This document shows, piece by piece, positions 1 through 64,000 of a stretch of 64,000 nt of DNA (its first letter is position 1; every line of letters begins with the position of its first letter). The position numbers and the translations under genes are program-made. The notes beneath the pieces are model-generated. The model searched no databases. It was not told the DNA's origin and was given only the letters and a program-made list of their open reading frames with translations. The stretch comes from Podarcis cretensis (taxonomy: Eukaryota): assembly GCA_951804945.1 (NCBI GenBank), contig OX638151.1, forward strand, positions 75,578,001 through 75,642,000, written 5' to 3'.

Positions 1-59
1 AAGGAGGGCAAGTGGGCACCCTATCAAATGACAGGGCAGGAGCCACACAGAGCAGGGCC

Positions 60-290
60 TTTTCACTGGTGGTGCTGGGCCTGAGTTGCCCTGCCCTTGC
101 ATGAAGTCTTGGGTTTGCAATTTTGGGAGAGGGGAGACTGCGGCACTGGGGAGATGGCAGGCTGGTGAGGCCCCTTAGATATAGAGGCCCAAGTTGCCCT
201 GCCCTCGCATGAAGTCTTGGGTTTGCAATTTTGGGAGTGGGGAGGTTGCCTGCTGGAGCAGGCTGGCAAGGCCCCCTAGATTTAGAGGCC
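60..290. repeat. Imperfect tandem duplication, unit about 108 bp
   Basis: AGTTGCCCTGCCCTyGCATGAAGTCTTGGGTTTGCAATTTTGGGAG occurs at about 84 and about 192, and the following sequence is also similar. Probably internal to a non-autonomous DNA element. Confidence 0.7.
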
Positions 291-534
291 GTAGGATTCA
301 GCCGACTTAGCCTATACATAAATCCGGCACTGGGTACACGTGGCTTCAAGTGGTGGGTCAGGAACCACTGCAGGTCATGGCCTCATCCAAGATGGGTTGC
401 AATAGCAGCACTGCCACCATGCAAACATATGGTAAACAAAATGAAGAATTAGGTTGCCCAGTTAAATGTTGGGGTGCAAGGTGGCTCTTAAAAGGATGGA
501 GACAACTGTTCTAGTGCAGCTGATAATCAGTGTG

Positions 535-715
535 GCATAATGGATGTTCAAATCTCCAAATAGCCATGAAGTCCACGGGGCAACTGTGGATTTCTCAGCA
601 GGAATCACCTCACAAGGTTGTTGTGAGAATAAAATAGGGCAATGGGAAAGAAACATGGATGTTATCTTGAGCTCCTTGCAGGGTAGGTGAGATATAAATG
701 CATTAAAAAAATTTA
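535..715 (+). mobile_element. Degenerate tRNA/CORE-type squamate SINE (Squam3-like)
   Basis: B-box-like GTTCAAAT, then AGCCATGAAG, CCTCACAAGGTTGTTGTGAGAATAAAAT, TTGAGCTCCTTG and ATATAAATG. Similar copies at about 11240-12500, 33385-33560, 39700-39905 (-) and 55290-55490 (-). Confidence 0.55.
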
Positions 716-2424
716 GGTGATCACCTGGCAGCTTTTCCTGGCTTACTTCATCAGGATGCAATCCTAAAACTACACTTACAAAGTGGGGACTTACTTCACA
801 GTTGCATTGTTAGACATTGAAAAGGCCCTCTATTTTGTTCTGAAGGAGCATTTTAATGACAGATTTCCTTTTAAAACAGGGTTGGCCTTTGAGTAAGATT
901 CTTTTTCCTTGCAGGGGTGGGGGAAGGAGGAAGGGCTATCACAACAAAGGTCTTTCCAACGACAACAGGAAAAACATAGAGAAAGGGGAGAGAATGATGT
1001 TTAAGGATGTGCGCCAGTGACGGAATGGAGAGAGAGACTGGGGACTGGGAGGAAGAGGAAAGACAGGCCCAAAGAGCAAAAGAGATGAAGGGTTTCTGGA
1101 AGCAACTGTTGTTTTAAGAGATGGCACTGATAGGCACAGAAGAGGCTGTGGGGCTGGCCACTGACCTTTCGGGAGACTCAGGTTACCGCAGCTGTCAATC
1201 TTAAACAATGGCAGAGCTGGCTCCCTCTTCCATAGGCTAGTGATTCCCAAATCGTATCTGGGGCATGCTGCTAAATACGTCACAATAGGGGCTGAAGTAG
1301 AATGTGGGAACATGGCACCATGTTGGACGCCTCCACCTAGGGGTGGCCAGATGCAAATGAGGACAGGGCTCCTCCATGCTTGATAGTTGTGTAGAAAAGG
1401 CCATTTCAGCAAATGTTGCTTGCATGACAAGCTCCACTTGTAGAAATATCCTCTTGTAAGGGTGGTGAGCCTGTGGCTGTCCATAAGCTGCTGAACTTCA
1501 GCTCCTTTCATTCCTGACCAATGGCCATGCTGGCTGGAGCTGTTGGAATGTGGAGCCTAACAACATTTGGAGAGCCACTAGCTCCCCACACTTAAACTGA
1601 AGGTGCAGCAGCACGTTCCTCTCCTCCACCCACCTGGTCAGCCTAAATCCATCACTCCACCTTGACTGAAGTGGTGAGGTTCTATGCAGCATTGATTCCT
1701 GCCTCTTATTAGGAAGGCAGGAAGGTCAACAGTAGGTGGCACCAGAGCCAAGGATTCCAACAGCTGGTGGAACCCAAGCCAGTAGGTGGAGCCAGAACGA
1801 ATCACCAACTAGTTCTAGCTTTCTCCTCCTCCTGCTTGCTGAGTTCCATAATTACAACACTGAAGATAAGTAAGGAGAAGGTGGTAGATGGTGCCATCCC
1901 CTGGACTGGTTAAAAGAATATGGGCAAGAGGTTGTGGGCTGGCTGATGGCAAGCTGAGCTTGGTGGACCTGTCCTCCATTTGCCCTAATGGACTAGCCTT
2001 CACTGTTTCTAGAGGGTGAGTCTTTCAAATGCGGCCTCGTGGAACATGTGTACTCTGTATCCATGGGGCTTCTTTTAAAGGACTCACCCTGTATATGGGC
2101 AGCAACATTGTCCTATGTGAGAGAGTATGGACTAGGGTTCCCTAATGGAGCCTGCATTTTAACTGAGGTGTAAGCAGGAACCTTGATTTTTCACTTCTGC
2201 CCAGAAAGCAGAGTGCCATCCTTTAGAACTGTCTGACTGCGAAATGGCAAAAAACAGATCAGAAGATAAGATTAAGAGAGCTCTCCCCCAATTGCAAATG
2301 TCTCCCTGTTTGGCTGTCCGCTGCTCTCTAATCTGTTTTTTCCAAATATGACAATATATGATAGAGAACGTGGTGGAGGTAGCTGCAGATCTGCAAGGAG
2401 AGGAGTCGGTCTCTTAAAGCCAAT

Positions 2425-2712
2425 ATGGTGGGTGTTCTAGTAACTATAGTTTTGGGAGGTGTAGCCAGCTTGGCAGTGGCCACGATTGCTGTTCCAGCAG
2501 CACTGGGAGCAGTGGGTTTCACTGGAGCTGGAATTGCAGCTGGCTCTCTGGCTGCAAAAATGATGTCAGCAGCGGCCGGCACCAATGGTGGAGGAGTAGC
2601 AGCTGGGAGCGCTGTTGCCGCGCTTCAGGCAATCGGTGCTACTGGGCTGTCCGCTGCTACCACAGCTGCAGTGACAGATGGTGGAGCACTCTTGGCTGCC
2701 ATCTTCCCTTAA
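2425..2712 (+). CDS. IFI27/IFI27L2-like (ISG12 family) small hydrophobic protein, 95 aa, single exon (putative retrogene)
   Basis: Contains the ISG12 signature GFTGAGIAAGSLAAKMMSAAA..NGGGVAAGS.VA.LQ.IGA.GLS. Start context gccaatATGG is good, the ORF is intact with a TAA stop, and there are no introns. Confidence 0.9.
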   Translation: MVGVLVTIVLGGVASLAVATIAVPAALGAVGFTGAGIAAGSLAAKMMSAAAGTNGGGVAAGSAVAALQAIGATGLSAATTAAVTDGGALLAAIFP

Positions 2713-5700
2713 GAAGAAGACACACATACACAGAGGCCATATCTACTTGGAAAAGCAGTACTTGGAAAATTATGCTTTGCCATCGACATAACTCACTTGA
2801 CTTACCTTAAGTAAAATGTGATTTTAACCAATGCTACGTTATTCCTACTGGAAAAAAATGTGAAAAACAAATATAGCTTTGAGAATTAAACAAAAAAAAT
2901 TTTGACAATATACAGAAAATAGATACCAGATAAAATGCAACAATAAAAAGGACTAAATAAAACAACTTAAAATAAAACCACACCAGAAGACTTGCAGCCT
3001 ATTCATCACATATTAAAGTTACAAAACCCATTAATTTTCAAAGGGTCTGTTCATCAGAATAATGGTAAAACAAAATACAGCAACCTGCAAGAGATGTCTT
3101 TTTTGTTGTTGTTCAGTGGAAGAGGGAAGACTGCCTCCAGATGATTCCGGGTGAAGCGGGGGGGGGGGGAGGATAGTGTGTGAAAACCCCCATATAAGAA
3201 GTTTGGGAAAGGTTCCCAGTTTTTTTTTCTGGCAAGAGTTCTTAGGCTTTTAACACCTGTGTGGCAAACAGATATTCAAGAGGTTCCTCAATCACTTTAT
3301 CTGCATGCCGAGAAAATCCACAACTGCAGGATAGCTACATGTTCCTCCCATAAATAAACAAATTTGAACAAATGAATGAATCATAGAAGAGCAGCAACAA
3401 AGTAAGTATGTTATTTGACTGCAAAGCAAACACCTCCAGGTGATTTCATCAAATGGCCTAAACTACATGGAGCTTGTCCAAGCCTGGAATTTAGAAGTGC
3501 ATGTTCTGATGTTGTGCCATATTTCTGATATGATCTGTAATCTGTTGTGTTCTGTAATTAGGTGTTGAGGCTGTAATGCTTCAGAAATGGTTAGAGTCAT
3601 AGAATGGTCCACAGCACTTTCCAAAGTCTAAATACTTGATTATAAGTTGCATTGGGTTACCTTGGGCAAGATAAAAGCATAAATATTATTTAAAAAATAA
3701 TAATAAAAGCAGCTAACGTATTGTATAAATATTAAACACAGCAGCTAGCTAAACTGAAATGTTCAACCTCCCTTTCAAAGCACCACACATATCATTAGAT
3801 TACTGCTACCATGATACCTTATAGGGATGATGGAAGGACTATTTAGATAATATAGTGAACATTTTGGACACTTTATAAAAAGGATGCAACTGCCAAGGGT
3901 TGCTAGTAAAAGCATTAAGAGCCATTAATTTCCACTGAGTTAATTCCAAATGCTATGGTTTAACCATTTCCAGATCAGAGCCCAAAAGAGAAAGTGGGCC
4001 ACTTTTAATGTTAGATGTATAACTGTCAACTAGATGAGAGTAAGCAGAGAGATGGTACAGAAAGATAATAAATCCCAGACACACTGTGCTTTATTTCTAA
4101 AAGAGAGCTGCCGAATATCCAGTTTTTAAGGCAACCTCCAGTTAAAACTTTCTCCTAATGGAATGATTGTTTTGGGGTTATAGATGAGAGATGCTGTTCA
4201 TTGTTTTAATCGCATGTTGTTTTTATATTCAACCTGCAACCTTCTGGCAAAGGGTAAGAAAAATAAAATGATGACGAAGCTAGACTAAAAACTGATATTT
4301 TAAAATGACTCTGAACATTTAGAAAATATATTTCTAAAATATCCATTCTAATTCTCCCAGGGCGCCATTAAATGAAGGCACAGTATCCATTATTTTGTTT
4401 CCCATATTTCCATTATCATGGGGGCATCTCTACAGTATTTTCCATATCAGGTATCAATATATCTTGGGACATGTTATTCACACACATACAGTATTTGATC
4501 AACCTAACTCTCACTTATTTGGTCTGTTTTCAGAAGGGGACTTGGTGTATAATGGTCACAATTACTGGCTGTATGAGAATTTTGCAAATTAGTGTGTGAG
4601 CATGTGGTCACAATGTGGGGGAACGGCCTGTGAAATCATGTGTTTGGGTGCATTATTAGAAACCTAACCTGCATCTCCCCACCAGTTTCTGTAAGGTCTC
4701 AGTCTGGACATTTAGGCAAGCAGAAATGGTGAAAACTCTGAACTTTGTGGGTCCTCAGCTTTCAAAAATAGTTGGAGCAATGTGACTCTTTGTGGCTTGT
4801 GGGAGAAAAATGTGTGCAGACAGTTACGTTTTGACAGCTTAAGTGAATCATTCTATGATTACGCAGCTCTGCAGAGGAAAGTATGTAAACCTAAGGAAGT
4901 ATTTTGAAAAGGATATAAAATTACATTTTTTCTTTCTTAATTTTTATAGTTTCAGTTCATTTCACATTGTCGTAAACCTTATAACTAGAGGTTGGTTAGG
5001 ACCATCTCTGATTAGGTCTATGGGAGAGATGAAAGAAAAGATACTGCTTAAATTAGAACAAAAATTATTTATTTTTATATTTGAATTCAGCTCATCCTTC
5101 AGGTACTGATAGTGAAAACATGGTACCTTCCTATTTGTCTTATTGTGAAGCACTTCTGAAAAAAGGAGAAAACTAAAATCCTTTACACATGGACTATTTC
5201 ACTGTGTATACCAGCGACACAGAATCAGCTTTATTAAATTGACATATGGTATTCTGGTTTAAAAGGCTGCATAATGGACAAAGGGGATGATTGACCCCTG
5301 GGGATTGTCCTGCCCTCGATAAACATACCTATGTATACCTGACCTGGTCAACATGGGCAGGTTGTCATCATTAGTGTTTGCATGCTGTATGCTAGTTAAT
5401 TCTTTCTTGGCTGGCTTCCCTCACTGGATGTCAACAAGGCTCTGTCAAACAGCAGCACCCGAGGCTGCCATTGGGCTAATGCTTGGTCACTTACCATTGG
5501 GCGCCTAGTGTTTCCCCATTGCTCCAAGTTGTTGAATACAGGATCTTCAACCAACTTCAAACTGTAGTTTAGGATCCTGTTATTTCCTGGTTTGGATGAA
5601 ACTGGGAACTATTGTAATAAGAGACTTCCTGGTTTAAAATCATGACCACAGAAAGGGGTTGCTTGCATGAGCTTGTCCATGTCTCAGCTTGTTATGATAC

Positions 5701-5730
5701 AATTGTATGAAGTGGGCTGCGTAACAGTTT

Positions 5731-5845
5731 AGAATCATAGAATCATAGAATCATAGAGTTGGAAGAGACCACAAGGGCCATCGAGTCCAACCCCCTGCCA
5801 AGCAGGAAACACCATCAGAGCACTCCTGACATATGGTTGTCAAGT
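5731..5845 (-). mobile_element. CR1 LINE 3' end fragment
   Basis: (AGAATCAT)x3 tail followed by AGAGTTGGAAGAGACC...GTCCAACCCCCTGCC, the reverse complement of the typical CR1 3' terminus. Confidence 0.75.
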
Positions 5846-7018
5846 TTAGTGCGGTCTAGAATTTCTTTCTGGTGTTATGTGGTGTTACTGACTACTTTTC
5901 CACCAATGGTATTATTCTTACAGATTTCATGGGGTTTTAAGAAATATTTGAATGCTGAATATCACCTTGAGCGATTCATACACTTTAAAGCTAAATAAAT
6001 GTTTCACCTTCTTAATTCTATATACACTGGAAGCAAACCACCAGCAGCACAAAGAAATAGGCTATAACACTACGCAAGTGGTATGTTTTATGTTTCCTTA
6101 ATGCAAGTGTGTTATACAAACACACACACTTTCAGAAGTGGATAAAGGAGAAGTGAAATTTGTTGCTGGGATATTATTTTCTCTCATGTAATGTGATAGA
6201 TTGTTGCTAGTGAATATCCTTGTTACTTTTGAATTCTGCCTAGAGAAAAATCCAAAATAGACACCAGGACGCTACATGCAAGTGTGTGCTCTGTTTGTTT
6301 GGGGGATTTTGTGTTTGAAAATATCCTTTGATCAGGCTGCTGTGCCGGAACTGTTTCCCTGAGCTATGTGATAAGGTATAGCCCCTTGGTAACTCTGTTT
6401 TGTGAGAGCAAGACAGGTTAATTGGGCTTGGCTATACCGATGAGTCTTTCAAGTCATGTAAAATGAGACCTGCACAGAGCTTATCACAGGTAGATAGCCA
6501 TTAATATTCCTTGTTCTGTCTACGGGAAGAGAAAGGAAGTTGTTTGTTTTGAATGTTTCCAAAGGGATCCAACAAAGGACACAAAGGGGAAACTCTCCAT
6601 GCCTGGGAGACAGGGCAGCCATACAATGAATGAAAAGGCAGCTTCCTCTTGCTAGAACTGATCGTACGGATGAAAGATTTGGAACTGCAACTGCATCACT
6701 GCTTTACAAAAGGACTAAACTGTTGCATTCATGCCATGAAAGATTAAAACACATAATAAATTTCACATATGATCTCAGAGGAAATCTTAGTCAAACTATT
6801 TCTCTTAGCAGATGGTTTTCTTGAGCTGAACCATAAAATTCCTTTTCTCTTTTATACAAAAGTAATCATATTTGGGCTCATTCTTTCACCACCACTAGAC
6901 AAGCGTGTGTGTTGCTGACACAAAACATATCTGTGGAGATTTAGGGTATTGTATAAGACAAGGCATTATGTGAGACAAAGATAGCCAACATGGCCAGGTG
7001 CAGTCCTTGGAGTGTGTA

Positions 7019-7363
7019 AAGGTAAAGGGACCCCTGACCATTAGGTCCAGTCGTGGCCGACTCTGGGGTTACGGCACTCATCTCACTTTATTGGCTGAGG
7101 GAGCTGGCATACAGCTTCTGGGTCATGTGGCCAGCATGACTAAGCCGCTTTTGGCGAACCAGAGCAGCGTACGGAAATGTAGTTTACCTTCCCGCTGGAG
7201 CGTTACCTATTTATCTACTTTGACGTGCTTTTGAACTGCTAAGTTGGCAGGAGCTGGGACCGAGCAACGGGAGCTCACCCTGTCACGGGGATTTGAACCG
7301 CCAACCTTCTAATCTTCAAGTCCTAGGCTCTGTGGTTTAACCCACAGCGCCATCTGCTTCCCT
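7019..7363 (-). mobile_element. Sauria SINE, full length
   Basis: AAAGGTAAAGG (ACCTTT tail on the minus strand) and a tRNA-derived head. Flanked by TSD GGAGTGTGTA (7009-7018 / 7365-7374). Confidence 0.9.
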
Positions 7364-7475
7364 GGGAGTGTGTAGTCCACCACAGTTGGAGGGCACCACA
7401 CTGGCCATGGCAGAAATAAGACTTTCCCAATCACAGACACACAGAAGAGGCTTTTAACACCTAGTCTGTCTATAC

Positions 7476-7733
7476 CATGAGTAGGCAAACTAAGGCCCAG
7501 GGGCCAGATCTGAACCAATCGCCTTCTCAATCTGGCCCGCAGACAGTCTGGGAATCAGCGTGTTTTTACATGAGTAGAATGTGTGCTTTTATTTAAAATA
7601 CATCTCTGGGTTATTTGTGGGGCATAGGAATTCATTCAATTCCCCCCCCCCCAAAAAAAAATATAGTCCAGCACCCCACAAGGTCTGAGGGACAGTGGAC
7701 CAGCCCTCTGCTGAAAAAGTTTACTGACCCCTG
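7476..7733. mobile_element. hAT-type MITE
   Basis: Imperfect TIRs CATGAGTAGGCAAACT...AGTTTACTGACCCCTG, with perfect 8-bp TSD GTCTATAC (7468-7475 / 7734-7741). Same family as 10422-10749. Confidence 0.85.
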
Positions 7734-7741
7734 GTCTATAC

Positions 7742-7864
7742 TAAGGTTACCACGTTTTCTTCAATGAATCCAGGGTCACTTTTCAACTTCAATAGATTTT
7801 GTATGGGGACTGATTTGTAAATCCGGTGACTATCCCCGGGAAACGGGGATGTCTGGTAACCTAG
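7742..7864. mobile_element. Short hAT-type MITE (TAAGGTTACCA...TGGTAACCTAG)
   Basis: Terminal inverted repeats, flanked by GTCTATAC and GTCTATGC (7865-7872). Confidence 0.65.
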
Positions 7865-8076
7865 GTCTATGCTAGGTTCCGATTGGTCCACAAGTGACCC
7901 AGCTCTTTGCTGACTTCAAGCAAATCTATCCCAGCTTCATGTCTCCAATTGTAAAATGTTAATAATTGTGATTTACTTCCTAGTTTTGTTGAGAGAAACA
8001 AAACAAATAACAATCCTGAAACAATGGGAGTGGGGAGGAAGTCTTAAAAGCTATATGTTTTGAGGCAATGAATTAA

Positions 8077-8128
8077 CAGGGGATTGGATTAGATGACCCT
8101 TGGGGTCCCTTCCAACTTTACAATTCTA
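8077..8128 (+). mobile_element. CR1 3' terminal fragment
   Basis: GGGGATTGGATTAGATGACCCTTGGGGTCCCTTCCAACTTTACAATTCTA. Confidence 0.65.
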
Positions 8129-9529
8129 ATTGTTTTCTAGAGCCAGCCTGTTTCACAAATACAAATTCTGAATTCCCATTCTCCAAGAGCACCTGATTCT
8201 GCAGCATTTTTGAAGCTAAGCAGATATAAATCAGAGCAGTCCCTTGGAAGGAAGATCACACCAGCCCCATGGAAGAATTAATAGAATAAGTAAGCAGCAT
8301 CAGTCCTTGACTATGGGTGTGGCTTCTTAAAGATCCCATCTCTAATATATGAGCAGCTTGATACTAAGCAAATGTAAGAAAAACTGCTAGCAGGGAAATG
8401 GCTTCCTCCTGTGTCTGAATGTTTACTATGTGGAAGAAGGTTGGAAGGTTTCACATCAGATTTCGGGAGAGCACTTAGTGTCAATTGGAATGCTTGTATT
8501 GTTTGCAAAAGGATAAGAAGTCTGTGGTCAGGGTCAAATACCCTTGGTTTCAACAGATTCCCCCCCCCCCACACACACACCATCCCAAAAACTTGCATAA
8601 CACAAAGCTGTGAACTCATGATAGGAAGATAGGGAAAAGTCACATTTTCCTCCCAGGAAAACCTTTTCTGCGTATGCAAGTGTTTTATAACATGGGCTGG
8701 GTAATGTGCTCAAGGTTGGAGAACAAGAATGTGATTCTAAAGAAATCATGGCTTGTCCTTTTAGCCCTATTCTCCTTTCAAGCATGTGTCAATACTCTCC
8801 ACCACAGCCTTCATCAACTTGGTGCCCTCCAGTTGTTTTGGATCAGCCCCAGCCAGTGCAGCAATTCTAAACATCTGGAAGGCACCAGGTTGGCAGAATC
8901 TGCTTTGCTAAGACATAGCTACAAGGCAGTAACAGAACCGCTACCAGCAAAGTGGCAGATCACAGAGCATACTGTTCCTATACAAAAACTCAAGAGGAAA
9001 AAAACAAGTGGTGTCATATCATCAAGATGCCAACACAGAGAAGGCCATATTTCTAGTAGCTACCCACTCAGCTTCCAAAGATCAGTTCACCCAGAACAAG
9101 GTCACAGATGACCTCAGTGAATGAGCAGGCTCGGATGACAGTTTCATATGGATGCCCCATTAAAGAAATTAACCTTAATCTCAGTTCCCCACCTCCAAAA
9201 CAGGAATAAAAGTGATCCATCAGAGTGGTGTTGAGCATCAATTATTTTTGGAAGCTACATTTGTTTCCGGGATTATTAATGTAAATAACATGCATCTAAA
9301 CATGAATATTAATGTTTTATTAATATCATGTTTTGCACCTTTAAAACTGTTAATCTGGCAATATGCAGACAGACAAGGTGAGCCCTTCCTTACCTGGAGC
9401 TGCAGGTGTGAGCTTTTGTAGGGAACATCAATTATGGCATAAGTGTGTGGGATGAAGGCTCAGCCCTCCATCCAGAATGAGGAGACAAGACTAGTAAACT
9501 CTGAACATCTGGGAGTTTCTGGGGAGTTC

Positions 9530-9683
9530 CACACCATACATTTAAAGCACATGACTTGCACAAAAGAATCCTGGGAACTGTAACCCCCCAATCTACAATT
9601 CCCAGCACCTTAACAAACTACAGTTCCATGGATAGGGGACATCATGTGCTTTAAATGTGTGTTGGATGTGCTTTAAATGTACT
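9530..9683. mobile_element. Palindromic non-autonomous element (TACATTTAAAGCAC...GTGCTTTAAATGT family)
   Basis: Inverted ends, plus internal AAGAATCCTGGGAACTGTA and ACTACAGTTCC arms. Related copies at 50128-50313 and 16118-16277. Confidence 0.65.
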
Positions 9684-10421
9684 GTTTGGATCTGCCTTCT
9701 GTCTTGAGAGGGGCAGGCTGTTACAACCCTTTTAAACACTCTTGGAAAACTCAATGTGAATTAATGTGCGCTAGTGGGAGAAAACCTTTTGCTATTTTTA
9801 AATTAAACATAGCTTTTGACAAACATTTTTTAAAAATCACATACCTTAGCAAAGTTTAATTACTCTTTAATAGTTTACCTTTATATACCACTTCTCTAAG
9901 TAATTCATTTTAACAGCTCTGTTGATAATTACTATTCCAGACACTTACCTTACATTGAAGGTGAAAGAAAACCTGTTCACTCTTGTTTGTCTTACTTATG
10001 TCTTTTGCAAGACCATTCAACAGTTGCATACTTTACACAAATCTCATACATTATCTGAGGAGAAAGGTCCATTTCTTGACACAATCGGTTTATTCCTCAC
10101 AAGGTTTAGATAGCATTTATCTTTAAATGAGCTGCAGTCTTTTGCAAGTTCATCTGATATGTTAACAACCCGTATTGCACTTCAGTAAATATTGTACTTC
10201 AGCAAATATTGTACAATTCACAACAATAAAGGCAAAAATAAAGTCAGTCAACAGACATGATCATTAACATGTTTTTGTCCTGCATACGCACACAGCTGCA
10301 ATCTTATTAGTTCAGAAGGAACAAATCATGAGCAGGAGTATATAAATGGATAAAAGAATAAGTGGTTAATGAGATGTAACACACATTTGCACTCTTTGTA
10401 AGTCAGAAGAATCCTCAAGAG

Positions 10422-10749
10422 CATGGGTAGGCAGACTAAGGCCCGGGGGTTAGATCCGGCCCAATTGCCTTCTAAATCCAGCCTGTGGACAGTCCAGGAA
10501 TCAGTGTGTTTTTACTGTACATGAGTAGAATGTGTCCTTTTATTTAAAATGCATCTCTGGGTTATTTGTGGGGCCTGCCTGGTGTTTTTACATTAGTGGA
10601 ATGTGTGCTTTTATTTAAAAAGCATCTCTGGGTTATTTGTGGGGCATAGGAATTTGTTCATTATTTTTTCCCCAAAATATAGTCCGGCCCCCGACAAGGT
10701 CTGAGGGACAGTGGACCGGCCCCCTGCTGAAAAAGTTTGCTGACCCCTG
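10422..10749. mobile_element. hAT-type MITE with an internal duplication of about 60 bp
   Basis: CATGGGTAGGCAGACT...AGTTTGCTGACCCCTG, with perfect 8-bp TSD CTCAAGAG (10414-10421 / 10750-10757). Confidence 0.85.
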
Positions 10750-11388
10750 CTCAAGAGGCTGTCATTTTTGAGCAAAGGAATTAGGTAACTGAGAAAAAGG
10801 ACTTATTAACCCTTTCAACAGCTATTTTACTGTTCACAACCATTCCCCACACAGGGGGGAAATGAGTACTTACAAGTGTACTATGAGAGGCCTCAGGCCT
10901 TCAAATAGTCTAGGCTTTCCCCAACCTGATGTTTTCTATATATTGTTGATGCATAAATAGGCTGAAATAGGCAAGGGAAACTGGATGAAACTTCCTACCA
11001 TTGACCTCAAGATGGAATCAGAGGCATGGGTAGGATGAACCAGTGCTACACAATGAAAATCCTAATATATTATGACTTTAATATCTAATATAATGTTTAC
11101 AATGTTACTAATCTTTTCAATTCTTTTAAAAATCACTCTTGTGGAATGCCACCTTTCTGAGACGTCTCTGTCCCCAGCACATTTAGGACTATGACCTTCA
11201 CCCTACCACCACCTAGACCACTCAGAATCAATGCAGATGGCGTATATAGTCTAGGACCGGGGAGAGAGGAGTTCAAATCCTCTTTCAGTCATGAAGCTTC
11301 CTGGAAGTCCTTGAGCAAGTCGCCATCTCTCAGACTAACCTGTCATTTGGTGGATAAATGGGGTGGAGGGTGGGCAAACCATATACAT

Positions 11389-12466
11389 CAGGCATGTCCA
11401 AAGTCCATTTTGGGGGCTTAATCTGGCCCGTCGGTCAGTTTAATCTGGCTCCTGTGGCAGTTTATTTCCCGGGGTAAAATCTTAAAAAACAACTTTAATC
11501 CTAAAAAAAGATCAACAACATTGGTTGGCCTTTTTTTTTTCCATAATATTTATTAAAATTTTTAAAACAATAAAAAACATACATAGTAACATAGTATTTT
11601 CCAATATCCACATTTCATTCTCATCCTAGGACTTCCTCACACCTCTTGTTCCTGCATTCTAAACTCATAAATTTTGCTAGCAAATTATTAAATTGATTCC
11701 ATTCATATAATATAATTTCCCAAGATTAAATCTCAAATTTTGGAATTTAAAATCACTCTTTTAGAGACTTAATTATAAAATACTTTTTAACCAAAATTTG
11801 TCTTTTCTTCCAATTACACTTAAATTTGTATTCTTTATAACTAATTTGTTGAAGCCATATTATTACTAATCTTACATCTTTCTTAACATTCATACAATTT
11901 ACAATATTTTTGTAGATAATCCTTAAATTTCTTCCAGTCCTCCTCCACCAGTTCTTCTCCCAGGTCTCGGATTCTGCCAGTCATCTCCGCCAGTTCCATA
12001 TAGTCCATCAGTTGCATCTGCCATTCTTCCAGTGTGGGCAAATATTGAGTTTTCCAGCATTTGGCGATAAGTATCCTTGCTGCTGTCATAGCATACATAA
12101 AGAAAGTTCGATCCTTCTTTTGCACACTCTGGCCGACAATGCCTAAGAAAAAGGCCTCTGGTTTCTTAGGGAAGGTATACTTAAATACCTTTTTCAACTC
12201 ATTATATATCATTTCCCAGAAAACCTTTACCCTAGGGCAAGTCCACCAGAGGTGAAAGAATGTTCCTTCAGCTTCTTTACACTTCCAACATTTATTGTCA
12301 GACAAATGGTATATCTTTGCAAGCTTGACTGGAGTCATGTACCACCTATATATCATTTTCATAATATTTTCTTTCAAGGCAAACATTGGTTGGCCTTTTG
12401 GTCGGCACCCACAGCCCTTCACTTCATCAGATCTGGCCCTCTTTGCAAAAAGTTTGGACACCACTG
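11389..12466. mobile_element. hAT-type MITE split by an L1 insertion
   Basis: CAGGCATGTCCAAA...TTTGGACACCACTG ends, with 8-bp TSD ATATACAT / ATATATAT. Confidence 0.75.
11531..12381 (-). mobile_element. 5'-truncated L1-clade LINE (ORF2 C-terminus, 3' UTR and polyA)
   Basis: The ORF contains the CWKC-x8-H-x4-C zinc-binding motif typical of L1 ORF2. Poly(T) at 11531, TSD AACATTGGTTGGCC (11517-11530 / 12382-12395). Homologous to 53968-55266. Confidence 0.85.
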
Positions 12467-14544
12467 ATATATATCACCTCAAGCTCCTTGGACATAAATA
12501 GTTTGTGCTACTGAGAAGATGAAAACCAACACTTTTGACAAATGATTTAAAGTCTCTCTCTGTTTTGTTGGACTATAACCCCTCCTGAGCTGAGCATACA
12601 ATACATAGGAAACAGTGGTCAAGAAACTGACACAATAGCACTGTATACTGCCAGCCCCTACCTCAGTGCAATTAAATAAAGCCAACATTGACTACAATCT
12701 CCCATCATCCCTACTGGCTATGCTGACTAGGGCTGATGGTAGTTAGAGCCCATCAAGATCTGGAAGAAGGACCACAGGGTTCCCTCCCTGGAGAGTGGAG
12801 GATAGCTTGAACTGCTTGCATTGTGCTATGGTCCAGAGATTACCTGAAGGCAGCTCTGCTTAAGTTGTTGTTTAGATTGCATATACACAGGCAGAGAAGC
12901 ACAGATGCACAAACATGTGTACACCCACACCCACAATGAACATAATAAACCTACTGTTTTCAAAACCTTTTGCTTACCACAAGAGATTTTGGTACAAAGG
13001 AGCAAATGCTCTGGAAAGAGTTAATTATTTCATACACTGAAAATTATGTCTATGTATGCAAGATGTCAAGCAAGAATAAACATAAACCAGTTAAAATCAA
13101 TTAAATAGAAACCACTTAAGCAAGGTTAATTACTGGGAGGGGAACATCTGTAGGCACACTGCCATCAAGCTGGCTGTTCTTATCAAAATGTTCTTAAGAT
13201 TTTAAATACTAATGTAAAGTATTCATCAGGGCAACCCGAGCACAGACTGCAGTCAGAGAGACAGAGAAACAGTGTGGTTTTGCTGCCACCTCCTGATACA
13301 TTTCAGAAGCACAAGTTCCATATTAATATATAACTTTTTAAAATAGAATGATAAATTAGATTAAAATGGAAGGAAAATTCTTTAAGAGTTTCTAGTTACT
13401 GATATATCAAAATGATCGAATGAAAGGTGAAGATGGAGTGACAGATCTTTAGAGCTAATTTGTAACTCTGGTCCCACCTGAATGCATGTGGAGCAATGAA
13501 TATAAACTGATAACATTATCAGTAAAACTAGTTAAAAACAACTATTTAATACATTTTTAAAAAATCAAAATCAGTGATGAACTAAAAACAGATTAAAACA
13601 CATATCACCATTCTACATATCTGGGTATGCTTCTCTAAACAAAAATGCTTTTAGCAGGCCCCCCACCCCTGTGAAGAGTTTATATTTTATACACCTTTTA
13701 TTGTAAATTTCAGGTACCGTAATATTCAACTCAGTATTTTACTGACACACTGAAATTAATGAACATGAGTAAATTAGATCCATTAATTTCAATAGGTCTA
13801 CTCTGAATAAAATAGATGACTATCACCCCACGTATTTTGTAATCTATAAAATTATGGTGTGCAGTGATCGTAATAATTTTGTATATTTATACACTATAAA
13901 AAATCAATAGGCTGCATTCCTCTATTAAATGTATATCCCATCCATCTCCCAAAGGAGCATAGTATGACACATACTTCTCATGTGGAAAAGGGAATTTCAA
14001 CAAATATAGCTTGTAATGCAAGCTCCACCTGCTGAAATTCCCTTTTCTTCACAACTAAAGATTCACAAGGTCTCTCTTCTTTGGTACATGTCACCCTAAA
14101 AAGGGCTTGGAAGAAAAGGGGTCAAACCTCACCAAATCTGTATAAATTTAAAGAAGCATTTTCTCAGATGTCTCCTTCTAAGGTTACCAGTATTTTTGTC
14201 CTACATTTTTCTGAAGGGAAAGTATAATATTAAGTGGAAATTGAACCCCTCCCCCCCCCCGGAAGATTGACCAGATTAGTTCATTGGTATCCATATTTTT
14301 TTTACAAAGGTTTCTGTGGTACAATGTCTTAACAATTTTAATTCTAGCAATTTTATTCAGCATTTTCGGATATACAGTACAGAATAGAAACCTAAATGGG
14401 CAGGTATATGTACATACATATGGGCACAGAGAAAAAGAAAAATAGGGTTGAAAATAGAAGCTCTCATTTGCCACAGTTGGGATTCACATTGCAATCTTAT
14501 GTATTTATACTCAGAAGTATATTTTATTGTGTTCAAAGGTGTTT

Positions 14545-14718
14545 AAAGGTAAAGGGACCCCTGACCATTAGGTCCAGTTGTGACCGACTCTGGGGTTGCG
14601 GTGCTCATCTCGCTTTATTGGCCGAGGGAGCCGGCGTACAGCTTCCGGGTCATGTGACCAGCATGACTAAGCCGCTTCTGGCGAACCAGAGCAGTGCATG
14701 GAACCGCCGTTTACCTTC
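14545..14718 (-). mobile_element. Sauria SINE, 3' half
   Basis: AAAGGTAAAGGGACCCCTGACCATTAGGTCCAG... closely matches the 7019 copy. Confidence 0.85.
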
Positions 14719-14779
14719 TTTACTTTATGACAAATTCAGAAAACCCCTAAATTCACTAATGGTTCCTTGTCACCCCACT

Positions 14780-15763
14780 TGTCACTGGAAAAAAGTGACA
14801 AGTGGGATGCCACAGGGTTCTGTTCTAGACTCGTTGTTGTTTAAAATCTTTATAAACCACTTGGATGAAGGAATTAAGGGGATGCTTAACAAATTTGTAG
14901 ATACCACTGTACTGGCAGGGAGAGCTGATACCACAGAAGACAGAATCAGGATTCAAGATGACCTTTACAGGTTGGAGAACTGGGCTGAAACTAACAAAAT
15001 GAAATTCAGTAGGGATACATGTAAGGTTTTGCACTTAGGCAGGAATAACCAGCTGCACCAATATAAGATAGGGGACACCTGGCTTGCCAGGGATGTAGGG
15101 GACTTGGTGGACCACAAGCTTAACATGAATCAACAGTGTGATGCAGCAGCAAAAATGAAATAAAATAAAAGAGCTGATGCTATTCTAGGCTGCATCAATT
15201 GAAATATAGTGTCTAGGTCAAGCAAAGTAATAGTATGACTTTATTCTGCCTTGGTGAGACCACAGCTGGAATACTGTGTCCTGTTCTGGGCACCACAATT
15301 TAAGATGGATATTGCCAAGCTGAAGTGTGTGCAGAGGAGGGTGACCAAGATGATCAAGGGAAAGGAAACCTAGACTTGTGAGGAGTGGATGAAGGATCTG
15401 AGTAGCAGCATAGAAAAGAGGAGACTGACAGGAAATAATATGATAACCATCTTCGAATATCTAATGGGCTGTCACATAGAGGATGGAGGAAGCTTGTTTT
15501 CTCCTGCTTCAGTGGGGAGTACCCAAACCAATGGCTTCAAGTTACAAGAAAGGAGATTCCGACTAAACACCAGGAAGAATTTTCTGACAGTAAGAGCTGT
15601 TAAAGACGGGGGGGGGGGTGCAGTCTCCCACGAAAGGTGATGGACTCTCCATCCTTGGAGGTTTTTAAGTTGAGGTTGGGTGACCATCTGTCATGGATGC
15701 TTTAGTTGAGATTCCTGCATTGCAGGAATGACCCTTGGGTTCCTTCCAACTCTACGACTCTAT
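14780..15763 (+). mobile_element. CR1 LINE, 5'-truncated, decayed RT C-terminal part and 3' end
   Basis: Translation W..VTSGMPQGSVL..LLF.IFI..LD.GI...L.KFVDTT (degenerate FADD), DRIRIQDDL.RLENWA..NKMKF...CKVLHLG. Contains stops and frameshifts, and ends TTCCAACTCTACGACTCTATGAT. Confidence 0.9.
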
Positions 15764-15840
15764 GATAAAGAAGCAAGAGATTAATATTTCACAAAATCAT
15801 GGTTTATTGTTTCACGTGAACAAGGCTAATTTATCTCTCT

Positions 15841-15971
15841 NNNNNNNNNNNNNNNNNNNNNNNNNNNNNNNNNNNNNNNNNNNNNNNNNNNNNNNNNNNN
15901 NNNNNNNNNNNNNNNNNNNNNNNNNNNNNNNNNNNNNNNNNNNNNNNNNNNNNNNNNNNNNNNNNNNNNNN
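15841..15971. other. Assembly gap (131 N)
   Basis: Run of n characters. Confidence 1.
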
Positions 15972-16226
15972 GCATTGCAGGGGGTTGGACTAGATGACAT
16001 TTGGAGTCCCCTCCCTCGTTCTATGAAAAACGTAGTAGAGCTAGACCTTTTATCAGGCTGACCAGAATACCAAGCACGGCTTCTGAGTTTGCGGGGGGGG
16101 GGGCGAGGTTGCGTAAGCACCGTACATTTAAAGCACATTCCCACCCCGACCCCGTCAAGAATCCTGGGAGCTACTGCTGCAAAGGGGTTCAGGTGCGTCG
16201 GCGGCGGCCGGTCTCTGAGGGACTAA

Positions 16227-16246
16227 ACTACAGTTCCCAGAATGCC
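16227..16246 (+). promoter_or_regulatory. ZNF143 (Staf)/THAP11 SBS motif
   Basis: ACTACAGTTCCCAGAATGCC matches the ACTACAnnTCCCAnnATGC consensus and lies in the CpG island upstream of the PREP ATG. Confidence 0.75.
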
Positions 16247-16582
16247 TTGGGAGAAAGCCCAGCTTCGAATGCATGGACGGCATCGGCCATGCTGGCGCTT
16301 TACTGCAGGGGGAGCCGCGCGGCCTCCTTTGCCTGCTCCGCTCGCCTCTCTTGCCTCTTGCCGGAGGTGGCAGCTCCTCGCCGGCGAGTGGGAGGGCCCT
16401 TTCGCGGCTGCGGCGGCGGCGGCGGAGCTCCAGCCCGCCTGTCTTCGGCTGAAGGGGAAGCCGAGCGGCGCCTCGCCCCACCGGGCCCCTCCTCTTCCTG
16501 CACGCCGCCCCATTGCCGCCTGCTCCGCCACGGCGCCTGCCTTTCCCCGCTACCCGCCGCCGCCACCAGCAGCAGCAGCAGC

Positions 16583-16627
16583 ATGCAGCTTTTCCAGTAC
16601 CCCGAGGTGTACCGCGAAGAGACATCC
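16583..16627 (+). CDS. PREP: Prolyl endopeptidase coding exon 1 (MQLFQYPEVYREETS)
   Basis: Similar to human MLSLQYPDVYRDETA. 45 nt, followed by donor GTGAGT. Confidence 0.93.
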
Positions 16628-17953
16628 GTGAGTAGCTCCCTGGCCCCCACCTCCCGCCCCCGGATCCCCCCCAGGAGTCCCGGGCAGCTCCCGTCTTGAG
16701 GGCAGCTTCCGGGACCCGGTGGCTTCCTGCCTCCTCGCTTCCTCCTCGGCCACCGGCGCCCCGGTGTGGAAAGGCTTCCCGCATCTATAACACCCTGCGG
16801 ACTTTCCCCGTCAAGCCTGATGCGGAAATAGAGGTGTTTGAAGGGATGGGTGCAGGTGTGATGCAGGGCCGTGTCCTTTGCACACCCATCCACACACCAG
16901 TCTTTCCAACCTGGCCGGTTTGGTCCCAAACCACCGGTGTCGTTTATCTCCTGCCTCTCTCCACTACTTGAGGGTGTGGGGATTGCTGGGGACGGCCGCC
17001 GTGGGTTATTTCGGCAGGTGTGGGTATGCCTGGAGAGGATCGGGGGCCACTTTTGCCACCCAACGACACAGCGTGAGCTGCAGAAGTTTAATGTTGGCAC
17101 ATTTTTTGTCTTGCACAATCTACGAGCCCCAAAAACAAGCACCTGCTGCTCAAGCAGGAAGGCATAATTTCCTCAAATCAGATTGGCCAGTAACCAGATT
17201 GGCTTGCCTGTATATGCCCTGTAAATAGCTTTGTGCAGCACAGTGGCTCTCCACTGAGGGTGCACAATGGGCTGGGTTAGAATAATAAAATTACAGAACT
17301 TTAGAGGCGGAAGGGATGGTTGTGCAGTTGGGGCTGGTGTATGGATAGTGCCACTTGGGAATTCTGAAAATCAAGCCGTGTATAAATCTCTAAAAGAAAC
17401 AGATGGTGTTTCCTTGCAAGCAGAAAAGAAAGGACTTAACCCACACTTCCTCTTGTCCTGCTGCCCCCCGCCCCCCCCCCCCCGTGAAAACCACACTTCA
17501 GCACTCCATCAGAGTAAATGGCAGTTCAGGTTTTTGTTCAGGTTTTCCCTTGGAAAGGAGCAGGGCAAGGGGAAAACCACTCCAATCTGTGCCTAGGAAG
17601 CATAGGGCAATCAGGAAACTCCTCGGACACATGCTTTCTAGGCATGGCACAAGCAGAAGTGTGGGCGAGCCCTGATTTAGAGCTGTTGGAAGCTGTGACC
17701 CTCAAGATGAATATTTTGTTACAAGCCCTGTCATTCCTGACCATTTGCCCTGCTGGCTGGGACTGATGGGAATTGGATCTTGCAGACCAAAGATTCTCAT
17801 CCCTGGTCTAGAGAGACTACCTCTTAATTCTTTGTAGCACAAGTTCTATTAATTTGGGAGCTTGTACACCCACACCCCGCTTACCATGTTCTTGTAGTTT
17901 TGTGTTGGAAATCTTAACTGGAAGGTTGACAAACAATACCTGTTAACAGCTTT

Positions 17954-20900
17954 GTTGTTGTTGTTTTGTCGTTTAGTCGTGTCCGACTCTTCATGACCCC
18001 ATGGACCAGAGCACGCCAGGCACTTCTGTCCTCCACTGCCTCCCGCAGTTTGGTCAGACTCATGTTCGTAGCCTCGAGAACACTGTCTAACCATCTCATC
18101 CTCTGTCGTCTCCTTCTTCTTGTGCCCTCAATCTTTCCCAACACCAGGGTCTTTTCCAGGGAGTCTTCTCTTCTCATGAGGTGGCCAAAGTATTGGAGCC
18201 TCAGCTTCACGATCTGTCCTTCCAGTGAGCACTCAGAGCTGATTTCCTTAAGAATGGATACGTTTAATCTTCTTGCAGTCCATGGGACTCTCAAGAGTCT
18301 CCTCCAGCACCACAATTCAAAAGCATCAGTTCTTCGACAATCAGCCTTCTTTATGGTCCAGCTCTCGCTTCCATACATCACTACTGGGAAAACCATGGCT
18401 TTTACAATACGGACCTTTGTGGGCAAGGTGATGTCTCTGCTTTTTAAGATGTTGTCTAGGTTTGCCATCGCCTTTCTCCCAAGGAGCAGGCGTCTTTTAA
18501 TTTCGTGACTACTGTCACCATCTGCAGTTATCATGGAGCCCAAGAATGTAAAATCTCTCACTGCCTCCATTTCTTCCCCTTCTATTTGCCAGGAGGTGAT
18601 GGGCCCAGTGGCCATGATCTTCGTTTTTTTGCTGTTGAGCTTCAGGCCATATTTTGCGCTCTCCTCTTTCACCCTCATTAAAAGGTTCTTTAATTCCTCC
18701 TCACTTTCTGCCATCAAGGTTGTGTCATCTGCATATCTGAGGTTGTTGATATTTCTTCCGGCGATCTAGCCCAGCCTTTCGCATGATGAATTCTGCATAT
18801 AAGTTAAATAAGCAGGGAGACAATATACAGCCTTGCCGTACTCCTTTCCCAATTTTGAACCAATCAGTTGTTCCATATCCAATTCTAACTGTAGCTTCTT
18901 GTCCCACATAGAGATTTCTCAGGAGACAGATGAGGTGATCAGGCACTCCCATTTCTTTAAGAACTTGCCATAGTTTGCTGTGGTTGACACAGTCAAAGGC
19001 TTTTGCATAGTCAATGAAGCAGAAGTAGATGTCTTTCTAGAACTCTCTAGCTTTCTCCATAATCCAGCGCATGTTTGCAATTTGGTCTCTGGTTCCTCTG
19101 ACCCTTCGAAATCCAGCTTGCATTTCTGGGAGTTCTTGGTCCACATACTGCTTAAGCCTGCCTTGTAGAATTTTAAGCATAACCTTGCTAGCGTGTGAAA
19201 TGAGTGCAATTGTGCGGTAGTTGGAGCATTCTTTGGCACTGCCCTTCTTTGGGATTGGGATGTAGACTGATCTTCTCCAATCCTCTGGCCACTGCCAAAT
19301 TTGCTGGCATATTGAGTGTAGCACCTTAACAGCATCATCTTTTAAAATTTTAAATAGTTCAGCTGGAATATCATCACTTCTACTGGCCTTGTTATTAGCA
19401 GTGCTTTCTAAGGCCCATTTGACTTCACTCTCCAGGATGTCTGGCTCAAGGTCGGCAACCACACTACCTGGGGTATAGGAGACATCCATTTCTTTCTGGT
19501 ATAATTCCTCTGTGTATTCTTGCCACCTCTTCTTGATGTCTTCTGCTTCTGTTAGGTCCTTTCCACTTTTGTCTTTTATTATGGTAATCTTTGTATGAAA
19601 TGTTCATTTCATATCTCCAATTTTCTTGAACAGATCTCTGGTTTTTCCCATTCTGTTGTTTTCCTCTATTTCTTTGCATTGCTCGTTTAAGAAGGCCTTC
19701 TTGTCTCTCCTTGCTATTTTTTGGAAATCTGCATTCAATTTCCTGTATCTTTCTCTATCTCCCTTGCATTTTGCTTGCCTTCTCTTCCCCGCTATTTGTA
19801 AGGCCTCGTTGGACAGCCACTTTGCTTTCTTGCATTTCCTTTTCATTGGGATGGTTTTAGTTGCTGCCTCCTGTATAATGTTAAGAGCCTCCATCCACAG
19901 TTCTTCAGGCACTCTGTCCACCAAATCTAAATCCTTAAACCTGTTCCTCACTTCCACTGTGTATTCATAAGGGATTTGACTTAGATTGTATCTTACCGGC
20001 CCAGTGGTTTTTCCTACTTTCTTCAGTTTAAGCTTGAATTTTGCTATAAGAAGCTGATGATCTGAGCCACAGTCAGCTCCAGGTCTTGTTTTTGCTAACT
20101 GTATAGAGCTTCTCCATCTTTGGCTGCAGAGAATATAATCAATCTGATTTCGATGCTGCCCATCTGGTGAAGTCCATGTGTAGAGTCGTCTCTTGTGTTG
20201 TTGGAAAAGAGTGTTTGTGATGACCAGCTTGTTCTCTTGGCAGAACTCTATTAGCCTTTGCCCTGCTTCGTTTTGAACTCCAAGGCCAAACTTGCCAGTT
20301 GTTCCTTTTATCTCTTGACTCCCTACTTTAGCATTCCAATCCCCTATAATGAGAAGAACATCCTTCTTTGGTGTCATTTCTATAAGGTGTTGTAAGTCTT
20401 CATAGAATTGCTCAATTTCAGTTTCTTCAGCACTAGTGGTTGGTGCATAAACTTGGATTACTGTGATGTTAAAAGGTCTGCCTTGGATTCGTATCGATAT
20501 CATTCTATCATTTTTGAGATTGCATCCCAGTACAGCTTTCGCCACTCTTTTGTTGACTATGAGGGCCACTCCATTTCTTTTACGGGTTTCTTGCCCACAG
20601 TAGTAGATATGATGGTCGTCCGAACTGAATTCGCTCATTCCCGTCCATTGTAGTTCACTGATGCCCAGGATGTCAATATTTATTCTTGCCATCTCATTTT
20701 TGACCACCTCCAACTTACCCAGGTTCATGGTTCTTATATTCCAGGTTCCTATGCAATATTTTTCTTTACAGCATTGGACTTTCCTTTCGCTTCCAGGCAT
20801 ATCCGCAACTGAGCGTCCTTTCGGCTTTGGCCCAGCCGCTTCATCAGCTCTGAATCTACTTGTACTTGTCCTCCGCTCTTCCTCAGTAGCATGTTGGACG

Positions 20901-21145
20901 CCTTCCGATCTGAGGGGCTCATCTTCCAGCGTCATAACTTTTATATGCCTGTTGTCTTTGTCCATGGAGTTTTCTTGGCAGGTATACTGGAGTGGCTTGC
21001 TGGTTCCTGCTCCAGGTGGATCACGTTTGGTCAAAACTCTCCACTATGACCTGTCCATCTTGGGTGGCCCTGCACGACATAGCTCACAGCTTCTCTGAGT
21101 TATTCAAGCCCCTTCGCCATGACAAGGCAGTGATCCATGAAGGGG
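17954..21145 (-). mobile_element. BovB (RTE clade) LINE, near full length (about 3.2 kb), frameshifted
   Basis: APE endonuclease (IGTWNIRTM, ILGISE, IIGDWNAKVG, NQIDYIL, GSDH) in 19604-21034. RT motifs GVRQGCILSP and LRYADD (about 18725-18740). (CAA)n 3' tail. TSD GTTAACAGCTTT (17942-17953) / GTTAGCAGCTTT (21146-21157). Confidence 0.95.
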
Positions 21146-22110
21146 GTTAGCAGCTTTACTTTTCCATGATATGGAAAAAGCAGTGCCTTGTATGAAGGAA
21201 AACAAAAATCATAAAATAACCAAAGAATTTGACCAGCCTTTAAATTATAGATTTAATTGTACTCCCCATTTCTTAAAATCTGTGACTCTGTTCCAATTAT
21301 AACATTCTCAGGCTATTAGGCTACAGAAAATAATACTTTTAATAAAATATTTCATTAGGCAGAGAAGGGTCAAGCTTGCTCTGCCCTGTGCTGGTAACAA
21401 ACATTCCAAATGCCTTTTGTAAATAAAATTGCTGATATTGTTCAGAAGTCCCTCCCAGAGTTTTACGTAGTAGAATTTCACTAGCAACAAAAGAACTTCC
21501 AGCCATACTGCAGTCTTTTATAACCTGTTAGCGGAATGTTGCTCATTTCTTTAGGCTAGATATATCTTCCCTCACTGAAGTACTAGCTTTTAATATGATG
21601 GAAGTTGGGAGTCCAATCTGGAGAGCCACATGTATAGGCTTTGCATGGAGGACGTTCTCCCAAGTTCAGGTGCTGACATCCTCACCTAAAACATGAGTGG
21701 TTAACCACTTGCTCTCCAGATATTGCTCAACTCCCATGAGGATGATGGGAGTTTTGGTCCAGCAACATTTGGAGTCCCCATCCCTGCCTATTGTCCTTTC
21801 AGACTGCTATGATACCTGAATCCTTCTAGTGCTTGCTGTTTAGTGCTATAGCACCAAACCAAGAGCACAAGCATTTTCCCTTGCAGATGCACCCAAATGT
21901 CCTGTTCCAGCAAGTGTGACTCATTTCTGGAATTAGAAATCCCTGAACATGTCTACTGTGTTGAGAGCACAATAGGCAGCTAGTTAGGGAGTGAAAAGCC
22001 ATACAGTACATCCAAGGAGACACCTGTGGCTTCAGTATAGTGATTGCAGAAGTCCTATCTTTGGGTTTTGTTCCAAACTGCTGTTGTGTTTTTAGAAGCC
22101 CTTAATAGTA

Positions 22111-22244
22111 CAGTGGACCCTCGGGTTACGTTACGTTTGGGTAATGTAACTTTCGGGTTGCGAAAGTGGCTCCTCTAGATGCGGACTTTTCAGGTACATA
22201 CGGAGCCCCGGAACAAATTAAGTTCGTATCCGGAGGGTCCACTG
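22111..22244. mobile_element. Tc1/mariner (Tigger/pogo-like) MITE
   Basis: TA-CAGTGGACCCTC...GAGGGTCCACTG-TA. Confidence 0.85.
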
Positions 22245-22565
22245 TATTGATCTCCATTTCCCATCTTTTTCCCATGCCAAGTTATAATCAGTGGCTAAGA
22301 GTTCTCTCTTTTGTTAATAAAAACAGAAGGTCCAAAACTACATCGGCACATGAATTCTCTGGGTTGGTTATGCTTGATTAACTTCATTTCTTTGGAAGAG
22401 ACTATTATTCTGCTGTCAGGGCAGCTTGATGAAATTAGTTGCCTATTGCATCCTCCAGTTTTCAGCAGTGTATTAAGCTGTAATAACTTATTTAATGCCA
22501 CTAATAAAGCGATTGTAAAGCAATCTTTTAAAAAACAAATCTCTCTCTGTATATTTTAAAACCAG

Positions 22566-22640
22566 GTGGACGACTATCATGGCTGTAAAATATGTGATCC
22601 GTACAGATGGCTTGAAGATCCTGATAGTGAACAAACAAAG
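22566..22640 (+). CDS. PREP: PREP coding exon 2 ([25 protein letters not shown])
   Basis: AG/GT boundaries, 75 nt, strong similarity to vertebrate PREP. Confidence 0.96.
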
Positions 22641-22842
22641 GTAAGCCTTTCTTATAATTCTGGACATCTTGGGGCAAGTGCCTTTGCAGTGTAGAGGTGC
22701 ATAGTACTGTTCAAATGGGATACTAGTCTCAGGTAAAACATCAGGCAAAAACTAGTTTTCTGCTAATGATCATCTTACACCAGAAAGGTTTGTGTTTGTA
22801 GGAAGTCTTACTGGTCCACAGGCAATTGCTGTGATTGGAGTA

Positions 22843-23060
22843 CAGTGGTACCTCGGATTACAGATGCTTCAGGTTACAGACTCCGCTAACCCAGAAATAG
22901 TACCTCGGGTTAAGAACTTTGCTTCAGGATGAGAACAGATATCGCAGTGCGGCGACAGCGGGAGGCCCCATTAGCTAAAGTGGTGCTTCAGGTTAAGAAC
23001 AGTTTCAGGTTAACAGCGGACCTCCAGAACGAACTAAGTTCTTAACCTGAGGTACCACTG
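22843..23060. mobile_element. Tc1/mariner (Tigger-like) MITE
   Basis: TA-CAGTGGTACCTC...GAGGTACCACTG-TA. A very similar copy is at 53007-53248. Confidence 0.88.
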
Positions 23061-23169
23061 TAATGTTTTTGTTAGTTGTGCAGGGTAGAAATGTTTGAAT
23101 GACACAAGTCCCTGGTTCAGGACCCCTAGTATTTACAGTGGGGTGGCTTCCCTAGACTGTATGTCTCAC

Positions 23170-23510
23170 AGCTCATGGTCAGAGCACAAGCTTTGGATGC
23201 AGTGGTCTCGGGTTCGGTGCCTTGGAGCTCCGGCTGAAAAGATGGGATGGGACTGAAAGTCTCAGTGATGGAGCACATGCTTTGCTTGTAGAAGGCACCA
23301 GGTTCTATTCACTACATCTCCATTTAAAAATATTAGGGGAGGATCAAATGTCATTGAGAGAGCAAAGGTCCCAGGTCCAATCCCTGGTATCTCCAGGTGG
23401 AACTGGAAAAGACTTATCTGAAACCCTGGAGAGCCACTCCCAGTCAGTGTAGGCAATACTGAACTAGACTCGGTGGAACAGTGGTATGACTCAATGGCCA
23501 TATTCACATG
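23170..23510 (+). mobile_element. tRNA-derived SINE with repeated tRNA-like heads
   Basis: Three successive A/B-box-like segments (GCTCA..GGT.AGAGCAC...GGTTC), then body CCTGGAGAGCCACTCCCAGTCAGTGTAG. Related copies at about 36250-36400, 42866-42960 (-), 43510-43670 and 60755-60920 (-). Confidence 0.55.
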
Positions 23511-24144
23511 TAGTGGGAGTGCTCAAGATACAGTTTGTTTCAGCCTTAATGTGCAAATGTTTCACACTGGTACATGTAGCCTGAGCTCTTGCACTTTGCT
23601 CCCCTCTGCAGGGAAACAAACCATGGAGCAATTGGTTTAGTGTTGTTTCTGAACCAGAGTTTGTAGCTTGTTTCTCTCTCTAAACAAGGCACGATCTGAA
23701 ATCTACGTTTCTTTGTGCATGCTGTGGTTAAAACGAAGCATACTTTCTGACTTACTGTTACATCCAGTAACATCCATGTTACATATTTATCTGTATAAGC
23801 TATGACACTGTTGCGTAGCATTGGGCTTGACGTTTCTTCTATGATCACTTGTGGGCATGGCTGAAGGGTGAGATTTTTGGCTTGGAAGATGCAGTGGCTT
23901 GAGCTAAGCAGTTGTATGCCCCCTAGAGGCTTCTGCATGCGGTGCCTTTACAAACTTAAAGAAAGGACCTTGCTCAGGATCCATGTCGGTTTATGGAAGG
24001 TGGGAGCTGCCTGGGTCAAATGGGTCAAATTTTGTGCATGCGCTGGAAAACAGAAAGGAAGTTTACATGAGTAAGTGACAAAGTTGGCACGTGCATGATC
24101 TTCACAAGTAAATGATATTTAAAATATACTAAGGTATATTTTAA

Positions 24145-24350
24145 GGGACGCAGGTGGCGCTGTGGGTTAAAGCCTCAGCGCCTAGGGCTTGCCGATCGAA
24201 AGGTCGGCGGTTCGAATCCCTGCGGCGGGGTGCGCTCCCGCTGCTCGGTCCCAGCGCCTGCCAACCTAGCAGTTCGAAAGCACCTCCCGGTGCAAGTAGA
24301 TAAATAGGGACCGCTTACCAGCGGGAAGGTAAACGGCGTTTCCGTGTGCG

Positions 24351-24405
<55 letters not shown>

Positions 24406-24552
24406 CCAGAGCAGCGATGTCACGCTGGCCACGTGACCCGGAAGTGTCTCCGGACAGCGCTGGCCCCTGGCCTCTTAAGTGAGATGGGCGCACAACCCCA
24501 GAGTCTGTCAAGACTGGCCCGTACGGGCAGGGGTACCTTTACCTTTACCTTT
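24145..24552 (+). mobile_element. Sauria SINE, full length, young, with internal (GCTCTG)9
   Basis: GGGACGCAGGTGGCGCTGTGGG head, B box GGTTCGAATCC and (ACCTTT)n tail. CpGs are retained. 14-bp TSD TAAGGTATATTTTA (24130-24143 / 24553-24566). Confidence 0.93.
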
Positions 24553-26514
24553 TAAGGTATATTTTATATAAGTATAAGTATATAATATATAAGTACAAGC
24601 CATAGACAGGATACTTACAAAGCAGTGCAGATGAAGTAGTTTTAATCATTTAGCAACAGTTAAGATATTTGGGTATGAGCTTGTGGACATTACCCCCCAC
24701 CTTACCATTGTCACCTCTCCAGTGCAAATTCCCTTTCTATACAGCCTTAACTGTGATTTAGTATTGCATCTGCACCAGCATGAACCAATACTGTTCTCAT
24801 AATCTGGGTTTGAACAGCATTTGCAAACCTTTAAGGAGAAAGTTTGTTAGGATTAACCATACAAACACAATACTAAACAATGGATAATGCTGGGAATGTC
24901 ACACTGGACAGGGGAGAAGCCTAAGTCTTCATACCCAAGCTCTTAAGAGGTTGGCCCCATTATGTCTCAACCAGGCTCAAGTATGTTTTGATTAGTTTCA
25001 AGGATAGGTAGAGTGCATTTGCGAGAGGGGCTGTTAATCACCTTGAATCAAAATATTTCTGTGAACCTTGAACTCTTGGTGTGCAACGTGCTTAAACTGA
25101 ACCCTGATACACTCCATTGCTTGTATTAAAAGTATCAAACATTTGGCTGTTCATCATTTTCAGTTCACAGGTTCACATGCGTTTTGTGTCTCATTATTGC
25201 AGAAAATTGTTTGAAATTTACCTTTATGACTTTATTTGAGGCCTTGAACTGGAACAGTAATACTGTTCTCTCTGGTGAGCTGTTAAAATAAATTGATTTT
25301 GTTTAATGCTATGGAGTAGTTTGCAGAAAGTACCCATTTGTTTTATCAGAGCTAATAGATTATGCCCCCTTCTGGTCCTTTTATTCTCTGTTTCTCTTTG
25401 CTAAATTTATAGCTAATTTTTTATTATTAAATTTCAATACAGTACAACCCTTCATCCGAGGATCATAGGATGGTTTACAATATAAAAATACAAAAATATG
25501 TAACATAATAGCAAACAAAACAATACCCACCTTGCCCCAGTTTAAAGGCCATAGGTTGTTTAATTAGCCAAAGCCTGGGAGAAGAGGAGAATGTTTTCCG
25601 CTGACATCTAAGGATAATGTAATGAAGGTGCCAGGTGAATCTCCCTGGGGAGAGCATTCCGCAAACTAGAATCTGCTTGTATTGATGCAAACCAGCATTC
25701 ACTCACTTGGGACTAAGCCTTATTACATTCAGCAGAACTTACTTCTGAGTAAATTTTCATTGGAATGGCCTTTCTATCCTGTTGGCATACATGGGATCAG
25801 CCTGCACAAAAGCTATAGCCCAGCCTTGCTATAGAGATTCTTGCAACTTTTTCACCAACAGTTATGTTGGCTCATTTATTAAGCCATCCATTTATACCAT
25901 TCAAGCAGCAGTAATCTGCCTTCGCGTTAATCTTGGAACTAAAGTGCTTCACTTTACTGTTCATATATCGCTTCAGTGGTGGCTGAACTGTTTGTCTTCA
26001 TGGCATCTTGGCAATTTGGTTTAAACACCAAATGAGAGAGTTTGCATTTAGATCAAAGAGACCCATAAAGCTCATCAGGACTCATACCTGTGATGACCTG
26101 CTTTTTTGACTTGTTCAGCCAGGGTGTGGTGACCATGTGGTAAAATAATTACCTCTTTCTGTGTTTGTTTGAATGTATGAAGTGGTTTCATCCAAAAGCT
26201 GCTTGAGAGAATCCTTTGATGACCTGCAAAGCAAGTTGGCAGACTGTAGACTTCTCTCTCAAGAAGAATCCATCTCAAAAGTCACCCTCCCCCTTTTAAT
26301 GCAGGATGCTGAATTTAAAAGTCAGTAATAGGTGGACTGGACAGATTGCTAGCATGTTTTGAATATTAGAAAGCCACTTTAGTTATCATCTTATTATGTG
26401 CCATTGCCACTTAATGAAACGAGCAGCAGCATTCCTGAAATAATGTCTGTGGTATGCTCAGTTCTACTCTAAGACTGTTATGAAGTTGCATCCAAATCAT
26501 TGCACACTCTAGAC

Positions 26515-26650
26515 CGGGGGGGGAGGGGCGGGACCTGTGACCCTCCAGATGTTGTACCTCCAACCTGTGATCATGGGCTATTCCGCCTCTGTCTGGTCAG
26601 GTAGTTGAGAGTCCAACAACATCTGCCAGTTCATCAGCTCCCCATCCCTG
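26515..26650. mobile_element. Short, abundant palindromic MITE (CCTCCAGATGTT...AACATCTGG family)
   Basis: Inverted arms. Further degenerate copies at about 1484-1590, 12680-12790, 21700-21790, 28268-28382, 29675-29800, 34930-35071, 37750-37850, 39985-40085 and 63080-63218. Confidence 0.6.
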
Positions 26651-26724
26651 ATCTAGGTCAATACAAACTGTTGCTTTATAAAGCCCTTGTTTTATTTCAT
26701 TATGTTTTGTTTCTTCTCTTTCAG

Positions 26725-26858
26725 GCTTTTGTCGAGGCACAAAATAAGATAACAGTACCCTTTCTTGAGCAGTGTGCTGTCCGGGGACTATTTAAAGAGC
26801 AAATGACAGAACTCTATGACTACCCCAAGTATAGTTGTCATTTTAAGAAAGGGAAAAG
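26725..26858 (+). CDS. PREP: PREP coding exon 3 ([17 protein letters not shown]...SCHFKKGK)
   Basis: Polypyrimidine tract and CAG acceptor, GTATGT donor, 134 nt. Confidence 0.97.
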
Positions 26859-26975
26859 GTATGTAAAGGACTGTGTGTGCCTTTGGATTATTGCAGGATG
26901 GTTTATAGCCAGACATTTTGTAGTGGGGGTATCATAAATTATGTGCTAAGCGTTCACACCAATTGATTCTCAGGT

Positions 26976-26977
<2 letters not shown>

Positions 26978-27024
<47 letters not shown>
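26978..27024. repeat. (CA)n(GA)n compound microsatellite
   Basis: Read directly from the sequence. Confidence 0.9.
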
Positions 27025-27025
<1 letters not shown>

Positions 27026-28878
27026 AAGTTTCTACTAATTAAATCTTGAGCCAGGAAAATCAACAGCCAGCCCGCCAAAAAAATAAAATAAACTCATGAC
27101 CAACTGCTGTAATAATTAAGGAAAATACAGAAATCCTACCTTTTGTTTTGTCAAGCAGTGAAAGAGGACATGTCTGTTTCTGTGACTTTTCAGCCCTATT
27201 CTTGCCTTTGCTTACATTTACTAGAATACTGGAAGTGAGAGAAGGTTTACTAATACTTACTGAGCAATTGCTTACTGCTTCTCCATTTTCCTTAATATAG
27301 AGTCAGAAAAGGGTTTTTTGTTGTGTGTGTGTGTGTGTGTGTTTTAATGAAAGCCGAAAATTCAGGAAAAGGCCTAGAGGAGGCATGGTTCCCTTCAGAT
27401 GATGATGGATTGTCCAAGCCTGCTTTCCCAGTTGTTGGCGATATTGAGAGTTGTAGTTCTTTATCATCAGAACAACACCTTGTTGGCTACTCCTGGCTTA
27501 CAATATCCCTGGCAGTAATTAAAGGCCTGGCTTAGAATTAAAGGTCTGAAGCAGAAAAGGACAAAAAACCAGTACGCTAAAATATCTATTTAAGATTACT
27601 CAGTTCACTAGTCCTTCATCACATCAAAGTGGGGAGGTCATTTTCTCCCCTTCAATACACAAGAAGAAGAAAAATCCATCTGGCAAGGATAATTCATCTC
27701 CCAACTCCACAAAGTTGTCAAGCTCCTTTTCCTGGCAGATGTGGCTATCTTGTGATCCGCTGCTTAGAGCCAGAATTGGAGCCCAACTAGGTCATGAGCT
27801 CTTAAAGGCTGCACTGTTGTCCATAGGCTCTTGCCCATTGTTTGTCTCTCACCATCTGTCCTACGGTGCTACACTACTTCAGAGAAACCTTTGGGCAGAA
27901 CAAAGCACTAACTAGGGTTCAGATGACATGCCAAGGCAACCATGGTTTAGCCCTGGGTAGCGTGGCAGCAGGAGGAATCGGGAAAGGAACACAGCAGTTG
28001 TGATATCCTCTCCAGAAACCCACACATTTGCTTGTTTACATTAATGCTAAGCCAGATGATGGCTTATGCTTAAACTGGTTCAGTAGCATTGAAGAACATT
28101 TCATAAAAGTTGTTTACAAGTGGCAGTTTGGAACCTTTTTTTTTTAGTTGAACTTGAATGGTTGCCTGTGTATATGGCGATAATGCATTTGCCAGTCTGC
28201 ATATATTTTGGGTTGTTATAGCTAAGCTAGCAAAATCTCTACAAAAGTGAGAGGTTTAGACTTACTACAGGGATTGGGAAACTTGTGGCCTCACTGCTTT
28301 TGTTGGACTAGAGCTTCTGTCATCACTGATGGTTGGCCACTCCACATGATGGGAATTGTAGTCCACCTGCTCCCCATTCCTGGTTTACTGGCATGATTAA
28401 ACTTGGTTTACCATGTGGGTGACACTTCATACAAACAGTTTCCTATACAGAAAGGTATGCCTGTAGTTTGTCTTTGTGGCAACCATGTCATTGGTATTAT
28501 GTGTTCAGGGCCTTAGACTTACTTCCTTAAGGGGCTTCTCTTATGCATGGAAATGCCAAACTGCTGCAGTATGACATTCAGATGAAGAAGAGGATTCCCC
28601 CCCCCCCATTTTTTTAAGTAAGTGCATGGCTGAGAAATCTTAATGATTTGTCTCATTACATACTGCAGTAATGTCAAAAGCTCTAACTGTTATAATGAAC
28701 TATTTAACATAACTTGTGAGTTGCTAATTGAATCTGATGTTGACTTAATGCAACCTGATGGGTGAAATTGTGTGCTAAATTACTGAAATGTGGCATTTTT
28801 CCATCAGGAAGAAGCTGCTTTCCTCTGTTATATAAATCTGCCACTCCTCTTGAAAGTCTTAGCCTGCACTCTCTAGAC

Positions 28879-28953
28879 CGGGGGGGGGGGGGGGGGGGGC
28901 TCATACTATACTATACTATACTATACTATACTATACTATACTATACATACTAT
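28879..28953. repeat. Poly-G followed by (CTATA)n microsatellite
   Basis: Read directly from the sequence; ends about 45 nt upstream of exon 4. Confidence 0.9.
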
Positions 28954-28997
28954 AGTTGAAAATAAAACCTCCCAAATAATTATATCATTTATTCTAG

Positions 28998-29128
28998 GTA
29001 TTTTCACTTTTATAATTCTGGACTTCAGAATCAACGAGTATTATATGTGCAAGATTCCTTGGATGCTGATGCCAAAGTATTTTTGGATCCAAATAAACTT
29101 TCTGATGATGGCACTGTGGCTCTGCGAG
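28998..29128 (+). CDS. PREP: PREP coding exon 4 ([21 protein letters not shown]...[10 protein letters not shown])
   Basis: TAG acceptor, GTCAGT donor, 131 nt, phase consistent. Confidence 0.97.
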
Positions 29129-29353
29129 GTCAGTGTAGCAGATTTTTCGAAAATGCATCATTTTGGAAGCCAACATAAAATTTCTCTGTTTTGAGTTATA
29201 CACATCTACGTGTGAAAATATTAAATTGTGGAAAACGTAAAACATGCTTTGAGCTGCTGCCTATATGGTGAAGGCAAGTGTTAGAAGCATAAACTATGAA
29301 AGTAAAGTTTGTAACTAACGTAAACTAATACACAGCGTGTTCTTAATCACCAG

Positions 29354-29563
29354 GTTATGCATTCAGTGAAGATGGCGAATATTTTGCATATGGCTTGAGT
29401 TCCAGTGGGTCAGATTGGGTAACAATTAAATTTATGAAAGTGGATGGTACTGAAGAACTGGCAGACACACTGGAGATGGTAAAATTCAGTTGTATGGCTT
29501 GGACCCATGATGGCAAAGGCATGTTCTACAACTGCTACCCAAAGCAAGATGGGAAAAGTGATG
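29354..29563 (+). CDS. PREP: PREP coding exon 5 ([22 protein letters not shown]...QDGKSD)
   Basis: CAG acceptor, GTGAGT donor, 210 nt. Confidence 0.97.
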
Positions 29564-30294
29564 GTGAGTGGCATACAATCACCCGTCTCATCCTCAGGCC
29601 TTTATAGCCTTTATTAACTTTAGAATCCTTTATCTCATTACTAGCTCTGCTTCCTTCTTGTGGGTATTTTGGGTCAGGGTTTCCCAAACTTGAGTCTCCA
29701 ACTGTTTTTGCACTTAGATTCCCATAATCCCTCGTCACTGGTACTGATAGCTAGGGGTGATGGGAGTTGTAGTCCAAAAGCAGCAGAAGACCCCAGTTTG
29801 CTAATGCTAATGGGACAGGTTGGTTAGAGCCAGTATCTCTCAGTTGCTTAGTTTCTTTGGCTCATGGGACTTCTTATTCTGCCTGTCCACCTGTCCACAA
29901 AATGCTGTCAAGTTTCAAGCCAAAGTAACATCTCACTTCCTTGACAGGGAATATTACATATTGCTGGAAGCTAAGCATAACATTTTACACAGATAAAAAT
30001 ACAGTAACTTTAGCAACGTATCTCAGATTATGTAAAGAACATATTATTCCAAATGTGTTATATTTATATAAAGAAAAATAATGCAAAGAAAAATGCATGG
30101 AATAATAGGAATAAAAATTATCCTTGTAGATATTATCTAGCTTCTTGGTCGTAAGGACTAGTATTTCCAGAAAACATATGAGTTATTAAATCTGGTTCTG
30201 CTACCTTGTCAAATAAGAAGCTTCTAATATGTTATGGTTTTGAAACTTTCAGGTTGTTAGAACTAATAACAAGTCACACCTTACATACCTGTAA

Positions 30295-30474
<180 letters not shown>

Positions 30475-30960
30475 TAATAAAAGTGAAAAGTTGGTTATAG
30501 GCCCAATCCTTTTTTGTTAAATAAGGTTTCTCGCTGCCTCTTTTTACCTCTATTGCACTACCTAGGACCAATATATAACACATTATTTTAAATATGTGAA
30601 AATGGTGACTCGGTATATTGGTGAGAACTCATTTTGACTTCTTCTACAATGAATTTGTGGTGATCAGTTTTCAGTAAGAGCCCTCCTACACACACCCCTT
30701 CCATTTTTCTCCAACTTAACAAAATAATTTCTGTTCTCAGCCATTGTTCCTTTGATGTGATGCTATTGTAGTACCACTTTAAAAAAAAACTTGAAAGGGC
30801 ATTGACCACAATGAAAACAATATTAAAAAGGAAACTATGTTTGCTGTACACTGGACACACACATTTTCAGCTTTAAAAATATGGTGGAATTAACATTTGT
30901 AGAATTTAAAAACATGTTTTTTAACTTCGTTACTGTCAGATAATGCTTATAAACTTATTA

Positions 30961-31203
30961 CAGTGGAACCTCAGTTTTCGATCATCTCCGTTGACAAATG
31001 TTTCAAAACTCGAAAGCCGTAAACCCAGAAGTAAATGCTTCCATTTTTGTGCACACCTTGGAAGTCGAACTTCCGAGGCAGCTTCCGTTTCGAGTTTTCC
31101 GTATCAGTTTTTCCATTTTGAGGCTTTCTATTGAGTTTTTGAATGTTTCGTAACTCGAATGGTCTTTGGGAACGGATTACGTTTGAAAACAGATGTTCCA
31201 CTG
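30961..31203. mobile_element. Tc1/mariner (Tigger-like) MITE
   Basis: TA-CAGTGGAAC...GTTCCACTG-TA. Confidence 0.8.
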
Positions 31204-32773
31204 TATTTCTGTAAGTTGTACACACTTCCATATATTTGCTGTGGGAAACCTAGTGATAACTGTGATGTATACACCACAAACACATTTGCCACATCAAGGT
31301 CTCCTTAATCCAAGTCCACCTTCAATCCACTGTACCATGACAGGCCCTCTATGGCAGGGATGGGGAACCTATGGTCCTCCTAATGCAGTTAATTTCATGA
31401 GAGTGAAATCAACTTTTGTGCTTTTGGGTCTCTTGATTGGAACCGGCAATGTGTCCAGAATTTGGATTGTTTTTGATATGGGTGTTTCTGTCCATGTGCT
31501 GCAGCAGTCCCTTCTGCATGCAGGTGAGTGGTTTGTGCAAAACATTTTTCTGCATGAATCCTCTCTGTTGGTTGGATTTCAAACAAGTATGCTTAGGTTC
31601 ATGGCCTGACAATCTGATCCTGCATGTGCTTACTCATAAGTAAGTCTCACTGAATTCAGGAGATTGTAGTGTTAGTGTAGTATGATGGTGTTTTGACGTA
31701 CAAAACACATTTCACCATCAAACTTAGGGAGTATGCCTCATTTTGCTATATAAAACGAGGTCATAAATCTGTAGTGACAGAAGCTCATAAACTTCTCAAG
31801 GTGCTTGTTTGTCTGAGGAAATTAATAACTTTTGATTACATATCTGCAGGAGGCTTCTTACACCCAGCATCTGTTGTTAATTAAAAGCATTTACCAGCTT
31901 TGCCTGCTGTTTACAATATTTTATTACTTTTTTCTCTCTTACTGCTGCCAGTTTCTGGCAAATGACCTTGTGAAAATAGTTTTTATATGATTTTGCTACC
32001 TTTAAATATCTAATATATTCCTTTTATTGTAGTGGGGTCTAGTTTTATACCTTTAGAAATATTTAGCCCATCCAATCCTATGTAAATGTTGTTAAAAGTT
32101 GCTTCTTGGTTTCTTGTATTTATCATTTTGAACAATATGCAGGTTGAGTAACAAACAATATTGAGCCAACGTGAAAGGAGACAGTTTTGTCTTCCAAACG
32201 TTTAGAAATTAAGAGAGGTGGCTTAGGAAGGAGTTACCAAAAGAGTTACAAAGGAGTTAACAAAAGCCATCCCCTTGTTTCCTCATTAAAATTAGCATTT
32301 CTTCTCTTAAAGCTGATAATCCAACTAATTCATACTTGGAGTAGGCCGAGTGAAATCAATGGGCTGGATTCAACCATCCTATTTTGCTAGTGAAGCCAGC
32401 ACAAGGACTCCTGCTAGTGCAACAGGACTTCCTTCCTCCCCCCCCCCAATGTCACCCCATAGCTCCCCCAGATATAGTTTGGAGAGTTGGGAGATCCCTG
32501 CTCCCAGAAGAGCATGCAGGGGACAAGCAGAAATACCTGTGCTGATCCTTAGTGCTACATTGAATTCCACCTAATGGAATTAAGTTACTTGGCAGTATCC
32601 AACATGCCTCATCAGCAGAAGGATTTCCCCCTGTGTACACCCTACAACCTCCCTAAATCTGCCCTGGAGGATGGGGGAATCCCTGGAACAGATTTAGGTT
32701 GAATGTGAAGGGAGGAATGGGGGGCGGGGGGGAGAGAGATCCCATTGCACAAGTGGAAATATTTGCACTGGTA

Positions 32774-33023
32774 CAGTGGTACCTTGGTAGTCGAACGGCT
32801 TGGTTCCGAACAAATCAACTCCTGAACGCCACAAACCCAGAAGTGAGTGTTCCGGTTTGCGAACATTTTTTGGAAACCAGATGTCCAACACGGCTTCTGC
32901 GGCTTCCGATTGAGTGCAGGAAGCTCCTGCAGCCAATAGGAAGCCACGCCTTGCTTTTTGACTGGTTTCGGGAGTCGAACAGACTTCCGGAATGGATTAA
33001 GTTCGAGAACCAAGGTACCACCG
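32774..33023. mobile_element. Tc1/mariner (Tigger-like) MITE
   Basis: TA-CAGTGGTACCTTGG...CCAAGGTACCACCG-TA. Confidence 0.85.
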
Positions 33024-33990
33024 TATGTGTTACTCACCACTACTTTGAATACACCCCTAATATCCATCAGTTTCAATGGGCCTACCAAGTATGACAAACC
33101 TTAGATGTCATGTCTAAGACAGGGTTGCCTAGTGTTTAGCCGGTCAGATTAGTGCTGGGGAGACATAAGGAGGAATTCAGGGTCATGCCCTTCTGATTGT
33201 TCCTTCAGCACAAGCATGTCAGCTTGCCATGGGGAATGATCCCTGTCTCCTCTCCCTGTGTACTGTTCTGGGGGTTCTCCTGACAACCACAGAGCCGATT
33301 TTGGGGTGTGCGTGGAGGGGGGGAAGCCCTGTTGCACAAGCAGAAGTCCTGGTGCAGGGCTTCCACTGCCATGTCTCATTCAGTGAATCCTGCGTCAAGG
33401 TTCACTTGGCTGTGACACTCACTGGGTGACGCTGGGCCAGTCGCTATATCTTATCCTTGTTGTGAGGGTGCAAGGGAGGGAGAGGAAAGAGAGCAGTGTA
33501 CACCTCATTAAGCTCCTTGGATGAAAGGTAGGGTGTTAATGTGATAGGTAAATGAAATAAAGAAACCAGGCCAAACTCTCACACTTCTTCCTTCAGCATG
33601 GTGCTTCTACATTTCAGAGAAGGGACTAAATTTCATTCCATTGGCAGCCATCCAAGGCACCCCCCCCAGCCTCATCCTCCGTCCCTGTTCCAAAGCAAAT
33701 GTTCTGTGTCTGTATTTGCATCAATTCTAACTAAAACCAGAAATGTCATGGCCCTGTTTTCCCCCTATACGCTATATCCAGAATTTAGAATGGAAGCAGA
33801 GGGAGCAAATTTGTGGCAGTTCCCAGAAGAGGGCACTATAGAATAATGATTTGAAGCCATGTGTGTGTTATCTGAGTTAAGTGGGGAAAGCAGTGATGAT
33901 TTTAAATGGACCTGTGCTGCACACATTGTTAGAACCAAGTTCCCATGCTTGGGGTAATAGAAGAAATGCCATCAAAAGTATCAAATTAGG

Positions 33991-34030
<40 letters not shown>

Positions 34031-34041
34031 GATAGATAGAT
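33991..34041. repeat. (GATA)n microsatellite
   Basis: Read directly from the sequence. Confidence 0.95.
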
Positions 34042-35729
34042 ATTGCATTCCGCACTCCCTTCAAAAATAACCGGTGAACACAACAGCAGTATAGGTGGTG
34101 TGTTTTGCTTCAGAAGCATTTTAAAGGTTTCTGTTGGAAAACTGCTTTCACTTTCAGCTAGAGGCACTTACCTGCTGCACAACCTAGATGAGCTGACCTG
34201 AAGGATCACCTTTGTGCTTTTGCTCAAAACAAATACCAGTAATCAGAACAAGAACTGCTGCAGTATCTCGATTGTAATGTTCTGTGAGATTTGCAGCAGT
34301 TGAAGTCTGGCACGAGCTGCTGTGAAGCACTGGAATCTTCACAAACATCCTGAGTCCTGGAGACTGAAAACAGGCAACAGGCTGGAGGAAGGGAGATTAC
34401 CAAGGGCCCACTATTATTATTTAAATGTGTTTATTTGCAAGGGCCTTTTTATCTGTCTCGTGTTTGGAGGTATGTCTGACCTTTGGGGCAGGGATTATGA
34501 GAATCACTAGTTTTTATTCTCTGAAGATCATTTTGTATTTCATGGTGCCCATGGCAGTTTTTTTAGATTTCTAACTGTGCCTGCCCCTGGGACCAAAAAT
34601 TTAGGGGAATCCCTGTGATAATTACTGAGCAGGCAACCGTGCTCTGACATATTTTATGGTAGGAAACAGCTCACAGGTTAAAGAGCATGACTTCTTGGTA
34701 GTTCTGAATCCCAGGATCTATCTTGGAAATGTGGCCACAGGGCTTCCTGCCTAGCATAATTGGAACGGCTATTTTATAAAGGAACGTGATCTTCCCAGTT
34801 ATGCTTTATGGAGAGTGTCACACCCAATACTATACACCTGCTTCATTTGACTGCATTATGTGGTAATTACTGCTTTCCTCTTGGAAAACATGATAGCGTT
34901 TGAGGAACCAGCATTGCTACTGAGTTTAATGCATGGTTGAAGTGTTTGGTGCCCTCCATATGTTGTTGGACTCAGACTCCCATCATCCCCAGCTGACTAG
35001 CATGGCCAGTGGTCAGGAACGATGGGAGTTGTGGCCCATCAACATCTGGAGGGCCGTAGCTTCCCATTCCTGGTTTAATGGTTTTGATAAATTAAGATTA
35101 TTACAAATACAGAAGTTGGCAAGAGTGGTGGTGGTGGCTGTGTACATCTGCAAGGAAGTAATTAATAAGGTACAGTGGTTAGAAAGTGCACACAGGTTTT
35201 GGGCATATGGATTCAATCAGTTCTGCGTATAAGCAGCTATAGGCTCTTGCAAAAAAGAAAGGTTTTTAATTGATTGGTTTCTCTTTCTCAAGAGCACTGG
35301 TTAAAAAGCAGACCAGAAGACAAGGGAGTGTTGTATTATATCAGGGAATTTCATTCCAAGAGACAGTGGTTATGAATTCTAAAAACAAAAGGCCCCCCCC
35401 CCAATACTAATTTTGTATTTCAGAAAAAAAGACCCAGATTGGCACTAAAAAAATACTATAAAAACAAAAGGGATGGAGAAAACAGTATAATTTCAGTTCT
35501 TCCACTGAAATTGATAGGATATTTAATTTAATCCTTCCCCTGAATCAAACTACATTTAATTTGGGACCTGAGTGACTCTGAAACCTGTGGACAGAATACT
35601 GCTTCAGCATAGCATGAAATGCAAATTGACAGGGGTGGCCTTCCAGCCCCACAGAGACAAAAAAGCACATTGCTGGGCCAGCGGCTGGCAGGTGAAGCAG
35701 GAAAGAGGCTATTCTGTCTCACATTGCGC

Positions 35730-35730
35730 C

Positions 35731-35771
<41 letters not shown>

Positions 35772-35815
35772 ACTCACACGCACACACACACTCACTCACT
35801 CTCACATACATACAG
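35730..35815. repeat. (CT)n/(CA)n microsatellite
   Basis: Read directly from the sequence. Confidence 0.9.
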
Positions 35816-38037
35816 ACATATATTTGTCTTTATTTTTCTCCAGTAAAATATCTGATGGTGTAGTTCTTGAATGCAGCTGTCAATAATGTTTTGCCTTAAT
35901 ACTCTTGAATTCCTTTGAGTTTTGAAATGCATTGATGTAAAGACAGCTGTAGCAATGAAGACAGACTTAATTGGCACCCTACCCGTAATATGTGTTGGGA
36001 AATTAGATTAAGAATGTGTTCTGGGAATCGCATTAAGCAAACTATTATCAACTATTCACCAGTCCAGCGAGGAATGTTGAGAAGCTCATTAGATATGCTC
36101 AAAATTGCTGCTGTCAGGGGCTCTTGTTTGCCATCATGCAAAATAAAGTTTCAAAGATTGCTTTTGCTTTGATGGAGTGAAGGCAGTAAAGATTCTCAAG
36201 TTTGTAGTATATTGACATTAACTCAAAATGTTGGGTACTAGACGGGGAAGGTGCAATGGTTGACCACTTCCTTGGCCTTCAAAAGGTTCCAGGCTTAATC
36301 CATGGCATCTTCAGGTAAGGATGGGAAAGAGCAGCTGTTATTCAGTGCAGATGATACTAAGGTATATGGACCAATGTGTGTCTTGATATAAAGCTTCTTT
36401 GAAAGATGGAACCCATGGAGGGAAGAGGTCTAAGGGTTTGAAAGAACTCTGTATTTTAATGCTGGAAATGGTTTTGTTTTATACGTGTAACTCCCCCCCC
36501 CCCCCAACAGCATTTTTTTTTTTTTTTAAAAGATATAAAGCTTCTTTGGGACAGGATTCAACTAACAAGCCCCACCAGCAATAGCCTGTGTAAGAACCTC
36601 TGGTGCAGTGGGACTTGGGCCCCATCTCCTCTCCCCTCGCACCCATCTCAAGTTGGTTCTGAGGGAGTCTGGAGAGGATAGGCGGAGTTATCTGCCTAGC
36701 ACCAAGTTGAATTCCACCCTGGATGCAATAACAATAATAATAATCCCCCGCCCATCTGACAGGGTTTCCTCAGCCACTCTGGGTGGCTTTCAACATTTTC
36801 AACAGAACATTAAAAACAGAATAAAACTCCAACTTCCCTAAACAGGGAAGGCTATCCCTGAGCCACTTTCCCCCCATGGCAATTTGGGATGGTACCCCGC
36901 CAGCTGGGAACCCTAGCAGTCTGTGCTGGGTTCATAGTAAGTTTGCTTTTGAAATTGTGCAGCGGGTTCTAGCCACTGGCTTTAATAGAATTGAAGTGTG
37001 TTTTTATTTATATGGTTTCTAAACTGCCGTTCATCAAGGAGATCCCATGGTGGTTCACACATCTCTACAGCTAAAAACTCAAAATAATGTAACAACATTA
37101 AAACATAAAATTAAGAATCAAATAAAGGGTATTTGGTTGTTTTTTTAAAAAAATCCAGTCAATTGAACAAAGCAAAGAAAGATGCCAGGAATTGTCCTTG
37201 GGACCTTCTGCATGCAGAGCATGTTTCGACTCTTGAAATATGTATGTGTTATACAAAACAAATATTCTTTGCTTTTGTATTTTAATTGTGTAAAAATCCA
37301 AGGTATCAAAGCCACACACACAGCAATAATGACAAACACTACCAACAATGGCAGAGGGAGGGGAAGGGGAAGAATTGGGACATGGCTTTAAAATATTTGC
37401 ACCTGCTGATCCTCTAAAAATTTGTATTTAAGTGTTGATATAATTAATTTAGGATGCTTTCTGTAGAGTGAATATATTTAATAAAGATCTGCCAGTATAA
37501 TTTTTGACACTGTCTGCTGTCACTTTGCATTTAGCACAACATCATCAGCTTGGCATGACTTTCCATAATATAAGGGCTTCATAGATGAGAGGGATTTAAA
37601 ATTAGTTTGGCTTTAATTTCAGGCAGTTGTGCTTCTATCAAAATATACTGGGTTGCTGCTTTTCAGAATGCACTGTTGAGTCAAAACACCGAATTTGACA
37701 TTTGCTTCACATTTTGTATGTGTCTGAGACATGGAACGGATTTGAAGGACTAGGCAAATTTGTGGCCCTCTAGATGTTGATAGACTTGAGTTCCCATCAC
37801 CCCTTTACAATTGGCCATGTTAGTAACGTCTGGAAGATCACAGGTTCCAACACATCTGTACAAAGCATATCTGTAGTCCTACATATGTTTGTAACTTTAT
37901 AATTTGACACACCTGTTTTGCTTTTGGTTTGTAAAATGCTTTTTTTGGGGGGGAAACAAACCTTTCTGAGTATTGTTAGTAACTTTTTGTTTGGTGTATG
38001 TCAATATTTATGTTGCATTCATTGTGATACATTTTAG

Positions 38038-38143
38038 GTATCTGATGATGGGCAGTACGCTTTGCTGTCCATACGAGAAGGATGTGATCCAGTTAATAGG
38101 CTGTGGTACTGTAATCTACAGAAGGAATCAAATGGTATAACTG
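38038..38143 (+). CDS. PREP: PREP coding exon 7 ([35 protein letters not shown])
   Basis: TAG acceptor, GTAAGA donor, 106 nt. Includes the conserved EGCDP (Cys255 equivalent). Confidence 0.97.
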
Positions 38144-41100
38144 GTAAGAGGTTGCTTTCTTCATGTCAAAGTAAAATGACTTCTTTCCGAATACATTGCA
38201 AGTTTACGTATAACAGGAAGTTACAAATCTTGTACAAAGAATAAAAACATGGGTATGTTCCTAGTGGCTGCTTGAGCTGCCCTGTTCTCCAGCCAGTATT
38301 TGTTAAACAGAGAAACCACACATTCTTTCCTTAGGCTGCATACGGGACTTGTCTTTAACAGTCACATTCTGGATTGCTACAAATTTTCCTTCTGTCGTTT
38401 TAGGATTATGCAAGCATACGAAGGGGTAGCTTGGTACATATTCCACCCTATGTGACTCGGTCTGCCCTGAAGGTTGGGCCCAAGTCAGGTAGCTGAGTTG
38501 AGTCCCTGGATGCACATGTATTGCACCTGTGCTGAGCAGTTGATAGTCAGTGCAGTTGGCCAGCTGACCATGCTCACGGTCTCAGCAATAACATTTACAG
38601 CCCTGAACAACTTGGGACCAAGTTACTTGAAATACCTCCCCCCCCCCCCCCCCCGTATAGACCTGTAAGACAGCATGGCCAATAGTCAGGGAGGACTGGA
38701 GCTGTAATCCAGCAACATTTGAATTCCCCACCCCTGCTACAGAATTTACACCTTCTCTTAGAATGCTTGCATTCGAAGCAATAAACTGTTCTTGGGACTT
38801 GTAGATTTTTCTCTTTCCCCCTTTGCTTTCATCATATTATTTGCTTGCTGCAGAAGAAGCCTTTCTGAATTTGTCTATGCATGTATGTTCCATTTTCAAA
38901 ATTGCATTTATGGCTGCCACTGTAGACTACTTCCCCTATCCCCGATCTGAAGTTCCATCAACTTATGTGATTAAATAACTCCCTACTACAACCTGAATCG
39001 TAGAATTGTAGAGTTGGAAGGGACCCCAACGGTCATCTAGTCCATATATTTCTCGCTCTCCTAAGGCAACGATCCCTTGCGATGTCATCTAGCGGGCTCA
39101 GGGGACAGCCCATCATATATTATACTGATGGATATAATCAGTGAGAAGACTTTAACCAGTGAACTTGATTCAGAGCATACTTTCAGTGTAGGCTTGAAAA
39201 CATAGATAACTTGTTCAGTGCAAGACCAAAACAAAAAACCATTGAGCCTCTACTGTATATTTGCATCTTTTTGTATCATAATTTGATTTCATCCTAAGAA
39301 CATTTCTAACCTTAGATAGAACTGCATGAGAAAAAATACGTGGGAGAAGGATGTGGAATATTATCCAAGTCATTTCCTCAATCTGTCCCTTTTTTCCAAT
39401 GGGGATTTAAAACCCAATTATAAAATAAGCTTTATTTCTGTCATGCTGTGCACATGATAGCTAATTAAAAAATCAGTACCTCTCATACGTTTAATTCATC
39501 ACCTGTCCTCATCTTTTCTTTAGAGCAATCCCTTTATACATTTTCACGATTGCCAAAAGTTTTTGTGTGTGTGTCTGAGCACAACTGTAAGCAATGAGTA
39601 ACTTCAACGTTGCTTTCTTTTCTTTAATGACTGTTCAGTTTGATATCAAGGACCACAGTTGGCTTCTGAACTTAAGAGTGAGGCTGACAAATCCATTCAT
39701 TTTCATACTAAATTTAGATCCTGCCTTTTCTCCAAGGAGCTCAAGGCAACTTCATAGTTCTCTTTCTGCCTCCCATTTATCCTCACAGCAACCCTGTGAA
39801 GTGGGTTATACTGAGAGTTGCCCAAAATCATCCAGTGAGTTTCATGATGGAGTGGGAATTTGAACCCTGGTCTTCCAGGTCCTAGTCTGACACTCTGGTT
39901 CTGCATTTAAAATGTGGAAGACTGGTGCGAGTGCAACTTGTACTTCTGTTTCCTTTGTTTATCTGTAAAATTTGGAATAGCTCTAAAGGAAGCTGAGGTC
40001 TTCCAGATGATGTTGGACTCCCATCATCCTTAACCATTAGCCATAGGAGCTGGAAGCTGAAGCCCAACAACCTGCTGGGGGGTAAGGATAATAATAATAA
40101 TAATAGTAATAATACCTTTACTGTCAATGTACAACCTGTGTACAATGAAATTAACCAAGCCTCCCTCCCCCCCCCACAAACACTCAATCTCATTGCACTC
40201 TGTGTGCTTGTCGCACAAGTCACCAACCCCAAAAGTCAGTTGCACTATATTATTTTCCGTTCAGCAGCCTAACAGCCCACAGATAGAAACTGTTTTTTAG
40301 CCTGTTGGTACGACTGATTATACTTCTATATCTCCTGCCCGAGGGTAGGACATTAAAGAGGTTAAAGACTGTCTGTGGCTGTCAAGCCATTGTACCACAC
40401 TGTGATACAATATGAGAGGACATTTTCTATTGTGGACCGGTAGAAGGAGGTAAATCAATTGTTGTTTAACATTGTTCTTTCACAAGACCCTAAGAAAATG
40501 AGGTTTCTGATGGGCCTTCCTAACCACCTGAGTTATATTGTTTTTCCAAGTGAGGTCTTCACTAAGGTAAACTCCCAGGAATTTAAAGGAAGAGACTGTC
40601 TCCACACAACCCCCCAATATACAACGGGGCTAATTCCCCTCTCTTCCTCCGATAACTTCTGTCTGCCCTAAAGTACTTCAGACTGTTAGCTTTTAAGTTG
40701 ACTTCCAGTCAAACGTTTCTGGCCTTTGATGTGGCCAGAAAAGATGAAGTTTGGGACTTTGGGTGAGAGTCAAGATGAATGTTCAGCATCTATTCTACCA
40801 TTCTCCTGCTAAGCCACAAGGAAGAAGATGCTGCATCCCAGAGAATGCTGGTGCTTACACTGTACATTAAAGTGAAAACTTTACTAACTCTACCAATACA
40901 ATAGGCATAGCTGTTGTTTGTTAATTCAGACATACCAAGCCATGATTAGCCGAGCCATAGTTTGTAAACCCACATTACACTACATTTCCTTGCCCCCTTT
41001 TCTTTTTCAGCTTATCACACACTGTGGTTTGTCAATTCGGGCATCACGCCAAACCAAAGTAAAGCATAATTAATCATGGATTGACATGATGGCTGAATTA

Positions 41101-41541
41101 GCCCAACACGATCCTGACCCAACAGAAATGCCTGTTGTTTTCTTAGTGTCATGCATTGTAATATCGCTGAGCATTGGCAGTACCAAAAAATACCAACAGT
41201 AGTAGCAAGTATTGGCAACGGCATTTCTGATTCACATTGAAATAAAGGGTAAAAGTAAAGATTCCTTGTGTTAGTAGTTATTGTTAATTTCGTTGGGTTG
41301 TTTAATATTGTAGCCAATCTCTCCTATATTTATAGAAAAGTCAATACTGCACAGTGTATCTGTAGCTTGAGTAATTTCACTGTTGTGAGTAGATCTTTCT
41401 GCATACTGATGATCTCAAATCCTAAAAAGCCCACAGTAATTATTTTTTCACACAAAGAACCAACAGAGATGTGATTTTCCCTTTGCTTAACCCATATTAA
41501 GAGTTTATGATTACTGACAGTATCTCGCCACTCCCTATATA

Positions 41542-42319
41542 CCGTATTTTTCGCCCTATAGGACGCACTTTTTCCCCTCCAAAAATGAAGGGAAAATGTG
41601 TGTGTGTCCTATAGGGCAAATACAGGCTTCAGGAAGCTCTGCGCAACCCTCCGGAGGGTCGCGCAGAGCTGCCTGCCCTCCCGGGCTCCGCGCAGCTCTG
41701 CGCGACCTCGGGAGCCCGGCGCCAAGCCGCGCTGGCCTCTGGAGGGTCGCACAGAGCTGCCTGCCCTCCCGGGCTCCGCGCAGCTCTGCGCGACCTCGGG
41801 AGCCCGGCGCCAAGCCGCGCTAGCCTCTGGAGGGTTGCGCAGAGCTGCCTGCCCTCCCGGGCTCCGCTCAGCTCTGCGCGACCTCGGGAGCCCGGCGCCA
41901 AGCTGCGCTGGCCTCTGGAGGGCCGTGCAGAGCTGCCTGCCCTCCCAGGCTCCTTGCAGCTCTGCGCGACCTCGGGAGCCCGGCGCCAAGCCGCGCTGGC
42001 CTCTGGAGGGTCGCACAGAGCTGCCTGCATGACCCTCGGGAGCCTGGCGCCAAGCCGCGCTGGCCTCCGGAGGGTTGCGCAGAGCTGCCTGCTCTCCCGG
42101 GCTTCGCACAGCTGTCCGCAAGCCTGGGGAGACCGGCGCGGCTCCCTAGGCTTGCGGATAGCAGGCTGTTCTGGGGGCTGGGGTCGGGGGAAACTCAGGC
42201 TTCCCCCACACCAGCCCCGTGCCTAGGGGGTAAATAATTTTTTCTCTTTATTTCCCCCCTCCCAAAAAAAACTAGGTGCATCCTATAGGGCGGTGCATCC
42301 TATGGGGCGAAAAATACGG
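41542..42319. mobile_element. Tc1/mariner-superfamily (Tc2-like) non-autonomous element carrying a GC-rich minisatellite
   Basis: TA-CCGTATTTTTCGCCCTATAGGACGCAC...GTGCATCCTATGGGGCGAAAAATACGG-TA long TIRs with TA TSD. Confidence 0.88.
41653..42115. repeat. 88-bp GC-rich tandem repeat, about 5.5 units
   Basis: GGAGGG unit starts at 41653, 41741, 41829, 41917 and 42005 (spacing 88), then 42069 after an internally deleted unit. Confidence 0.92.
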
Positions 42320-45300
42320 TATATTGATTGTATATAAGTCTTATATTCCAATGCTGGTTTAGTAACCGGATTTGTAATGGCTTTTAGTCAAATACAATAA
42401 ATGATTGATTGATTGATTGATAGAAGTCTTATGTGAACTAGATTCAAATTAAAAGGAAGCAGATGTTAAAAGGTAGGAAGATAGAGATGGGAATCTAATC
42501 TGTTTAACGTCTTGGTTACGATGCTTTCATTTGATAGCCTCTCTGAAAAAATGCTGATATTTTAAACATAGATCAATTAGCAAAGTGTTTGGGCATTCTG
42601 TAAACTGGATTAATAAGCATTTAAAATATACTCTGTGATTAGGTATTAGGTTTTTGTATATTTAACCATTGGAACATGCAAATGTACTATCAGATGGTTA
42701 CCACTGAGTGAGTTAATTATACCCATAGACCCTTGACTTAACAGCATCATTGAGTGCAAGGGTGTGAGTCTCCATAGTCTTTATACTCTGCTGAAAACAT
42801 CCTATATTCTGGGCAGCCCATTTCCCTTATGAAGATTTTTTAATATATAATTTATTGCTATGAGTTAGGATGCTGCCTTATAGCAAGTCAGGCCTTTGGC
42901 CCATCTAAGTCAGTATTGTCTGCACTGACTGGCAGCAGCTTTCAGACTGGGAGTCTTTGTGTCTGCCATGCCTTGCCTGCTTTGCAAAGCTGTCTTGGCT
43001 CTTTTGCCTTTTAAATTGTTGGAAGGGAATGGAAGGGTGTCCACCATTAAAGGCTCCAGGCAAGTGTGACATTTTATTAGTTCTACTGTAGAGGAGGCAG
43101 CTGTGTCTTGTCTGTTCACTGATCCTTGATGTGCCTGGGATCTGCGAAGTTGACTCATTCTGTCTCTGGTAGAAAAAGGATTTGACTCCTGAGATTAGGC
43201 TGTGCGCCTTTTAACTCACTGTCTGCTAAAGCAGCGTGAAATTTAGTTGTAACCCCCCACCCCCAAACAGCCGTCGTATCCTAGATGTTAAAACGCCTAG
43301 CCAAAGGAGAAACAACCATCAGTCAAATTTCTTAACCCTGAATCGCAAGAGAGTGAAGTTTAACTCTGCATCTTGAAATATGGGAAGTCAAAATCCGTGC
43401 CTTTCATGGGATGCCCTGGACCTGAAACGAAAGTGAATCTCCACCGCGATACTTCTGTAATGGCTGCTGCCATCTGGGTTGTTGTTGTTTTTCTGTCTGC
43501 TTCAGAAGGCTGCAGCTCAGTGTAGAGCAAAGCTGTTTCACAAGCACAGCAGCCCAGGTTCAGTCTCTGGGTTCACGGGCTAAGAAGAATCAAGTAACAT
43601 CTGCCCTTGAAGAGCTGATGCCAAGCGAAGTGCCCTGTACCTTGTGTCTGACTCAGAATAAGGAAGCATCCGATGCTGCTGAACTTGTTTTTAACAGCAT
43701 GTTCTCTTTCTTACTGGCCGGAGAAGAAGAGGTGTAAATCTTCCCCACTCTCCTCTCTGCAGTGTGTTCTGTTCAGCTTTCTTCATTCATCCTCTGTGTT
43801 ATCTGCCTTTCATTGCAGGCTTCTGGCAGTAGCTCAGTGCCAGAGTACAGGCTGCTAGACAATCTGCAGCATCTTTTCAAACACCTTCTCACTCTGCATG
43901 ATGTGCGACCCATCACACACACACACTTGCATTCCTTCCAGTGAGAGATTCTGCTGCCGGAATTCTTTTCAACACAGCAGCCTCTTGGTTTTCTGTCTTC
44001 TGTAGGGAGATACAGTACCTTGGCAACTTTCTGTGTTAACAATTTCTGCTATCAGGCAGAGAAATCTGTCTGGTTAACTTTTCTGAGAAGCTGTGCCCCG
44101 TGTGCTCACTCACTCTCCTCACCCTCCAGCTTCCTGTTGCTCCTTTTGCTTAGCAGTGGAATGGCTGTGAAAGGCCTGCAGAGGGAGAAAGCGAAGCTGT
44201 CCTGCATGGGGGGTACGTTGGGGCATCTGAAAATTCCTTATATAGCTTTTGATTTTGAAAACCTTTTCATCTGAGAACTGAGAACTATCTTAACAGTTGT
44301 GTGAGGCATCACACACTGGTGATGGTGGGGGGGGGTACAGCTATTCAAAAAGTGCTGCCTCTGTTTCACAGGCCAATCCTTGGTTTACAAAAGTAGGGCA
44401 ACAACTTCGGCCAAGTTCTCTGATGGATAAAGTCTTTGGTCCCTGGAGGGGACTTAACCTGCACTGCCGATCCTTCAGTGAGCAGTGGTTGACTCCTATG
44501 ATTCAGTACACTTGATTTTTGTTTGGGAACCTGGCTTGCATGCGAGTTAAGATCTGAACCAACTATGGTCTGCTGTATTCAGAGGCAACAGCAGACAGTG
44601 GTTTGCTACTAGGTGGAAGCAGAAGCTTCTAATCTCTCCTGTTTGGGGACAAGTAGGAGGTAGCACACAAGCCCAAGGCTAGTTGCTACTCGTGTCAACA
44701 TGGTTTGACGGATTGTCTGAATGTGGCTGTCTCCACTCCAAGCAACATTAGGCAACGAAGCTCTTTGCTGTCATGCACAGTATGATAAGATTGCAGAAAT
44801 GCTGATAGACAGGATAAGATTAATTATTACTTCAGCATATTTGCATGTGTCAGGACTAATTAGTATGTTCCTTTTTATTAAGTTGCAAAGGAGTGCAAGG
44901 AGATGTTGAGTTATACTTGACATTTCTGTGCCATACATGATTATGGACACATATGCTTCTGAAAAGGAACACAATTATTGTTTCTGGAGCAAAAGAGCAT
45001 TAACATACATTCTAATCCTTGTAAGGTTTTCCGTATTGTCCTGTTGCTGTCAAAATCACATTTTATTTTGTTACTTTTTTTTGTGAGGAAAGGTGGGGAT
45101 AGATGATGATGATGACTGAGGATTTTGCAAGACATCAGGTCTAGATGTGTGATTGAATGTGAGGTTAAATATTAGAATGAACAGGACATCCATAATGCAA
45201 GTCCTCCTTTCTTTAGAGCCAACAAGCTATGATTCTTGCAGGAAAAAGAATCTTGTGGGGTCAGAAGAACACGGAGTGGTAGTCAACCAAGTTACTCATG

Positions 45301-45424
45301 GTCATTAACTTATTGCCCTACTCTGAGTTAAAGTTAGTTGAATGCAGCCCATTGCTATTAAATATCCTCATCCCGTATACTTGGTTTTACAGTTGTAAGT
45401 GCTTTCCTTTTTCTCTTAATGTAG

Positions 45425-45616
45425 GTCTTCTGCACTGGGTGAAACTGATAGACAACTTCGATGCAGAATATGAATATGTCACCAATGAGGGAACTGTGTT
45501 CACCTTCAAGACAAACCGTCATGCTCCAAATTATCGACTAATTAACATTGATTTTAGTGACCCTGAGGAATCCAAGTGGAAAGTGCTGGTTCCTGAACAC
45601 GGAAGAGACGTTCTGG
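45425..45616 (+). CDS. PREP: PREP coding exon 8 ([23 protein letters not shown]...VPEHGRDVL)
   Basis: TAG acceptor, GTAAGA donor, 192 nt. Confidence 0.97.
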
Positions 45617-46589
45617 GTAAGAATATTAAGTTACAAAGGAGAAAGAGGCCACATACTAAACTTTGTAATAACTCGGAAGGACTTTCACCTTGCACCAACA
45701 GTCTCTTAAGTTTAAGAAATGTTGTGAGGCGGAATTTCACGTTGTCTTTTAGCAGCAGTTCTACAACCATGGCATATGAACCACAAACAAGTAGCGCACA
45801 GTGAAACAGAATAGTTGTTTTAAGTTGTATCTGACTAAGTAATACTCAGGGTAGGCCCATGGAAATCAATGTGCTCAGAGTATGGCTTATCTGGATGGTG
45901 CAAAGATGGGGCAGTGGTGAGGCTGAAGTGATCTGGGTGCACCAAGAGAGCCAGTCCTGTGTGCCTTCATAATCCCAACTTCACCGCTGCCCATCCAGGT
46001 AAGCAGCAGCAATGCTGGTGTTGGGAAGGTGTCCTTACAGCACCGCACCGCCAGCTAATTCTCTTTTAGGCACTGTGGGGGAAATCTTCTCCCACCCAAT
46101 TGCTAGATTCCTGTATACCAGAACTGCAGAAATTATAATACTCAAGTTGTGTGAGAGCGCTTTATTCCTAAAGAGCAACTTGTCCTGATGCTAACAGGCC
46201 AAGCTGCCGTTGTGTCACATTGCTTTAGTCTCTTCCCAGATTTGCCTCGGAAAGAAATAATTATATCAGAAGGCAGTTAATAATTTATCACTCTGAAGGC
46301 TTTGCAGTCAAGTTAATTTTTGATTTTACCTGATAAAGATGACATATTAATGAAGTGCCTTCTGCAAAAACAAGATGTGTAAGAATTCAAAGGTTAAATG
46401 GTTACTTAGCATGAAGTGATTCATTGCCGTGGCTTAATCAGCACTTGACACCACTGCTCTCAAATTCTAGATAGCACAATGATTGTAAACATTCTTCTTT
46501 AGCCCTTTTCTATGTACCTTTACCTTTACCTTTTATGTATATTTAAGCACACAAACTAAGGCTTCTTTTTTTTCGTTTAGCACTTTTAG

Positions 46590-46694
46590 GAGACATCTGA
46601 AGGCAGCCCTGTTTAGGTTATTGTATTTTAATATTCTGTTGGAAGCCGCCCAGAGTGGCTGGGGAAACCCAGCCAGATGGGCGGGATATAAATA

Positions 46695-46758
<64 letters not shown>
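46590..46758 (+). mobile_element. LINE 3' end (probably L2-like) with long (ATT)n tail
   Basis: GGAAGCCGCCCAGAGTGGCTGGGGAAACCCAGCCAGATGGGCGGG followed by about 20 ATT units. Related pieces at 36730-36848 (-) and 60515-60607 (+). Family assignment is tentative. Confidence 0.65.
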
Positions 46759-48542
46759 GAGAAACATGAAAACTACTCCTGTGCCACTATTTGGAAGTGC
46801 CTTGGGTGTTTTATATTGTGAAACCTTTCCCACATCTCAGGCAAAATAAATGCAAAGTACATACGAATGGAAGGCCTGCCGATCTGCAATCCAATCCTAA
46901 ACATGTGTACTCAGAAACAGAGCCAACTGATGGCAGACCTAGGCCCCTAACCAAGCCAAAGTTAGTAGTGGCCAAATCCCGTTTAAAACAGTGGAACTGA
47001 TGTCTTCCATTAGTACTTGTAGCTGTGTAGCTCAGACAAATCCACCGTATTCATTGTTGGGACTTACTCCTTAGTATGTTTAGGAATGAAGTTTTGGTCT
47101 TTGCTAAAAATGGGTTTTAAGACTGATTCACGTGAAGATGTTTTGCTCCCTACTGGATCAGTCTTTGGTATGCTCATGTGGGCACACACTGCATGTGAAC
47201 TGGAAAGTTGCAGCCACAGCCAGGAGCATCAGTTCATAGAAAGTCACTGTAGGCCAGGTCAGGCCACTTCTCCATCTGTCCCAGTATTGTCCACTCTGAA
47301 GGGCAGTTGTCTGTCCATGATTTCCAGGAGAGGTCTTTCCCATCTCCTGCTCCCTGATCATTTAAGCTAGGAGTGCCAGGAATCCATATAGTGTTTGCCC
47401 TGATCATGGAGGGCACTTCTCCAGCTCTTTTCATTGTGGGGAGTTCTGCTGACTACAGCAGTGATTGCCTGGCTGACACCAGATATTGTCCTCATACCTG
47501 AGGATTTGGGGAAGTGTTTGCATGTAAAGGATACGCCTTCTGTGAACCAGCCCTTGGTGAGAGTTTTCTATTAAGTGTCCATTGCCATGTTCCAATGGGG
47601 CAGGTATACCGTCAGTCTTGTAGTGGTCTTGATTCCTTTAACAGCCACTTGAGAAATCTAGCTTTGCATCACCATCTCCTGTTTTCTGTAGGCTGGGCTG
47701 CCAGCTGCATCAACACAGACGTATTACCTCCCCAATCCTTCTTTTCCCCCCAAATAGCATTGCTTAAATAACAATACACTGTTGTTATGCTTTATGGTAG
47801 CTACTGCTGCTGAACAGCATAATGTTTAGGCAAAAACTGCTCTCATTGATGAAAGTGTAGAAATGGCAAAAAGATATGCCAGTTTTCTCTTTCAGCTGAC
47901 GCATTGTTTTTTTTTTTTCTACCCCAAAGCACAAAACAAGAGTTGAGTTATAAGGAGAGGTTTCACACAGAGTTGAGATAAATTTAGAATGCAATTCTGT
48001 GAATTGAGAAGTGGGGGGAACCACAGATTTTGAAAGGCAGCTCAAGGATATCTAAAATTCATGAAGGTCAGAATATTTGTTCCTTTTAAAGAGCTTTTTT
48101 TTTTTTAAGATGATTGGCATTATTTTCAGATATTTTTCAACCTTGCTTTTTTATCTAAACACCTTAATACTAACAGAAGCTGTTAGAGAAGGCTCTGCCT
48201 GAATAAGCAGTGTTTTCTTGTTCTGCAGCATAATTTTTATTTGCGAGTTGCTTTTATCAATACAATTTGTGGCTAGAGATTAAAGCACATATTTTTGGCA
48301 GGTGTATCTGTATCCTTCCACTTGCCATTCAGGATTTCCATGCCCATGAAACTGGAACTCTCTGAAAATGAGGAGTCCCTGAATTCAGACAACCTCTTGT
48401 TCTTGTACTGCATCCTGTTCCAAGCCAACTTAGTTATTTGTCTGTCTCCCTGTGATAAATAAAATTTAGGCAGGTTCTCCTGCTGTAAGTAAGGAGAGAT
48501 ATGGGCACAGTTGCTGCAGTGATGTCCTGTGTTTAGAGCTTA

Positions 48543-48912
48543 AGGTAAAGGTAAAGGTACCCCTGCCCGTACGGGCCAGTCTTGACAGACTCTGGGGTTG
48601 TGCGCCCATCTCACTTAAGAGGCCGGGGGCCAGCGCTGTCCGGAGACACTTCCGGGTCACGTGGCCAGCGTGACATCGCTGCTCTGGCCAGAGCCAGAGC
48701 CAGAGCCGCACACGGAAACGCCATTTACCTTCCCGCTGTTAAGCGGTCCCTATTTATCTACTTGCACCCGGAGGTGCTTTCAAACTGCTAGGTTGGCAGG
48801 CGCTGGGACCGAGCAGCGGGAGCGCACCCCGCCGCAGGGATTCGAACCGCCGACCTTTCGATCGGCAAGCCCTAGGCGCTGAGGCTTTAACCCACAGCGC
48901 CACCTGCGTCCC
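48543..48912 (-). mobile_element. Sauria SINE, full length, young
   Basis: Near-identical reverse complement of the 24145 copy, with (GCTCTG)3 instead of 9. 13-bp TSD TGTTTAGAGCTTA (48530-48542 / 48915-48927). Confidence 0.93.
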
Positions 48913-50127
48913 AATGTTTAGAGCTTACAGTACTATAAAAAGAAGCAATTATTTCCTTTCCTTTCCTCCATTTTGTCATTTTAAAACAGCCTGTGTTTTT
49001 GTTTTGTAATTCTTTTTTCTTTTTCTTTTGGTTGGTCTGGTGGGCAAAGAATGCTAGTTGAACTAAGCCAGAAATTACTGCAAAATGTTTTGTATGATAA
49101 GTTATTTATGGAATTGGTTGAAAAGAAAATGGGATAACTTGCTTCAGCAGTAGCAGTCTTTGAGTAAATAAGATGTGGTTATGTTTTTCGGTGGTCTCTG
49201 TCTGCCTCCCTTCAATCTAACATTCTTAAATTAATAACCTGATTTGGCTGCCTACAGAGTCTTGATGTTGAGTGGATAGTATATAAATTTTAAAAGAATT
49301 AAAGTTATTAAGGTTCACTGGAGAATTAATGCTACCAAATCCTGAAGGGATCAGATTTGGGCTGTGACAGTGTGTGCTTCCTGTCTGAGAGATATGGTGC
49401 ACTCACCATCCATAGCCATGGTTAGCCATGTGAAGCGCAATGACGTTAACATTGCTTAATGTCAAGAAATCCTCTTTAAGAGTGAACCCTGGTTAGTGCA
49501 AATCCTTATTGATGTAAAAGGCCAACTGTGGTGAAGGGTTGTGGGTAAAATATTTTGACTTACCTTGCACTCCTTCACTCTCTGCCATGAGTAAGGGGTG
49601 CACCAAGAGTGCTAGGTATGTGTTATGTAATCCCTCTGTGATATCAGTAATGCAGATCACAATGCATCTTTGCTTCAGTTGTTTTATGAGAGAACAGATG
49701 TAGCTCTTTCTACATGCTGAGTATTCCCACAAGTTGTTAACTTTGCCGGACCCAGATGGGTTATCTGAAAGTTTCATTAATAACAATGTAGAATACATAC
49801 AGACAGTCTGCCATATGCTTGCTTACAAGCCAACATTTCATATTCTTGCTTACGTAAAACAACTACTTTTATGGGTCTGGTAAGCTTTCAGAATCTAATT
49901 GAACTTGTGTTTTTGCTTAGGGCCAAGCTGCATGCTACACTTAATTCACAATGGACAGCTTTCTCTTTTTCTTCTTAAATACAGGCATGCCCCCCACCCC
50001 CACAGTTATCAGGATCATGATGTGCAAGGAAGGGAAGCTTATTCCTTCCTTCCTCAGCTACAGCCCCTCCCTAGTGGGGCTGCAAAGCTTTGGCACCTAC
50101 TGGAACCTTTGCTCTAAAGTCACAGCC

Positions 50128-50313
50128 AGACCCTACATTAAAGCACATTTATACTACTACAGCTATCATAGCTTGCCCCAGAAGAATTCTGGGAATTGTA
50201 GTTCACCCCTAACAGAGCTACAGTTCCCAGCACCCTTAACAACAATTCCCACCGTCCCCAGGATTCTTTGTATGGAAGCATCAGAGTGTTTTAAATGTAA
50301 GGTGTGGGTGTGA
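50128..50313. mobile_element. Palindromic non-autonomous element (same family as 9530-9683)
   Basis: TACATTAAAGCAC...AAGAATTCTGGGAATTGTAG...CTACAGTTCCCAG...CCCAGGATTCTTTG...TTTAAATGTA. Confidence 0.65.
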
Positions 50314-50584
50314 CCTAAGCATCAGAAATGTGCAGGGTGTTGGGGGGGGGGCTGGGGAATCATGGCTTTGGGGGGGGGTTAAACCCCTCCCCCTGCATTG
50401 TAATGCTGTTCAGTTGGGTCCTCCATGCCTGTAATCAGATTAAAACAAATGATCTTGTGCATGAGGTTTAAAGTGTTTGGCCCTTGGATTTAAGAGCTAA
50501 GGAAATCTATATAACTATTGCACATTTTTAAACCAAGTGACTTTAGGTGTGTTCTGTTATGGTGATGTTTACTGCTTATTCTGA

Positions 50585-50884
<300 letters not shown>

Positions 50885-53006
50885 TAGTCTAGGGAAATTC
50901 TTTTTGCAAGAACCTATTTTGCAAGTCTCTTATTTTGGAACAACTTGTTTCACATGCTTGGTGGAGCATGGCAGCAGGTTGTCACTGTGTAGATGCAGAG
51001 TATGGAGTGTTTGCAATACCCAAAGATCTTGCAGAATTGAATCATGTCTGTGTGGCAAATAACCCTGCTTTATACTGAATGATATATTGAGATATACATA
51101 TACTGAATTATATATTGAAAGCACCTGTACTTAAATGGTGCTCTCATTCAGCCTATTGTGCAGATTAAATCAATCCCATATTCAACTGTAAGATTCCTAT
51201 TCGACCATATGGAATTCTGGCTTTTGTAAAATAACAAGTTTGACAATAGAATGATGACAATGGAAACAGTTTGTGTGCCTCTTGAGTGTTGCATCAAGGA
51301 TGACTGTCTATAAAGTCTAAACCACCAATGATTTGTGCTTATTGGGGTGTTTATTGGGGACCAGTTATCATCTTCATAAATAGTTTGCCAATTAGTGCCT
51401 TGTGTAATTATTTTTCATAGCTTTCTGAAAAGCTTTGTTCATGGTGATTTGTTAATGCTTCTTTTTAAATCCTGTAATTAGTTTACCATATTAGTTTTCA
51501 ATTTAGAGAAAAGCAAAAGGTAGTGAGGGAACTTAACCTATTCTAAAACCTCTTATTTACATTTTGTGAAGGAGGAGGTATTTTGATGTAAGGAAGTGAT
51601 GTAGTCATTGGACAGAGTGGTGTGGCTTATTTATAAAGTCAGTCAAATGATAAGATGAAGTTTTGATTTTTAGACAATACTGTTTCTTCCTGTGGGTGGG
51701 ATATTCCAAGTTCAAATGGCTCCCCAGCTAAAAAATAACAAGCCTGTCTGCACATAGCATGCCATGGAGAAGGGTTCAATATTTCCTCCTGCTGTTATAC
51801 TTTCTATATGCAGGGAGACCTTTGTGTGTGCACATAGAATAATTTAAACAAGCAGTTTCCCACCATTCAGACGAGCAGCTCGTAGGAGTACATTTCAGAT
51901 AAGGTTGTACAACACCACACTGCTCACTATATAAATGGTTGTCCATTTGTAAAGAATTAAGCGGCTGTCTCCAAACGGCTCTGAGGGCAGTTATTGTGAA
52001 ACTACTGCCTATACAAAAGATGCTACATAAATGAATAAAGGGGCTCTTTCTCCAGTATTCACTTCATAGGTAGCCATAATACCTTGTACTAGGCTTTTGT
52101 AAACAATCGTGGCGGTGGCCACATTCATAAGCTGGAAGATGTTGACATAAGAAAAGCCCCAGTGACCCATCTAGTCCAGCATGCAGTCTGTTCTCATGTG
52201 ACTTTATCAGCATAGTTTTTAAAGGACCATGGCTTTTTAGCAAGAAAGCTTACTTTGTGTTTTCAAAGCCCAGTAGTAGGATCAGTGCATGGACTTTCTT
52301 CTTTTAACACTGTAATTTACAGATTAGTTCTTGTGCCAAGGGGATCTGAGGAGACAAGCTTGAAAATTGCATTCTTCTTCATTCTCCTGAATTGGTTGGA
52401 CAACAAATTTGTTTCCTGTTGATAGCCTCAAGTTGTGGTTCCATTTCTGGTCTCCTTCAGATAGGGGGTGGGAAGGAAAAGAGAGGAAAGAAGCTGCTCT
52501 TAGCTGACTGCAGTTGTGCCAGCAACATTTAATAGCATTATCTTCTTTCTTGCACTCAGTTTCTTCTTTGCACTTCTCGTAGCCGTGTGTTTCAACACTT
52601 GCAGAAGTGTTACGGTGTCTTCTGTTGTTTTATAGAATGATGGCTTGTGCTGCCAACGTTGTATTCTTGAACATTTTAATTTTACGTTAGTAAACTGCCT
52701 TGAACCGGGGCTCTGCAGAGAGCTTTGCAGAACCGGGGCTCTGACATTCTGGTTCCAACCTGGTGTCTTGCAAGATGCTGACTACCAGCAGCTCTTGCTA
52801 ACTGTGAAGAGCTCTTGTTTCTTATCACCTCTTGATACTCAGCCCTCCCCACCCAGAAAGCCAGACAGAAGCTAGCAAAATCCTCAGAGTTAAGGAAGCA
52901 TTGTAAAATCAAAATACATCAACACACAAATGAGTCTGTGTGAAAATCACTGCAGCAGTGAGAAATGAAAGTGCAAGAAAGGAACTGTATTAGCAACAAG
53001 ATATTA

Positions 53007-53248
53007 CAGTGGTACCTCGGGTTACATACGCTTTAGGTTACATACGCTTCAGGTTACAGACTTCTCTAACCCAGAAATATTACCTCGGGTTAAGAACTTT
53101 GCTTCAGGATGAGAATAGAAATCGTGCAGGGGCGGCGCAGCGGCATCAGGAGGCCCCATTAGCTAAAGTGGTGCTTCAGGTTAAGAACAGTTTCAGGTTA
53201 AGAACAGACCTCCAGAACGAATTAAGTTCTTAACCCGAGGTACCACTG
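53007..53248. mobile_element. Tc1/mariner (Tigger-like) MITE
   Basis: TA-CAGTGGTACCTCGGGTTA...TAACCCGAGGTACCACTG-TA. Confidence 0.9.
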
Positions 53249-53967
53249 TAGTTGAAAGCCAGTTTTCCTTAATTATGGTCTTGTGGACAAAGATGGGCAC
53301 CCATTTCAGGGTCTAGGGCCACATTCCCTTGGAAGAAAGTGGTTGGGGTCTACCCTGGGATCATACCTTACAGGACACCCTATAAAGAAAGTAAAAAGTA
53401 TGTTATATTGTGATTTTAAAGGGGGAAAGGTGCAGGGGGAGGTGGACAGGTGATCTAGGACTCTAACAACGCCACTGATTGCACATAATAATTCATTGTT
53501 GGCTGTCTATCCCTCCCAACTTTCAGCACTCCCATTCTTTCCTCTCCAAGATGGAAACTGAAACAGCCATTGAGTATGCTGCACCTAGTAATGTCCTAAG
53601 TTAGTTGTTCTCTTGTTTCCCACTGTCTGTGACCCTTCCCTCCTCAACTGGGCAGATGACTAAACACAAGCCCAGCATATAATAAAAAAGAGGACAAATG
53701 CAGAATGACGCAGCATGTTCTAAACAGGAATGCCCATCACTGACGTCTGTGCCAAAAACCTCTGCTGTTGACCTATTAAGCTCAGCTCTGCTAAGGGGAA
53801 ACCAATTGTATGAGAATGGAAGTATTTTTAATGCCACCCATCCATCCTGTTTCCAGGGCAGTTTGCAAAGCTACAGACTGGAGAAGCTAGATGAAGTAGG
53901 TCTGGGGTGGTTGGCTTATTGCTTACAGGTATACCCTCCTCGGGCCCCTCAGGAAATGTGGGTTATG

Positions 53968-55231
53968 GTTGTCACCTATGGAAGCTAAGGCTCTGAGAAG
54001 ACTCAATATGCAGGCCAAATGGCCGAAGTATTGGGAGATATTAGAACAGGAAGGAGACAAAATGAATTTGCAGAGTTTTGAGAAATTAAAAGACAAAGTG
54101 CGAGATTGGCTTCACTATTATCAAATAAGAGAGGCCTATAATTTGGATAAGAAATTGGGCTTCCAGGTGGAAAAATCGAAACTGGAGACAGAACTGTTAG
54201 AACCTAAAACTAAGATTCTTTCAAGAATGTATAACTTGCTTTTGAAATGGAACACTCAGGATGAAACAGTTAAATCAGCCATGATTAAATGGGCACAGGA
54301 CATAGGTCATAACATTTTGTTTGCTGACTGGGAAAAGTTGTGGACCACCGGTATGAAATTCACGGCATGTAATGCCCTAAGAGAGAATATTATGAAAATG
54401 ATTTATAGGTGGTACATGACCCCAGTCAAGCTTGCTAAAATTTATCACCTGCCTGATAATAAATGTTGGAAATGTAAAGAAACCGAGGGTACTTTCTTTC
54501 ACCTTTGGTGGACGTGCCCGAAGATTAAGGCTTTCTGGGAGATGATATATAATGAACTGAAAAAGGTTTTTAAATATACCTTCCTTAAGAAACCAGAGGC
54601 CTTTCTCTTGGGTATAGTCGGCCAATTGGTGTTAAAGACAGATAGAACGTTTTTTATGTATGCGACAACAGCAGCAAGAATACTTATCGCAAAGTATTGG
54701 AAGACACAAGATTTGCCCACCCTGGAAGAATGGCAGATGCAAGTAATAGACTACATGGAGATGGCAGAAATGACTGGCAGAATCCGAGACCTGGGAGAAG
54801 AAGCGGTGGAAGAGGACTGGAAGAAGTTTAAAGATTATCTGCAGAAACACTGCAAAGTTTATGAATGTTAAAATGATGTTGGATATAAAAATAATATGGC
54901 ATTAGTGATACAGGTTTAAAAACTATGTAAAAATGTAATTGAAAAAAGGTGAAAGACTAAAGTTATATTATATCAAAAGTAAATAATATGTTAAAGGTGT
55001 TTAAACATAAGGAGGAAGGATTGGAGACATAATAGAAAGATTTTAATAATCAGAAATGAGCTTTGAAAGTGGGTAAGGATTTGCTGTATTTGATTGAGTA
55101 AAGGGGAACACAAAAAAGGGAGGCGGGAGGAAGTGAGGAAAGAAAGTCTTGCAAATATCAATTTAAAAGCTGGAATTTCTATTTTTAATTTTCTCCTTTT
55201 TTTCTTGATGTTTTTTATCTTCTGTAAAAGC

Positions 55232-55265
<34 letters not shown>

Positions 55266-55266
55266 A
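53968..55266 (+). mobile_element. 5'-truncated L1-clade LINE with an open ORF2 C-terminus of about 300 aa
   Basis: CWKC-x8-H-x4-C motif, AT-rich 3' UTR and (TA)n+A tail. Perfect 17-bp TSD AGGAAATGTGGGTTATG (53951-53967 / 55267-55283). Confidence 0.9.
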
Positions 55267-56608
55267 AGGAAATGTGGGTTATGAATCTAAATTCAGTTAT
55301 TTATTTTTATTTACCACCTTTATATTCCATGTACATGGTTCTCTTCTTCCCCATTTCATCCTCACAACAATCCTGTGAGGTAGCTTAGACTAAGAGGTGG
55401 TGACTGGCCCAAAGCCAGTGAGCTTCATGGCTGAGCGGGGATTCAAACCCTGGTCTCCCAAACCACAGTCCAACACTCTAACCATTGTAAATGGTAGAAC
55501 GCTTTTGTTGAAATGGTTAGTTTACTCTTCATTTGTTTGTGATTTAAGGAAGGGCCATTAATAAGGAAAGCAATTACAAAATTGGCCTTACTTTAAAAGA
55601 GTATTTTTAATCATTCTTTATTCATGTAAAGCTCACTTTATGCAGACAAGTATTAAGTACATTCGACTGTGAGAGCCTTGTGAGCAAATGGAATTTATTT
55701 CAAGGAGAAATGTCCATGTACAGCAAGTTTAGAAATTACTAAAAAAGGAAGAATAGGAGTCCAGGATTACATTTGCAGTGCATAATCCCCCCCAAAGTAT
55801 GCAAAAATGTAGCAAGGCATTTTTGATCCCTAACAATCTGTGTCTTTGCTGGATCCCCGTACATTGCCTTGAACTTACTGTTAAACTTTGGCAATTGAAA
55901 AGCCTGCTGAATCGGAGCTGACTGTGTGTCAGACACTATTTTGATGAGCAGTTCTGTCATACTTGTAGCACAATACACTCTGCCCAGTTTTGTGTTCAGA
56001 ACAAAATAAAAATAAAAAGGCAGCTTATTCACTATGTGACATATCACTGTTCGGGCAATTAAACACAAAGAGTAGATACCAGCTGTGTTCGCAGACCACA
56101 TTAAACCATAGCTAATGCTTCACTATGTTGTAGGAAATAGGAAAATGTTGACTTAGTTTGGAGGGCTGAGCAGGGAAAGATCAGTCAGCTAAGAATTCTA
56201 CAGCAAGATGAAAGGTCACAACTGAGTGTACATTTAATGGCATATCAGGAAATTTCAAAGGTGTGCTCTACTCACTTTTTGCAGGGTATGTCATTAAAAA
56301 CATAGCATCCCATTTCAAAGCCTTTCGTTATATGAGGCCAAGGAAGATTAAAGGTGATATTACTTGATGGTGAGGATACAAAGTGTTGATTCCTAAGTGC
56401 ATCATATGCAAAAGCCAGAACGCCTTGGGGCTTTCTAGAGGGGAGACGAGTGTTTCAACTACCATTTAATTATAAAGAAAGAAAGGAAAATTTGAGCTAC
56501 TTTTTGAAATGCAAGATTTCTAGCAGAATTCATCAACTAGGTCCACGGGGAAAGACTTTGCATCAGCTAAAAAGTTAAGCCTTGATAAATTATGTATTTT
56601 CAAAGCTT

Positions 56609-56696
56609 CGTGTGTGTGTGTGTGTGTGCGTGTGCGTGTGCGCATGCGCGCGTGCGTGCGTGCGCGCACACACATGCACACAAACACACACACGTG
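56609..56696. repeat. Alternating purine-pyrimidine tract (TG)n-(CG)-(CA)n
   Basis: Read directly from the sequence; quasi-palindromic. Confidence 0.9.
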
Positions 56697-56831
56697 AGTA
56701 TTGTAGGGTGATGCTTGATTGCTTATACAGCCTGTTCGTTGGTATACCAATAATAGCTACAGACTCTTGTGAATTCTGTTCATTGAAGAGGCACGAAATC
56801 AGTGAGTGACCAACTTGAATCACGTTTTCAG

Positions 56832-56935
56832 GTATTATCTACCACTGTGATCTGACCAAAGAAGAACTGGAGCCAAGAGTTTTCCGAGAGGTCACAGTGA
56901 AAGGATTTGATCCTTCAGCTTACCAAACAGTTCAG
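56832..56935 (+). CDS. PREP: PREP coding exon 10 ([35 protein letters not shown]); the gene continues beyond the window
   Basis: CAG acceptor, GTGAGT donor, 104 nt. The cumulative 1317 nt equals codon 439. The next exon (IFYPSKDG...) was not found before 64000. Confidence 0.97.
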
Positions 56936-59900
56936 GTGAGTAAAGAGCAGTGATCCTTTCTTACAGATTCTAATTAACTGCTGTAAAAGGCTGACAAGAG
57001 TTGCTGTTGGTTACAATTGATTTGAATTTATCTTTTGGTCGATTTTGCACCCTTACAAGTATAGTTACAGGATGGAGCCCATTAATTGACAGGACATTTT
57101 GATCTCATGATGATGGTGACAGTACCCTGTGAAAATGAATGTGCCACCTGGGCAGACACCCTAAAGTCCATACTTTGTGATTCTGTGGTGTTAATAACAG
57201 TAGCTGGTGTTTGCTATGAGTCATGCTTTACTATCCTAAGAGTTTAATCTCAAGTGTCCCTAGCCAATTGTAGTGACTTAAAAGGGAATCTGGTGAGACT
57301 CCTTGAGAACAGGTACTGAATTTGAAGCATTTACTTGGAATTTCAACAGTGCCAGTGCCAGAGGGACCCTGAGTCTACTTTCCGTTTCCACCTTCCCCAG
57401 CAGCTTGGACTGCTCCTTCCTTCTGTTCCCTTCCTGACACAGGGCAGTATCCAACTGAACGGTTAGGCTGCTGCAGCAGCTTTTAAGCTGTGCATTGTAA
57501 CTTCCTCACTCTTCCTCTGACACCCCTAAATCTGCTCTAGGAGCTTCCCCAACTCTCTGGAGTAGATGGGACAGAGACATAAGGCCTGCAGGGAGCGAAG
57601 GAGGTCAGGAAGTTACATGGTGGTAGCTGAAAAGTCATTGCGCTAACGTAACAGTATGGGTACCATCCCCTCTTTTTTCGCTTATTAACATCCTTCTGTT
57701 GCCCTCCACCTGAAATTCTCACTATCCCCCTCCCCAGTTGGAGTCAATTGCCCACCCAGGGAAATTAGGCTGCCCATCTTTCTCTGCGCCCCACAGTTCC
57801 TTCAGCTCTTAGGAGAAGGCTTACTGGCTGAATCCTTGCATAGGTGAAATTATTTTAGAATGAGAATCCATAGCAACATTTTCATGCAAGTTCCACTTGT
57901 CAGTGGCTCTCAGCCATGATGGCTGAAAAGAACCTTCATGATGCCACAGGCCATTGACTGCTCCTTGCTGGAGGGGAGAAAGGAGACAGTAGGAAGAGGG
58001 CCTTGCCTCCATGTCTATTTGTGAGCTTGTCTGGAAGCACCTGGTTGGGTACTGTGAGAATGGGGTGCTGGACTAGGTCAGGGACGGAGAGACTGCAGCC
58101 ACCCATCTTACGATTCCACTGCAGACAGATGGGCAAGAGAGATTATCAAAGGTGCCACCATTGTTCCTTAATACAAGCATACTGTGTACATGCACTTTTG
58201 TGACCCATCTTGTGTTTTTGTAAAAAGGACATGGGTGTGTAACCTTAATAAGTATACAGTGTTCCTACATTCAGTGAGATGACAGTAATTGAATTCAAAT
58301 ACCCGTGTAATTAAAGTGTTTCAGTGGGAGGAAAAGCTAATGGGAATTTTAGGTGGAAAATGTTTGTAGAATCTAAAATCATTTCTGTACTTGCCTCAAG
58401 TTCCAGTGTTAAAACTACGCAAACGTTTGAAGAATTCAACATCAGTTCTTTGAGATTTGTTTTTAAAAAGGAACCAATAGTTCTGTCTTTTTGACTGAAG
58501 CTTTAAAGTCATCACTGATGTGCAATGTCAACATTTTTATGGCTAGGCTGTTTTCAGTACATTAAACTAGGTATCTCTAATAGGACTAACAATATACTCA
58601 TGTTGCTAGAACACACAGTATTATTGAGACATAGTATTTCTGATAAGCACAATTAAGCCCATCATTGCTAGCATGGCATATATTAGTAAAGATTAAAAGA
58701 TGTACTGTGATTCTGTTTTATGTTGATGTCTGTTATTTGAACGCTCAGAAAATCTTTGAATATGTGTATGCGTGTACAGAATTGGCATCACTCTTCCATA
58801 AAGCACTGAGAGTAGATTAAACACAAATGTATAATTTGAACAAATTATTCTCAAATATGATTGGATTTTGTGGCTGGGTGGTGGTTGGTTTGTTGTTGAT
58901 GTTTTTGTTCTTTCATCTGGGTAGAAGAAAGCAACTGAGAGAACTGTTTGGCTTTACCTGCTGTGGCAGGGATGGGGAGCTAGATATAAACAGTGGAGCA
59001 TCCCCAGTAAACCAGATTCGACTGTTGGGTGTGTCCATCCACTTTATGTCACAAATCCAACCAACATTCAAAGCACCAACAATGAACTGATATTTGGGTC
59101 TTGAAATGCCCAAAATCACTTTGCAAGATCCAAGTTAGCTGACGGTTTGGCCTCGCTTTGCAAGGGGCTATTCTGATCATTGGGTCCTGCAAAGTGTTTT
59201 GCAGAAGATTTTGCATGCATTGCCAGTTGTGGGGGGGGGGGGATGGGGGCGGTTTGTGTTGTTTTTTGAGCAACAAACCATGAACCTGAGTTCAGCTGTA
59301 ATGCTAAGCCAAACCATGTTCTCCTTTTAACTACTGTTAAGCTTAAATGTGGCTTAAAGAGACAAGCCAGCCAGGCCTTTGAATACTAGTCCCCTACTCC
59401 CCATTATTAACACTGTTTTCCTCCTTAAGTTTATGTAGGGACAGAGACAAGTTCGCACGGTTCTGTTTAATTGAGCTTTCCTGTTTGGTATTGTAAATCA
59501 TTCATATGTTTCTTTAGGTAAAAGCTATGCATTTTCAGCCCTTGTGATGAGCCCTGTGCTCATCATATTTATACCCTAGAGTGATATTTCATCATAGATT
59601 ACACCTCCAGCTGTTCCAGTTCAGAATTCAGTACATTTATTTTGGCAGGCCAAGATTACAGTTGCTGAAACGGTGTGGTTGAGACCAGTTCAATTGCTCT
59701 TAATGCCAGTTAAACAGATACAAAATGATAGGCTCCAGGAATTTGTCTGGGCAGTTGTGAACTTCTATTTAAAGGAAAGTTGCATGACAGTGTATTCTAA
59801 GGAATAGCATAGATTAAGGGCCATATTGTGAAAATATAAGAATATCAGAGACCTGCTAGATCAAACCAAAGGCCCGTCTGATCTAGCATTCTGTTCTCAC

Positions 59901-60557
59901 AGTGGTAAACTAGATGCCTATGGGAAACCCTCTGAAAGGTCTGGGTTGTATAGTGAACTTAGTATAGCTCCTTTCTTACTACATTTAACAATGTAGACTG
60001 GAATATTTGTTTATTCAGGAGTAGAAACGAGATTAAAATAATCTTTGCCCCTTACACAGAATTGTATCGGGTACAGATGTGGTAATCTTGACAAGGTTGA
60101 GGATGAGTCAGAACTGAATTTAATTGGCAGTTTGTAAGAGAAATTTCTTCACAATTAGATATCTTCCCACACCATTCTTGGATCATGCTATCCTTACTGG
60201 TGTGACACTTTGTGAGTATTAAATGTGCAAACTTTTTTTAAATGAAAATCTTTTTTCCATTTAAAAAAATGTACTAACCAAGTTCCTGATTGCCCTTATG
60301 GGGGAAAATAAGAGATTCAGATCACAATTTTTAAGGGAGAATATATTGAGGGTTCTTTTTCCTAATATCTTTCCAAATAAATGGTCTACTGGGATTCAAA
60401 ATTGGCATGTTCAGTGGTTCTGCAATCTTGCTAATGAGCATCACCCTTAAGATGACTGAAAATATTCATGTTTCAGAAGAGCTGTGCCTTGCTCTGTTCT
60501 TTAGGAAGTTCTGTTGGGAGCTGCCCAGAGTGGCTGGGGCATGAATACAAATAATAA

Positions 60558-60560
<3 letters not shown>

Positions 60561-60607
<47 letters not shown>
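60561..60607. repeat. (ATT)n microsatellite (retroelement tail)
   Basis: Read directly from the sequence; preceded by GCTGCCCAGAGTGGCTGGGG. Confidence 0.9.
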
Positions 60608-60608
<1 letters not shown>

Positions 60609-63600
60609 ATTGTTTTCTGTTGGTGTTTCAACTGTACCTTTTAGAGTGAAATGGTTACCTATAGCCTTAAGTAATAGGCATCTGCTAATTTATTTTTAGC
60701 CAACTTATAATTATTGGTTGCCCCCCTCAAACAAGTGGTCTGGTTTTACATAGGAAGCTGCCTTATACTGGTGTATGTCTCCTACGTTGTCTACATTGAC
60801 TGCAAGTGGCTCACAAAGGTTTCAGACGTGGTTCTTCCCCTGTCCTACCTGAAGAATGCTAGTGTTTGAACCTTCACCTTCTGCATGCAAAGCAGTTGCT
60901 CTACCTTTGAGATATGGCTCAAATTCTAGTAATAGTTATTATGAATGCAGGTTTAGGATGCTGCCCTGTATGCTCAGGCTTGCTCTCTGGAGTTCTGCCA
61001 AATATGGTAGTTTTCAAGTAGAAATTAATTGTTATAGTGAGAAACGTTTTTCTCTGCCAAAATTCACCTCTTTCCCCCCTCTCAATCCTGCTCGGCCTAT
61101 CATATCTCCAGTTCAGCTACTTCTTCAGAGAATTTTTTCCCAAGCTGTTACTGATGCTCCAATCAGCCTTAATTAGTCCTGTGGATGATCCTATCCATTG
61201 GAGATTATGCACTCTAATAATGCTGTGCGGCCAATTAGATTTAGCCATCACTGAGGGGGGCAAGTGAAACTGAGGGCAATCTAAAATAATGCAAGTCACT
61301 AGAGGAAGGCATGCTTTTCAGCAATGCTGAAAATGTGTGCAAAAAAAGAAAAAAGATTGTGAGTACTTTCAGCGTAGTGCTACTTCCATCCATTTGGGAA
61401 CAGTTGGGATGTTATCTTCTCTTGTTGGCCTTGGTGAAAAATACAGAAGGCTTTGCCTCTTAGTGTGTGCTGAGTGTTTTGCTAGCACAGGAACAAGAAA
61501 TAAGTTTTCTCTAGAAGAAAATTTATTGGTTGGTGGGTTTTTTTCTTTCTCTTCTTCCCCAATTCCGGCTTCTTAGCCTACTCTTTTCTTGCTGTTGCCT
61601 GTTCCTTTTTCTGGGGAAGACCTGTGAACATAGACAAGACCTGTGAACGTAGTTTTCCTATTCATATTTCTTCAAGCAGTGCTACGACTTCCAAGTCTGT
61701 GCCAGGGAACTGGTTCACACATAGCATTAAGCCATAAACCATGGTAAGTCATAAATGGATGGTTTACTCTTAAGCATACAGTTTACTGATGCATGCTGTT
61801 CCTTGGTGCCTGCCCCTCTCCTCCCTGCACCAACTGCCAGGCCAGTAGGAAAGGAACCAGAGTGCTGGTTTGGCAAATGGCATTTGCGGTTTGTTTCCTT
61901 CAAACCACAAGCAATAAAGCAAACAAGACACTTTGGCTTCCATTCATGGTTTGTTTAGAGACTAGCAAATCATAAACACTCATCTGCACATAATGCAAAA
62001 GAAGATGACTGGTTTGCTTCTTCCAAGTGCAGCACAGGAAGGAGAGAGGGATGCAGTTGAGCCGCGGGTTTGTTTTGGACCATTCCTTGCCCTTATGTAC
62101 AAATAAGACCATTGTTTTAAAACAAATACCAGTAAAAACCCCTGGAGGCTTGCAGCCCAAATTGAAAGTAAGGAAGGACTGGTCTCTTCATGAATTGTTG
62201 TTGAACGTGGTTTTCTTTTCAAACATCTTGAGGCTTGGGGTGCCCAGATAAAATGGAGGATACAGATAATATCAGCATGTACAGCTTCTCTTATTGTTGC
62301 ATAAGGAGTTGTACCCACCAAACTTCACTCTTCTGTGCTGCTTTAAAAGTATGAATCTGCTTATCCTGCATTGCAGATGAGATGTCAGAGCACTTTTGTG
62401 AACAGGTAATGTTGGGCTGCATACCTGCATGCAATATGTTGTGATAGTTCGGGTAGTATTTCCAATTTCCAACTTGTTTCCAGTGAGTAGTGGAGATCTT
62501 GACTGATGGATGAGGACGTTGCAATCTGAGGCTTCATTCCAAACCTTCAGATGCCGCTTGTTAAAAGACCGCCCTGAATGGAAGGAGATCTGCTTCAATC
62601 CATACCCATTGATCCTATTGCTCTACAAATTGCTTACTACGCAGGAAAAGCTTTTTAATGGCAATTTAAATGAAAGTTTTTCCAGTCTTTAAAGTACTCT
62701 GAATAAAGATGTATTTTGAGTTTTACTGTAAGTAATTGAGTTCATCTTTACTCATGGGAAGGATAAAGTCTATTTGTCCTTTCTTCCCCCTCCAGTATCA
62801 TTTCTGAAATGGAACATGGGTAAAACTTTTATCCTTTTTAATTGTAGGTTTTGCAGCTAACACAAACATTGATCTAGGAATACAGATTGATCTTGCCTTT
62901 GTGAGTTAACAATCAACACATTATTTCACATATTCCCAAGATAGAGAAGAATTATTTCCTCTTACATTAGCAAGTGGATCTCAATTTATTTTGTTTGACA
63001 GTTCAAAATGTTTCATAAAAGTGGCAGAACAAAACACTTGCTGATGGGCATCTGGGTAATTAGGAATATTGCTCTAGGCATAGGATAACCCATGTGGTGC
63101 CCTCCATATATTTTGGGCTACAACTCCCATAATCCCTGACAATTGACTATGCTCACTGAGGCTAATGGGAGTTGTGATACCCTCCAGATGTTTTGGCATA
63201 TATTGTCAATTCCTGCCCTATGATGTCTTTTTATATAAGCTGGAATGAAAGCCTTGTTGCTTACTCTGAGGATCCGCTCTGAGGGTGTATACACCTCAGT
63301 TCAGAATTAGACTCCCTTCCTCTTCCACTTCCCCTGCAAGCCAAATCCAAAGGATTAACTGCATCCTAAGCACAAGAAGCCTTCAAAGGAACCCTGGAAA
63401 TTGTATGTGAGGCTCCCAGGTACCTGGGATTCTGACATGACAACATTCAGGAATGAGATGGGTAGAGTGAGATGCTCACCAGCATGGATTAAAATCTGAG
63501 CCAGAAAAGAACTCTTGAAAAAATGATGCTAGAGTTATGATGTCATTGACTATTATGAACATGATTAGTAGTTTGTACTTGGAATTAGAATTAGAATTCA

Positions 63601-64000
63601 GTAGTTGAAAACTTGAGTGCATCACTGTGAGTTCACTTTGTTCCATGCAAACTGAAGGAGGGTGAATCCAGACTGTTCTGAAACCAGCGCCAAAAACATA
63701 TCGGTGTAAATGTAGCTAGAATATCACCTTGGTTCTCAATTTTAGAGGAAAAAGTTTCACCTCGACAGTATGGTTTGTCTGAGTGACATAATGTAGTATG
63801 TTGTTAGGGGTTTCTTTTGAATTGGTTTTCACAACTTGGATGCCACATTTAAACTAACACACATTATCAAAATCCATCTAAAAGTAGTTTTAGGAAATGT
63901 GGAGCCAGGGAAAGATAACCTTCTTCCCTAGTTTGAGGGACAGAAAGAGCCATCTTGGGACAGCTACGCCTCTGAGCAGTGCAGAAATGGGGTCCTCAAT

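Follow-up and report, generated by a model that had tools for sequence, protein, structure and literature searches.

We analysed a 64,000-nt window of the Podarcis cretensis genome (contig OX638151.1, positions 75,578,001 to 75,642,000) and found an intronless ISG12 unit that is a retrocopy of the spliced mRNA of a five-exon gene. The unit lies 13.7 kb upstream of the start codon of a gene that we take to be PREP, on the basis of its Pfam domains (PF02897 and PF00326) and general knowledge of the gene. The features of the locus, in window coordinates, are as follows.

2349..2358, + strand: 5' copy of the target-site duplication, an exact 10-nt repeat (TGACAATATA) that may reach left to 2344 or 2348
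2361..2408, + strand: 5' UTR from parent exon 1 (C8:30184661-30184708), 88% identity over 43 nt, exact junction
2409..2440, + strand: parent exon 2 including the ATG (2425), 94% identity
2425..2712, + strand: 95-codon ISG12-family open reading frame with no stop and no frameshift
2441..2473, + strand: parent exon 3, joined exactly to its neighbours
2474..2635, + strand: parent exon 4, the core of the ISG12 motif, 92.7% identity to gene B; contains I52G, A53T and S69A
2636..2891, + strand: parent exon 5, with the last part of the coding sequence (A85D) and the 3' UTR, 86-90% identity to genes B and A
2870..2875, + strand: inherited poly(A) signal, now AATATA in place of AATAAA (2874 A>T)
2885..2890, + strand: ATTAAA, found at the cleavage site in the parent's genomic DNA immediately ahead of a (CAA)3 run
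2892..2899, + strand: poly(A) remnant (A8), absent from parent DNA, which reads AACAACAA
2903..2912, + strand: 3' copy of the target-site duplication, exact 10-nt repeat
2942..2976, + strand: three flanking AATAAA (2942, 2956 and 2971), a candidate new poly(A) signal
16583..16627, + strand: likely first PREP coding exon, within a CpG island, with the N-terminal peptidase S9 exons starting at about 22563

Window positions 2361-2899 align colinearly with an ISG12/IFI27L2A-type gene of five exons on contig C8, a different chromosome. All four parental GT-AG introns (2979, 1093, 854 and 103 nt, the first two bordering exon 2) are absent, and the exons are joined exactly. The intron-containing parent, the colinearity with its spliced mRNA and the non-syntenic position of the copy near PREP all agree with the preliminary description, which had also considered that squamate ISG12 paralogues might all have a single exon; that possibility falls because the C8 parent has four introns and its five exons are joined exactly in the copy.

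The 95-aa frame, with no introns, frameshifts or stops, was confirmed at every coordinate. Its translation matches PF06140 (Ifi-6-16) over residues 13-93 with an E-value of 1.3e-23 and a score of 83 bits (cut-off 29.1), covering profile positions 3-83 of 84, the ∼80-residue ISG12 motif. The start context is good, as described previously (retrocopy GCCAATATGG, parent GCCAACATGG). The copy shares the full motif with the ISG12/IFI27/IFI6 family and with the lacertid "IFI27-like 2A" genes, and its protein is 84% identical to Podarcis muralis XP_028594690.1; it differs from the lacertid genes in lacking introns and a nearby interferon-stimulated response element (ISRE) core. No exact match to the retrocopy protein was found in the protein collection searched, whose nearest entry shows 88% identity, and the translation of parent gene B is identical to CAI5781636.1/XP_028594698.1.

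The insertion carries the marks expected of a processed retrocopy. The A8 tract is a non-templated tail placed at the parent's cleavage site, and the 10-nt direct repeat, previously proposed as a target-site duplication, is exact at both junctions. The window contains the repeat three times where 0.14 would be expected, a count that none of 100 shuffles attains (the motif being chosen post hoc), and the chance of a shared 10-mer between two random 30-nt flank pieces is 0.00085. The insertion occupies the same site in all four sequencing runs examined, under four organism labels, and among the lacertids covered by these runs both junctions are bridged by contigs in 4/4 with no empty-site joint. 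Base 2900 is A in runs X3, X10 and X14 and base 2901 is A in X3 and X10, indicating that the tail was ∼A10 and that the duplication may be 11-15 nt long, its 3' copy carrying one change.

The 3' UTR spans 2713-2891 (179 nt), close to the length of about 170 nt given earlier. The ATTAAA that had been read as its poly(A) signal is instead parental cleavage-site sequence one base from the tail, and not the inherited signal. In the parent an AATAAA sits 16 nt before the tail position; it is kept in the alignment by 3/3 parent genes and by 3/3 other retrocopies that retain the region, and is mutated in the window copy.

The parental interferon-response element was left out of the copy. The ISRE core TTTCNNTTTC lies at −139 in gene B and −146 in gene C, and a scan for this sole core pattern found none between −18 kb and +12 kb of the retrocopy. 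No CpG-rich kilobase was found between −28 kb and 16 kb. Homology to the parents starts where genes B and C have their TATA-like box, and the 5' UTR begins ∼25 nt further upstream than those of the retrocopies on C17 and C11. Of the RNA or guessed-RNA runs, six contain 0.06-0.07 of the query words and one, guessed to be RNA and carrying the species label of the best-matching runs, contains 0.00, which is no evidence on expression either way.

On the retrocopy branch we counted 11 non-synonymous and 6 synonymous changes from the inferred ancestor, giving a pN/pS of 0.88 (interval 0.30-2.89) that does not depart from neutrality (P 0.49), at the low power of 17 changes. An omega of 0.2 is rejected (P 0.003), as is 0.3 (P 0.026), and 0.5 is not (P 0.19). 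For the dN/dS comparison foreseen in the preliminary description, this means a neutral-like ratio with a constraint of omega 0.5 not rejected. A looser ancestor gave 6/4 changes and a ratio of 0.67-0.75, affected by a spurious 5-nt block; it was replaced because that block hid the changes at codon 52. The intact parents are also rich in amino-acid changes from the same ancestor (amino-acid/silent: B 6/1, A 5/1, C 7/2), so pN/pS alone cannot separate live from dead genes in the ISG12 family.

The substituted residues also point to decay. Among the homologues listed, the retrocopy residues of I52G, A53T, S69A and A85D occur in 0/120, 0/120, 0/120 and 0/113 sequences; residue 52 is I, V, L or M in all 120, A53 is A in 118 and S69 is S in 120. 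A53 and S69 are also nearly invariant in a 53-sequence alignment, and the changes I52G, A53T and S69A have thus removed motif residues that a functional gene would be expected to keep, while A85D places a charge in the hydrophobic C-terminal stretch. Within residues 12-91, four of eight changes lead to a residue unseen in the homologues listed, where neutrality predicts 48%. The rate among the homologues themselves is 148/2929 (5.1%), biased low because related proteins share changes; against it the excess in the retrocopy has P 4e-4, or P = 0.004 with the adjacent codons 52/53 taken as one event, and with an assumed rate of 15% P is 0.07.

An open frame of this size is readily kept by chance. 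In 1500 neutral simulations of 95 codons at the same divergence, 74% kept the ATG and gained no stop; the simulation was run without indels, and the retrocopy frame is also free of them. The orthologous pieces, which take in codons 1-40 in X3 and X5 and a smaller number in X10 and X14, show no frame break; the long orthologous contigs among them fall outside the mid-frame stretch at about 2548-2737.

The preliminary description had called the copy LINE-mediated. The poly(A) remnant together with the duplication supports this, and an L1-type retrotransposon is the likely agent of the insertion. The L1 target consensus is TT/AAAA, and the retrocopy site, CC/AAAT, is a loose fit to it with poly(A) present. 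A genome search for L1 ORF1 (PF02994) was blank and uninformative, and zf-RVT (PF13966), with two weak matches among 150 scored of 7079 candidates, was equally uninformative on L1; nor does PMC11303007 bear on L1 in lacertids.

A second candidate was a Bov-B-like repeat, since the 13 bases that finish parent genes A and C (TAAACAACAACAA) also stand at the end of this family here. Its name comes from a match to the Bov-B (RTE) LINE insertions of squamates described in PMC13295347. The genome holds 9174 exact 32-nt ends of the repeat, and its copies are 3219 nt long with one 1036-aa endonuclease and reverse-transcriptase frame. Duplications were found for 29/70 copies, with T at −1 in 86% and A at 0 in 76%, reproducing the Tn-TA target signature, which marks Bov-B insertions together with a (CAA)n tail lacking poly(A). 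The retrocopy duplication, at 10-11 nt, is within the Bov-B range, but the retrocopy has a poly(A) tail and none of 70 Bov-B-like ends has A6 or more. On a site profile trained on those 25 of the 29 sites whose duplications reach at least 8 nt, the retrocopy scores 0.5 as the best of six starts (chance 0.42) against a training median of ∼4.8, and the best starts on C6 and C11 score 1.7. Genome-wide, the 13-mer follows AATAAA 76 times, and the reversed control gives 90. With a poly(A) tail, a site score at chance and no enrichment of AATAAA with the 13-mer over the control, Bov-B was rejected as the mobilising LINE.

Four other ISG12 retrocopies in the same genome are all damaged, leaving the window copy as the only one of five with a full-length frame. 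The five derive from at least three parent types in one interferon-induced family, implying that the parent mRNAs reach the germ line. Processed pseudogenes made by target-primed reverse transcription (PMC5470649) share with our copy the intron loss, poly(A) remnant, target-site duplication, dispersed site and loss of the parent regulatory region, with no categorical difference. An open frame is reported for 22.5% of lepidosaur retrocopies (bioRxiv 10.64898/2026.06.26.734816), and the window copy is of this kind. Against decay, many intact lizard retrocopies are reported to be constrained, 136/404 in Anolis being classed as retrogenes (PMC3136929). The primate IFITM retrogenes (PMC10415907) resemble the present case in that both are clustered interferon-induced families of small membrane proteins with dispersed retrocopies; the ISG12 copy belongs to another family and lineage, and a function for it is not supported. 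Among the papers listed on the subject, none dealt with ISG12/IFI27 retrocopies in lizards or other reptiles.

We consider the copy a probable processed pseudogene, young and drifting free of selection. Of the two fates left open in the preliminary description, this one is favoured and a functional retrogene is not supported, because pN/pS is neutral-like, near-invariant residues are hit, the poly(A) signal is mutated and no ISRE core is nearby. A five-exon ISG12 mRNA, spliced and poly(A)-tailed, would have been copied in the germ line through target-primed reverse transcription by poly(A)-binding (L1-type) machinery. Interferon control would have been lost on insertion, because the parent's ISRE was left behind, and the copy would since have decayed neutrally, its frame perhaps still open because it is short and ∼6% diverged.

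It is unlikely that the copy is instead an expressed retrogene, with a local promoter (perhaps using part of the TATA region) and the flanking AATAAA giving a divergent ISG12 protein outside interferon control, its changes at conserved sites being relaxed or adaptive. The intact frame with its strong start context, unique among the five copies and retained under four organism labels, the homology start at the TATA-like box, the three AATAAA lying no more than 80 nt from the tail and the compatibility with omega 0.5 all speak for expression; the four unseen residues, the mutated inherited signal, the missing ISRE core and CpG island nearby, the want of a matching annotated protein and a frame survival likely by chance speak against it. 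A wall-lizard-specific ISG12 retrogene, free of interferon control, remodelled at its most conserved residues and served by a new promoter, seems rather unlikely to us; in that case the copy would be the sole survivor of at least five ISG12 retrotranspositions. Transcription with no selected protein, whether at a low level or as antisense reading that comes from the PREP CpG-island promoter, is very improbable: 13.7 kb is a long distance for divergent promoter transcripts. In its favour, the island lies 13-14 kb downstream, and 18% of Anolis retrocopies have EST support (PMC3136929). Practically no probability attaches to a DNA-level duplicate, an ancestral single-exon gene or an assembly artefact, refuted by the exact loss of four introns; the non-templated tail, the direct repeat, the bridged junctions in 4/4 runs and a flank homology to the C8 cluster limited to a single 39-nt match (E 0.009) stand against it as well.

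As a pseudogene, it would be a processed copy of the ordinary sort, whose presence or absence could be used as a marker in wall-lizard phylogeny, and it would caution that "IFI27-like 2A" models that are short and lack introns in lacertid annotations can turn out to be retrocopies. If expressed and under selection, it would show how retrotransposition can free an antiviral gene of a reptile from interferon control. That one small interferon-induced family has five retrocopies is a mildly interesting wider pattern.

A search of the window's own genome identified three ISG12 genes with introns (A, B and C), clustered at 30.17–30.29 Mb of contig C8, and four further intronless ISG12 copies on contigs C1, C6, C11 and C17. 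Gene B has five exons separated by GT-AG introns of 2979, 1093, 854 and 103 nt, and its protein is identical to the annotated Podarcis protein P0129. The intronless copy in the window (2361-2899) is colinear with the gene B exons, with exact joins at 4/4 junctions and 89% overall identity, in keeping with the spliced, intron-containing parent anticipated in the preliminary description. The parents read AACAACAA at the place of the window A tract, so the tail is non-templated, and together with the exact exon joins this tail shows the RNA origin of the window copy. Its status as a genuine processed retrocopy, derived from a lacertid ISG12 gene, is virtually beyond doubt. At the 5' end its exons are B-type, and its 3' UTR has kept an 11-nt stretch present in A and absent from B, suggesting that an ancestral version of the present C8 genes served as the donor.

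The 95-residue ISG12-family ORF described earlier was confirmed: the frame, at 2425-2712, aligns with PF06140 (ISG12/IFI6 family, Pfam) across 81/84 profile positions, and its top squamate matches, among the 120 listed of 452, are 'IFI27-like 2A' proteins of Podarcis, Lacerta and Zootoca, pointing to a lacertid genome, probably that of a Podarcis wall lizard. No exact copy of the protein was found in the protein collection (top identity ≤88%). The A tract and the flanking repeat lie where they had been placed:

2892-2899, A8 tract
2349-2358 and 2903-2912, direct repeat TGACAATATA

The chance rate of a 10-mer common to two random 30-nt flank pieces is 0.00085. The 14 nt at window 2312-2325 recur exactly within the ORF, at 2645-2658. 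They lie 24 nt ahead of the 5' duplication, and the match may reflect chance or a small templated piece.

The combination of a poly(A) remnant and a target-site duplication is described as an L1 hallmark (PMC5470649), and L1 poly(A) recognition is described as relaxed, while several other LINEs require their own 3' end (PMC3747384). Bov-B was tried as an alternative mobiliser because the last 13 bases of parents A and C are the end of a Bov-B-like family, which has 9174 exact ends in the genome. The account of Podarcis Bov-B gives a (CAA)n end and a Tn-TA target signature (PMC13295347), the latter reproduced in this genome from 29/70 Bov-B-like copies. The window site is at chance level on this signature, an A6 run occurs in 0/70 Bov-B-like ends, and AATAAA followed by the shared 13 bases shows no enrichment in the genome (76 vs 90 for the reversed control). 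The LINE-mediated copying proposed earlier fits the poly(A) remnant and the duplication, Bov-B is unsupported, and L1-type priming would be the default route of insertion.

The ATTAAA at 2885-2890, previously taken for the poly(A) signal, stands a single base away from the tail and represents parent sequence at the cleavage site. The inherited signal is an AATAAA 16 nt earlier, shared by all three parents and by the three of the other retrocopies that retain the region; the window copy has AATATA at this position. The human ISG12A promoter is reported to have an ISRE (PMC5578005), and genes B and C have an ISRE core ∼140 nt upstream of exon 1. No ISRE core was found around the window copy in a scan from −18 kb to +12 kb. 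Relative to the C17 and C11 copies, homology of the window copy extends ∼25 nt further upstream and begins at the position of the TATA-like box of the parents, so there is slight room for a putative basal promoter.

The ancestral frame was taken as the majority across five copy groups and the window, with ties (9) resolved to the window. On the window branch, 11 non-synonymous changes in 192.8 sites and 6 synonymous changes in 92.2 sites give a pN/pS of 0.88 (interval 0.30–2.89; P 0.49 against neutrality); omega values of 0.2 and 0.3 are rejected and 0.5 is compatible. A looser ancestor yields 6 to 4 changes on this branch, and the direct comparison with gene B 17 to 7 (ratio 1.07–1.21). The pN/pS discriminates poorly, since amino-acid changes from the ancestor are in excess in the intact parents too (amino-acid/silent: B 6/1, A 5/1, C 7/2); the kind of change is more informative. 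The residues introduced by I52G, A53T, S69A and A85D occur in 0/120, 0/120, 0/120 and 0/113 homologues, respectively (120 listed of 452 matches). Within residues 12–91, 4/8 changes in the window copy are to unseen residues, as compared to 48% expected from random mutation and 5.1% (148/2929) among real homologues. The excess over the homologue rate has a P of 4e-4, or 0.004 with codons 52/53 treated as a single event, or 0.07 with that rate set at a more cautious, assumed 15%. In neutral simulations (n = 1500, 17 substitutions, substitutions only, without indels), 74% retained the ATG and gained no stop, so the open frame is little evidence of function.

The preliminary description had left the choice between a functional retrogene and a recent pseudogene. 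The pN/pS, the unseen residues and the AATATA favor the second, and on sequence grounds the window copy is quite probably a young pseudogene. The start of homology at the TATA-like box and the compatible omega of 0.5 would suit an expressed retrogene, but this putative role is improbable given the four unseen residues, the absence of an ISRE core from the scanned region and a frame survival expected by chance.

All four other retrocopies are damaged, leaving a full frame in the window copy only (1/5), the outcome expected if short frames decay at random:

C6 copy, 16-nt deletion and frameshift
C11 copy, deletions of 9 nt and 2 nt, 3' UTR with an insertion
C17 copy (G000:C17:34309454-34309756; extracted locus L013:1501-1810), ISG12 sequence lost at about codon 90, the frame continuing into another repeat
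C1 copy (G000:C1:57089339-57089682; extracted locus L015:1427-1770), without exon 4, ∼40 residues encoded

The C11 insertion (about 350 nt, extracted locus L012:1934-2286) has an ACCTTT-type repeat at its end, a feature described for Sauria SINEs (PMC13295347). Translated in frame, the C17 5' UTR matches on visual comparison the N-terminal extension seen in the 109-residue annotated proteins P0003 and P0005, whose gene models are therefore probably orthologues of the C17 retrocopy; their C-terminus is intact, where the C17 copy has the repeat in its place. In the C1 copy exon 3 is joined to exon 5, and its source was probably an mRNA from which exon 4 had been skipped. Exon 3 and the C-terminus of this copy are nearer to Lacerta and Zootoca proteins than to any present C8 parent.

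The likely PREP start codon is at 16583, 13.7 kb downstream of the window copy and on the same strand. Further along the contig, beyond PREP, come exons of the POPDC family, as in the gene order at human 6q21. From −28 kb up to the PREP island, no kilobase was CpG-rich. Contigs span both junctions of the insertion in 4/4 runs; these runs carry four organism labels and belong to four studies, possibly including the source study of the window itself, and no empty site was seen in them. The bridging contigs differ from the window by 0 to about 2 letters per 100, against 17 changes in 288 coding bases of the window copy since the inferred ancestor, which argues that the insertion took place before these organisms diverged. 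Three other features were observed in the window:

939-1556, minus strand, 205 codons without a stop including a 190-residue ATG frame, probably chance or repeat-derived
2010-2093, short element whose inverted arms are 34 nt long, summed contig depth very high in 4/4 runs, probably an abundant MITE-like repeat
about 17950-18030, minus strand, Bov-B-like 3' end with a (CAA)n tail, within the PREP first intron

Retrocopies are common in lizards: 404 are reported for Anolis, 217 of them intact and 136 classed as retrogenes (PMC3136929), and 22.5% of lepidosaur retrocopies are reported to have an open frame (bioRxiv 10.64898/2026.06.26.734816). No paper on lizard ISG12 retrocopies was found among those listed in literature searches, and the supplements of the lepidosaur study may include this locus.

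Among the C8 genes, exon 2 of paralogue A (C8:30174474-30181735) is without its ATG and splice donor owing to an internal change. The C6 retrocopy retains this ATG, and its 5' end matches A exon 1 at 98%. In paralogue C (C8:30276748-30277671, minus strand) the exon 4-exon 5 region is internally duplicated and the last exon has an insertion, and this gene may be broken. If so, gene B would be the sole intact gene of the C8 cluster.
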